Part shown: piece after piece, positions 1 through 64,000 of the stretch
How the letters are laid out: every line of letters begins with the position of its first letter
Position numbering within the stretch: the first letter of the stretch is position 1
From: Psilocybe cubensis
Lineage: Eukaryota
Assembly: GCA_017499595.2 (NCBI GenBank)
Contig: CM038998.1
Location: forward strand, 4,278,001 to 4,342,000
Direction: 5' to 3'
DNA: 64,000 bases
Made by a program: the position numbers and the translations under genes
Notes under the pieces: model-generated
Seen by the model: only the letters and a program-made list of their open reading frames with translations
Databases searched by the model: none
Told to the model about the DNA's origin: nothing

Positions 1-575
1 TTTTGCAGGCGGATGGTGTGGACATTTAATATCCGTCCTCCATGCCTCTTCGTCTCCACAATCGCAGCACCCTCCAGATTGCTGGGCGATGAAGAAGCTG
101 ACGTTATGGGTCGAGTGATCCGTCGCATGAAAGCAACGGGAACACAGAACGCAACTATCATCTAATGCGCAATCTCTTCACATCCATTAGGACACACTCT
201 GCATGTGCAGAACGTGAATGATTCTACGCACTTGCATCTGTAGCAACTTTCGCCTTTGTTGAATATATGGCTGCATGGCCTCCCGGGAACCATGGGGTCT
301 TCCTTGCCCGCCCCAGCAAAGCCTACAGAGACTTGATACTCGCTCAGCAGAGTATGCGGCGGAACTTGTGATACGCCGCTAGGCAGAAAAAGATTTGGAT
401 ATGTCCCCATAAATGCGATGTAAAGTTTGCTGATAATCTCTGCGCGTGCGGCCGGCGTGAACACATATTTCCTCGACCCAGGCATAATCTCCAAAGAGAA
501 GCGAAGGTCAGATAAGAAATCGCCATGGTTGGACAACGGCCGCCTCGGTGGAAAGAATGATGAGAGTGCCGACAT
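1..575 (-). CDS. UBR1: N-end rule E3 ubiquitin ligase UBR1-like, 5' part (runs off window)
   Basis: Spliced N-terminus reads PCSHIFNKGESCYRCK|DCALDDSCVLCSRCFHATDHSTHNVSFFIAQQSGGCCDCGDEEAW, a UBR-box zinc finger. Confidence 0.88.
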
Positions 576-645
576 GGTCGATGGTTGTGGAAGACAGACA
601 GACGCGTTACATCAGAGTCATAATACATCTTGAACCCGAATAATC

Positions 646-1585
646 ATGACCTCCAATCAGACTCCGGCTTCCACCTCCCTCGCTGTACTTGCAGACCCTC
701 CAATAAGACAAATAGATGGCGCAGTCATGGATTACTTTCTTATTGAAATGGTTGCAACTCTACGTGAATCGGCAGCTGTGGCTACGGCCCGTTCAAAAAA
801 GATAGAACAAGAAATGGTGGACACCGGGCTAATTCCACCCCCTATGCCAGTCCCATCTTCATTGAAGAAAGATTCAGCTCGAGACTCTGTTACCAGTCTT
901 ACATCAAAATCAGGGAGCGCCAGTGGAAAAGGAGCTCTGGACGAAGAGGAAGAGCCTGTGCGGCAGAGATTAGAAGCAATTGGCATGCATGTCGGATCCA
1001 ACTTTTCAGAACGGTTCGTTTCTTCCATGCGCTTTGGTTCTTGTTCCGGAATGCATTGACAATTCTCAATTTACTTAGATTGTGTCGAGATAGAGCTATG
1101 TTCTCTGAGACACTGGACGCCATCAAATTCATATGTAAAGACGTGTGGGCAGCCTGCTGGGACAAGCAAGTAGACAATTTGCGGACAAACCACAGAGTAT
1201 GTTTTCAATCATGCCCTCAATCCTTATCTTAATTTATTTCCCTTCTGTAGGGTGTGTATGTCCTCCAAGATAACTCATTCAAGCCAATATCGCGTCTTTC
1301 GTCATGGGAATCGCGTGCCGATGCAATTAAACGTGCCCGTCTAGTGAGATCAGGCCGGTTGTCTATACGTGCTTTCGTGTATCTTAACCATACTTCCTTT
1401 AGTATGCAGCGATGCCTGCAGGCATTATTCGCGGTGCGCTTCAACGGCTAGGTTACACAGGAGCCGTCATTCCAGAAATCACATCAATGCCTCAGTGTAA
1501 GCTTTCGACTTATGAAATGGGTCAGGTCACTCACATTCGACTCTGCATAGGTACATTCCAAATCAAGCTACCGAAAGGCTCATAA
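646..1585 (+). CDS. TRS33: TRAPP complex subunit Trs33/TRAPPC6 (multi-exon)
   Basis: RLEAIGMHVGSNFSER|LCRDRAMFSETLDAIKFICKDVWAACWDKQVDNLRTNHR|GVYVLQDNSF...FQIKLPKGS*; KQVDNLRTNHRG is the TRAPPC6 signature. Confidence 0.9.
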
Positions 1586-1826
1586 ATGTCCACTATGTCA
1601 TATATACCATGTACGCCGCCTTTTTTATACCAACACCCAAAAGTGACTGATGAAAGGACCTTACGTAGGTTTTCACTTTTAGCACCAATGTAATTGCTCA
1701 ATTATTTGTAGATGATTCGCAGCGACCAAGTCCAGACGATATCAGCTGCAAATGGCTCAAAGCGGTGCAACAAATTTAAATGTCATTCATCGATGCCCAA
1801 GCCTTACAGCCGAGGAACAGGATTGG

Positions 1827-4071
<2,245 letters not shown>

Positions 4072-4211
4072 TTATATTTGTGTTCTTTCTGATCGTTCTC
4101 CAAATTAGCGCGTACCGTCAAGGATATAGTCAGGAAGAGTTGCTGAACCGACGTTTTAAATTTCCAGCACAACCAGGGCAGTATGACTAGGCGTCGTTAT
4201 AGAAAGAAATT

Positions 4212-7129
4212 ATGGCGCATCCAGACCTGTTAGAACTTGTCGGCGCGTATCAAAGGTAAACCCACGACCAGGGCTCGACCAAGCTCAATGACGATCTATT
4301 TCTCACGGTCGACCGCCGCTCACATCTTCATTCAAGAAGTGCATTCACAACTCTACGCTCACTGGCTCTCTGCGATCACTGTACGTTCCGCGGTGCCTAA
4401 TAATTACTCGACTACTGGGTTTAACTGCCGCGGTTCTTCCTTAGGGTCTATATATCTTCTCAATTACTTTTTCCCTGCCACAGCTTCTCAAAAGTTATTA
4501 CCGGCGCGGCGTACTTGGGTCGGTGAGTAGAACACGTTCGTTCATGCGCTAGGGTTGAATTATAAAACTGTCTCAGGAACTCACGAGGTCAGATACCCTG
4601 TACCCTGCCGACTGAATAAGCGCTCTATTCCTTCGATGAGCCGCTGGGCAATAAAGCATTCCAAAATAAACGTGGACAGTGCATGTAAAGTGATTATCAT
4701 GACATCTGTCATTGCATTTGAACTGGTGATTCTCCGGATCTGTGCTGCGTAAAACATAAGCAAAACATGCGGCAGAATACATCGACATTTATAACGACAC
4801 TGGAGTGAGACTGGATTGTCCACCGTTTTATAGGAATGGCTGATAAGACAGTTGTAAGTATTTGAGCATATGCGCATACTTGCAGATTTTCACGATGTTT
4901 GTGTAAAGGATATCACAGCTCTTTCATCTTTCAAGTCCGAAGAGGAACCGATGTTGACCACGGGAATATCTACCCCTGGCTGCACCTGGATCTTCACATA
5001 CGAAGTGGAGAAGGAGCAACTTTCAGTCCAATGGGAGAGGAAATCCGCTCAGCAAAGGAACGTAACCCAGTCTTCTAAGGCTACCGTCCAAGTCTTTCTA
5101 AGCAGCGGCCAAACTCACTTTGCCTCATCGTCTCCATACATCGAATATACGGCCTACTTTTTAAATCGAACCGGAGCAGACGTTTTCAAATTCCCTAAAC
5201 CAAGGCGGCTTCGGGGCCGCTGGATTTTCTTCAAGGTTTCTGGGCCTCCTTCGATACTCGGTGTGCGTACGTTTCTACATTTCCAAAATTTTGATATGCT
5301 AACCATTGCCTTGGATTCGGCAGATCGAACCATCAGAGCATCTCAATGAGATCGATGAAGCTATCAAAGAGATGGATGCCTTGCGCATTCTCATAAAGAA
5401 AGCAACCGACGACCATGTTGCAGAAGTCGCTCGTCTCAACAGTTCTTTGTCTCAGGCCCACGATTCGGTCAAAGGCCAGGAGAAAGTAAACGCACGACTT
5501 CTCAAAGAGATAGAGCAGCTGCAGAAGGACCTCGACACTGTAGATGAAGAGTATGATACTCTGCAAGACAAGTTCCGGACTGTCGAGGCGTCTAACAAGA
5601 ATCTGGAGACGGAGAAGACCGGTTTGGAGCAACAGGTCGACAACATCACTGCGATCAAGCAGCAGCTTGACTTGGACAACACCACATTGCAGGACAGGGT
5701 CAAACTTCTCGAAGGCACTGTTGCCGATTTACAGAAACGCGACGAGAACGATAAACGCGAAATTGCCACTCTGAAAGGATCTATCACCAGTCTCGAGACC
5801 AATGTACAGAATCTCGAAACTACCAAGAAGACTCTCGACAAAAAGCTCGCTGCTGCACAAAGACGCAGCGACAGTCTCCAGGCAGATGTCAGCAGCCTTA
5901 CAGAGCTCAAAGAGTCCTTCGAAAATAAAATTTCCGCTCTTACACAAACCAACATCGAGCTCTCAGCTTCCAACATGCTTCTGACTCAGAAGAACGCCGA
6001 ACTCATAGAACAGGTCGATAAACTCGAAGCTGATCGATCTTCTCTCGTCAAAGAAGCCAGAGACGCCAAGGTCAACGCAGAGAACGCGCAGAGACAACTT
6101 CAGAAGGCCAACATGGATGTTGAAACCACTAAATCCAAGTTGGAAGCGGAGATACAACAGGCGTCTGACCTCCAATCGAAGTATACGACGACGACCCTTA
6201 AAATCGAACATCTGGAGAATGATCTTGCAATCATGACCGAGAAACAACGAGACAGCGACGATTGGCGTTCTTCTGCTTGTCAGACCATTGAACAGTTACA
6301 GAAGGAGCTACAAGAGGCAGGCGAGAGGGAACTTAACTACGATCCAAACCGCTTGTACAAGCAACTTGACGAAGAGAAGAAGGGTCGTGCTGCCGATATT
6401 GAAAGCCTTAGTGCCGCCCTCGAGGAGCAAAAGGAACTCAGCGAACAGAAGACATTGCGAATCAGCGATCTTGAATCCGAAGCTGCCGCTCGACTCGCGG
6501 ACATACGGGGCCTGGAAAAGCAAATCGGTGAACATCTTGCCAAAATAGCCACTATGGAAGCCAAAATTTGTCAACAGGCGAACGACCTCGATGAATTCCG
6601 AAGGCAATTAGCTGAAGACCGAGCTGCCAATAACAAGCTTCAAGCGGAATTGAACGACAAGATATCCCAGATTACGGTCCTAGAAAACCAGCAACAGCAT
6701 GATGCCTGGGTGCTTCAGGGCGTCAGAAACGATTTGGCCACCGCCCAAGGCAACTTACAATCCCAACAGAGGATCTCTCAGAACCTTCAGTGTAGCCTTT
6801 ACTCCGAGCAAAATACGAGTTCATCACTCCGCGGCGAAGCTGCGCGTTTGCAAACGGACTACAACTCCCTGTATGCCAACTACACCTCCATGCAGAAAAA
6901 CTTCAAACGGCTCTCCAAAGAATACGATGGACTTAGCGAACGCGCATCACACGAGGATTGCGTGCAGGGAGATGATGTCTTGAGTCTTGTCAGGCATAAC
7001 AATCACAAGCTGGAAGTACTTCGTTGGCAATATAAAAAGGTATTTTCAGAGGGGAGACACATGTACGCTCGGATGCGCGACGGATCGCGTAGTCGTCCAG
7101 GATCGGTCACATCGACCAAGACTTATTAA
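4212..7129 (+). CDS. Long coiled-coil protein of unknown function (5' exons uncertain; main exons ~4885-5262 and 5324-7129)
   Basis: ~600-codon exon of continuous heptad-type E/K/L/Q-rich sequence, preceded by intron gtgcgt..cag (5263-5323) and a beta-rich-looking N-terminal exon; start at 4212 is tentative. Confidence 0.65.
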
Positions 7130-7461
7130 ATCAGGTTGGCTCAATGTTCTTTCGATGTAAATGTAGAGATCAATATAACGCATTGATTTGTTCAATGGGT
7201 AAAGTCCTTAGTGAGGTTTGGGCGAGATATGGGAAGTATATCGGAGTTCCTCCAATAAATTCAGTTGATTTTTCATTTGAACCATCCAAAATCATGGTTG
7301 ATCCCTCCTATGATGCCTCCGTACTCAGGGCATCGAGTGTGCTCCATAACCCCCTCGAATTGGTGATAAAAAGCTACAATATCGTGCCATCCGAAATAAA
7401 TACCGATAGGCAAAACCTTGCGCCAGGCTGCAAAAATGGGATTCTGTCCCGGTACGTATAA

Positions 7462-9797
7462 TTAACTTTTAAAGAATCCATTCGAGCTACCACCAGTGCC
7501 ATAATCCTTGAGATGATAAAGCAACACCCTGCCACGCGTATTTCCAATTGCTACGTATTCGCTACGTGCCGAGAAATCGACCGCCGTAACATGCCCAAGT
7601 GGCGTGCTTGACGTTGGCCAGTTGCTGAAGGCGGTCAACGAGGGCATATGGACCTAGAAGAAGAAGGGAGAAACACACAGCCAGTTAGTCAAACCATGAA
7701 GTAAAAATGGAAAGATATTGTATGATGAAAAGGATCGAAAGAAATGAAAATGAAACTTACGAGGCGCATAGAATCTTTTTTATCTTTGCTGGCCATGGCG
7801 AGAATCTGCGCATCGTGGTTGAACTTCAACGTCGAGATGGGTGTGGTTAAATGCCCCAGAGCTTTGACCAGTTTGGGTTTTTCAGATCCAGATGAGAAAG
7901 TTCCGTCTCCAGGGACAGAGAACGAGTCCGAGCCGTATACGTTGACGAAACCGCTGCTAGAACTGGAGAGATATGTAAACATTGGCTTTTTTTTTGTAAA
8001 AAAAAGCAATTTACCCAATGGCCATTGATCCATTTGATCCACCACCCACAGTAAACACTCTACCAGCACCTCTGTAGCCGCCCTCATCCTTCCACCGCTT
8101 CACACATCTCCTCTGGGCAACGTCCCAAATATACACCTCCGCCTCCCCGGTCAACACCGCAAGATGCTTTTCGTCATTCGCAGAAGCGTGTGAACCACCC
8201 CCCAACACATTTTCCCCGCTACTGCTCGAAGGAACCCACCAAAGGCCCTGTACGCCTCCTCCGCCACCTCCACCACTCGAAGAGCACTTGAGAGAAGCAA
8301 CGACCTGCCCTGCACCGCTCTTCCAGTCCACGATGTGTACGTTCCCACCACGACCAGCAACGGCAAGCATTGATCCCGTTGCGGGAGAGAATGCAGAATG
8401 AAGCACTGTTTCTGTGTTTCCGCCCCCGCCCTTTCCACCCGAACCTGTTGTGCTATCTCCACCTCGCCGTCTGCGCTTCGCATTCCCGCCGGTGTAATTA
8501 GATGAGGTCAGTATGGAAGAATCCTCAAACCCAGTCCCCCACAGTCCGCGTCTGTGAAGCGTGCTTGTTCCTTGTTGAAGGTCGTAGGTATAAAAGAATG
8601 GTCGAGGTCCGGAAATGAGCATGCTATTGCCCTGTGGGTGGAAAAGGACACTCGTGTTGGAGATTAGGGGAAGCGATGGTGTGTATATAGTAGTGAGGAG
8701 AGGGGACAAATGTCCGTCAATCTGAGAAAGTCATAGTCAGACCCAGGTCTCAAGAGGAGGTCAAAATATCTCTTAGAGATATATTTGCAACTAGAACTCA
8801 CATTGAACAGTCTGATTCGCCGATCTGCTGTAGCCACACAAAGAACGGGGACTGCAGGTTTAGGATGGAAAGCTAACATTCTGACTTCTCCGCTACCAGA
8901 TCCCTGAACAGAGTGATTCGCGTCCCGGACCCGCTCGATTGCCAATATTCCCTGCGGCAAAACGACTGGTGCAGTGCCTTTCTTCTTTTTTTCAGCAAGA
9001 ATACCCGTCGTCGAAGAAAGTAGGTCTTTAACACCAGGACCTTCTTGCTCTAGGCCTCCTTCCTCATCGTCGCTGTCTCTGGCCTTCTTTCCCCGTGCCT
9101 TGCGTGCCCATGCCGGTTCTGGGTTGATGCGCTCGAATTGAGAACGCAAGCGGGTTTCGTACTCCCGGCTTGTAATTTCGTCCTCGTCGACTGCTTGCCT
9201 GAGTTTCCGCAGGCGTGTCGGGCCAGATAAAAGAGACACCCTTGCGCGTGAATCAATATCAGCGGTATCAATCCAAGCTGGCGGTTTTGATTTTGAAGAT
9301 GTCAGAGATTTTGGGAGCGCTTTTCTGCTCGAAGTAGATGAGGAGGATTCAAAGTCGCTTCCGGGCTCTGATTCAGATGTTTCTGAATCCGAATGACTTG
9401 TAGAATATTTTGGTACATCAGATTGGATATTGGGCATGTTATCATCCACGAAAAATAACTATATAACAAGAAACGCAGTAAGTATACGGCCCTAAACACG
9501 GAGAAGGCGAAATGAACACACGTCCTGATCCAATAGATGTTGCATGCCTCTACCACCAGCCTCCTCCTCTGCATCATCTAGATCCTCTTCCTCGTCATCA
9601 GTTGTAGCTGGCATCTTTTCTTTGCCCTTCCCCTTGGGCACAAACTTCACACCGAACAGCATACTCTCAAGTCGTCTTTCTTCATCGTCTTTGCTCTCTT
9701 CATCAAGCAAAAGTTCCAACCTTGCTGCCTTGTTCGATACAGGTTCATGATGGTTGTTCTGAGCGGTTTTCTGTCTCTTGCGCGCGTGTTTCGCCAT
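7462..9797 (-). CDS. UTP18: U3 snoRNA-associated WD40 protein Utp18 (multi-exon)
   Basis: KDDEERRLESMLFG, KPPAWID, RLRKLR...EYETRLRSQFERINPEPAWA, RVRDANH, LKFNHDAQILAMASKDKKDSMRLV, TAFSNWPTSSTPLGHVTAVDFS. Confidence 0.9.
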
Positions 9798-12700
9798 CGT
9801 TTTGTGCGGATATTATGGTGAAGTCCCAAATTGCCCGGCCTCGACAAAAAAATCTGGATAACTCACGTGATATGCCCATTTGGACGCGCTAAGTCTTTCA
9901 GTCGGAGATTGAATGCATCTTGTCCTCGACGCCCACCTCACTGGAACTTGCGTGAATAAGTATCGCACAGCGCCCTTTAAATCGGTCATACGTATCGAAT
10001 AGAAGAATAAGAACGGTAGAGACTGATGTTGGAAACCGGTCACTGCCTTCAAATCCATATGTAGTCCCGTTTAATTGTGAAGCTCCTATGACTGTTCTAC
10101 TATTCTACTTGAGGCGCCTTGAAAGAGCCTTTCAGATGCCGATTCTCTTTTAAAATTCTAGTGCTATATTTTTCTTCATCACGCGCACTCATCTTGGACG
10201 GCTGATATCTACAACAACGCTGGGCCTTTGGTTCACCTCACTGCCGACATGCACTTTGCCGTTGTAATTACTATCGCTATTTTAGGATCCTCAACCAATT
10301 GTGCTCTGACTGTCCGTAATCTATGATGTCGGGACTCGGAATTTTGTCTACCGTTTACTCGGTCCTAAACATGTATCGTTGTCTTACTCTACATTCCTGT
10401 GCTATAGTTGTTTACTGGTCAGCCATCGCATGCATGAAAATCAGATCACTTTTCAGATGTTTCTCTACCTGTAAAACGTAGAAGCGATCCTCGGACTTGC
10501 GTCTGTTTGAAGATATACGCGAATGCAGTCATACCGGAGTCCGCTCACACAAAGGCCTGGTCAAAGATGCAGGTGAATCAGCTTCGTTTTGTCTTGGAGT
10601 GCCTAGTGCTCTACAGGTTCCCTTTTGCACCACGGTGAGTGCTCGACGTCTTTTTACTTCGTATAAGATCGTCCAATCATTTTACAGGACGTACCGGCTA
10701 TGTATATATCGTCTCCGCATCTCCCTTGTCAAGCTCCCCCTGGAAAGCTGATGTACATACACAAGCTCTGTAGACTTTTCAATGCACTCCAATGCGCTTC
10801 TTCTCTTACCCCATAACAACCGCAGTCTGTTTGTACTTGCATATCTCAATACGTCCAGACATCCTTTCACTATTTTATTTTTGAGCTTGGCACCTATTCG
10901 ACCATCTTCAAAGCTCGGCGCCGGATAAACGAAGCTTTTTCTCACTATGTGTGGTGTGTGGAATATTCCCCAAAAGTAGTGTAGTCCCTTGGTTAATTCT
11001 ATTTACACTTTCACGGCATGTCCATCTAGTGAAATTACTTGCTCTATGTACCGCGTACATCCCAGCAATACGGTAGGCTCCCTCAACTAATCCTATGGTG
11101 TCGATTTTTACCCAAATGGACGTACACGATGTCGCATGTGCACGTCGCGAAGTCCATTCGCTGCACTCTTAGTTCTATCTATAATATATTAATTTTATAG
11201 CAGTCGTTATGGAACGAGCATGCATGCCAATGCTAAGGCGCAAGTCCCATTCATTTTTCTGGAAATGCACTGGTGCGTAAATGTACATGTATATCCCCCG
11301 CACAAGACCCGTCCGTTCTAGCGGAGATGGAGAGGGCTTTTCAATGCAACACCGAGGTGGAGTCTTTGTCTCTACCGAATTTACTACAAACATACCTAAA
11401 CGCTTCATTACTCCCCATCGAACGCACTGATCGAATCCATAATAAACCCCCCACAAATCAATCCAAACCGCTAATAACTTATGAGTTCTAGAGGGTCGTC
11501 TGCCCCTCTGGAGTCAAAGTTTGGCGTTACGAATGTTCGAATGTTCTTGTAGTACGTGGCGTCTGTTAGTAGTAGTACGTATCCACTTGTTACTTTTCAC
11601 TTCTTTCACTAAACCCTACCGTCACTTTCAGACGTACGTTGTAAATGATCCAAGTATGAGCTAACGAACTGCTCACAACAGCCCCATGCCCCTGCTCCGA
11701 TTTAAATTTATTTAAATTTAAAACGGCGTCAATATGGATCTATCACGGTAATACGAAGGAGGAACGCTCCTGATGATTTCCCTTCCAACTGTATACATAC
11801 ATATAGTAGGTGTAATGGAAACGCTCCCTCCATAGGCGCAGAGTAACTTAGTAAGGTCAAGCCTGAGTTGACATGGGAGAGAGACCAGCTGCTTCGTTCG
11901 TGGGACCCTGCCCTCGCAACACCGCACCGGCGTAATTCACCCACTGACGTTTGCTTCAGGCGGCCGTCCGGAGCACATTCTCGGCGAACGGTTCAAAGGA
12001 GCAGAGCGATAAGCAGATGCGCGGCTTTGACTGCCCCAATGCTCATGCCAGTGGTAACTAATCCCCGACGATTCTCAACAGATTAAGAGCGCCTCCGTGG
12101 AACTTGTAACCTTTCGGATCGCCCACCATTGATATCGCATGCAATGATAACTGAAAAATGATAAATGTGTTGGTGGCTGGAATGATGCTGAATGAATGAA
12201 ACGACATCTAGCGATATATCGAAGAACGGGTATCCCTATCGTCATGAATAAATGGATGTCGACGTCGATGTCCCAGGACTGGCTTCTGAGTATATTGGCA
12301 ATGCACGAGGTATAGTAGCTTCATTGCAAGCCGCACATAATAACGTCAGGGAACATGGGAACCCCTACTTCTGGAGCAACTGGATCCATCCATCTCCTTC
12401 CACCGACATTCCACGCACACACGCGCACACATAATCATAATCATATTGATCAAGTTCGCCCACGCATGACGCCAAACTTTATCACAGGGAGATCAGAATA
12501 GCACAGACGCGATGGAAGTGGCAGCAAAAACAGATGTGGACACCCAAGGTGTACCCTGCGCCTGTAGTAGCCTCGTGCACCTGAGCATCCGTGGATTAGT
12601 AGACATACATTCGGGTTACCTTGTGCGACTCCGATGCCATGCGGGACCCCGGAGTGGAACTGGCACGGCAGCTGCCAGAGAGTTCGCCCTTTCGATGATC

Positions 12701-15700
12701 ATAGCTTGTGAGGTTAAAGGAAGCTTCCCTTTCATCAAAATGACCTTTCTTTAAAATTATTGTCAACGGTCGCAGATAAGTTCCAATGTCGGCGGTTTCC
12801 TTGAGGATCTTTCTGATACCGCGCTGGGGGAAGCGTTCGTGCTTCATCAACCCATGGACCCGGCAAAAGACGTCTTCCATGACATTGGAAGAGACAAATA
12901 TACAAGCGTATCATTGACAATGACTGGTCGAACTTTCAGGGCCGCCGCCCATTACCGCTGGCAAAACCGATTCATAGCCTGGGTGGGTTTAGCTTTGTAG
13001 CGAAATGGTCGACCCTCGATCCTAGGAGCGGTTACGTTCGAACCTAACTCGTCTGTTTTAGAGCTTATCCATGTTGTGAATCCAACTCCAGTGAATGACA
13101 CGCCCGGAAGGCTCGGAAAGGTCAGGGGGAGATATTACACATCCTTGCTTCACGCCAGCATCGCACCCCGTTTTGAACGCGAAATTCGAAGGCATCGCTC
13201 CCTCTGTATTTGGGTCCGATTTGTAGGGAACTTGGTAAGTCAAGAACGCCGAACAACAGTCTGTCTACTCGCAGCCTGACTCGATGAAGTTCTGAGATGT
13301 GATGCGTAGCTTAGGAGGCCATAACGCTGGTTGACTCGCGGTTCCGTGTACGATCCAGATGACGGAACGTAGAGAAGGCGAAAAAAACATATGTCTCCGG
13401 CATGCAACGATTGCCGGCATATTATGGAGTTTGTCTCTATTGTACAGCACCCTTGCTAGTCTCGTTTGGTCTGTTCTGTCTCTCTGGCGCCACGCTATTT
13501 TAAAGTACACATGCCATGCCAGATCTGCCACCATCCCATTTAAAATCTAAGAGCTCTAATTGCCTTCACGTACAAGGACTAATTCGGTATTGATGGGATG
13601 GCCAAGATTGAAAATCGTGTCAATCTCAGCAAGAAGGTCGGTTGGGATGTGCCATGCTTTCTTTTTGCGGGTTTGTCAATTGTCTCTCTTGTGGGGATTA
13701 ATCTCGTACTCAAATCTCCGTGGCCCTTGGTGGCGGTGTTTCTCCTTGAGAAGTTTCGCACTCAGGAACGTTGAACGGTCGACTCCTAACTTGAACCATC
13801 GACGTGACACTCACCAGTCCCATCGCCTCGTCTTCCAGGTTCCTCTTGCCATAATGTCGCCTTCACCCCAATTGTCATAGCTTCTCAGACTCTGGATTGC
13901 CATCTTGGAGTGCTATTTGCAAACCGTGAACTAATGCTATGTATACGTACGCGGAAACTATGTGCTGGAGGATCAGCGTCCATCGAAGGCTGTTGTCTGC
14001 CTGCTCTGGGCATTGCTGAGTCTGTCGAGGCGACATGCTTCTTACCTACCTACGTGGCCTGAAAGCGTCGACAAGGAGCAATGCGGACTGACACATCCCA
14101 ACGCTAATGTTGCTGCGAACCCGCCTTTGCAACGTCTGCTGCCGGGGCGATACCTTGTCGGAAGGAACTCGAGTTCCAAAGGCAGAAGGCAAACTCGGGT
14201 TTCCGTTTCTTTATGGAGGATCAAAGTCTCAAGACCTGACGTCGAGTTTTATCATGAAAGGGTGTACGTATTGAAAGGGAAGGGGTTCTCCAATGCTCTG
14301 ATACTTCTGGCACTCGAAGTATCCACATCGACGTGAACTTGCTGCTTCAGAGCATCCGGCTTCCACTATCATTGTTGTTAATGAGAACTATCGCCGCGCT
14401 TACCTGCCTCCTTTCGATCTAAATCCTCCGTCGTCTCCTTTGAAGCTTTATTTGTCGGATTTGGCGCCATCAGCTGCCACCGAAATTTTATCGTGATTCC
14501 TGGTGAGCGGACCCAAAGCCGCAAATGACATTGGGGACTGAGCCCCAAATGGCCGACATTTCTTTTTCGGTCTTGGTGGTAGGGGACTTGAAATTGAATG
14601 TCGTAAGGCCGACTCTAAAATATCTTCCAGAGTGGTAGAGACCCAAAAAGTATTCAGGGGGGTGACATGCTCCGGTAAGCAATTGCCACAATGCCTATTT
14701 CATCTTTCACTCAAGTCTCGCTCTCGCTATCAAGTCCTTGGATCAAACAAGCCCTGATGGGGCCAAATATGGATAACATGAGAAATCGAGGAGGATAACT
14801 CAAATCGTCCTCGATGGAACGGCAAGCCGTCAAATGTATCAACGTGTGCCGTAAGTATGGCATCTGCATCTTTGTTAGATTGAATGATACTAACCTAGTT
14901 ATCTGCCAGATGGCGGCGACAGTAAGCCTGTATATTATCTATTATTTCTTACGAACCCCCCTGTTATGTGGTCTTCTTTTTCCTTCCCTGAAATAGCATA
15001 CCAGTGGGAAGGGGGACTAACGTCGACTGCTCGACCTTTGACTCGACTGGTTCGGTTCGGTTCTACACTTCACACTTCCCGAAGCCAACTAACAATTATT
15101 CGCACATCCGGCCATGTCAGTACCACTCCCCGGCCCTCCCTCTCAAATAAATTTTTCACCTATTTCAGGGCTGGTGGGATGACTTGGGTCGGTCAAGACG
15201 TCGATGAATGCAGTAATGGGTGTCCAACCATAGGCGTACGTATTAAGCAAGGTTTTCCCCAATCGGCATGTTAGTCTATTACTTGTAATGACATTTCTTC
15301 CTTTCCCTTGTAACCACACCAGTTGGGGCATGCGAGCTTGACCCCTTCTGCGTCGTGCGATCCTCTTTCTCCGCCCTTCTCCCTGTTCGCATAATGTCCA
15401 AATACGACAGTTTTAGCTTGGGGCTCCTTCTATACATCTTTTCAATACTCGCCGTGGTACTTCCGCGCTCCACTCGATTCAACATTCTCAATTGAGCAAT
15501 GATTGAAAACCGTTTTGACTGACTGAGGAATAGCTTACTCGCAAATGCACCACTTTCTTATTGCTTTGAAGTTTGTTTTCCCTGAGTGATTCCCTTTGAG
15601 CCTCGCGAGAGATTAGTACTCATCACATCCAGGGTCGAAAGGCGGGTGTTGACACCTCACGAGTTCGACTGGTTTTGCAGATCCATCCCCCGGAACGCTC

Positions 15701-18700
15701 ACCTTATCATTTCGCATTTCGTAACAGTCGGAAAGCACCCCGCCACGCAAATATGGCTCGCATATGTAGCTATAACACTAGTCGTACGTTCGTTCTAGAT
15801 AGAAGATCACGTACGTTTCGGCGAGACCACACATGACTCGGGAAAGCTGGTAGCTTCGTGGTTTTTTGTCGTCTGATGTCGAAACACAATTTTACAGAAG
15901 TTAGTTAGTCTGTAATAGCAAAACGGCCGTTGTACGCCCTCCACTGGATTGGACCTGGTCGATCATCAAATTTTTGCTCTACGTAGCCAAACGAGATATA
16001 TAGATTGACTGCGCAGAAGCTCGAACGATGGGACTTGTAGTTACATAAATGGAAATACAGGGCTCCTACCCGGAAGCAAAAAAAAAATAAGTCATCTTGC
16101 GGTCGGCGTTCGGAAGAATATCTCAGGTTCGACGGTAAGTCAGGAATGACATGTATTTGATCAAAAAAAAAACATATGTGCAGCTTGTGAAAATTCAAAA
16201 GTAAGTTCGAGCGGGAAATTTGGTGTGTTGAGAACGTCAATGTTGCTGATGTGAGTTTGATACGTTCTGTGTCAGAGAGCAAACGGTGTTTCTGCATCAC
16301 TACATAACAGTTCAATTTACTTGTCATCTCGTATATTTGATCGTGCAAACACTTTGACTTAGACCTGAGGCTAGCTTATAATTATGTACCAATAAGTGCA
16401 ACGTGGCAAGTCAACGGGACTGAGGTTCAACCGCCAGGAAGTCCCTTTAGTTTGTTTTGAAACATATACACCCACGAATGATTAAAACGGCCTATTTGTC
16501 CCTTATTCTGAATCTTCTTCCCTTTGATGTCTTTGAACAATCATCCGACTATCTTGATTCTTGATTCTCTTAATTTCTGACAAACCCATAAATGGCCTGG
16601 ATTTGGCATGATCTAGTAGTAGTCTCAATTTCAAAGCAGGAAGGGTAGCTTTCAATGCCATCATTTTGAGATTATCCTGCTACAGAGCTCGTAAGGCCTT
16701 CTTGAGAACTCGTTAAACTTCTGGATCCCAAGTAGACCCGCGTTTATGATGTTATACAATTGTGGTAGTAATGTTCGCAGCGGAGTATATGAATAGAAGG
16801 ACCCTCAAACCGTTTTGGATCCACCGATGACTTTTTTGGCGATGCCAGCTTAGCACGGCGGCCGTCTCAGGGTGTATATTGTATGTACAATCTAAAGGCG
16901 TTAAAAGATGTAACAACATAAACACAATATAATGGTCCGAGCCTGTAGACGTGGTGTAAAGTTCATCGCCCTGGATGATTCTTGAATTAATCATCATCAT
17001 TTGCACGGATCTTCAAAGTGTGTGCTTGAGAGACTTAGATGCGAACGCCTTTCTCGACTTTGACAGAACATTATACCGAAGTGAGTCTTACATACGCTTG
17101 TAACTGTAAGTAATCGTCCTTGAGACTCGGCCCCAGCGGCGTCTGGGACATATACATGTATTAATATATTATTGTATGAAATCAAAGACGGCCGGACGAG
17201 CGGTAGACCGAATATATTACCGCATAAAGGAATGTTCTTCGAATAGACACATGGGGATTTTGTACATGTGAGTGGCATTCACGTAGAGGCTTAAAAATAA
17301 ATCTACACAGATATGAATGCATTGTAACCAAAGCGAAATTTCACAATGTGCGGCTTTTTATAGGACACACATATATATAAATATAGATTGATCTTCACTG
17401 TTTGGGAGTGGGAAGCAGTGCAAGGTACTCTTAAGTTTTACTGTAAATTTTGTTCGGGATCAAAACGTGATAAACGCCATTGATACCAAGGCCTTTGTGC
17501 GATCCTGATCCCTTTGAGCAACTTTGAACAGCGATGATATACAGAAAGGAAGAAAAGTGGTGCGACTCGGAAGCATGCGGCGCTCGCTGTCACTTTGCAA
17601 TTCAATTCATCGTAAACGCACGATATTCTATGCTAAGCTCATATCTGTACAGAGCTTCGGCGTCTCCACTGATTTAAAGTGTGGATACACAGTAAGATCG
17701 GCAGGGCGCATAATCCTTTCAAGGGCAAAATGATAGGCAGATACAAAGCTCTGATCATGTTTACTCCTCATTCTCTGTCAGCCGGCGGAACTTGTTTCTT
17801 TTGAGAAGGACCCGTTCACTTGCCAGAACTGTCCATGAGGGAAATTCGGATGACGAGAAGATCACGAATAACCAACAAACAAAAAAATTCCATTCAACAG
17901 CGCATCGCGCTAAGTGCTAATCGGCGCTTACCGTCTCGCATTTGTCATCGCACACTCGGTCCGACTTTGGACCAAAGCCGCCAAGTAAGGTTATCCATTA
18001 CATAACCGTAACCCTAGACTTAGCATCACCCTCCAGATAAGTTAGCAAACCTGACAAAGCCTTGATGTGACGCATTCAAGTAAACTAGTGTTACAGTCAC
18101 ATTGTAATCAACCGGACCACTCCGCAACCAGTTCATTTTGGCTGCTACCACGAAACAACTTCCGAAAGGCGTTCTGGATGTTGCAAAGACACCAAAAGCC
18201 GGACCCACCGCCCAGCTAAAACCGTCTTTGCTTTGTCTTGTCATGATCCAGAGGATCCCATCGGACTGGGATATGTCACATTTGGTTAGAGATCGCGGTG
18301 CACTTTTCAAATATATCGACCGCAAGCATAGCACCACGACGTCACCACCACCGAGTCTCTATGACTATCCACGCGCAGTATTGTCTACGAGCCTTGTGCG
18401 GCCTTTTGTTCAGATCGCTGCGCATTCGTCGAGCTTGGCTGAACTGGATGTTTAACTATGACAGCATGCATGTCTCAAGGAGGAGTTTCTTCATTGACAT
18501 GGGTCTGAATTCGTTGAACCCGCTAAACTGAGACGCTGTGGCTGAATGTCCTGCTCGTGCTGTGGAAGGTTTTTCTGCTATCATTTCGGTCTCCTGCTTT
18601 CTGGGTCCGCCACGTCTCTTTCTGGGGTTATGATCAATGTCATCTAGTAATCTTTTTTGCGGCGAGTCAGCGGCTGTCTTGGACTGGAATGCTCGCAATT

Positions 18701-20962
18701 GATTTTAACTGAAAGCACATACGGGAGTTGTTTGAAACTTAGACTTCGACCTTTCGCATTGACGCCACCTTGACGAACAGTGATGCTTTCGCAAGGTTCC
18801 GAAATTCCGACTACGAGTTCAAAACTCGAAGCACCTATTCCCCCATGCACAAATGCATAAACCTTTTCGCTTCCACATATGGTTGTGTCTATCTTGTGTT
18901 CACCAATGGGAGATATCTCAAAGCTGGCCATGAATTCCGAAAGAAAGGGCACCAATTGATTCGAGAGCAGTGCAAGTTATTTACCATGCGCATCGTCTGG
19001 GCTGCTCGCTCTTCATCATTTCTGCAGCAGTCTCCGTGGCAATTTATGGGTTTAAGTTAACTCGAATGGTGCCTTTCACAATGAACAATTAGGCCAGGTC
19101 TTTTTAACGATCATTCTATCCGTGTACCTTACTCGCTTCTTGTTTCTCGAAGGTTCTGTTGATCATGCAGTAAAGTTATCTCCCAAGTATTGTTCTACAA
19201 CGGCGTTACCTCTTTGTAGTATTTTACGACCCTCATGTCTACATATTGATGATGGCTATCACTCACAAAGACAAACTGAGAATTCACAGAGTAATAAATT
19301 TTGAAGTCAAAATGGGGATGTTTGTCTTTCGGTACTTACGGAGTTGATGGATATGTGGAATCTTCTGGACACAGACAGACACTATAATGGCAGGTACTTG
19401 CACAAATTTACTTGTGATTCAAAGCGTGATGCGATAACTAAGACAGTCATAGGGCAGCGGTGATATCCAGTTTATCTGATATAGTCCATCAGAACATCTT
19501 GGTTCATACGGTTTCCTACTGCGCCGTGCGGTGCGCCTTGGTACGCCTGTGATGAGCGTCGAAATTCAAACCATCATGACACCCACCACTGTTCAATGTT
19601 GGTGCAATCTGCATTGCATCAGTATCACAGGTCCATTGAACACCGAGGGTACTCGCTTCAGACAACACTCGCGACGCATCCGTGTTCTGTTCCATGTTGA
19701 TAATGATATTGATCTGTATTGACCAAATCGCCAACAGCATACGGAGTCACGAAATCTCCGGGAATATTGAGGTCTTGTTGCTTGTTGTTGTTAGTGTTGT
19801 CGTTGTCGTTGTCGTTGGTGTTGCCAGATGGGCTACGAAAGACCACTAAACCTCGAATGGACTTTCGATGAGCTGAAATGGACATTAAGCGTTGAACGGT
19901 GAAGCGCCACCAACTAACGGTAGCGTGTTGCATTGACATGGCTGCATGTATCATTCGGATTCAAATTTGACCGTGTTGGCGGGCTCCACGGTCATATAGT
20001 ACGCAATATAATTTCTGCTTTTTTGAATCTTTGACCATTCTTTTAAAGCTGTACGAAAGTCGAAAGTTGAAATCCCTTATCTACGTAGAGTTCAAGACCA
20101 GCTCAATGAAGTGAAATCGGACAGTGATATATTTCTACAAACCAAGTCCAGTCTAATAGGGCTACTAAGTACATAAGTATTGCGGAAGTTGATGGAGTTG
20201 CACCCATTTTGAATCTCAACGTTTTGAAAGTGCATGGATCCCAAATTCCAATGCACGCGCAGCGTCGGAGGAGTTAGAGTAAAGTCCAAGTAAAGTGCTA
20301 ACATACAAAGTAGCATATTCAAGAGCGCTCGAGGTCGTCCCCGACACCGAGACCTCCGAATCGAATGGATACAGGGACTCGACACGGGGGACTCATGCAA
20401 TGTTACCTTCACACTGGCGAATCCCGTTTCACAATTCAAATCTCTTTCATTCCCTCCTTTGACTGGAACACCGCAATATAAAGTTTACTTACTAGCGACT
20501 CTAGTATGTAGCCCGTGCCTCCAAGTGTCAAACGATTATAATGTCTGTCTAAGTCTAACGAATAAGTTGAAGCGACGCGACACGACTCGGAACGATTACG
20601 ATTATCCGAGTTGATACGAATATTTATTGTGTGCATGGATGAACCGAGTGAGGTTGTGAACAAGTACGCAGTACCAGATGCATGGTATTATTTTCTTATT
20701 TCAGAAGTATATCCTATGAAAATTGAGCTGTTCTGTAAATAGGCTAATCGTAGTCGTAGGGTGCATTCCCGGCCCACTCAAGTACATACACATACGATAT
20801 TCTTTGTGAAACGACGAAAACGCTCGAAATTCAGCGACCCTTCAAGCCTCAAGCTTCAAGCTTTAATGTGTGGTTCTAAAAATAGCTGATACCCGATAAA
20901 TAGCATTTAAGAGTCGCACTTTACTTTACCGTCGGCATACATAAATGTTACAAGCCAGAGGC

Positions 20963-22051
20963 TATGGCTGTCCGTTTGCACATTTAATACCAATTGTTAA
21001 ACTTTTTGTCCCATACATAGAAGTCTCAATTCTACATGATTCCATATACATAGTCTGGTGTCCCGGATATAGAGAGGATGGCTTCCAAACATATAAATCC
21101 AGTATCCATACATTCATAGGTTGCACCCTCAGATACAACTTTGAGTACCATACATATAGTTTTGGTGCGCACATATACAAATTACAATCCCTTACATAGA
21201 GCAAACACTCCCTTTTATACATGTTTTATTCCCTTACTTATATCTGAAGGTTCCCCATATGATTGTTCTTACCTTTCTTCATCCCGAAGATATACAGTCA
21301 TTTTTCGGCATTCTGTCTATGCCGTGCATGCCTAGACATCGTGAGAATCGGCAAATCTCGGCAAATGTGGACACAAATTACAGTTCATTGCCTGTATGCC
21401 TATCGACACACGCTGATTGAACATTAAAAAGATACACATTTATCCAATTAATTAGTAAATATATTCCTGTGCAGGCTGATTACAGAAATAGCTTGTCTTC
21501 ATAGTTTGAGACGAGTGCCTTGACCACTCCCAGTCGCCGTGCTAAGGCTTTAGGCCTGAAGTTGAGGTTGCAGATAGAAAATTGCATTGGAGTAGTCTAT
21601 ATGCAGTGTTATGTGACTTTAATGTATGAGTTTATGCTCCTGATGAATATTATAATCCTGTAACGACTGTCCTACTTTCTTCACAAGTAGCAATCCACTG
21701 CAAGCGGGACAAAAATCGAGTTCCCACGCCTCTACGGCAAGGACGGCACGCGTAATATTCATCTGGACAACTCTATATCTTCGGACAAAAATTAAGGTAC
21801 ATGCAGAGAGGGTCACAGACTATGGTACTAATTTTTTTATGTATGGGTATCATACCCATATCTGTGCAGCTCCCATTCCAATTGAAGGGCATGCAAAAAC
21901 AATGGCCGGGATAATTTCTTCTATGCTCGGAAATTATCTCTCTATAACCGGGACACCAAGGTATGTAGTTGGGTTCAAGCAAAATTTCGATTTATACGTA
22001 TGGGGAAAGAAGTTTATAGATTGGTATTAAATGTGCAAACGGACAGCCATA
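20963..22051. mobile_element. Non-autonomous TIR DNA element (MITE-like), ~1.09 kb
   Basis: 20963-20993 (tatggctgtccgtttgcacatttaataccaa) is the exact reverse complement of 22021-22051; imperfect inverted similarity continues ~100 bp inward; TA at both outer ends; no transposase ORF. Confidence 0.8.
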
Positions 22052-22239
22052 AGAGGCGGGCGGACATGTACACTGGCACCCGGTAGATACATAGTACGTA
22101 CTTAAGCGTTTACCCACATCACATCGGATTTAACAGTAACTGGGAATAAGACAATCAACGAGCTGTTTTTAAATATACCTAGGTTGATATCAGACTAAGT
22201 AAGTATATTTCAGCATTCACATGAGACTGTATTATGTAC

Positions 22240-25200
22240 ACTGTGAGTGAGTGAGTAATTTGAATCTCATCGCATCGCTACTGGAAGCGCGAGTGACTGA
22301 AGTAACGAAAGGAAGTATACGGTAGAATACATTTGCGAGTGCGAGTAAGAAAAATATAACCTGGTCATGGTCAAGATTTTCACAAAACCCGCATGAATAT
22401 TTCCTCGGGGGAGGTATGCGCGGACTTTGTTTCTTTGAGGTTTTCGGAGGTGCTGATAGTCGAGATTGGATATATCAATAATCTTAATCAGTGATCACTC
22501 GGTCGGAAAATGGACGTGGACGCGGTTTAATTTATATCATCCCATCCCCCGTATACTCTGCTCACCGTGAGTCACGGTGTTGTAATCACCCTCGGTATAA
22601 GTCTGATACCACACCAGTGGTCAACCCGCAAAATCATACGCCGAAATATGCTATATAGAAAAGTTAGCGAGAAGGTTTCTCTGAGATATTTGTACATGTA
22701 CATGTCCTGAGACTGGGCAACAGTAGATCGACCTACTACTACTACACATAATCACACGAATCACGATATATCGCATCTCTTTTAGTTTTACAGCTAAAGC
22801 GCTAAATATAAATCCTAACCCCAACTACGTATACGCGTCCGTCGCTTCGTATACACCGCTTTTCACAAGCATATCACAAATGCAAACGCTACATTATAGT
22901 ACTATAGCTCTTCATGCAGCGTGCAGTGTCCAGTGTCTACTGATGATAAAATCTATTTATAAATGGCATATACTTACGCCCGAATCCCATTCTCAAAGCC
23001 GCCGGCACCAGGAGAATTAGGATAATTTGCCACTTGGGTCGGTGCCTTGACTATGACATGACGCCTTGACCTCGAGTTCTCGGGTACGCGTGTGCGGGTG
23101 CGGGTGCGCAGGCAGTGGGTTAGGTATTACTATTAGTTATATAAATTCTCTCAGACCGGGTCTCTGTTAAATGTTTAGCTGTGCGATGTAAAATGTGTAA
23201 GTGTAGCCGCCGGCTTACGAGTGGGTTTACATGTCCCCGACCTCCGTGGACTTCAGTTGTCAAGACTCAGACCTAAGACTCAGACCCAAGACTCAGACTC
23301 AAAACTTAGACTACTCCAAGTCTAAGTGCGATATCAATAAATTATAAAATCAATCTTACATTCCCTCTCCTAGTCCCCTCTCACGAAGTGGATTCAATTT
23401 TTTTTTCTTTATATTCAATGAGGAATGTCAAAATGATACATGGGACGTTGGGTGTGTATAAAGGGTATATATGAATATAAGGATAGGATAGGATAGGATG
23501 GGTTTGTTTGTAGTTGACGAGCAAGGCAAGATTAGACTAGACTAGATGGCGAAGACAAGAGGAGACAAGCGACTCTGGAGTCTATGCTCCAGAGCTCAGA
23601 ACTCAGAGTCTGTCTGTATCATGATCACGGTATAGTAGTTAGTAGGCGCATAAACTTGAATATCATCTTGTATAAAGTAAAGTAAAGTAAAGTAAAGTAA
23701 AGCAAAAGTAAGACCCTGGATGATACATCAGATCAGCGTGTCAAGTGCTCGTGCGTCAGCATCTGTATCTGCATTGATAGTCAAGGTGTAGCGGTACGTG
23801 CGTGCGTGCGTGCGTGCTTGCATAGTGCATAGTGCATAGTAAGCACCCGACTTGGAATCTGCGAGGTTTGATCATACTCAGGCTTTACAAATTACCTAGG
23901 TCTTGCAGACGCGTCTTGCAGCCTGATTGTCTTCACGACGTTCACGTCACGTACTAAGACGCGCGGCGCCGCGCTGGTGGGACACGTGTTTCCATTTACC
24001 ATATCACGGGATTTCATACGAATAGTATAGGGGGCTAGGGGTATTCCGGAAGTTATGGTCAGGCAACGTTGAATGCATTCCGGGGCAGAAGATGTAAGCA
24101 CGCATCAGGGGAAAGAGCCGTGGTATGCACTGCGGAGCGACGGAGCGGAGCGGTGTGTGATGCGCGTACTTGTCTGCTAAGTTCAGGGTCGGAGGTGCGG
24201 TGGACGGTGACTCGTCGGTGAGTCGGGTTGTATAATGTTATTTTATTATATTATAAGCATCATTTGGATTTTTTATTATATTGTATTCTATACTCTGTGT
24301 TCCGTATGTTGTATGTGCAGAGACACAGATTGAAACAGAGATAGACACCAGACACAGAAGGAAGGCAAAGGAACAAGGCACTGAAGGGGAAGTGAAGTGA
24401 TGAAGTGATGGAACCAGGAAATGTGAGGATGGGGATGGTTATTGATATTATTAATGTGTATGTGGATGTTTGATTTGAAAGGGGAGGGAAGTGGAAGCGG
24501 ACGCAGTCAAAACTTGCATTTGCACGAACGGAAATAAATAAATAAATAAAGTATTACAAATACATTACCGAAAATAACATCATCAGCGAAAGGAAAGGGG
24601 GTTCGGTTGCGGTTGGGGGGGTGGCTAAAAATTGAATATTGAATTCGCGCGTAATTCAATTGCATTCAATTCAATTCAATGCGTAATCATGATCCCATTC
24701 TAATTCGACCCGCCGCCTCCTTCTCTCTTCTGGTTGATCATTTGATATTTGATGCCAATCACATATCCGGATCCGGATAAACCACCGATCAATCTTGCTG
24801 TACGAATGGGTATATGGATGTTCGTGTATGCTATATATCAATTCATCAATCGTTGTATCACATCACGTATCAACGAACCGCGAACCATGAACTGCGAACC
24901 AAGTTCTACGTCACCGATTCACGAAACTATTATTATATTATATTAATTATTATTATGTAATTTCTGTTTTGTAAATTGTAATAGTGTGTGCCTATTCCTA
25001 TTCCCGTGCCGCTCTCACCCCCATCTCAATCCCATTCCCATTCCCATTCCACTCATATTTCCATTTTGCATTTGCATTTCCATTTCCATTTCCATTTTTC
25101 CATTTGCGACTTTCCTTTTATGTGAAGTGCACAGCACAGCACAACACATCTGATCTCGGAATAGTTATAGTTATAGGATAGAGTAAAGTGAGATCGAAAC

Positions 25201-27078
25201 CGAATCGAATCGAGAAGCGAGTGCCGTGCATGCATGCGTTAGTTAACCCGCGCCGTCCGCCGTGAGTTGGCCCCCAGCCCCCAGCCATTCTGTTGGGTGG
25301 GTGTGAGACCTGAAAGAGGTGACATCCATATTCGTCCCGTCCCGTCTCCCCATTCCATCCATATCCATTTCCGTCATATCGCTTTTTTTCAAGGGGACCG
25401 GTAAATTTAAATATTCTTTTTCTCTTAATTTTTTTGCGCGATCTATCGAATCCAAATCCGTATCGGTATCCATATTGATAGTGTCCGAGAGCAGACCTGA
25501 CCTGAACCTGTCCATTGCATACATACATACATACGTACATACTTAACTTTCTTACTTATCGCTCCTTTTTTTTTTCTGTCTTTTGCTTGTTGTTGCATAG
25601 AGAGTGGTTTGCTCTATCCTATCCACGCACACGCACATAATTCCGTCCGAGTTCGTTTGGCTGTTCACCACCACACCCACCACCACCACCAACAACTAAC
25701 ATCTATACACGACGCCGACGCACGACGAACGACGCGCTCGTAGGCACATTTGACCACGACCGCACGCACGCATATATACACCGTCGCTATCCATCCTAAT
25801 TGCAGAACACAGACTGGCGCACTTTGACTCCTACCTACCTACCCTACCTACCTGCCTACCTACATTGACGAACGACGGAACGGAACGAGTCAAGGCTAAG
25901 CTGAGACGAGACGAGACGAGACGAGACACCGGGATTAGGACTTGAAAAGACACCTTTGATTCTTGATTCTTGAGACGAAACACGGAACACGGGACTATGG
26001 CGCACACCGCATCTGCAGGTGGCCCGGCGTACGGTGGTATGGGCATGGGCATGAGTATCGGTTTGGGTGTTGGAATGGCGCTGCCGTACACTAGCGGTGC
26101 GAGCTCGAGCTCGAGCTCGAGCTACGCTGTGCATCCTTCGAGTTACGCTTCTGGGTCGGGGTCGGGGTCGAGTTCGAGTGGGAGCGCAAGCTCAAGTGGA
26201 AGCTCGAGTTCGCAGTATAGCGGGAGCTACTCGTCAGCCTCTACATCTACATCTACATCTACATCCACCACCTCCGCCCCCGCCTCCTCATCTTCCTCAC
26301 ACCCCGCCTCCGCGCATACATCATGGCGCACCACCTCCGCCTCCACCTCAAATACAGGTTCAGGTTCAGGTGCAGGTGCAGGTCCAGGGCTAGCGCCCAA
26401 CCCGCCACTCCCGCTTACCCCGCCGATGTCGACGAGCTTCGCGCACCGCGTGGCCGTGGCGTACCATCCTTCGCACTCGCATCCTTCATCACATACGTCT
26501 GGTCCTCAGCAGCAGCAGGCGTCTCATAGTACCCTCCCCACATATTCACACCCACATACGCATACGCATGCCCCTCCGCCTTCAACGACGACGACGACGA
26601 CGACGACGTTACCGCCTATAGCCCACCTCGAGCGGCACCTCCCTCCGCCGCCGCCGCCCCCTCCTACACACTCTACGTCTGCGTCTGCGTCTGGTGCCCC
26701 GCATATGCAGTCGTATTCGCAGTATCATCAAAATTATCAGCCACAGCAGCAGGGTCAGCAGCAGCAGAGTCAGCTGCAGAATTTACAGAATCAACAACAA
26801 CACCAGCAGCAGCCGCAACTGCAGCCGCACCAGAATCAGCAGCATAACCAACAACAACACCAGCAGAATCAGCAACAGCAGCTACAACAACAGCACCAGC
26901 ACCAGCACCAGCAGCAGCAGCAGACTCTGCAAAACCAGCAGAACCAGCAGAACCAGCAGAACCAGACGTATGCGCCGATGAATGCGCCAACCCAGAGCCA
27001 GAGTCAGAGTCAGAGTCAGGGTTTGACGTACCCGAGCACCAGTTTACCACCTCGTAAGTCTTCTTCGTTTTTTTTTTT

Positions 27079-27119
<41 letters not shown>

Positions 27120-30100
27120 GCTGTGTTCTTTTTTTCTTTTGCTTTGCCTTGTCTTTTTTTTCTTTCTTGTACTTGTACTTGTACTGGATTTTTTCAAGTA
27201 CTCGAATTTTTTTTTATCTTGCAAGGTTTTTTTTTTTCTTTTTCTCTTTTTTTCGTCATCTTTTTTTTCATCTTTTTCTTCATCTTTTTGGTGTTTTATT
27301 GATCTGTCTATGCTTTTTTTTTGTTTTTTTTTTGTGCGTATTGCTAACACGTCCTTTGTCATCCAAGCAGTTACTCCGCCAGACGACGTACCCCATGCGC
27401 ACGCTGCGCGCTTGCCTGCGCCTGCGCCTGCACCGGCACCTGCGCCTTCTCAACAACCACCTTCCCGACAACCACAACCACAACAGCCATCCCAACAATC
27501 ACAACCACAACAGCAACAGCGGAGCCAGCAGCAGCAGCAGCAAACTAGGTCGGCTAGGTCGGCTCAGCAGCAGGCGCAGTTACCGCGCGTCGCGTCGGGC
27601 GAAGGGGATGTTTTTTATTCGCATTCGCAGGCGCAGGCTTCGAGTGGTGGGACGTACCAGCAGCAGAATGCGGTGGTGTATCAACAATCGCAACACCAGC
27701 AGCACCAGCAGCATGGGTATCATCATCCCGCGCCGCAGCCTGGACCTGGACCTGGACCTGGACCTGGACCTGGACCTGGACCTGGACCTGTGGGTGAGAT
27801 ACAGGCGCAGGCGCATCAGCATCAGCATTATCAGCATCAACAACAAAATAGCGCGCCGCCTCCGCCGCCGCCGCCGCCGCCCTCTCAGTCCACCCAACAC
27901 CCTCAGCAGCAGCAGCAGCAGTTGCAACCCCATCATCAACCTCAACCCTCGCACCAACCGCCGTCAACTCAGCAGCAGCAGCCACAACCCCAACCCCAGC
28001 ACCAACCCCAACAACATCCGCAACAGTCCATCCAGCCTCAGCCTCAGCCCTCGCACCAACCGCCGTCAGCTCAGCACCAGCAGCAGCAGCAGCCGGTGAT
28101 AATCGACTGGCTGGACGCGTCGCGCACGCGCTCGGGGCGGTTTATAGCTGAGAAGACGTGTGAGATGATATGTTATTTGTGGTTCGCTGCGCCGCCTCCT
28201 GTGCCTGTTGTGACTGCTGTAACTACATCTGGGTCTGGTATGAGCAAGAAGGTGGAGGATAAGAGGGAGGCGGAGGTTTTGGGGGAGGATAAGAGTGCGA
28301 GTGGGAGTGAGGGGAGTAGTGCGAGTGAGGAAGGGATGGATGTTGATGATGATGAGGAGGAGGAGGGGGATGTGGATGGAGAGGATGTGGATGTGGAGGG
28401 AGATATGGAGGATGGGGATGTGGATATGGATGGTATGAGTGGAAGGAGAACGGGAAGTGGCAGAGGGAAAGGAAGAGGGAGGGGGAGGGGGAGGGGAAGA
28501 GGAAGAGGCAACGGTGTAGAGTCGCCTGCGACGTCCGTGTCGTCTGCGGCGTCGTCTTTGCCTAGTATCAAACGCTCGTCGTTACACTCCGCCCACACCA
28601 CCTCCTCATCCACCCAACCCGCCCACATCACCCCCGCCGCCGCCGCCGCCGCCCCCACCCAAGCCCACCCCCCCGCACCACCCGCACGCCCCCCAACAAC
28701 AGCCCCTTCAACCCTGCAACTCGTCGCCACCCCCACCTTCATCCAATTCATGCAAAAGCTGCTCGAAACAACGCAAGTCTCGCAGAGCGTCATTGTGCTG
28801 AGTCTGCATTATATTTATAGGTTGAAGGAGAAGAACCGGTGGACGCCTGCGCAGAGGGGGAGTGAGTTTAGGATTGCGGTTGCTGGGTTGATGATGGGGA
28901 ATAAGTTTTTGGATGAGTGAGTTGGGTTTTTTTTGGTCTCTTTTGCTCTCTCTTTTTTTTTTTTTTTTTGGTGGTTTATTGATAAATGGAATTCGCTAGT
29001 AACACCTACACCAACAAAACATGGTCAGAGGTATCAGGCATCGAGCTGGACGAGATCAACCGCATGGAACGCGAATTTCTCACTGGGGTGGATTTTAACC
29101 TGTACGTGGATAAAGCGACGTATGAAGGGTGGTTGAATCTTTTGAAAGGGCTGGTTTTGGCGAAGGAGAGAGATTGTAGGAGGTGGGGGGCGGTTTCGGG
29201 GTCGGGTGGGGGGAGGAGAGGGGAGAGGGGGGAGAGAGGGAGGGGGGTGGGTGCGAGGTATGGGTATGCGCATGCGCATGGGGAGAGGGAGAGGGGGTAT
29301 GCGAGGGAGAGGGAGAGAGAGTATGGAAGAGAGAGGGAGAGGGAGAGGGAGAGGGGGTATGCGCGCGAGCCGGTGCGCGCGTATACTTCTGCTGCGCTTG
29401 CGAGTGGTAGCGGTAGCAACAGCAACAGCAATGCGAATGCGAATGCGAATGCGGTGGTGGCGAAGCATCCGCCGCCGCCGCCGCCGGGGCCGGCGCAGGG
29501 GTATCATTATGCGCAAGAGTATGGGTACGCGGCGGGTGTAGGTGCGAGTCAGGTGTCGAATGCGAGCTATGGCGCTGGGGCTGGGGTTTACTCCGCCAAC
29601 GCCAACGCCAACGCCCAGTACACTAGCGCTGGTGGCAGCACCAGCAGCAGCAGCAGCAACTACTACAAAATCCCTTATAGCAACAACACCACCTCCTCCA
29701 ACACCACCTCCTCCTCCACCAACACCGCCGCCAACAACAGCGCGAACGGGTGCACCGGATACGGATACGGAAACGGAAACGGATACACGAACGGGGGACG
29801 ACCGACGATGCACCGCGCGCGCTCGAGCTCGCCTACGTTGCGCCGCGCTGTGCCTTCCTCCTCTTCTTTGTCTTCCTCTTCGTCGGGTGCGGGTTTGGGT
29901 TCAGGGTATGCGCCGCCGGTGTTTGGACAGCCTGGTCCTGCGCCTGCGCCTGCTCCTGGTCCTGTGCAGACGACGACGAGTTCGGGTGTGGCCGCGTTCC
30001 ATATCCCGCATGTTCAACCCCAGCCTCAGACCCAGGCGCAAGCGTATGCGGTGTATCCTGGTACAACGACGACGTCCACATCCACGACGGCGTCCATGAT

Positions 30101-30412
30101 GAGCTCAGGATCGCATTCGGCGTACTCGTCGCCTTCGCCTGCGCCTCGGTCTTATGTCTATGGACATCATGGATCATATGCGAGTGGGCTGACGATTAAT
30201 ACGAATACGGCGTCGTTTGGTTCGTCTGCGTCGACGACGTCGTTGTCTGCATTATCTGCAACTGCAGCGCCGACAGTGAACGTTACAAATGGCAATGTAG
30301 TGAATACGACGGCGACGGCGACGGCGTCAGGCGCAGCGAAACGCACGGCAGAAGCTGCGTTCTCGCCTACGAGCGCGGGGTTCGCGCATGTTCCTTCTAA
30401 GAAGGTTGTTGG

Positions 30413-30448
<36 letters not shown>

Positions 30449-33400
30449 CCTACCCCACTCACACGGACAGGGAGTAAGCCCGCTTGATGGGCTCGCGCTC
30501 TCGAGCTTTGAGAGGATGTCGATTGGGAGTGGGGGTGTGTCGCCTTTGATGGGTCAGGTGCATGGTTCTGTTCCTGTGCAGGGCAGTTCGCAAGTTAAGG
30601 GCCCGGCGGTGCGTCGTTCGCAGCAGGCGCAAGTACCTGTCAATGTGAACGCGCTGCCGCAGCTCTCGACGGCGTATTCGTATAATGTTGCGGATGATGA
30701 GCGCAGGGGGCGTGGGCAGGTTAGTCTCTTTCTTCTTCTTCACATTTTTTTTGGATGTGGACATTCGCTAACCATCTCTGTTCTACACTCTACACTACAC
30801 CCCCGAAAAAACAAAAACAAATACAAATACAGCCGCTCTACTTCTACGCACTCGCATGCTCGCCCGTTAAGCAGCAGGAGTACGAGTATGGGTATGCGAG
30901 CCATGTGCATTCGGCGTGTAATTCTGCGGCGCCGTCGCCTACCCCTGCGTCTGCGTCTGCGGGGGCTGGGGAGGTGAGGCAGGATAGTATGCTTTCGGAG
31001 GAGCAGGAGCAGGCGTATGCGGATGCTGAGGAGAGGGAGCGTGAGAGGGAGCGTGAGAGGGAAAGGATGAGAGAGAGGGAGTATGAGAGGGAGTATGAGA
31101 GGGAGAGAGATTTGGATAGAGAGCGTGAGCGCGAGGAGTATGAGCATGAGAGGGAGAGGGAGAGGGAGAGGGAGAGGGAGAGGCGCGCACGGGAGCGCGA
31201 GGAGGCTGCGCTGGAAGAAGCTGAAGCGCGTCGCGTGCAGTATGCACAGGAGCATAATCAGTACGGGTCGCACTCTCACAGTCACAGCCACACCCCCACC
31301 CACGCCCACCACACACATAACCACTCGCATTCGCACTCGCACTCGCATACGCACGGACACACACACGGACACGGACACACGCACGGACACGGACACTCGT
31401 ACGCGCACACGCAGCGCAAGGCGCGTTTGCGGTATCACCACCCGGCACCGTATACCGCTGCGTATTCGTGGGCTTCGTATGCGGATATGAACGCGCCGCC
31501 GCCGCCGCCTGCGCCTGTGTATGTTTCGTCGGCGGCGGTGTCGCCTGTTGGTGGGGTGCTTGTGCATCATCATCATCAGCAGCAGCAGCATCAGCAAGGA
31601 CAGCAGCAGCAGCAAGGACAAGCGGTGGGCCCGCTGCCGCATTTCAGAGATGATGTGTGGGCGCGCCCGCCTGCGCCTGCGAGTTCTTATGTGGACGTGG
31701 ACGTGGAGGAGGAGATGGAAGCTGAAGCTGAGTCGTTGCGCGGCGATAACGATAATGAGAGCGAGAGCGAGGGCTCTTCCTCTTCTTCCTCTTCCTCTGA
31801 CGATGGCGATCGGGATGAGGATGAGGATGGCGATGAGGGTGAGGACGAGGACGAGGAGATGGAGTATGATGGATCGCCCGTGACGATTTTACGGCGGTTC
31901 CCTTCTTCCTCTGCCAAGGGCCAGACGCAGACGCAGTTGATGAAAGCCAAGACCAAGACCAAGACAAAGACAAAGACGAAGACGCTCAACACGCAAGCGT
32001 CCGTATCGTCCATCTCGTCCACTGCGACTGTCACACCCGCCTCGGCGTCGGCGTCGGCGGGGATGTATAGACCGCGCACGCCTCCGCCTACATCTTCGTT
32101 ATCCTCAATATCCTCATCCTCCTCGTCCTCCTCATCGTTGCCGCCCCCGCCCCCGCCGTCGTCGTCGTCAACATCGTCGTCGTACCATCGACACAGCCAC
32201 AGCCACAGCCACAGCCACAGCTACGCGCAGCACGGCCACGTCGAAGCGGCGCCCTTTGCGAATGCGGGTCCGCCTGGTGTGAATGTTGCGTTTACGCCTG
32301 GTGGGGGGTGTGCGGTTTATGCTGCCCCTCCACCGCCTCCTCTTCCTCTTCCTCATCATCATCATCATCATCATTCGGTGGCTGCTGCGCATGGTGGTGT
32401 TGGTGTTGGTGTTGGGCATCCGAGTTCGAGTTCGGGTTTGACGGCGAACTATGCTGCGAGCAGTAGTGGTAGTGGTGCTGGTGGTGGTGGTGGTGCTGGG
32501 TATGCGCCTGCGAGCGGGACAGGGTCGGGATATGTGTATGGTTCGACGTATGCGTCTGGGTCTGGCGCTGGGTCTACGTACAACAACGCGTACAGCAGCA
32601 GCGGCACCGGCGGCGGCGGAGGAGGAGGAGGGTATGGATACGGGTACGGCTACGGCTACGGCTACGCAACGCCTCCATCGACATCATCCGCACATCCGTC
32701 CTCTGTGCCTGGGTCTGTGTCCGCGTCCGCATCTAACAACACTCTAAGCTCCAGTGTGAGTGTGAGTGCGAATTCGACGCCGTATACCTGTCCAGGCTCG
32801 GGTGCGGGTGCGGGTACGGGGTATTATGGTACCACGCAGTCGCAGTCGCAGTATTCGTCGCCTGTGTCGTATAGTACGTTTAGTGGGGCGTCGCCTCCTG
32901 CGCCTGTTCGTGCGCCGCCTACGCCTGTTCGTGCGCCGCCTGCGCCTGCGCCTGTTCGTGCGCCGCCGCATGCTTCGGAGCCGGAGGCGTATGGGTATCA
33001 GCAGGGGTATTCGACTCAGACTCAGAGCCAGAGTCAGGGTCAGCATGCGTATGCTTCGCACTCGCACTCGCACTCGCAGTATTCGTCGCAGTCGCAGTAT
33101 TCGTCGCCGCAGCGCGTTTATGATGTCAGAGTATGAGGGGTTGATGTTATGGGTTTTCATGTTTTCATGTTGTTGACGATGATGAAGGTTATTGAAGATG
33201 AAGATTGTTGATTATTGATGATGATGAAGATGAAGATGAATGAGCACAGTACCAGCACAGAACAGACTATCTCTTTTTTCTTTTCGTTTTTGCGTTTTTA
33301 CGTTTTTACTTATTCGTTTTTTTTTTTTTTTTGGTTCGGTTCGGTTCAACGATGATACCACATCCACATCCATCCACGTCCACATCCACGTCCACGTCCA

Positions 33401-36000
33401 TGCGCATTTCTTTTCGTTTTTTTTGTCATGTCTCGTTGCATTCGCCCACATCCCACACACATTCCACATTCCAACTACCCCCGCCCCCGCCCCGCCCCCG
33501 TCCAAAAAAAAAGTACACTTTTACAGTGCAGTTTACAGTTTTTTTTTTTTTTATCTTCGTCTCTGATTTTACTGTCGTCTTTTTCATTTTTTCATTTTTC
33601 ATTTTTTCATTTTTTCATTTTTTTTCTCTGTTTTCTCTGTTTCATTTTCTCTCCTTCTCATTTCTCGCTTTTCATTTCTCGCTTTTCATTTCTCATTTCT
33701 CATTTTCTCATTTTCTCACTTTCATTTCATTTCTCATTTCTCATTTCTCATTTTTTCCTCATTACGCACTGCACTCCGCACTCTGCACTCCGCACATTAT
33801 TACAATAACAACAACCACAACATCATCATTTCGTCCATTCATCACTCACACTCATCATCCACACCGCAATTTAGTTTATTCTCAACGCATACATCGCATT
33901 ATTATTGGTATTAGTAGTAGTTAGTAGTTAGTTAGTAGTTAGTACGCATTCATACACACATTCATACACACAATCATACACATACATTCGCATTCATACA
34001 CATACATTCGCATATTGGCATATTCGCATATTGGCATATTGGCACATTCAGCTACGCACGCACGCACGCACGTATTCAAACAAACGAACAAAAACAGGCA
34101 TTTTCTCTATACTTTACATGTGTTTTGGGTGTTTTCGAGTGTGAGTGTGAGTGTGAGTGTGCGTGTGAGTGTGAGTTCAGTGTGGTGCGGTCACGTAACT
34201 GTAAGCACCAACTCCTATTTGACAACGCGATCACGTGTCCGTGTCGCCCAACTCGTATTTGAATCGACGCGTTCGACGCGTTTTTTTGGTGTCGTGTGTG
34301 TGTTCCTTTTGGTCTTATTACATGCAATTTGAGTGTGGTTTTACGGATGGGATATATATGTGTTTGTATGTATGGATGGATGTGTGGATGTGTGGATGTG
34401 TGGTTTGATGGAGGTATATAATTTTGAGGGGGGAGAGGTGTTGCGATGTTGCGAGTGTGTCTTATGAAGCTGATTTGTGCACGTGAGGTGCGTGGGTGAT
34501 GCGACGCGCGTCGCGCGTCGCGTTTGCTGATGCGCGTCTTTTGTGGAGGGGAGAGGAGGGGGGGGGGGTTCTGATTTTGGGAGTTCGTGCTGGAAATCAA
34601 GTTGAATTAAATTGGTGTGGATCGTGATTAATTGGCGGGAGGGAGGGAGGGTGTCACGGACTCGTATTCAGATAACGACTCAGACTAGTGAGTGCTACAC
34701 TGAGTTTTTCAAATTTGAAGGGTTCTTGTTGACGCTTTTTGAACAGTAGCTTGAAACTCGGACATGCCAGCGCGAGAGCGAGAGCGGTGTCTTGGTGTCT
34801 TGGTGTTGGTCGTTCACTTATAATTACGATTTGTAGCTTAGGATTACGCCGGTTGCGGTCACATCCATAGCCATAACCATAACCATAACTATATCCATAA
34901 CCAGACTAGCTATCAAAGACAGAGAATCCCAGTCACGCTCATATTGTAGTGTTACTGTAAGATCTGTGTTTGCGTCTCTGTGTGTGTGTGTGCGAGTGTG
35001 TGCGAGTAGGACTTGGCGAACTGTGTTCGGTTCTGGTAACGAATCTCTGCTTGAAGTTCGGAGAAGCGGGTGCTGGGTGCTGGGTGCTGGCGTTTGGCTC
35101 GATGTGGGAGCTCGAGTACGCGGTATACTTACAGTGCTTCCGGAGTCAAGAGTCCGTCGTGACTCGTGCAGTGCGTGCTTCGTTCGTTCGTTCGTCCGTT
35201 CGTCCATCCGTCAGCGTCGAGATTCGTGCTTTGCTTGGGACATGGACATGTGTAAGCGTCAGCGTCTTCGGGCCTGGAGCATGGAGCCTTGAACGGGAAA
35301 CGAGACACGGGACTGGGTCTTCGATGCGGGATGGGTTGCGTTAAAGTTGAACGTTGAACGTTGAACGTTGAGCGCTGATTAGATTTGGATTTGCCAGTTA
35401 TTGAGATGATGAGCCTGGCCTGGGCGCCGCTCGGTGGGGACTGCGCGGTGGGATGATACTCGGAATGCTGATACAATGCTGATACCAAGGTAACACGCAA
35501 ACGCGTTTGTGAATCCTCCTGACGCGCCTTACACTTTGTTGGTAAATTGCCAGTAGCAAACAGGAGCCGACAAGTTTAAGCCGCGTTAGTCGCGTTGTGA
35601 AGTTGTGCTAATCCAATGTACCGTTGGAGCTGAATGGATTCGAGTTACATTGGAATGGTTCATAAGGCAGTTGCCGTTGCTGCTGCTGTGGCAGATACAC
35701 ATACTACTACTAAGTATACTGATATCACAGCGGACTTCGATGGGTGGCCACGAGAGACGGCATTGCTCATTTAGTCAGAAACGTACAATACAAGGAAGGC
35801 GACAAACGGCGCATAAACAGCATGGCGGATGCTAGCCAAGTACGCTCTGAATTAAACGCTCAAGATTGCTTTTAGCAAACGCAAATGCAAACGCGAAGGG
35901 CACTCGCGAAGTCGAGTCGAGTTGACGCGGAGACAAATAGGGATAGGGATAGGGATGGAACGAGGAGGATGTGGATGTGTCTTATCTATGGAAATAGGAC
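22240..36000. repeat. Microsatellite-dense island spanning the cyclin locus
   Basis: Dozens of short tandem repeats, e.g. (GGATA)n ~23481, (AAAGT)n ~23674-23700, (GTT)13 27081-27120, (CCTGGA)8 27739-27786, (GAGAGG)n, (TTTCTCA)n ~33650-33750. Confidence 0.9.
25997..33136 (+). CDS. Pho80/Pcl/Clg1-family cyclin-like protein, ~2,208 aa, mostly low-complexity; exons 25997-27053, 27371-28916, 29000-30719, 30833-33136
   Basis: Cyclin box split by intron 2: FIAEKTCEMICYLWF ... FIQFMQKLLETTQVSQSVIVLSLHYIYRLK..GSEFRIAVAGLMMGNKFLD|DNTYTNKTWSEVSGIELDEINRMEREFLTGVDFNLYV; the three GT-AG introns keep one frame (6,627 nt). Confidence 0.85.
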
Positions 36001-36198
36001 GTCAGCTGGAAGAAGATGCGAAGCGCCGCTGAGAGTCGAAGGTTTTTGAAAGGCGGCAGCTCTGTTGCCTAGCAGTAGTGAGCGGATTTAGTGTCCCGCT
36101 GGGTCTCAAGCTCAAGAGTCAGCCCACCCACACCAGTGTACTGCACATGCGCCTCGAAAAGGGCATTCGGTTAAAGCTGGTCCGAGTCATGGTCAGCA

Positions 36199-36274
36199 GC
36201 CAGCTCATGTCCGCGCGAGGGATACTATCAGACAGCGCCAGCTCATGTCCGCGCGAGGGATACTATCAGACAGC
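36199..36274. repeat. Perfect 38-bp tandem duplication
   Basis: gccagctcatgtccgcgcgagggatactatcagacagc at 36199-36236 and 36237-36274. Confidence 0.95.
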
Positions 36275-39200
36275 CTAGTCCCAGTACCGGCAGTACTCCT
36301 TAACTTTGGGGTCTGTGCCGCTAAGAAAAAGGAAACTCGGTGGAAGCAAAGCATGTTAGCGTTATTGCCGGGAAAGAACTTCGAGCTTCGCCCCCTCAAA
36401 ATTCAAGCTTCAGCATTCAACGTACAAAGTCCAATCCCACAGCGGAAGCTCAGGAGAAACGGCAATCTCCTGGTCGCTTCGACGTAAATCACCCTGCCCT
36501 GCCCAAGTACATAGGAGATCAAGAGCTACGCGGGATGCGATTCAGAACCCTTATTTGTGTTCAGGCTATACCGTTAGAGGTGAGTTGCACTTGGAAGCCT
36601 TCACCTAAATTCAACCAACGCTGATAATGATGGTGACGGTGATGATGGGTCCACCCGTGGGCACGCATGTGCGACTGGTGACAGGCTGCGGGCTTAGGAC
36701 GACTTGGACTTCGGACGATAGCGGCAAACGTTTGGCTCGTCTCCGCGTTTGCGGATAAGTAAAAAGTATCATTAAGATTGTTTTGCACCGCTGGGTGCAT
36801 GCAAGTTACGAATGGTGCACCGTCTCCATGATGATCATCTGCGTTGCCGTCTCGCTCAGGTCGCTGAAAGCCTGAAACCCACAAACCCAGGTGGAAGGAA
36901 TTATGAATATAACCGACCCCAATGACCACGTCGGATTTGGGAAGATGTAGTGGAAAGCGGATGTTTGGGGTGTCGAGGTTTGGGTCTTTCCGTCAATACC
37001 GTTGGTTCATGTTGGTGGATAGGGTGAAAGTATGCGGTCCGATGAATCTCCCGCAAAACTCGGAGAAATACTACTTACGAGTGATATATCGATACTCTGT
37101 GAAACTCCCCGTCAAAACAATTACTTGCTCTCAGGCTCTCGCGTATCTCGTACATACCATCCCGGATCCGCACACCTTCAACCGCTCAATATTCAATATT
37201 TTATGTTATGACATCGCGCTGCCGCGTTGCGTGTTTGTTGTCTCTCAGTGTTTTATGGTACACTCTCATTCAGGACTCATCAGAGATTCAGGGCACATTG
37301 CCAGCCAGCCAGCCATCCCGAAAATATTTTATTGAATGCGCATCTCGTTATCTGACATTTGACTTCGCATAGCACAGAAAAGTAGTCTCCGTGACTTGGG
37401 GTGTGATTTTCCAGAGTCGGAGAATCACAGAGGTCCCGACCCTGTGCTGCAACTCGTGGTGCAGCAACAGAAAACAGAAAACAGAACGCCGAAGGCCGAA
37501 CGTCGAATAATTGAACAAGGGCCAGTCATGTACCTAGAACGAAGCGGAGGAATGGAGATGCGAGCCAGCCACCAACGGTCAATCAGGTCAATCCACCGTC
37601 AGATACCGGCGCATCTGGATTGTGAAAATGGATATGGTATATTGTATCATGAGTCATGCATCACGCTCGACCCAGTTGGAGGTCGGACTCCGGAGGGGCG
37701 TTTCGGTGAATATAATGGATCATATTATATCATATCGTATCGTATAGATCAGCCTGAAAAAGGAGAGCATGACAATTTGATAGAGAGGCTTGAGTTTCTT
37801 GAGTCTTGACTTATGCGCGCGCGCGGCGCATTACTGGCATGCCAGGCGTTTGCGCCAAATGAGGCGCTTGTGGTGGCGCAAGCACCCGGCGTTGGCTTGC
37901 ACCCATTTGAAAACCGGGTTTGCCGTGCAAGAAAAAAAAAAGCAATTTCCTAGCGAAAACGAGGCCCTGGGGTCATCTTGCCACACAATACATAGTATCT
38001 ATCATACATATGATTGAGAAAAACAAAATTGTTGGTCCGAAGGATTCGTACGCTATGCTATGCTATACGCCATCCGTATCACAGCATATGACTTGCTTAG
38101 GATCCGGTGACGAAATCGGATTTGGCAGATATTTGAAGGTGATTCCTTCCGAGCATCTCCCTCCCATTCAAGTTTCAAGCTTCAAGCCCCATTCATCGCA
38201 CTGTTGTAAATTAATCATTGTACAACGACTCTCTACAGATGGATATGGAAGATAAAATCGCTATGTTGGAAATTCGTAGTCTCGTCCGGTAACCGGCCTA
38301 TAAAAAATTTTTAATCATTGAAAGATTAATTCAGAAGACCCTCCGAATCCGCTTTGAAAAATGCAATCAAACCTCCTCTTCACTTCTCAGACGGGTTATG
38401 AAGGCTGAGTACGAGTTCCGAATCAGCGGCAACCAAGCGCACAGTTGTCAAAAAACCCGAACCTGAAAGCTGCATGTGTAAAAATTTTGAGAACTTAATT
38501 CAAGAGTGCCTTCTGTGGGGTCTCAATGCAACGACGCCTGGGTCTTCAAGCTTCAAGTCGCTTCTTATTTTCATGTACGTAGTTTTGCTTTACACAAATT
38601 CTTATATCTTACGTCTGGGGTTATTTGAAAAAAATTACAGGAGGCTGTCAGGACAGGGACATACAAGGAGCAGGCTTTACGCATTAACGGAATGATCATC
38701 CACTTGCCCGAGCACTCGATTCATTGACCCACATGAGCCTCATCCTCTTTTGAGCCTCATCACGCGTGTATCAGTGCCTGCTTAAAGCTCCTAAATATCC
38801 CGTTTTTACATTCTCCCTGTCTGCGCTTAAACAAAAGGGATGACTATGTATGGACAATCCGTACGCCCAGGAGGGAACTCCTCCAGCCATCTAGTCATGA
38901 TAGATGATTCATCATCATCGATTCTATACGATTGTCCGTCCAAAAGCTTCCACCAGCCTTCCACCCCACCCCGGAAAAAATGCGCGCGACTTTTTTTTTT
39001 TTTTGGACAACTTAGTGCCACTTGACTACGCACCACGGAGCAAAAGCGTTAAGCGCCGCCCTCGCGATCGCAGCATGATCAATGCATTGCATTATAGTTT
39101 GAGTAAAATTGGTATCACGCTGAAATTGCTTTGTTGTTGTGCGTGCTCCAATATGCGAGCAACATGTACGCGGATCGCTTGTCCAATTTTGTTAATTTTT

Positions 39201-42200
39201 GGACCCTTACTCTTACCAAAACGCCCTTTACCTACATATGAGCCGCTATGAGAAGCCAAGCCGAGTGGTGGTAAAGACATTCGGCGTTCTGCTGCAGCGG
39301 ATTCGGAGCGGTGCATGCGTGCTTGGTGGCATGATGCCATGGTAGAGCGGCTGCCAACCGCGCGCCTGGCCTGGAGGCCCACACTAGTCAATTAGCTCCT
39401 AACACTACGTATGTATACGTAGCACGTAGCAGCCCTCAGCGCCCCCAAAAACTGAACTAAATCCATCTGTCGGCGGTCGCGTGCGCGAGCTGATTTTCCA
39501 TGGATCCCGCTTATTTTTTTCTTCTCGGCCCTGAGTGAGTTGGTAAGGCCCTGAAAATTGAAAGGGATGAAAAAGAGAGGCAGGGATCAATCCCGCCGCT
39601 AACTATAACAAAACCCGTGCAATTTCTATTTCCCGGAGCATGTGACCGGAGAGTCAGTGATTTTAGTATTTACCCAGCTAAATTCAGAGGCTTGAAAAGT
39701 TGGGACGCGAACGCCGAGCAGACGGCTGTCTGATGAACCAGGGAAGAGGGTTGTAGTAAATCTCGTGAAGTTGTAGTCCAATTGTAGCTATGTAAGGAAA
39801 AGAAATTATAGTTTGGGTTACGTTAATGTATCGAAACGGGTAGATAGGGTAGGGTTAATCAATCACTTCATGGTGGATGTAACAGGCTCAGCAGTAAAGC
39901 CATCCATGACATAATTGAGCCGAACCGCTGCTAACCCGTTAGGTGCGGCGACGGCGGCAATAAGAGTTAACATATATTTAATATGTCCCTAATATAGTTA
40001 TCTACACGAAATTTGCATTGGCATGAGGTTCGGTTTGAATTTGGTCCCGGCGGAGCGACGGCAATTGTGCATGTCGGAATTGTCATACCTGATGGTACCT
40101 CCGATGAGCTGATCCGGCTGTTGTGACTTGTAAAGGGGGTCTTTAATGGTCACAGGTAAATCCACGCGAGCGTGACTGTCTTCCTAAACTGCCATTCGGA
40201 GTATTACATGGACACGCGAACCGAACCAGGGAGACTAAACTCGTCACTGTCGGATTATCTGTCAAAGTAAAGAGCCGGCTAAGATCTGAGGTTAAATATA
40301 AGAAAATTTAACGTTTAGTTTTCATCGGGAACAGGGAAAGATTTTGTCGATTTAGGAAGACTGGGCCTTCGCAGACACCACACACGCTGGCGCGGTGTAT
40401 CATTTTGTGTCATGTACGTATATGGCACTGGTCGTTGGCGGTAACTATCGGTGGCGATGACATGCCGCACTCACGTAGCATCATCAATACCTCTGGGTCA
40501 TGAATGACCCACTATACTGTCGATATTTGCACGGTTCCTGTTCTTTACGCCAAATGCCCAACCAACCCTCTTCGGGAGAATTCCAAGTATCAATGGCAGT
40601 TGGTTACTTTTATCTGCATACAATTTACACGATCTGATGGAGTGGTGTCTACTCATCATGACAATACGTATATTGGTGTCAAGAACTGAGGTAACAATGG
40701 GGTATGTTTATGAGGGTTGCTTTGATCAATCTCATTAGGCGTAGTTCTCGCGAATTTTTCCAGGGTCGTGTTAACACTGGCTCCGAATCGACGTTTCCCT
40801 CCAGAATCCGGAAGAGTTACACGTAGATGCAATTGACACACGCCCCAGTTCGCTCTCTCAGGAGAATGCGAACACCGCATCCATGCAAACCCTCAGAGGG
40901 GAGTAACATGTGATGGTACACTATTTCGTTTCTGTCATTGTCCAATATTCGCATAATAATGGCTCGAACATGGGCCGGAGAAGACACGGATGGTTTTGGA
41001 TAATATCCATTAAGGGATGCACCCTTTAAATTGTCAGGGTGGTAGAGTTTGGGTCCCGCGTCGAGCATGGAGAGTCCATAAGGATCTTAAGCAACTGTAT
41101 TCATGGAATAATAAGGAGACCTTTCACGGGAAAACTTTAGAGAATGCATACTTGCTGCTGGCGAATGATGGTTCATCCGCGGTGCAGCGCGCGCCACCAT
41201 TCACTCAGGACCCTCGTTAATTCAAAATCTAGTTTGATAAATGGGGTCGAAGGGAACTGGTGAAAACATGTATTCATCAGTCATTTGAAGAAGCGGAGGG
41301 GAGAACAATCTAAACGATTTGATGTGTCTTGACTTATGCATGGGGCGTTCATCTTGCAAAACTGTAAATATGGATGCGCAGCAACCAATATTGGGCGATC
41401 TGTGGTTTCATTCTGTCCGCACGCGGTAAATAGTATCAAATGCAAAAAGGGCCAAAAGATGTGATTGTGATGCAATTACCCACTGCACTTAGTTGGAAAT
41501 TTCGTTCCGGGCCAATGACAACCATGATTGTTGTTGGATGCTGGATAATGCTTACTGAACTTATTCAGATTTATTGACGACAATAGCCTACAATGGAGTA
41601 GTACCCAGATATTCTTGAAATCTATTTATGCAATTGCACGAATGTAGTTGCTCACCATTTGTGGCTCGAAGGGGTTGAGATACCCGCCCACCCAACAAGG
41701 CCAAGGGACGCGGGCTGAGAAAAAAATAGAGGGTAGAAAGTCTTGTAGATCCTGACTAAAGGGCGCTTTCATTATGAAATTCATAATTATCGAAGCTGAG
41801 CAACCCCAAAAGTTAGATCTGGAGAGAAGGTTGACACTGTGTGAGGCAGACCGAAGACACCTGCTAAAGCGATTTAGCTGGGCAAAAAGCTTGCGCATCG
41901 GAATAGGGAACCGGTAGCGACCATTTCTGGGATCCTGCCAAAGCGTGACACGAACAACTTAGAACGGGGCGATAGTCCTTGGAATTAACATGCTTCAGGA
42001 AGCGGGCGGACGTTGTCGATGCTTGTCACATGCAGAAACGAGTGCCTAGAATTTTTGATATGAAAGAGAGCTTGGAATTTCCCGACATGACAGGAAGAAA
42101 GGACGAAATCAGAGGAAAACGTGTCGAACGGCACGGCACCAGAGGTTTATAACCAAGAAGGGTATGACGTGCCATAGGCCCCGTCGCCGAGCCTTCGAGG

Positions 42201-42288
42201 CTCGAGCCACAACAAAACGTAGTGTCGCCTCCCAGACCTCATGGGCAATATGAATTTGGACAGGGATATCCACACTAGGAAGTACAGA

Positions 42289-42947
42289 CTACACTGAAGG
42301 ATCTGAAGGATTCTCAGTCTGCATTTCCGACCCTATTTTAGGTTGTGACCGCAACCGTGCTTCTTCAGCACGTAACTTGGCCATTGCAGTATCTCGGAAA
42401 GCCTGTGACGAATGATTGTGAGAAATGGGTGTGAGTGCGGAATAAAAATTAAAAATAAGAATAGTCTTGGTTCTCCAAGACCGTCGTTCCTGGTAGGTAT
42501 ATGCAAAAAAAAGTCCAGCGAAATAGGGACTTACCTGGGTGAACAAAACCCCAGAAAGAACACCGCTCACTAGAAATAAATGGGGGTAAAAGATAGGCCT
42601 ACTTGCACGGCTCGAATGGATGCTCACAGACGCCACATAGAAGGGTAGCGTTCCTTTTGAGACCGAACAGTCGTTGTCCGATAACCGCTGTTAAAGGATA
42701 GAAGGTTATACCACACACATTCATAACTAGATTGACAAAGATTCTCGCCTGAAGCTAACCCGGAAGTAAGTCCTGCAAAGATGCCTTCTTTTCTGGCCTC
42801 CTAGAAGACATGAACAATATGGGTTAATAACTCGGACCGAAGCTAATTGGTCCGAAAACAGCATGAATAGTATGTTTTACCCACCAGCTTGACAGTCTCG
42901 ATAGCTTCAGGAGAAATTCCACCGCTACTCGTCATCGGAGAGTCCAT
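42289..42947 (-). CDS. Small (~105 aa) putative two-TM membrane protein, 5 exons
   Basis: Spliced reading MDSPMTSSGGISPEAIETVKL|EARKEGIFAGLTSGLASA|VIGQRLFGLKRNATLLCGVL|SGVLSGVLFTQ|AFRDTAMAKLRAEEARLRSQ...PSV*; canonical splice sites plus one GC donor. Confidence 0.65.
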
Positions 42948-43232
42948 ATCGCTCGTACAAATACCTTCCAAAGCCACGTATATTCCGAACCAAGTGTAGA
43001 CCAAGACACGTATTTGAGCTAGAGGAGTTGAAGAACAGAGTTGGGACGATGGCTTCTTGAACTGAATGTCGTGTCTGGGACGATCACGTGTGCGATAGTA
43101 ACAGAGTGTGACATCTACGTAATCTTTTTTTGTTGATCCGTGTATGCAGGCGACGAGCGAGCTGGCTTCGTTCCTTTATTCTACCACTACAGTCGTTACT
43201 CACTCGGCCCCAATAACGAATTCCCATTACAA

Positions 43233-46200
43233 ATGTCTCCTGAAAAGTCCTCTCGGAAGAAGGAACCTTTGAAAAGTCTCCAGGATATCTACGCATCAAT
43301 CTTGGGTGCATTCATTCATTCAGAGAAAGGGCCTACGTTAGAAAAAATTTGAACTGAGCTTGTGATCTTTTCTTCTTCTAGAATTGTTGTCGACAATCAA
43401 AGTTCTTCTTGATGAATCCAAGAAAACTCGGAGGACATCTCTTGACGAGAAACTAATTCGGCTAGCTTCCTTGGCCGAGTCGTTCACAGAGCAACGCCCG
43501 AAGTCACCCAAGAGTACTTGGACCCACCTTGCAGATTCCCTGGATCAAGAAGGTGTGTTATTCCCACAAGCGGGAGTCGTATTGCTTACGGCCAACGCAT
43601 TTTCCGAAGGGGTCAACCTGTGGAATATATCTGGTCTAATTCACAAAGCTCCGGACGAGGTCGGGCAGACCCACATCGCCACTCGTATGTTTTTCCCTGA
43701 TTCGGCTCTAATACTGCGATAACATTGTATTTGGGGGGCGCCACTAGTTCGATTAGCAGCCTTCCGTCTTGTGGAAGCAGGGCTGGAAATGAACCCAGGG
43801 ATAGAAAGTCGGTCCTTCTGTTCGGCCATCGCTATTCTGGTGATATCACAACTTAAGCACCCCTTACAGCACTGATCCACGTACTCCACCTAGCGAGTAA
43901 GACCGGCATGTGCCTATCCGGTATGGTTTCCCACTACAAAGTTGCATCTGTCACGATGTTATTTCTGGGGTTCATCTAACGCCGCATACTCTCCTGCAGA
44001 AAGTGGACAAAATGTTTTGGCAGTTGGCGTTCTAACGAGCGCCGCAAAAGTATCCATTTATCGTCATCTTGAGGTCCATCAGATCTCGAGCTAATTGCAT
44101 TTGTTTCATAGTTCGAAGAGCAACTTAGAAACGTGGATATCTTAGAAGACAGCCAACGTCGGTCTATAGCATGCGCTACAGTCGTTTATTACTCCAGCAG
44201 AATGGAAGCTGTGAGCGTCCTCAGCTCGCACGCTGATCATGGACTGATCGCTTGCCTAGGCGTGGAAAGATGGTAATGATAGTCTGGCGGAATACATGTC
44301 CCGGAAGATCACAGGTACTTCCTCCCTAAAGCATATGAAGGAGTTAAATCACGTGTGTTTTCCAAGATGATAAGCAACGACTTACCTTGCTCCCGTCGCA
44401 TGCAGTAAGTTCTCTTGACTATGAATAAGTATACTCCTATATGTTACTAAGGGTGACATAGCAAGAGCTTCTTGCCTACAAACTCCATCAGATCGCTGGA
44501 TCGTTCTTGACTACTGCACAAGCCGGATCGAAAACTGCAGATGCCATTGAATGGCTGCAGCGGGCATTCTCTGTCGCAGATCAACTGGAAGATACAACGT
44601 CGTCCGGCGTAACGGGGTTAAAGGTATGTCGAGCCCAATTACCCTTGTTTCTGATTCCAATCCTTTTTTTAAAGTTGACGATAATGAGAACTTTGGGTAG
44701 GTTTTTCTCACCCCTTTGTATTCAATTTTATTTGCTAATTCTATTCACACCAGCGAGAGCTTATTTTATGTCAGAAGCATATGACCGCGCTGAGAGTGTT
44801 CTTGACGAACTAATCCCAATCATTGACGCATCAAATGACCATGTAAGATATAATATTTAGGTATCTTTCTCAAAAGGACCAACTTTCATATCACACTTTC
44901 TTTCCTTTCAGACAACGTCCGAGTATCAGGAACTACGGTGGCTGAGATTATCTGTCCTTAAAAAAAGGAACGCGGGAGATGCGTCCCTTCTGAATGGTTT
45001 GTTATGGGATATGAAGAAATTGCGAATTATTTTTGTGTTAATGTATTGTAAACTAACAGCCTTCAAATCCATTATCGAACATATGGAGTTTTCGGAGCTT
45101 AACATTACGGAGTTCGTTGTTCATGCCTTGTTCGCTAATCTGTCCACTTAACTATTTGCATCTTCAGCGTTCTACAGGATTTACGAACATTGAACCATCA
45201 TTAGTAAGTTGAACCTATGTATGGAGCGCATGGAAAGTGCTCAACGGGAGCATGCATTCAGCACACTTGTCACAGCTGTTCATCAACACGCTCTTGAGCA
45301 ATGTTTGAAACGTCACAAAACAGAACCAGACCACATTCATCGGCTAATATTGTCTATGATCATACACTGTTCTAAAGATGATGATCACACAAGGGCAATG
45401 AAAACGCTGGACTCTACGTTCACATGTACGTTGACTCCAAGGCATTCCCCATATTCTTCGTAAATCGCAGATGGCAGCCATTGAGAAAGTTTCCAAATAG
45501 CCGTTTGCGACGCTGACGTCGAACTTCCAAGTGTTATTTGTACTGCGTGCCTCACGGTGTGTACTTCTTCATCTGCATAATTTCGATGGCATATATCTGA
45601 TTCAAAGTCACACACACGGACGTGTCCTATTTAGCTTATATGGCAGTATGGAGGCCGACATTACAAATCAAAGAAATGGTCGGAAGCTGCAGAATGGTAC
45701 ATGGCCGGTAGCCACAACTTGTTCCGGACCAATAGCCCCTTGACTTCCGCGAAATGTTTCCGGAAAGCAGCACTATGTCATATCGAACAGGGAGAGTATT
45801 CGTTGGCCTCCACGGTGATCCGTCGTTGTTCCACCGCCGAAGCAGCGACTCATTACATTATCTTTCTCACTGCTGTTCATCAAGGTCAGTTATTCCGCTC
45901 TTTCTACATACTAAGCCGAATTATGCTCATCACAATGATAATCTCTGCGATGCTGCTATTTAATAGGATTGGAGAGCGAAGGTTTGGCTTATGTTTACCA
46001 TTTGTGGAGTCTTCTGATGCATGGCGTCTCTTAGCTATCCGAGCAATTCAAGACATGTTGAAAGCTCCGGACTTTGACCGCAAGATGCTGCTGGTAGCCA
46101 CGCAGATTTCCCACCAGTCGGAGATGAAACCTGTTCTTCTCGTCGTGCTTGAAAGTCTTCTCAAGACCCTGAACATTGGTTCCAATGGGGAGGTTGTTGT

Positions 46201-48079
46201 TGAAGCTATGACACTCATGCGGTGCATTGTTAAACTAGTTCTCAATCTTCTTCTTGAGCCCGCAGCAAACAAGTAACCAATTATTTTTACCGCCGGAGTA
46301 GGCTAATCTCACTGTGCATGCGCTAGGCCTGTTCTGATTGACACCGTGGTAAAACAATTCCGCTCAGGTGGGTTTCGCACTCGTTCTTGATGGTCAAACC
46401 ACGGCTCAACTCTGCTCCAGCCCGCATCTTGACAGAAGCAGCAGTGTCGCAGAAGGTGGTCCCCCTCGTCTTCAAAGATATCTCATGGCTATGGCGGACT
46501 GCGTATAATTGCGCTGTACAAGGGTGCGCCGAATGGGAAAATGCAGGAGACGAGATCTCCGAATTATTTGATATCGCCAGAGAGGTGATTGTTTGGTATT
46601 CTGTCGCATAGATGGCGGCGTCTGACAACGACTTCTATTGACTTTCGCCGATTTTTACAAACATGCAGTTATTGGATTGTTGTTGTCAAGCCTCACCAGT
46701 CGAAGCCGATGCTGGACTATGTCTCCATCTTGCCAGTGCCTCTTTCGCCGCGGTTTCTGGACGAGGTCAGGATTGAAGCCTGTTTAATTCCAGGCTATTC
46801 ACATTTCCTATCTGAATAGTTTTCTCCGCTCGTGAGGTCATGGCGACCACGGGAGCCATTGGTGTATGTAGGACGGGATATGAAGTGTGGCCGTCCGTTC
46901 TAAAATTGTCCTGCACTAGGATGACCACATGCGTGCTGTCCTCGCACAGATAAAAAAAGCGATGGCTAAGATCACTGATATTTCTCGTCAAAACAATGTT
47001 CAAGACACTCGGGATAGCGATCGAATCCAACATTTCTTATATGCGCTACGTGTTTTCCAAGCAGAGTTCTCGGCGCATCTGAAAGATTGGGAGCAGTTAT
47101 CACAGGTCATAGATGTGAATTGGTTTACCTGCGATCATATACTCGTTACCTAATCATTCATTTTCAGGATATCGCAAATTCGGGTCCATTAGCCTTCGGG
47201 ACGTACGAGGCTATTGCTGATATCCTAGCGAGTACCCCCTTTTCAAAAGTTTGTATTCACATTTACTGATCGAAATGAATAGTGGCTAGATTCGGCCTGT
47301 CCTGTACACGGTGAGTGATTGGTCTTGGTATTTGCATTGATTAGCCTTACATTCGGTTCTCAACAGTGTTGTCAAAATGTTTAGAGGTGCAACTTCCCAA
47401 CTTCAGAACATGACTTGCTACCCAAGAGCAAGGCGCTGATCTGATGTCAATTCTAGGCGATTCTGCGCGCAAGCCTTCATCATAATTCCCTCTCCGTGGA
47501 GAAATTTTCCCGCTGGTTACGTGCAATTTGCACGATCAGCCTTTCTAAGGATACCACAGCTGACAGACAAAAAGCAATAGGTTATTTCGAGCATGCTGTT
47601 ACCGTCCTGAAAGATCATCACGAGGGAGAAAGCGAGGTTCGGCATCTCCTTGCATTATCTCCCACGAGTACATGGATGCACATATTTTACCATTGTACAG
47701 GCTTACCCCATGGACGAAAGGCAGTGGCTCTTAGCCACAGCATACAACACCGGCACAGAGTGTCTTCAGTCAGTTTGGATATTGGCAAATACGACTGTGT
47801 TCAAATTTATCTTCTTTTCCAGCGCATCGCTATTTGAAGAAGCAAAGAGATGGTTTGAAGTGTCGACCGTCATTTGCCGCTTTGTGCCTGGGGGGAAACA
47901 GCGTTCGGAAAAGGTATGTGCCTCGTGTTTGCAGCAGGCAAAGCCTCCCACAGAACATTCGTCGATGATTTCGACAATTCAATCCCCAGATTTCGGAGAC
48001 CTACAGTCATTTATTATCTCGATATGGGCACCAACTTTCGAGTTCTTCAATACTCCCAGCTGGTTCTTCGGTTCGGTGA
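43233..48079 (+). CDS. SPO22: Meiosis-specific TPR protein SPO22/ZIP4 (TEX11-like), many exons
   Basis: LDQEGVNLWNISG, RLAAFRLVEAG, AIEWLQRAF, AKCFRKAALCHIEQGEY, WLWRTAYNCAVQGCAEWE, EKFSRWLRAICTI, AYPMDERQWLLATAYNTG, EEAKRWFE match the fungal Spo22/Zip4 pattern. Confidence 0.8.
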
Positions 48080-50641
48080 CAAAGAATGTTCCTTGCCGTT
48101 CTCTCCAGGCTGCGTCTGTCTGCTGGTCGTTTTCTGGTCAGTCCTCAAAGACTTAATGAATGGCCTTGGGAAATTATACTTCCGGTGCTCATTCGGATTT
48201 CGTGCTATTTCCTTTTCGACTTCTATCGCATTTCTGCTACTGGCTCATTATATCTCTGGCTGTTGGTTCTGAGTGACCTTCTGAATATGTGAATGTATGT
48301 TATTCTTACTCCTGCCTCCGCTGTATTCCCAATCAATATCATTATCAACTTCCGTAAACTCGGGATATGGGACATTTTTATATCAATGTCATTTGGGGTG
48401 CACAAAGGAAACAGCGAGTGTATTCGTACTTGGTGCCGTACAGGCGATGATATAGCACCACAGGTACACGAGGAAGGCAAATTAGCGCCTTTCGCCGTGT
48501 TGAACCTGTGATATTGGACGTGCCCAAAAATGGATTCCTTTCAAACGAGTTTGGTTTATAACACATGGTCGGATCATCCCTTTGATTTCATTGATACTTT
48601 CAAGCCTCCTTTGCTGTTACGGAAAGATTTATCTAGAACTTCATATATCAGCATCCACATCCGATGGCGTTATGCTTTTTCTTGGACTAGACTCTGAGGG
48701 TCTTGTAATCCCTTGTGAACAATCCTGAGAAGTAATATGACACAGAATCAATCCCGAATCAATGATGATTCGGAAAGTTACAAAATCAGATGCATGACCA
48801 GCTCAGTTAGATGCAAAATTTAAATATCCGTCTTCCACCTACGTTGGAAACTCGATGACTATCTTGAACAGGTCTTTCGATGATGAGAAGTCCGTTGTTG
48901 CGTTCCTGGTATCTTTAACATTTAATCTTCAAGTTCGACCAGGACCCCCACGTTGTCGTACTATTATGCCTCACTTAGCGCCGAAGCTCAATTCTACATT
49001 AAACACTACGCTACCGTTGGCGTATTTGTCACCCCGAAATTTTACCTAGCGAGTGGGGTCCGACGTCAGAATTTTCTATGAGACCCTGAATAAAACCTTA
49101 GTGGCAGGTGTTTACAGTTTGCAAGCTGTCTAGAGATGCCTATGTATCTTTCACTCGTTCGGTGTCGGCTACTGATGCTGTAAGGCCCATTCCGAGGGAT
49201 GGCCTGAGCGGTTCATGTTAGGTCCGACCCCGTTCCCAGGAAGTATGAACGATTGCCCAGGGACATAAGCAGGGATAAACGGTACATAAGACACAAATTT
49301 ATGGATCGATTTCTATCTCTATTAATACAGCATGTAAAATTTTTTGGATAACAAGGTCCCAAGAGCAAGAGTCATTGATCATATGCTTTAAACGCGAGAC
49401 TCGCCAAAAATGGTGCAGACCTTTCTCTTGGACAGGTGGTTATTGAGCGCATATAGAGTCATTTTTTGTAGACAGCATGTAAAACAAAGTTTTTAAATCC
49501 CATTTGGATTTAAGACGACGATATATTGGATCCCCGGAATCGGTAAGCGACGTCAGTGAGGGAAAAACCTCAATAACCACACTGTATCTGCACAAAGCAT
49601 TTCACGACGTAGCAAAGACAGTATTACTGGCCGTAATACCCATGTAACGGGGTCAATATTAGCAGTCTAGATGATGTTAGCGATCAATTAAGGGTAGAAT
49701 TATACAAAATAGGACATCTGAAGGGTCGGTTCATGTTGGGAAAAGACATTTGGAAATCAAATCCGAGTAGAGCATTCCATCAGGACCATCACAATAAGGA
49801 CATGGAGCTACACAAGTACAACTACTGGATGAAAAGTACAACCTTTTCTTATGTAGGGTTCTTTGTTGTTCAGGCGGTTTACATGCTTCTGGCAAAAATC
49901 ATTAGGCTATGCGTTATGATCCCTGCACGGTTGGTGAATAGTTCTGTATAGTACAAAAAATTTGAATTGTTGTCTGGTAATAATTTTACCACATAAAACT
50001 TATATAACACAGGGTCAATATCACTTGTCCACTGCTAAAGAATTAAATGTGATTTGCATTCATGCATCAATGGTAATTTACCAAACACACCATGGCAATA
50101 TTGCAAGCACCACTTGCGTGAAGCTCACGGCCTTTCACATTCCAGCTTATATCCTGTACTTATTAACCACTCACAAGGCAGTCCAGACAGTGAAGGGCAT
50201 GGAACACAGGGTATACAAGGCCAAATAGGAGGCTACGCGTAGCTGGCGTTTATCATTTTCGATGGTCACAGGACTTGATATTTCTTCCCTGTGACTTCTG
50301 ATCATTGATCAATGACATCATGGGCGATTAGATCAAAAGCGCGACCATGTGATTGCTAATTACAGTATTCATGTCGCGTCTTCTACGCGTCGCGACGCGG
50401 CCATTTTGGAATTTTGAATTAAAGCAAGTTGGATGGAAGATACCGCGCTTGATGCTCTTTGGAATTCACAGAATTCATTAGTAAGGGTATTAGGACAAAT
50501 GTAGAACCAGGGACTGGCGATTTCTATTGTCACTTCTACTATCACATTTAGCTTATTTCTACATAAGGGTCCGAGTGCGTTTGGTTTGATCGATAAATAT
50601 TCATAGCCGAATACGCAGGTGTAGTTTTGTAGGAATTGTGA

Positions 50642-53600
50642 TTAGACGATACCTAGCTGCCTTGCCTCTTCCCATTCTTTGGGGTACATTTTCTGGGCCG
50701 CAGCGGGGAACAGGCTCAATCTCGCATATCCACTGCGAGTCAAAGGATCCTTAATGGACATGAGGGCCTGAACCTTAGGATTTGGAGCTACATGAACTTT
50801 AGCCATGGCTGGGTTGTCAAACTGAGGTAGAGGGAGGATGGGCTTTTCGAGTTTTGTGGTGAGCACATACGGAATAGTGTATCTGATAACCTTTCGTCAG
50901 GGACGTTTCATTGAGTTACAAGGTCAGACATACCGGTCTTGATCGATCTTGAGTGTATTGACACGATGGGTTGTGGCCACTAGCTTTCCGCCAGTGAGGC
51001 GCATAAATTGCATCCCTGTTCAGAAGATACTGTTGACTAGATGGAACTGGTGCTAGACTGATTCATCACGTACCGACATTACACACTACTCCTCCTTCAA
51101 CCATTGGAATGTCGATCCACTTTCCGCTGTGATTTTGGACTTGAAGTCCAGGACGTGATTGAATTAAACAAGTGAGGAACGTTGAAGGGTCTCGGTGCTC
51201 GTGCATTCCATTTACAAATCCTTCGCGCTCTGAAGCTTTCATCTCAGGAGTAAGAGCAAGGTAATGCCAGATGGCACAGTTGAACTCCGTCTCTGAGGGG
51301 AAATAATCGCTGATCACTGATGCTGGGACATCCAGAAGCCGTGCAATATGCTCGTTCAGCTCCAAGTTCAGGATACGATAACGTTCAAAAAGCGTTTCAA
51401 TAGTCTTTCGGAATCCAGGGAGATCCGCTGCTGGTGGCCACTGGTTTGGACCTAGTATGTGCTTAATAACTATATGATTGGATGTACGGTTAGATCGTAC
51501 CTTCGTGGATTCGAAGCCAGAAGGGAACATCTGGGTCGATGTGAGCAGGTCTTTCGGCCCCAAAGCGGTATGCCTCAGCATATGCCTGATATCATTTATT
51601 AGCGTCTATCGATACAATAAATGGTAACTAGATTACCTTGTGAGGGCCTTCGATTGTATCCCCTCGGAAGTGGCCGCGAAGGGAAGCGGAATGCTCAGTT
51701 CCAATGGCACTCTTCCACTCCGCGGGCTTGTTGAAAAATTGAGCGACCAGATCGAAGACTTCATCTTGGAAGGATTGTTCGAACCCAGGAACATTGACAA
51801 AGATCCCAAATCCAACATCCTCTAGAGCAAATTTTAACTGTTTGTAATACTCTGAAGGATTCGATTTGGCCAGGGAGAAGTCGATCGTTGGGACAGCATC
51901 GAAATCTTGCTTGGGGGATATGGTAGGAGGAACCGGTGGGGACTGTAGGGCTTCAGCACGGTGAATAGCAGCCCTCATCTTCGAAGCAAAGGATTCGACG
52001 TGCTCCTCGGAGATCATGGTGTAGTGCTCGCCGTCGACATCGATCATCTCGAAATGTTTCCCAGAGTACTCTTTCCATTTAGAAAGTCGATCACGTTTGT
52101 ATTCCTCTCTGGTGCCCATAGAAGGGAGAGGAATGGCACAAAATACAGTAGTCAACGCGCCTTCAATCCGACCCGAAGGCAGGTACGTTCGTCCTACACA
52201 GAATAAGTTGGTGATATTGTTCTCTGTTTGTTATAGGAATGACACGCACCAGTGTACGATACATCGTACGCAACATTGACCCAACGATGGAAGTAGTCGA
52301 TAGGCATGTTGAGTTCCGCAAGCCTGGATTGGTTGCAATGCGCATATGTCCATTCGATAAGCTCCCTCGAGTTTGAGGGCTCTACATCAGAGTCTCCACC
52401 AGGATTTTGCAGAAGAAGAGCAGTTTTGAAGTGTTCAAAATCTTCTGACCGAATCAATGCCAAGAACATGGAAAGATTTAATCTGAGAAAGGAGGTACGC
52501 TGTGTTAAAAGAAGCTAATTGACCATGAATATGAAGGCTCACAATGTCTCCACCCATATCAATTCTTTTACTCGGAACTGAATGAAAGGTGGCAGGTTTA
52601 GCACGCCCAGCCAAGGAACCACCTTACCCTTCTTCTCGAGTAGTTTTCCTATCTCGAAAGCAATTCCCGCGCCAAAGCTGTATCCAGCTATATAGTATGG
52701 ACCGGTGGGGTTGTTTTTCAAAATGGCATCCGTATATATATCGACCATTTCTTGCATAGACGAGGGAGGTGTTTCGCCGGCTTCAAAGCCTCTGGCACGC
52801 AGAGTATAAACCGGTCGATCGTCATTCAGAACACGGGCAAGATTAATGAAGATGAGAACTTCGCCAACACCAGGGTGGACAAGATATAGAGGTGGTTTAG
52901 ATCCTTGTGGATTGAAGCATAGGAGTGGGTTGTAGGACGCCTGATGATCGTTCCCTTTGTTGACCAGCTCTTGGACGTAGGCCGCAATATCGGATACAAC
53001 TGGACGTTGTAGCAGCTCGATGGTAGGAATGTTTACAATTCCGAAATGGTCCTGAAGGAACGTTTTCAACCGGATAAGGTGCATAGATGACGCGCCCATG
53101 TCGAAGATGTTCAGAGACAGATCGATAGATGCCAAGTCAATCTCGAAAATAACGGATACTCCTTCACAAACAACCTGCTCCAACGGCGACCGGGGGGCAT
53201 TGGAGGATGCGCGAGCCTGTTGCCGCCGAGCAGAAGCCTCGCCAATGAACTTTTCGATGACATTAAACTTTCCTTCTCCATAGGCCTTCGCTAGCGCGAT
53301 ACGTGAAACCTTTCCCAGGGCAGTCTTGACGAAGAAAACTCGGGGAAGAGGAAGGACCACATGGGGAGCCTGTGAACAAAAGGCCGCACAGACATTTCGT
53401 ATGCGTTGACTTGTATTGAGCACGTTCTCCAATTGGTCGTCAGTCAATGAGTTCAAAGTAGCCTCCTCGATTGCCACGTCGGTATGCTGGTAGAACACAG
53501 TGTATGTTTCGGTATCAGCACCTTCAAGTCGCAATGCACACACAAAAACAAGTGAACTTTCAACCCCAGAAATGTTGGAGTCTGCTATGTAGTGCTCAAT

Positions 53601-55112
53601 GTCAACGTTGGGATGTTTGACGCCGTTGACGTTGATGACGTCCTTGTGTCTGCCAAGCATGTGAACATTACCATCGTCGTCAACCAATGCAAGGTCTCCA
53701 GTAACAAACCAGCCATCCGAAGTGAAAGAGTCATTTGTAGCGGTCTCGTTCGCATAGTATTGGGAGAATATAGACGGTCCAGACATTTGCAACTGTCCAA
53801 TGGCACCTGGAGGACAAGGTAGCGATGTTTGGGGATCCATAATGCGGACCCTTCCTCCATCGTGAGAAGTACCAATCGAAAGATAGGTCAAAGTCCCATA
53901 GTCCGCGACGGCAGGTCGTATTGGCAAGTTGTTATATATGATTCCTGCCTATGGTCCCAGTCAGGGGTCGTCGAAGGTTGAGAAGAAAAAACCACGAACC
54001 CCCGTTTCAGTCATTCCAAACGCGGCCCTTACCGTTGTCCGGGAACTGCCGAAGCGTTCAATGATATCACTGAACTCAACGGCTGTCGTAACAGGGTTCG
54101 CTTCACCACCTGTAATCAAAACTCTAAGCGCCGATAGGTCCAAAGATGCCGAAGAAAGAGAAGCATCCCGACAAATTTGGGCCAGCAGAAAGTTTGGGCT
54201 GAACGTATGGGTAATTTTGTACTTAGAACACCAATCAAGCAAATTTCGTGGCTTGCGAATTATCGAAGATGGTGAAGCCTGGTATTGGCTGAGCAAATAC
54301 AAGGTTGGTTTAATACCGTGCAAAATATCACAGCCAAGGACTTACGATGCGCCGGCCCAGATAGCATGAAGATGTGTTTCTGTGACATTTGCCACATGGT
54401 CGAAATTGATCCAATTGAGGAAGCTGTCGCTTTCCCGGGTACCATGTTTCTGTGTTTTTCCTCTTACGGCTGACAGTAATACTGAGTGTGGTAGGACCAC
54501 TCCTTTAGAGTTTCCCGTAGATCCTGACGTCAGCATAATGGCAACTGTCTCATCTGTCGAGGCAACACGCGAAGGATAAATCGCGTCATCCAGGGATGGG
54601 TCGAATCTTAATGTCGAGTTGGTAATTTGCTGGACGTCGACGATTTTAAACTCTGGAACCAGCTTCTTAACGATTAAGAGTGTTGCAGAGTCAGATATGA
54701 AGGTAGGTTTGTGGAAAAGGTTCTGAAGGTGATTCAGAAGTAGAGCTTGTCGAGTTTCGTCGGGGTGAAAAGGCGGAAGAGGACATATAGGAATACCAGC
54801 TGACACAGTACATTTTAGCTTCTAAGTGACTCAAAGTAAAAAAAAAACGTTCTAACCGAAGGCACATCCCCAAAAGAAGAGTATATGTGTTCTCTGGTCA
54901 TCGAATTTGGTTACGACTATGTTTTTACCGCCACTCTGAAGGCCTGACGCGAGAAGTGCTTTGGCAATTTGTTTCGCAGAGTCCGCAAGGTCGACAAATG
55001 TCAAGGTACTTGTTATGTCTCCAGAATCATCAAGGAAGTGAATAGGATTGTTCGAAGCCCCCGCACGTAAGGTGAGAAGTTCTGTAATTGTCGTCGGTTC
55101 AGTGGTATGCAT
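50642..55112 (-). CDS. Quinone-synthetase-type NRPS-like enzyme A-T-TE fused to a C-terminal Fe(II)/2-oxoglutarate dioxygenase domain (PpaA1-like architecture)
   Basis: A: LTSGSTGNSKGV, WINFDHVA, FSPNFL, GGEAN, AFGMTET, GWFVTGDLA, KTALGK; T: FDMGASSMHLIRLK; TE: LVHPGVGEVLIF, GYSFG, LNLPP, GEHYTM; dioxygenase: VPTIDFS..DVGFG, GPNQWP, HRD, GLQVQN, THRV. Confidence 0.92.
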
Positions 55113-56718
55113 CTTGTGGCCAACAAAAGGATGAAGGTGCCTTGCCTAGGAGGCGGGGTGTATCCTTATCATTTAAGCAATTTGTGACAGAAATTGACAC
55201 TGCGCTGTGAGAAAACGAATCTGAATTTAAACACTGATGCCACAAACAGCTACTACTCATGAAATGCGTGTTGATATAAATGGCGCATAGCATTTTAAAT
55301 TAAGCTCGACGGGCGAAACAGGTGCTCCAGTGTCCGATACGAGTATTCAATAGATAGTAACATTCTCAGAGTTCGGGGAAGAGTAAGTATCAGAAGCTAC
55401 AGAAAATCCGGAAGTCTCAGTTGATGAGTTACACCAGTCAACACATGTTCATGGGAAATGAAGTCTCACAGCATATTGTTATTTGCTGCATACGAATGTA
55501 CGGATGCTCCTGTTCTGTTCTTGTTGTCCATGGCTATCCATCTGCCATGGTCACGACAAGAGGGGGCAACAAAATTACTAAAATATAATCTATTCATTAG
55601 TGGTATATGTAATTAAAAATGATATCTACCATCCTAAGGCTCTTGTGTATATCTAGCAATTAAAGTAGGATTGAATGAAATATATCCTAGTAGGGTGTAA
55701 AACGTCCTGTAGTATGACTAGAATAGCAATACCAGTTCATCAACCCCTCTAAATCCCCAACTAACACCGATAAGAAATGGGCAAGCCTTTCAGTGAGAGT
55801 ACGTTCAATCATTTACATAAATGTCCGTTCAAACGGGACATCTGGCGCTAACAGGTCGTTCAGCTGATGGGAGCCATTGCTAGCCGGTAAGGCTGGTTGA
55901 CTTTCGGGCGCTGCGACTCCATCGCTGTGAGTCGAAGCTGATGGGACCTTTTGTTCGGGATCGACTGCTCGATTCAAAACATGGAAAATCCTAAAACGTG
56001 GACAACCATCGGCACAGAATTCAGCCCATATCTAATAATGCACGCTTATTAGCTCTTTTCAACAACCCGAGCCGTATCTTCGAGCGACCCGAGCTCACCA
56101 GCATAATTCGTGAGAAATCTACCTGCTGACGCTCCCACTGGTGTCCATGTCAAGCGCGCGGCCCTCCATTACGGACTAGGCTATTTATATCTTCGACTCA
56201 CGCTGTTGGTTACTCCTCTGCCTTAAAATAGAGCTGGGGATGTCAGATAGACGGGTGTGTGACCACTGATTATCAAGGGAGAGTCAAGAGGTGGCACATC
56301 GTGGAAAAGATCAAAGAAATCTGATTGAGCTGGTTGTGTACCGCCTCGTATGAATACTTCGTTGCCACTCCAAATTTGAAAAACTCCTGCAACTCGTTGT
56401 TTTCTTACCGATTTTCTTGCCCCAGGTGAAGTTTGCCTTTGATTTGTAGTGAGCATGAGAATGAAACAGTGATGTTTTTACTGCGGCAGAATCTCACTTG
56501 CCGTTTATGACTGTCGAATTTTCGTCAGGTAGATGAAGTAATGAGTTAACCTCTCCTAATCACGATCTTACGATAGCGAAGAATGGCGCCCATGTTACTG
56601 TTCCAAGAGTGCTTCTTCTATGTGATGACTGAGTCATCAGTGTGACTCTGATCTGAGCGATACCATATTATGGAGAAAAGCAGCGGAATTGTCTTCACTC
56701 TTCCCTAACCAACCCACA
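55113..56718. promoter_or_regulatory. Divergent (bidirectional) promoter region of synthetase and O-methyltransferase
   Basis: Head-to-head ATGs at 55112 (-) and 56719 (+); perfect palindrome TGATGACT-G-AGTCATCA at 56623-56639. Confidence 0.55.
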
Positions 56719-58355
56719 ATGTCGCCTATCGATCTTGCCAACGAACTTCAAACTCTCGTCGCTTCTACGTACTCTGGGGACGTCACCGATCCTTTCAAGT
56801 TGTACAAGGCAAGGCACAGCATTTCAGACCTCTGTCTATCGCTTTTGCGCGCCGTTCAAGGCCCCGAAGAATACACAGCAATCTTAGCAGGTAAACAATA
56901 GAATCTACTCTGGAAGTGCGGCTCCAATGCTGATATGCATCCCTGTCGATGTCTAGAATCCTGCCAAGAGTCATCTGCGTTAAACGTCGTCGCGTCTTTA
57001 GGCGTCGCAGATCACATTGCCGAGTCTCCGAATGGAGAACTGACCCTGCAGGAACTGAGCGAGAAAGTCAAGGCAGACGAGAAATACCTCAGTACTATCT
57101 AATTTTGCTTCAATTGCGCTTGTAGCACTTATTTTTATCACCTCAGGTGTCGTTCTTAGCTCTCTCGTTTATCACGGATACTTCAAAGAGGTCGGCGGCT
57201 TCGGTTCCCAAGTATACGCCAACAATGACTTCAGTAGCTTGCTCCTGTCGGAAGAAACAAATGCCAAAGGTGGCAAGAGCATGAAGGACGCCGTCGGCCT
57301 ATCGTGAGTATTCGCATTTAACAACACATTTTACAGATCTAATAAGAGTTCAGGGCCGATGATGGAGCCAAAGCGACCACCCGTTTGTTAGACGCTGCAA
57401 CGGGTAAAGCTAAAGGCGAAGCAAAGACTGCGGCAAATATTGCTTTCGACTTCAGCGAAAGCCTCTTCCAATGGATGGCCTCTCCCGGTAACGAATGGCG
57501 AGGAAAGAGGACTGCCAAAGCTATGGTTCAACTTCACGGCATGGCCAACGGAGGAATTGGCGAAGGTAGAGCAAAATATATTACCGATGATTAGCCTCTA
57601 ATCAACATCCAGATTACCCATGGGAGAAACTCGCAACACCGATCATCGATATCGGAGGCGGTATTGGTTCATTCCAGGGAATGCTCCTCGCACTTCCCAA
57701 AAACAAGGAACTTACCTTCACGATCTTTGATATCGAAAAAACTGTAGAACATGCCAAAAAGGTGCGTGTAAAGCGACTTTCACCTGGACCTTTCTGATTT
57801 CAGCTTTGTGAAAGGTATGGGCGGGTAAACCACAATGGATGCAAGACAAAGTGTCCTTTATTGCCGGAGATTTCATGAAGTCGTCACCCAATGACAGTAA
57901 AATTCCTACTCCGGCACAAGGAGCAGGGACCTATGTTATTCGCCACGTTCTTCACGACTGGGACGATGCACAGGTACATGACTACAATAGTGTGCCGAAG
58001 AAACCCATCTAAACTAACATCTCAGGTGGTCACCATTCTTAAACACGTACGCAACGCGATGCTAGGGTCTCCCGCATCTACACCACCAAAGCTTCTGCTT
58101 GTAGAGATGATGCTCAATGAGACTTCATCCCGATTTACTCGAACTACTTCCTTGCAATTGCTATCTCTGAACGGGGGTATAACACGTACTGAAGGCAAGA
58201 TAAAACAGTTGTCTGCATCTTTACGCAGGGTGGCTGACATTTCATTATCAGTTCAATTCCGAAGGCTCATCAAGGAAGCTGGTTTTACCGTCGACAGTGT
58301 TACAGAAGTCAGGGGTGTGGACTTAGTGGTAGAGTTGAGTCCAGCATCGTTGTAA
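56719..58355 (+). CDS. SAM-dependent O-methyltransferase (Methyltransf_2/COMT-like), multi-exon
   Basis: MSPIDLANEL..., wHTH-like LGVADHIAESPNGELTLQELSEKV, IIDIGGGIG, FIAGDFM, RHVLHDWDDAQ|VVTILKHVRNAM, LLLVEM, RTE|VQFRRLIKEAGF. Confidence 0.9.
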
Positions 58356-58741
58356 ATGAAGAGATAATGTACTGTTGCCTATATGTTTGAAACAATTCTT
58401 TTATTCCATACAGCAGAATAGAAATGAGTTACATATGTAAATTTAAAACAATATATGATTTGACCATTGTTGACTTCAAGTTGAATTTCAATGAACAAAA
58501 AATTGACGAAAAATTGAAGGACCTCATGTCGCCGGTGGATGCCGTGATCGTTTGATGATGACCTAATGAACCGGCCCTAAGGCAACGCGTATTTGCAATT
58601 TGTTCTGTTTACGTTTTCAAGTTCATTCACCATCTTTCCCAAAAATTACAAAAATTGCGATAAGAAAGGCTACTATTTTACACTTGAAAACATGTGGACG
58701 CAGTAAACCTACAGTTGACCTGCTACAGTACATATGTACTC

Positions 58742-60849
<2,108 letters not shown>

Positions 60850-61864
60850 TTCACTAGTGAAAGAGGGTAAGAAATGGGTACTTAGAACTTTCAAAAGATT
60901 TTGGAAACCATCTATAAGGATTCATGCCTACCTTTGGATCCGAGATGAGTTGGAATGTATGGTTCAATCTTTGATTTGAGGTCAATATCAAAAGGAGCAG
61001 TATACAGCTATGACTGAGGAATTCTAACCACGATAAAATTAGAGGGCTATATAGCCATCGGTCTCCTTGTCGCTGTAGCCACTACGCATATCATTGTTAC
61101 CCAATTATGATGTACCAAGCAAAACTTTCTGAGAAGTCGAGATTGAACGTGTGAGCGCTTCAGTATGGGTTGCAGTAACGCCCACTAGATTTTGTGAACT
61201 CGGGTACCTGCTATAGATATCTCCACATCCAGATAAACGTTGCAATGAAGATATCAGCGACTATCGTAACGCCATTGTGATCGCAGCTGATACTTGGACA
61301 CATGTTTTTCCAATGAATCAGGAACTTTGCCCTGACGCTGGACCCAGGCGGTAAAAAATAGAAAAGGCCTATTCGACATGCGATAGATGGTTGTATGACC
61401 ACACGCGATTTAATATCGAGAACCTTAATAGGCAATACTTTCAGAAATCAATTCTTGAGACATGTCATTTATAGACACATCATGTTCTCATAGGCGCACG
61501 GTGTCAACCTGCTGTCGAGGAAGAAGTACATACAGTGGGAACGTTTAGCTATCAGGCGCGTTTCACTACCGTTCGGATCGTGCGGGCACCGTATTTGAGC
61601 CCACACCTCAACTCACTAAATTCAGTACATAGTGCAAATCTTCCCTGATATAGATTAGGACCTTCTTCCGCCTTGGTGATGATCTGATTGCACCAGAAGA
61701 AGGGACTACTATCTTCAAGAATAAATTCATTAGTCAGTGATTGCATACTCTCTTCTCGGATAGAAATTTAGAATCGCGACGGGCTCTGTAGCTATTGTGG
61801 GATTGCAGGTGGTAGGGCGTCTGTTATAAGCCTCGAGCGCCCCGTTTGTCTCCCCAGGATCAGC

Positions 61865-63163
61865 ATGTCGTCCACCAATGCAACCGTGCCCCAGCCAAAC
61901 TTTGCGCAAATCCCGCTTCCTCCAGGGTTTACGCTTGAACAGTTCCAAGCCCTCCAAGGGACAATTGGTGAGTATGCCTTGTCATGCCGGCTATGAATTA
62001 ACTCGCTCATAACTCCTTTAGTTAATGTAGCAATTGCTATGGCTGTCGCAGTTGCGATAGTGGTATGGGACTTGTAAGAACGTTTCGTCTGACATATAGG
62101 ACAGCGATGAGCTTACATTTCGTACTCAAGCCTGTCTATGATTCCTACGGAACGTGAACTTTTCCGTGAGAAAGACAGTAAGCTATGGAGAGCTCCTCCA
62201 ACATGGGCGTAAGTGTTCTCAGCACATGTTATTACTTTGAGTTTAAACTAATTAATATGGGTAGATTCATGGTTCTTCGCTATTCTGGGGTTTTCGCTCT
62301 TGTTCCGGGACTTTTTTTCACATCCCTGCAAAATCAGCACTGTCAAGTGGCTGCTTCCTTAGGCGAAGTTGGAGTCGTTCTCGTCACCGGATCAGCTGGG
62401 CTTATTTTTGCTTATCGTGTGTTCGCCATCTGGCGCTACAACAAGACTGTGATGGTTCTCGTATCGGTCTTGTATGTTTTCAATGTTGCCTGTTGGGTAC
62501 GTCTCGTTATCAATTGAAAATTTCCAATGACTGACTGGAGGTACAGATCGCAGTTGGTTCACAGCTCCGAGCGTCCCAGGGTCCTCCGACACCTTTTGGC
62601 TCTAACTGCAAGTTACACCCAGTCCCTGATTGGGATCCCCTGCCATTTGCTTCATCCGTGTTATTCGATACCACCGTGCTGCTCCTTACAATAATCAAGA
62701 CCAGAGAAGACAAAATCAAGAGCTCTGCCATTGGAAATCAAATATTGCGGGACAATATCATTTACTTCGTCATTCTTTCCGTCACCAACATCGTAGTTTT
62801 GGTCATAAACTGTCTTGGCCCTAAATTTGACAACATCAAGCCTGTCACTCTTCCCTATCCTACCCTGATGACTACTGCTATGGGTACCCGGTATGTTTTA
62901 GGGGTACCATCAATTATCCCCGTTTATAAGCTAATATCTGGCGTAATAGCGTTTACTTGAATTTGAGGCTGTATAACAAGAGACGCCACGAGACGTCGAC
63001 TCTTCCTCAGGTCACTTCGGGCGACACCATGCGGTTCAAGACAAACGACGTACCAATACCTCTCAACTCCATGAGGAGTGCTACCATGGTAGTTCAGTCT
63101 ACCCATGTGCAAAAGGACTGGGACGATACCAAACTACACACTGTCACCACTGAGAGCCTGTGA
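61865..63163 (+). CDS. Multi-pass membrane protein of the Agaricomycete DUF6533/GPCR-like type
   Basis: AVAIVVWD, FMVLRY, LIFAYRVFAIWRYNK, LFDTTVLLLTIIK, ILRDNIIYFVIL, TR|VYLNLR, all typical of this fungal multi-TM family. Confidence 0.7.
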
Positions 63164-64000
63164 ACTGGTGTATACCAGTAGCGTTTGTATTTAGTCATTA
63201 TTTATTTTTACTTTGTAGCGGAAGGACTGTAATATCATATCTTTGTTGCGCTTTATTATCGCACAATGTCAGATATAACTTGTATCTGGAAGTTCCTGGG
63301 AGATGAAGCCATTATGGAGCTACGAGGCGATAATGCCAGTGAGTTGTTGCTAACCAGTCTTGCCCCCCAGGGAAAATGATATCATTTTTTGCAAACAGGC
63401 GCATCAAAACTGAACATCCAAACGACGAAGAGTATGTAGCCTAAAGGTAACCGTAAACCTCTCAGAATCGGTTAAAAGATTCCCGTGTCCCGAAGGCCAT
63501 GCGCTCCGTCATTCCGCAGCTCACCGTCTGGACAGCCGCCGTTCGTTACAGATGCATTAAATCCCGATATCAAGCTCACAGAAAAAAGTTACATGCTCTC
63601 TGGGAGCTACTATGTTTTCACGGCTGAGGCGTCAGCATTATCCAGAAACTTGAAGTCAGAATCTGATGAACAACCGATTCGGGAGTTGCCGCTTGACTTG
63701 GTGGAATGAATCTTCGTCCAATAAAATTACCAAAGATCTATAGAATTTGTCCAGGTCCTGGCGTCCATATGATGAGCGATTAGTTTATAAATTTGAATGG
63801 AGTAGACTTTACCTTTTTCCACAACGCTCGGTGTTCCGCAAGAAGCAACTTGAAAGGATGCTTGCCGTTTACGGCTGGAACTGTCCGAATCGGGGTTCGA
63901 AAATTGATTCGATTGTATCACGTGCCCTGTGGTAGGCTGCTAGCACGGCGGGCAAAAGTGCTGACTAGTCAGCCCGGGTGTTGGTCTGACCAGTTACGTG

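Follow-up and report, generated by a model that had tools for sequence, protein, structure and literature searches.

The window analysed, 64,000 nucleotides of the Psilocybe cubensis genome, carries on its minus strand a single gene for a protein in which adenylation (A), thiolation (T), thioesterase (TE) and Fe(II)/2-oxoglutarate (2OG) dioxygenase (D) domains follow one another. In the spliced model the start ATG lies at 55112 and the TAA stop at 50644-50642, and nine introns, all GT..AG and 49-60 nt long, leave a coding sequence of 3981 nt; the limits first given for the feature coincide exactly with these two codons. Genes for an O-methyltransferase and an FAD-dependent monooxygenase lie alongside. 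Domain spans include introns where these interrupt the domain.

50642..55112, minus strand: ppaA2 gene from ATG to stop, 4471 bp, 10 exons, 1326 aa, A-T-TE-D
54857..55112, minus strand: exon 1, followed by a GT..AG intron at 54800-54856
54346..54799, minus strand: exon 2, A3 motif SGSTGNSKG and FDHVA
54000..54288, minus strand: exon 3, I295 (code position 5; aligns with PpaA1 V302)
52543..53948, minus strand: exon 4, closing part of the A domain, T domain (S621) and beginning of the TE domain (GYSFG, S757)
52250..52482, minus strand: exon 5, TE domain; both flanking introns removed in the X10 contig
51637..52193, minus strand: exon 6, end of the TE domain (GEHYTM, H936), Pro-rich linker and start of the dioxygenase, including VPTIDFS..DVGFG
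51501..51585, minus strand: exon 7, from the gene model and the X10 contig
51074..51451, minus strand: exon 8, dioxygenase core with Y1157, H1179 (51195-51197) and D1181 (51189-51191)
50934..51015, minus strand: exon 9, codon for H1236 (50966-50968) plus bases 1 and 2 of the R1247 codon
50642..50882, minus strand: exon 10, rest of the R1247 codon, T1249, conserved C-terminal tail and TAA stop
53223..55112, minus strand: adenylation domain, aa 1-575, introns included
52974..53174, minus strand: thiolation (PP-binding) domain, aa 592-658
51958..52892, minus strand: thioesterase domain, aa 686-958, introns included
50645..51909, minus strand: Fe(II)/2OG dioxygenase (D) domain, aa 975-1326, introns included; Pfam DIOX_N and 2OG-FeII_Oxy
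53934..53936, minus strand: Y338 codon, His in the published PpaA2 entry
56719..58352 (approximate ends), plus strand: O-methyltransferase gene of several exons, with Dimerisation and Methyltransf_2 matches
58745..60790 (5' end approximate), minus strand: FAD-dependent (phenol-hydroxylase-like) monooxygenase gene, 553 aa (P0330, KAH9487377.1)

The spliced protein is identical to a P. cubensis database protein (P0001, KAH9487375.1), whose 90% cluster also contains WJZ49102.1, annotated as 'polyporic acid synthase-like enzyme [P. cubensis]' and differing at 3 of 1326 residues. The latter is the deposited PpaA2 (GenBank OR105898, strain FSU12407); the 1323 other residues are the same, and the substitutions from window to deposited protein are Y338H, T402A and S972A. 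Position 338 is Tyr in 57 of 59 homologues and in the window allele, and His in WJZ49102.1. For ppaA2, Seibold et al. 2023 gave a length of 4471 bp, nine introns and 1326 aa, and showed its transcription by qRT-PCR (PMC10316625). The window gene is almost certainly P. cubensis ppaA2. The first-pass annotation had correctly named PpaA1 as a precedent for the four-domain layout; the gene at hand encodes the paralogue PpaA2 from the same paper, in which this architecture was published for this very gene (PMC10316625). As both gene and architecture are already in print, no new kind of system is involved.

The TE-dioxygenase fusion had been held to be real and not an artefact of the gene model, on the strength of an exon placed at 51628-52155. 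That exon is the same open frame as modelled exon 6 (52193-51637), within which the junction lies, and a spliced contig, X10, crosses both domains. Record 1 of X10 (1981 nt, RNA-type) extends from the 3' UTR to exon 4 with introns 4-9 removed exactly as modelled, and spans 51636-52192 (exon 6) unbroken. Since two near-complete DNA runs, X6 and X7, retain the ppaA2 introns whereas X10 is spliced, TE and D are carried on one RNA. Five Pfam domains were recovered exon by exon and in the whole protein, where all scores exceed the cut-offs: AMP-binding (aa 33-398), PP-binding (592-658), Thioesterase (from 686), DIOX_N and 2OG-FeII_Oxy.

The A-T-TE part of PpaA2 is a quinone synthetase with an A domain of the alpha-keto-acid type and appears to belong to the basidiomycete clade I. 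Its Pfam domains follow the A-T-TE order of this class in a single polypeptide, and in the A-T-TE tree, which was built without clade-II (atromentin) sequences, PpaA2 groups with PpaA1, HapA and CorA; the clade-I/clade-II division follows PMC10316625. A search with exon 6 matches HapA and CorA. The motifs FDHVA, GYSFG, LNLPP and GEH, on which the first reading of the synthetase had relied, are present in PpaA2 and common to the polyporic acid synthetases HapA and CorA, while the set common to these proteins and PpaA1 comprises FDHVA, GGEA, GMTE/GMSE, the A10 Lys, GYSFG, NLPP and GEHYTM. The carrier-domain Ser motif is shared as well, in the forms GASS, GTSS and GVTS. S621, the carrier Ser, aligns with PpaA1 S628, and the TE residues S757 (GYSFG) and H936 (GEHYTM) are present; the Asn of LNLPP is a candidate for the third catalytic residue of the TE. 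At columns otherwise invariant PpaA2 has four deviations, all conservative, compared with three in the active PpaA1. Code positions were assigned by alignment with PpaA1, which places I295 opposite V302 at position 5; Val or Ile at this position goes with phenylpyruvate, and Val at position 1 (within FDHVA) is of the alpha-keto-acid type (PMC10316625). Because the PpaA1 paralogue is 77-90% identical per domain and code position 5 is aliphatic, PpaA2 would be expected to make polyporic acid from phenylpyruvate, the A-T-TE part loading two phenylpyruvates and condensing them in Claisen/Dieckmann fashion.

The dioxygenase ligands, described as intact when the sequence was first inspected, are indeed all in place, as H1179-R-D1181, H1236 (THRV) and R1247-Y-T1249; the iron ligands align with H1186, D1188 and H1243, the residues mutated in PpaA1. 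Six columns are invariant across 90 diverse D-domain homologues, H1179, D1181, H1236 and R1247 among them. Among D-family members of at least 50% identity, the iron ligands are kept at H1179 in 89/90, at D1181 in 90/92 and at H1236 in 66/66. In 2OG oxygenases the RxS/T motif binds the C5-carboxylate of 2OG, assisted by the Tyr of the HY motif; within the same identity range R1247 is found in 68/70 members, T1249 as Thr or Ser in 59/64 and Y1157 in 86/86. An Agaricus bisporus protein (P0043) has Tyr for both His ligands and sits on a long branch of the D tree. The AlphaFold2 model of D (pLDDT 94.8, pTM 0.92) and its Foldseek comparison give a double-stranded beta-helix fold, with probability 1.00 and E-values of 3e-23 to 1e-17 among the matches listed, which include 9ovh, 5c3p, 6xjj, 9l50 and 9ig5. 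P1182 and V1253 (equivalent to PpaA1 P1189 and V1260) are conserved within the D family, as is the C-terminal tail.

Across 23 full-length tetra-domain proteins conservation is highest in D, whose mean pairwise identity is 0.72 (0.79 for its core) compared with 0.63 for TE, 0.57 for A, 0.51 for T and 0.35 for the linker; 37% of its columns are invariant, against 15% for A. Related strains point the same way: among 40 of the 204 strain differences, D has 14 synonymous and no non-synonymous changes (binomial test, P about 1e-9), the 14 all lying on a single shared haplotype, and the whole of ppaA2 has 20 synonymous and three non-synonymous changes. Introns 6-8 hold 16 of the 17 intron differences within the same 40 of 204. 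This is the dN/dS-type comparison that the first-pass annotation had called for, and neither the strain counts nor the domain conservation has the character of relaxed selection. D is very probably under functional constraint, as judged from these comparisons, and such conservation is evidence of constraint, not of catalysis.

Both dioxygenase Pfam domains occur in 25 of the 26 hits of at least 1200 aa, which come from the Agaricales, Gloeophyllales, Corticiales and what we take to be the Polyporales. Exidia (Auriculariales) has one fused and one free copy of D. Free D orthologues with 60-69% identity have accession numbers that adjoin, or lie within five of, those of tri-domain synthetases in Trametes polyzona and Cubamyces menziesii, and in Trametes cubensis the locus tag of the free orthologue is two away from a tri-domain synthetase; adjacency in these fungi is read from accession order and from gene models, which may have been wrongly divided or joined, and the 'free' dioxygenase model of T. 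cubensis contains a TE remnant. The D and A-T-TE trees recover the same groups, with tri-domain forms nested among tetra-domain ones. D appears to belong to a single orthologous dioxygenase family, whose members accompany clade-I synthetases in five Agaricomycetes orders, either as a fused domain or as a neighbouring gene.

The accession numbers of ppaA2, the monooxygenase and ppaA1 end in 375, 377 and 379. The O-methyltransferase of the window is 38-42% identical to the O-methyltransferase part of the T. cubensis protein P0183, where this enzyme is merged into the synthetase gene model, and in Termitomyces sp. T112 the monooxygenase orthologue is four accession numbers from a tetra-domain synthetase. 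This monooxygenase association is not universal: the homologues listed for Hypsizygus, Gloeophyllum, Mycena filopes and M. sanguinolenta are on contigs that differ in length from that of the synthetase. D may act on a quinone carrying methyl or hydroxyl groups, the substrate type proposed at the outset, since the two enzymes adjoin the synthetase here and, in part, in T. cubensis and Termitomyces sp. T112.

On balance, D is somewhat more likely than not to catalyse a tailoring step in the terphenylquinone pathway, and is probably an active oxygenase, because it is the most conserved domain, has no non-synonymous change among the 40 of 204 strain differences, keeps its iron and 2OG residues and is linked to the synthetases in five orders. 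D would then be no dead appendage but a folded oxygenase, able to bind metal and 2OG and held under strong purifying selection, whose family travelled with clade-I quinone synthetases, fused or neighbouring, across at least five Agaricomycetes orders. It would most likely act after release, hydroxylating or oxidatively rearranging either polyporic acid or a derivative that the O-methyltransferase and FAD monooxygenase next door had supplied; any one specific reaction would be an unlikely choice. Its product may have been missed, either because the Aspergillus hosts themselves convert polyporic acid or for want of partner enzymes. A more far-reaching account, which we put forward tentatively and consider rather doubtful as a whole, is that the tetra-domain form, far from being peculiar to Psilocybe, is ancestral and commonest in basidiomycete clade I, that D, fused or neighbouring, is a conserved second enzyme turning polyporic acid or a hydroxylated or O-methylated derivative of it into a product class to which no gene has been assigned, that the verdict of inactivity reflects the Aspergillus background or missing partners, and that the null result for PpaA2 is due to His338.

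The reading in print is that D is catalytically inactive and unique to PpaA1 (PMC10316625). The D domain is dispensable for polyporic acid formation by PpaA1; the variants D1188A, H1243A and H1186A/D1188A/H1243A and the D deletion still formed polyporic acid and the same phlebiopsins; attachment of D to CorA changed nothing; and Aspergillus controls given polyporic acid also formed phlebiopsins (PMC10316625). As none of these gave a D-dependent difference, the available text of that paper ties no product to D. In PpaA1, moreover, P1189 and V1260 stand where T7H and TropC have aromatic substrate-binding residues (PMC10316625), and the Agaricus bisporus protein demonstrates that D can decay. All this would suit an inactive leftover, kept since its loss costs nothing or since it aids folding or stability. 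Such a domain would, however, be expected to drift, whereas D is better conserved than its neighbours and its strain differences, as far as the 40 of 204 go, are exclusively synonymous; a purely structural role would not need the iron and 2OG ligands retained by nearly all family members, and the free-standing orthologues would be left unexplained. The conservation of P1182 and V1253 suits a pocket of different make-up better than one that has degenerated, and D is not needed for the stability of the synthetase, because PpaA1 was fully active after its removal (PMC10316625). We consider a leftover improbable. A functional D outside quinone tailoring, with a protein, an unrelated metabolite or some other compound as its substrate, or sensing O2, 2OG or iron so as to tune the synthetase or its partners, seems to us unlikely to much the same degree. 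Constraint and intact cofactor residues fit any 2OG-dependent activity. Polyporic acid offers no C-H bond for hydroxylation on its central ring, which counts in favour of such a role, as does the lack of an assigned pathway product noted above. The coupling with clade-I synthetases in five orders, fused or neighbouring, and the matching trees are nevertheless what a shared pathway predicts, and a regulatory role is disfavoured, at least in Aspergillus, because mutation or removal of D left synthetase output unchanged (PMC10316625).

It has also been raised that the entire ppaA2 gene is a duplicate of ppaA1 without function (PMC10316625), which would make its D domain uninformative on function. 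According to the available text, neither A. niger nor A. nidulans formed a product when expressing ppaA2, and polyporic acid was not found in P. cubensis (PMC10316625); ppaA1 is on the same contig, its accession number just four further on. Against this, the ppaA2 frame is open through all ten exons with every catalytic motif kept, its few deviations at invariant columns are conservative and hardly outnumber those of active PpaA1, synonymous changes outnumber non-synonymous ones by 20 to 3 within the 40 of 204 strain differences, and the gene is transcribed, as seen by qRT-PCR (PMC10316625) and in the correctly spliced X10 contig. If the expressed allele was that of WJZ49102.1, its His338, in place of the Tyr of 57/59 homologues, offers another possible cause of the null result. 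A dead duplicate is therefore, in our estimation, very unlikely.

What the present analysis adds to the published description is that conservation in the protein peaks in D, which is very probably under purifying selection and is linked to clade-I synthetases in five mushroom-forming orders, in contrast to the literature view of an inactive domain confined to PpaA1. If D is active, a widespread terphenylquinone step is still without an assignment; terphenylquinone pigments feed routes to pulvinic acids, thelephoric acids and related compounds.

The nearest solved relatives of D are an ancestral ethylene-forming enzyme (9ovh), thymine-7-hydroxylase (5c3p), TropC (6xjj), SpoC (9l50), TraH (9ig3) and HIS1/HSL1, with which it has in common the IPNS/DOXC-type double-stranded beta-helix, HxD...H, RxS/T and the HY motif. 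They are 23-28% identical to D, so that homology names no reaction or substrate, and the D family has pocket residues of its own (P1182, V1253) and its conserved C-terminal tail. In the allantofuranone (alf) and ascocorynin pathways of ascomycetes, an A-T-TE enzyme for polyporic acid is followed by an O-methyltransferase, the flavin monooxygenase AsMO6277 and an oxygen-dependent ring opener, kinds of enzyme that resemble the neighbours of ppaA2 (PMC12105029). The alf dioxygenase AlfB is, however, an extradiol aromatic ring-cleavage enzyme and not a 2OG oxygenase and, unlike D in PpaA2, none of the tailoring enzymes in the available account of these pathways is fused to the synthetase (PMC12105029). 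HapA1 and HapA2 of Hapalopilus rutilans and CorA of Terana caerulea are tri-domain clade-I polyporic acid synthetases with the A-T-TE logic and motifs of PpaA2; they end about 20-30 residues past the TE His, without D, and nest among tetra-domain proteins in the A-T-TE tree. PpaA1 was shown to make polyporic acid, whereas no product came from PpaA2 (FSU12407 allele) when it was expressed (PMC10316625). PpaA1 has 1333 aa and eight introns (PMC10316625), compared with 1326 aa and nine introns in PpaA2, and at code position 5 it has Val where PpaA2 has Ile. The two paralogues have the same four-domain layout, with ligand positions offset by seven (H1186/D1188/H1243 in PpaA1, H1179/D1181/H1236 in PpaA2) and identities of 0.77 for A, 0.79 for T, 0.90 for TE and 0.84 for D.

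The ppaA2 gene has 10 exons on the minus strand, with the ATG at 55112 and the TAA at 50644-50642, and nine introns of 49-60 nt, all of which have GT..AG ends. The 3981 nt coding sequence encodes a protein of 1326 residues with adenylation (A), thiolation (T) and thioesterase (TE) domains of a quinone synthetase followed by an Fe(II)/2-oxoglutarate (2OG) dioxygenase (D domain, residues 975-1326). All five Pfam domains, found both in single exons and in the whole protein, exceed the curated cut-offs.

Features of the ppaA2 region
50642..55112 (-), ppaA2 gene
PpaA2 residues 33-398, AMP-binding
PpaA2 residues 592-658, PP-binding
PpaA2 from residue 686, Thioesterase
PpaA2 residues 980-1100, DIOX_N
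PpaA2 residues 1173-1254, 2OG-FeII_Oxy
~56.7-58.4 kb (+), O-methyltransferase, with Dimerisation and Methyltransf_2 matches on separate exons
58745 to ~60790 (-), FAD monooxygenase of 553 amino acids with a phenol-hydroxylase C-terminal domain (Pfam)

Exon 6 (52193-51637) holds the TE end (GEHYTM, with H936), the Pro-rich linker (959-974) and the initial 90 dioxygenase residues, so the fusion is independent of splice prediction. Contigs of four public sequencing runs were aligned to the gene, of which X12 (four short pieces) was left out. A 1981 nt contig of run X10 reaches from 109 nt past the stop codon to 52838 in exon 4 and lacks exactly introns 4 to 9, while the introns are retained in the near-complete DNA runs X6 and X7. 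X10 is read as transcript-derived because of these six clean intron removals relative to X6 and X7, its RNA label being a guess; the remaining X10 pieces, which have many differences and other joints, are most simply explained as the paralogue aligned at the 80% threshold. With the junction inside one exon and crossed by a spliced contig, a gene-model artefact was rejected and the fusion proposed in the first-pass annotation stands.

The spliced model is identical, letter for letter, to the P. cubensis protein P0001 (KAH9487375.1 / XP_047755000.1), which carries the database name 'putative NRPS-like protein biosynthetic cluster'. The precedent cited in the first-pass annotation, PpaA1 as a polyporic acid synthetase of the same architecture, was correct, and the gene of the window is itself ppaA2 of Seibold et al. 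2023 (PMC10316625): its values are exactly those that the accessible text of that paper gives for ppaA2 (4471 bp, nine introns, 1326 aa, A-T-TE-D). The gene and its architecture are already in print and not new. PpaA1 (in print 4432 bp, eight introns, 1333 aa, A-T-TE-D) is P0002 (1333 aa, KAH9487379.1; cluster-mate WJZ49097.1, 'polyporic acid synthetase'), encoded on the same 4.68-Mb contig as P0001 and four accession numbers from it. Since tblastn of the model against the window matched only ppaA2 itself, ppaA1 must lie beyond the 64 kb. The monooxygenase adjoining ppaA2 is KAH9487377.1, and judging from the order of accessions, ppaA2 is probably followed by the O-methyltransferase, the monooxygenase, one further gene and then ppaA1, just past 64 kb. 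Between the monooxygenase and the window end, at ~61800-63000 (+), open frames that encode long hydrophobic stretches and lack Pfam matches resemble a gene for a multi-pass membrane protein, which is probably the gene preceding ppaA1.

Conservation was assessed in an alignment of 23 of the 26 long proteins found with exon 6; P0014, P0017 and P0022, in which the D domain is truncated or gapped, and the partial or tri-domain (A-T-TE) proteins P0027, P0033, P0040, P0043, P0064 and P0070 were left out. Mean pairwise identity (n=23) is 0.72 for the D domain (0.79 for its core), 0.63 for TE, 0.57 for A, 0.51 for T and 0.35 for the linker, and 37% of D domain columns are invariant compared with 15% in the A domain. 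When the D domain was aligned with 89 homologues, down to ~25% identity (alignment position +974 gives the PpaA2 residue), only G1007, G1053, H1179, D1181, H1236 and R1247 were invariant. The dioxygenase ligands had been called intact from the sequence, and H1179, D1181, H1236 and R1247 are indeed all kept in PpaA2 and throughout these homologues. Among proteins and fragments of at least 50% identity, H1179 is conserved in 89/90, D1181 in 90/92, H1236 in 66/66, R1247 in 68/70 and Y1157 in 86/86, and position 1249 (Thr in PpaA2) is Thr or Ser in 59/64. Most ligand exceptions are metagenome or Logan fragments and one is the gapped full-length model P0017; intron 9 splits the R1247 codon, which may account for the two R1247 exceptions. 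Decay of the D domain is illustrated by the Agaricus bisporus protein P0043, in which both His ligands are replaced by Tyr and whose branch is long.

For the comparison of strains, the 40 best-supported of 204 differences were used, which take in 40 of the 43 differences of the main X6 contig. These comprise 17 intronic, 20 synonymous and three non-synonymous changes (T402A, R841K and S972A). As to selection on the dioxygenase domain, a question raised in the first-pass annotation, the D domain has 14 synonymous and no non-synonymous changes among the listed differences, which points to constraint; the chance of 0/14 under neutrality is ~1e-9 (240 synonymous and 816 non-synonymous sites, all changes being on one shared haplotype). 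Introns 6-8 have 16 differences in 158 nt, 10 of them in the 49 nt of intron 7. The strain differences cluster at 51029-51997, in the D half of the gene, where synonymous divergence is ~5.8% compared with 0.9% in the rest, and the segment looks like a divergent haplotype block without amino-acid change. Gene conversion from ppaA1 was rejected as the source of this haplotype, as there are no amino-acid changes and PpaA1 differs at 16% of D domain residues.

An AlphaFold2 model of the D domain, built on the alignment with the 89 homologues, has a pLDDT of 94.8 and a pTM of 0.92. The nearest relatives by Foldseek and sequence search (an ancestral ethylene-forming enzyme, thymine-7-hydroxylase, TropC, SpoC, TraH and HIS1/HSL1) share only 19-28% identity, so the reaction of none of them can be transferred to the D domain.

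The search with exon 6 among longer proteins gave 75 matches, 26 of which are at least 1200 aa long; DIOX_N is present in all 26 and 2OG-FeII_Oxy also in 25 of them. They come from Psilocybe, Termitomyces, Cristinia, Punctularia, Gloeophyllum, Antrodiella, Hypsizygus, Collybia, Mycena, Lyophyllum and several relatives, Trametes punicea, Cubamyces and Hermanssonia, and a fused Exidia protein (P0190) was a separate match with its domains confirmed. Fused forms thus occur in the Agaricales, Corticiales, Gloeophyllales, Auriculariales and Polyporales. None of these tetra-domain (A-T-TE-D) genera is named in the main text of PMC10316625.

A D-region search among shorter proteins found full-length free D-type proteins (348-376 aa, 60-69% identity) in Exidia, Trametes polyzona, T. 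versicolor, Phanerochaete carnosa (two), Cubamyces menziesii and a metagenome. In all of them a separate Met precedes the conserved DF..VP.IDF start by a few residues, and the conserved C-terminal tail is retained. By their accession numbers, which in such submissions generally follow gene order, free forms would lie beside synthetases. The T. polyzona tri-domain synthetase and dioxygenase have consecutive accessions (KAI0635108 and KAI0635109), those of C. menziesii end in ..134 and ..129, the T. cubensis tags are g3957 and g3955, and Exidia has a fused (KZW02259) and a free (KZW02256) form. Splitting or merging of gene models may account for some 'free' or 'tri-domain' forms: in T. cubensis the dioxygenase model begins with a TE remnant, and the Hermanssonia gene is divided between models g1235 and g1236. 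In a 541 aa protein of Leucocoprinus birnbaumii (P0046), a protein-kinase fragment is joined to a complete D-type dioxygenase 80% identical to that of PpaA2; the model probably results from a wrong merge or split at another synthetase locus.

In the FastTree phylogeny of D domains, fused and free forms interleave and the groups mirror those of the A-T-TE tree. In the latter, rooted with one ascomycete sequence, tetra-domain proteins are found on all major branches, with the tri-domain HapA (Hapalopilus rutilans), CorA (Terana caerulea) and Trametes proteins nested among them. The trees are a hint of an old origin of the fusion, or at any rate of the partnership between synthetase and dioxygenase.

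One argument made in PMC10316625, as far as its accessible text goes, against a role of the D domain in phlebiopsin formation is that Phlebiopsis gigantea encodes canonical A-T-TE enzymes. The P. gigantea protein P0033 (1080 aa) extends through the linker and ~100 D domain residues (aligned to PpaA2 930-1110), then leaves the family at GSHK for unrelated residues, at exactly the position of the ppaA2 exon 6/intron 6 boundary. P0033 has the appearance of a model extended into an intron, so the argument needs checking; contrary to it, the P. gigantea gene probably encodes four domains.

The published experiments on the two paralogues, in the parts of PMC10316625 available, bear on the role of the D domain. 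PpaA1 makes polyporic acid in Aspergillus niger and A. nidulans, and still does so as a D1188A, H1243A or triple ligand mutant or with the D domain fully deleted; attaching the D domain to CorA changed nothing, and the Aspergillus hosts turn merely fed polyporic acid into phlebiopsins. These genetics argue against a contribution of the D domain to the formation of polyporic acid or phlebiopsins in Aspergillus. Both ppaA1 and ppaA2 are transcribed, expression of ppaA2 gave no product, and in P. cubensis no polyporic acid was found and fed polyporic acid was converted. The authors regard the D domain as catalytically inactive and PpaA1 as 'unique', and their discussion states that its function needs further study. 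A literature search on dioxygenase domains of quinone synthetases and on polyporic acid returned no further paper on the D domain.

The null result for ppaA2 could be read as that of a dead copy, which we consider very unlikely. Every core motif of PpaA1, HapA and CorA is kept in PpaA2, which has Ile at the code position that is Val/Ile in polyporic acid synthetases and Asn in atromentin synthetases (PMC10316625, accessible text). At columns invariant in the other sequences PpaA2 deviates four times, always conservatively, and the active PpaA1 three times; with these deviations, the 20:3 ratio of synonymous to non-synonymous changes and a spliced transcript, PpaA2 does not have the appearance of a decaying copy. 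The deposited WJZ49102.1 ('polyporic acid synthase-like enzyme [Psilocybe cubensis]'), in the 90% cluster of P0001, differs from the window protein at three residues (Y338H, T402A and S972A). Residue 338 (codon 53934-53936), in the GAGxIY stretch just past the GMTE motif, is His in this deposit and Tyr in the window allele and 57 of 59 homologues. If the deposit is the expressed clone, His338 might be a candidate cause of the null result. The GAGxIY stretch ends in IYN in Psilocybe, Termitomyces T112 and Leucoagaricus (P0001, P0002, P0003 and P0039) and in IYD in other enzymes of clade I (basidiomycete polyporic acid synthetases). Psilocybe and Termitomyces T112 also have NFDHVANVTE and TGGEANPV where other clade-I enzymes have AFDHVACVSE and SGGEAVP, and together these residues may distinguish a clade-I subgroup with a variant substrate pocket.

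That the D domain is inert would fit the ligand mutants and the view of the authors, and is improbable given the conservation of its ligands and the pattern of strain differences, which speak for an oxygenase that is under selection, able to bind its cofactors and associated with clade-I quinone synthetases. The same constraint would fit another kind of function for the domain, likewise improbable. On the sequence evidence, a catalytic tailoring role has a slightly better than even chance of being correct. In such a role the D domain would act on a later intermediate or one decorated differently, or host activities would mask its activity; under either condition the sequence evidence and the published genetics can both hold.

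Potential partners of a tailoring oxygenase adjoin ppaA2. An O-methyltransferase 38-42% identical to that of the window is merged into the T. cubensis synthetase model, and in Termitomyces T112 the third-best monooxygenase homologue (48%) is four accession numbers from a tetra-domain synthetase. In Hypsizygus, Gloeophyllum, Mycena filopes and M. sanguinolenta, the contigs carrying the listed monooxygenase homologues differ in length from that of the synthetase; monooxygenase clustering as a general feature is unsupported, only the Termitomyces T112 homologue among those listed sharing the synthetase contig.

Pfam searches of 150 and 147 stop-to-stop ORFs of the window gave few matches beyond the three cluster genes. 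At ~1900-3500 (-), tRNA-synt_1c and anticodon-binding matches mark exons of a class I Glu/Gln tRNA synthetase, and a 608-aa open frame at 5303-7126 (+) has weak Pfam matches of coiled-coil type only. The segment at ~26000-33200 has a G+C content of 55-59% compared with ~45% elsewhere, long open frames overlapping on both strands and almost no Pfam matches, the single one being a short Cyclin match at 28986-30974.

AlfB of the allantofuranone pathway was rejected as a homologue of the D domain, because the accessible text of PMC12105029 presents it as an enzyme of extradiol ring cleavage. According to the same text, polyporic acid is tailored in ascomycetes by a flavin monooxygenase, an O-methyltransferase and an extradiol dioxygenase, which is not a precedent for a 2OG enzyme but is one for the kinds of step.
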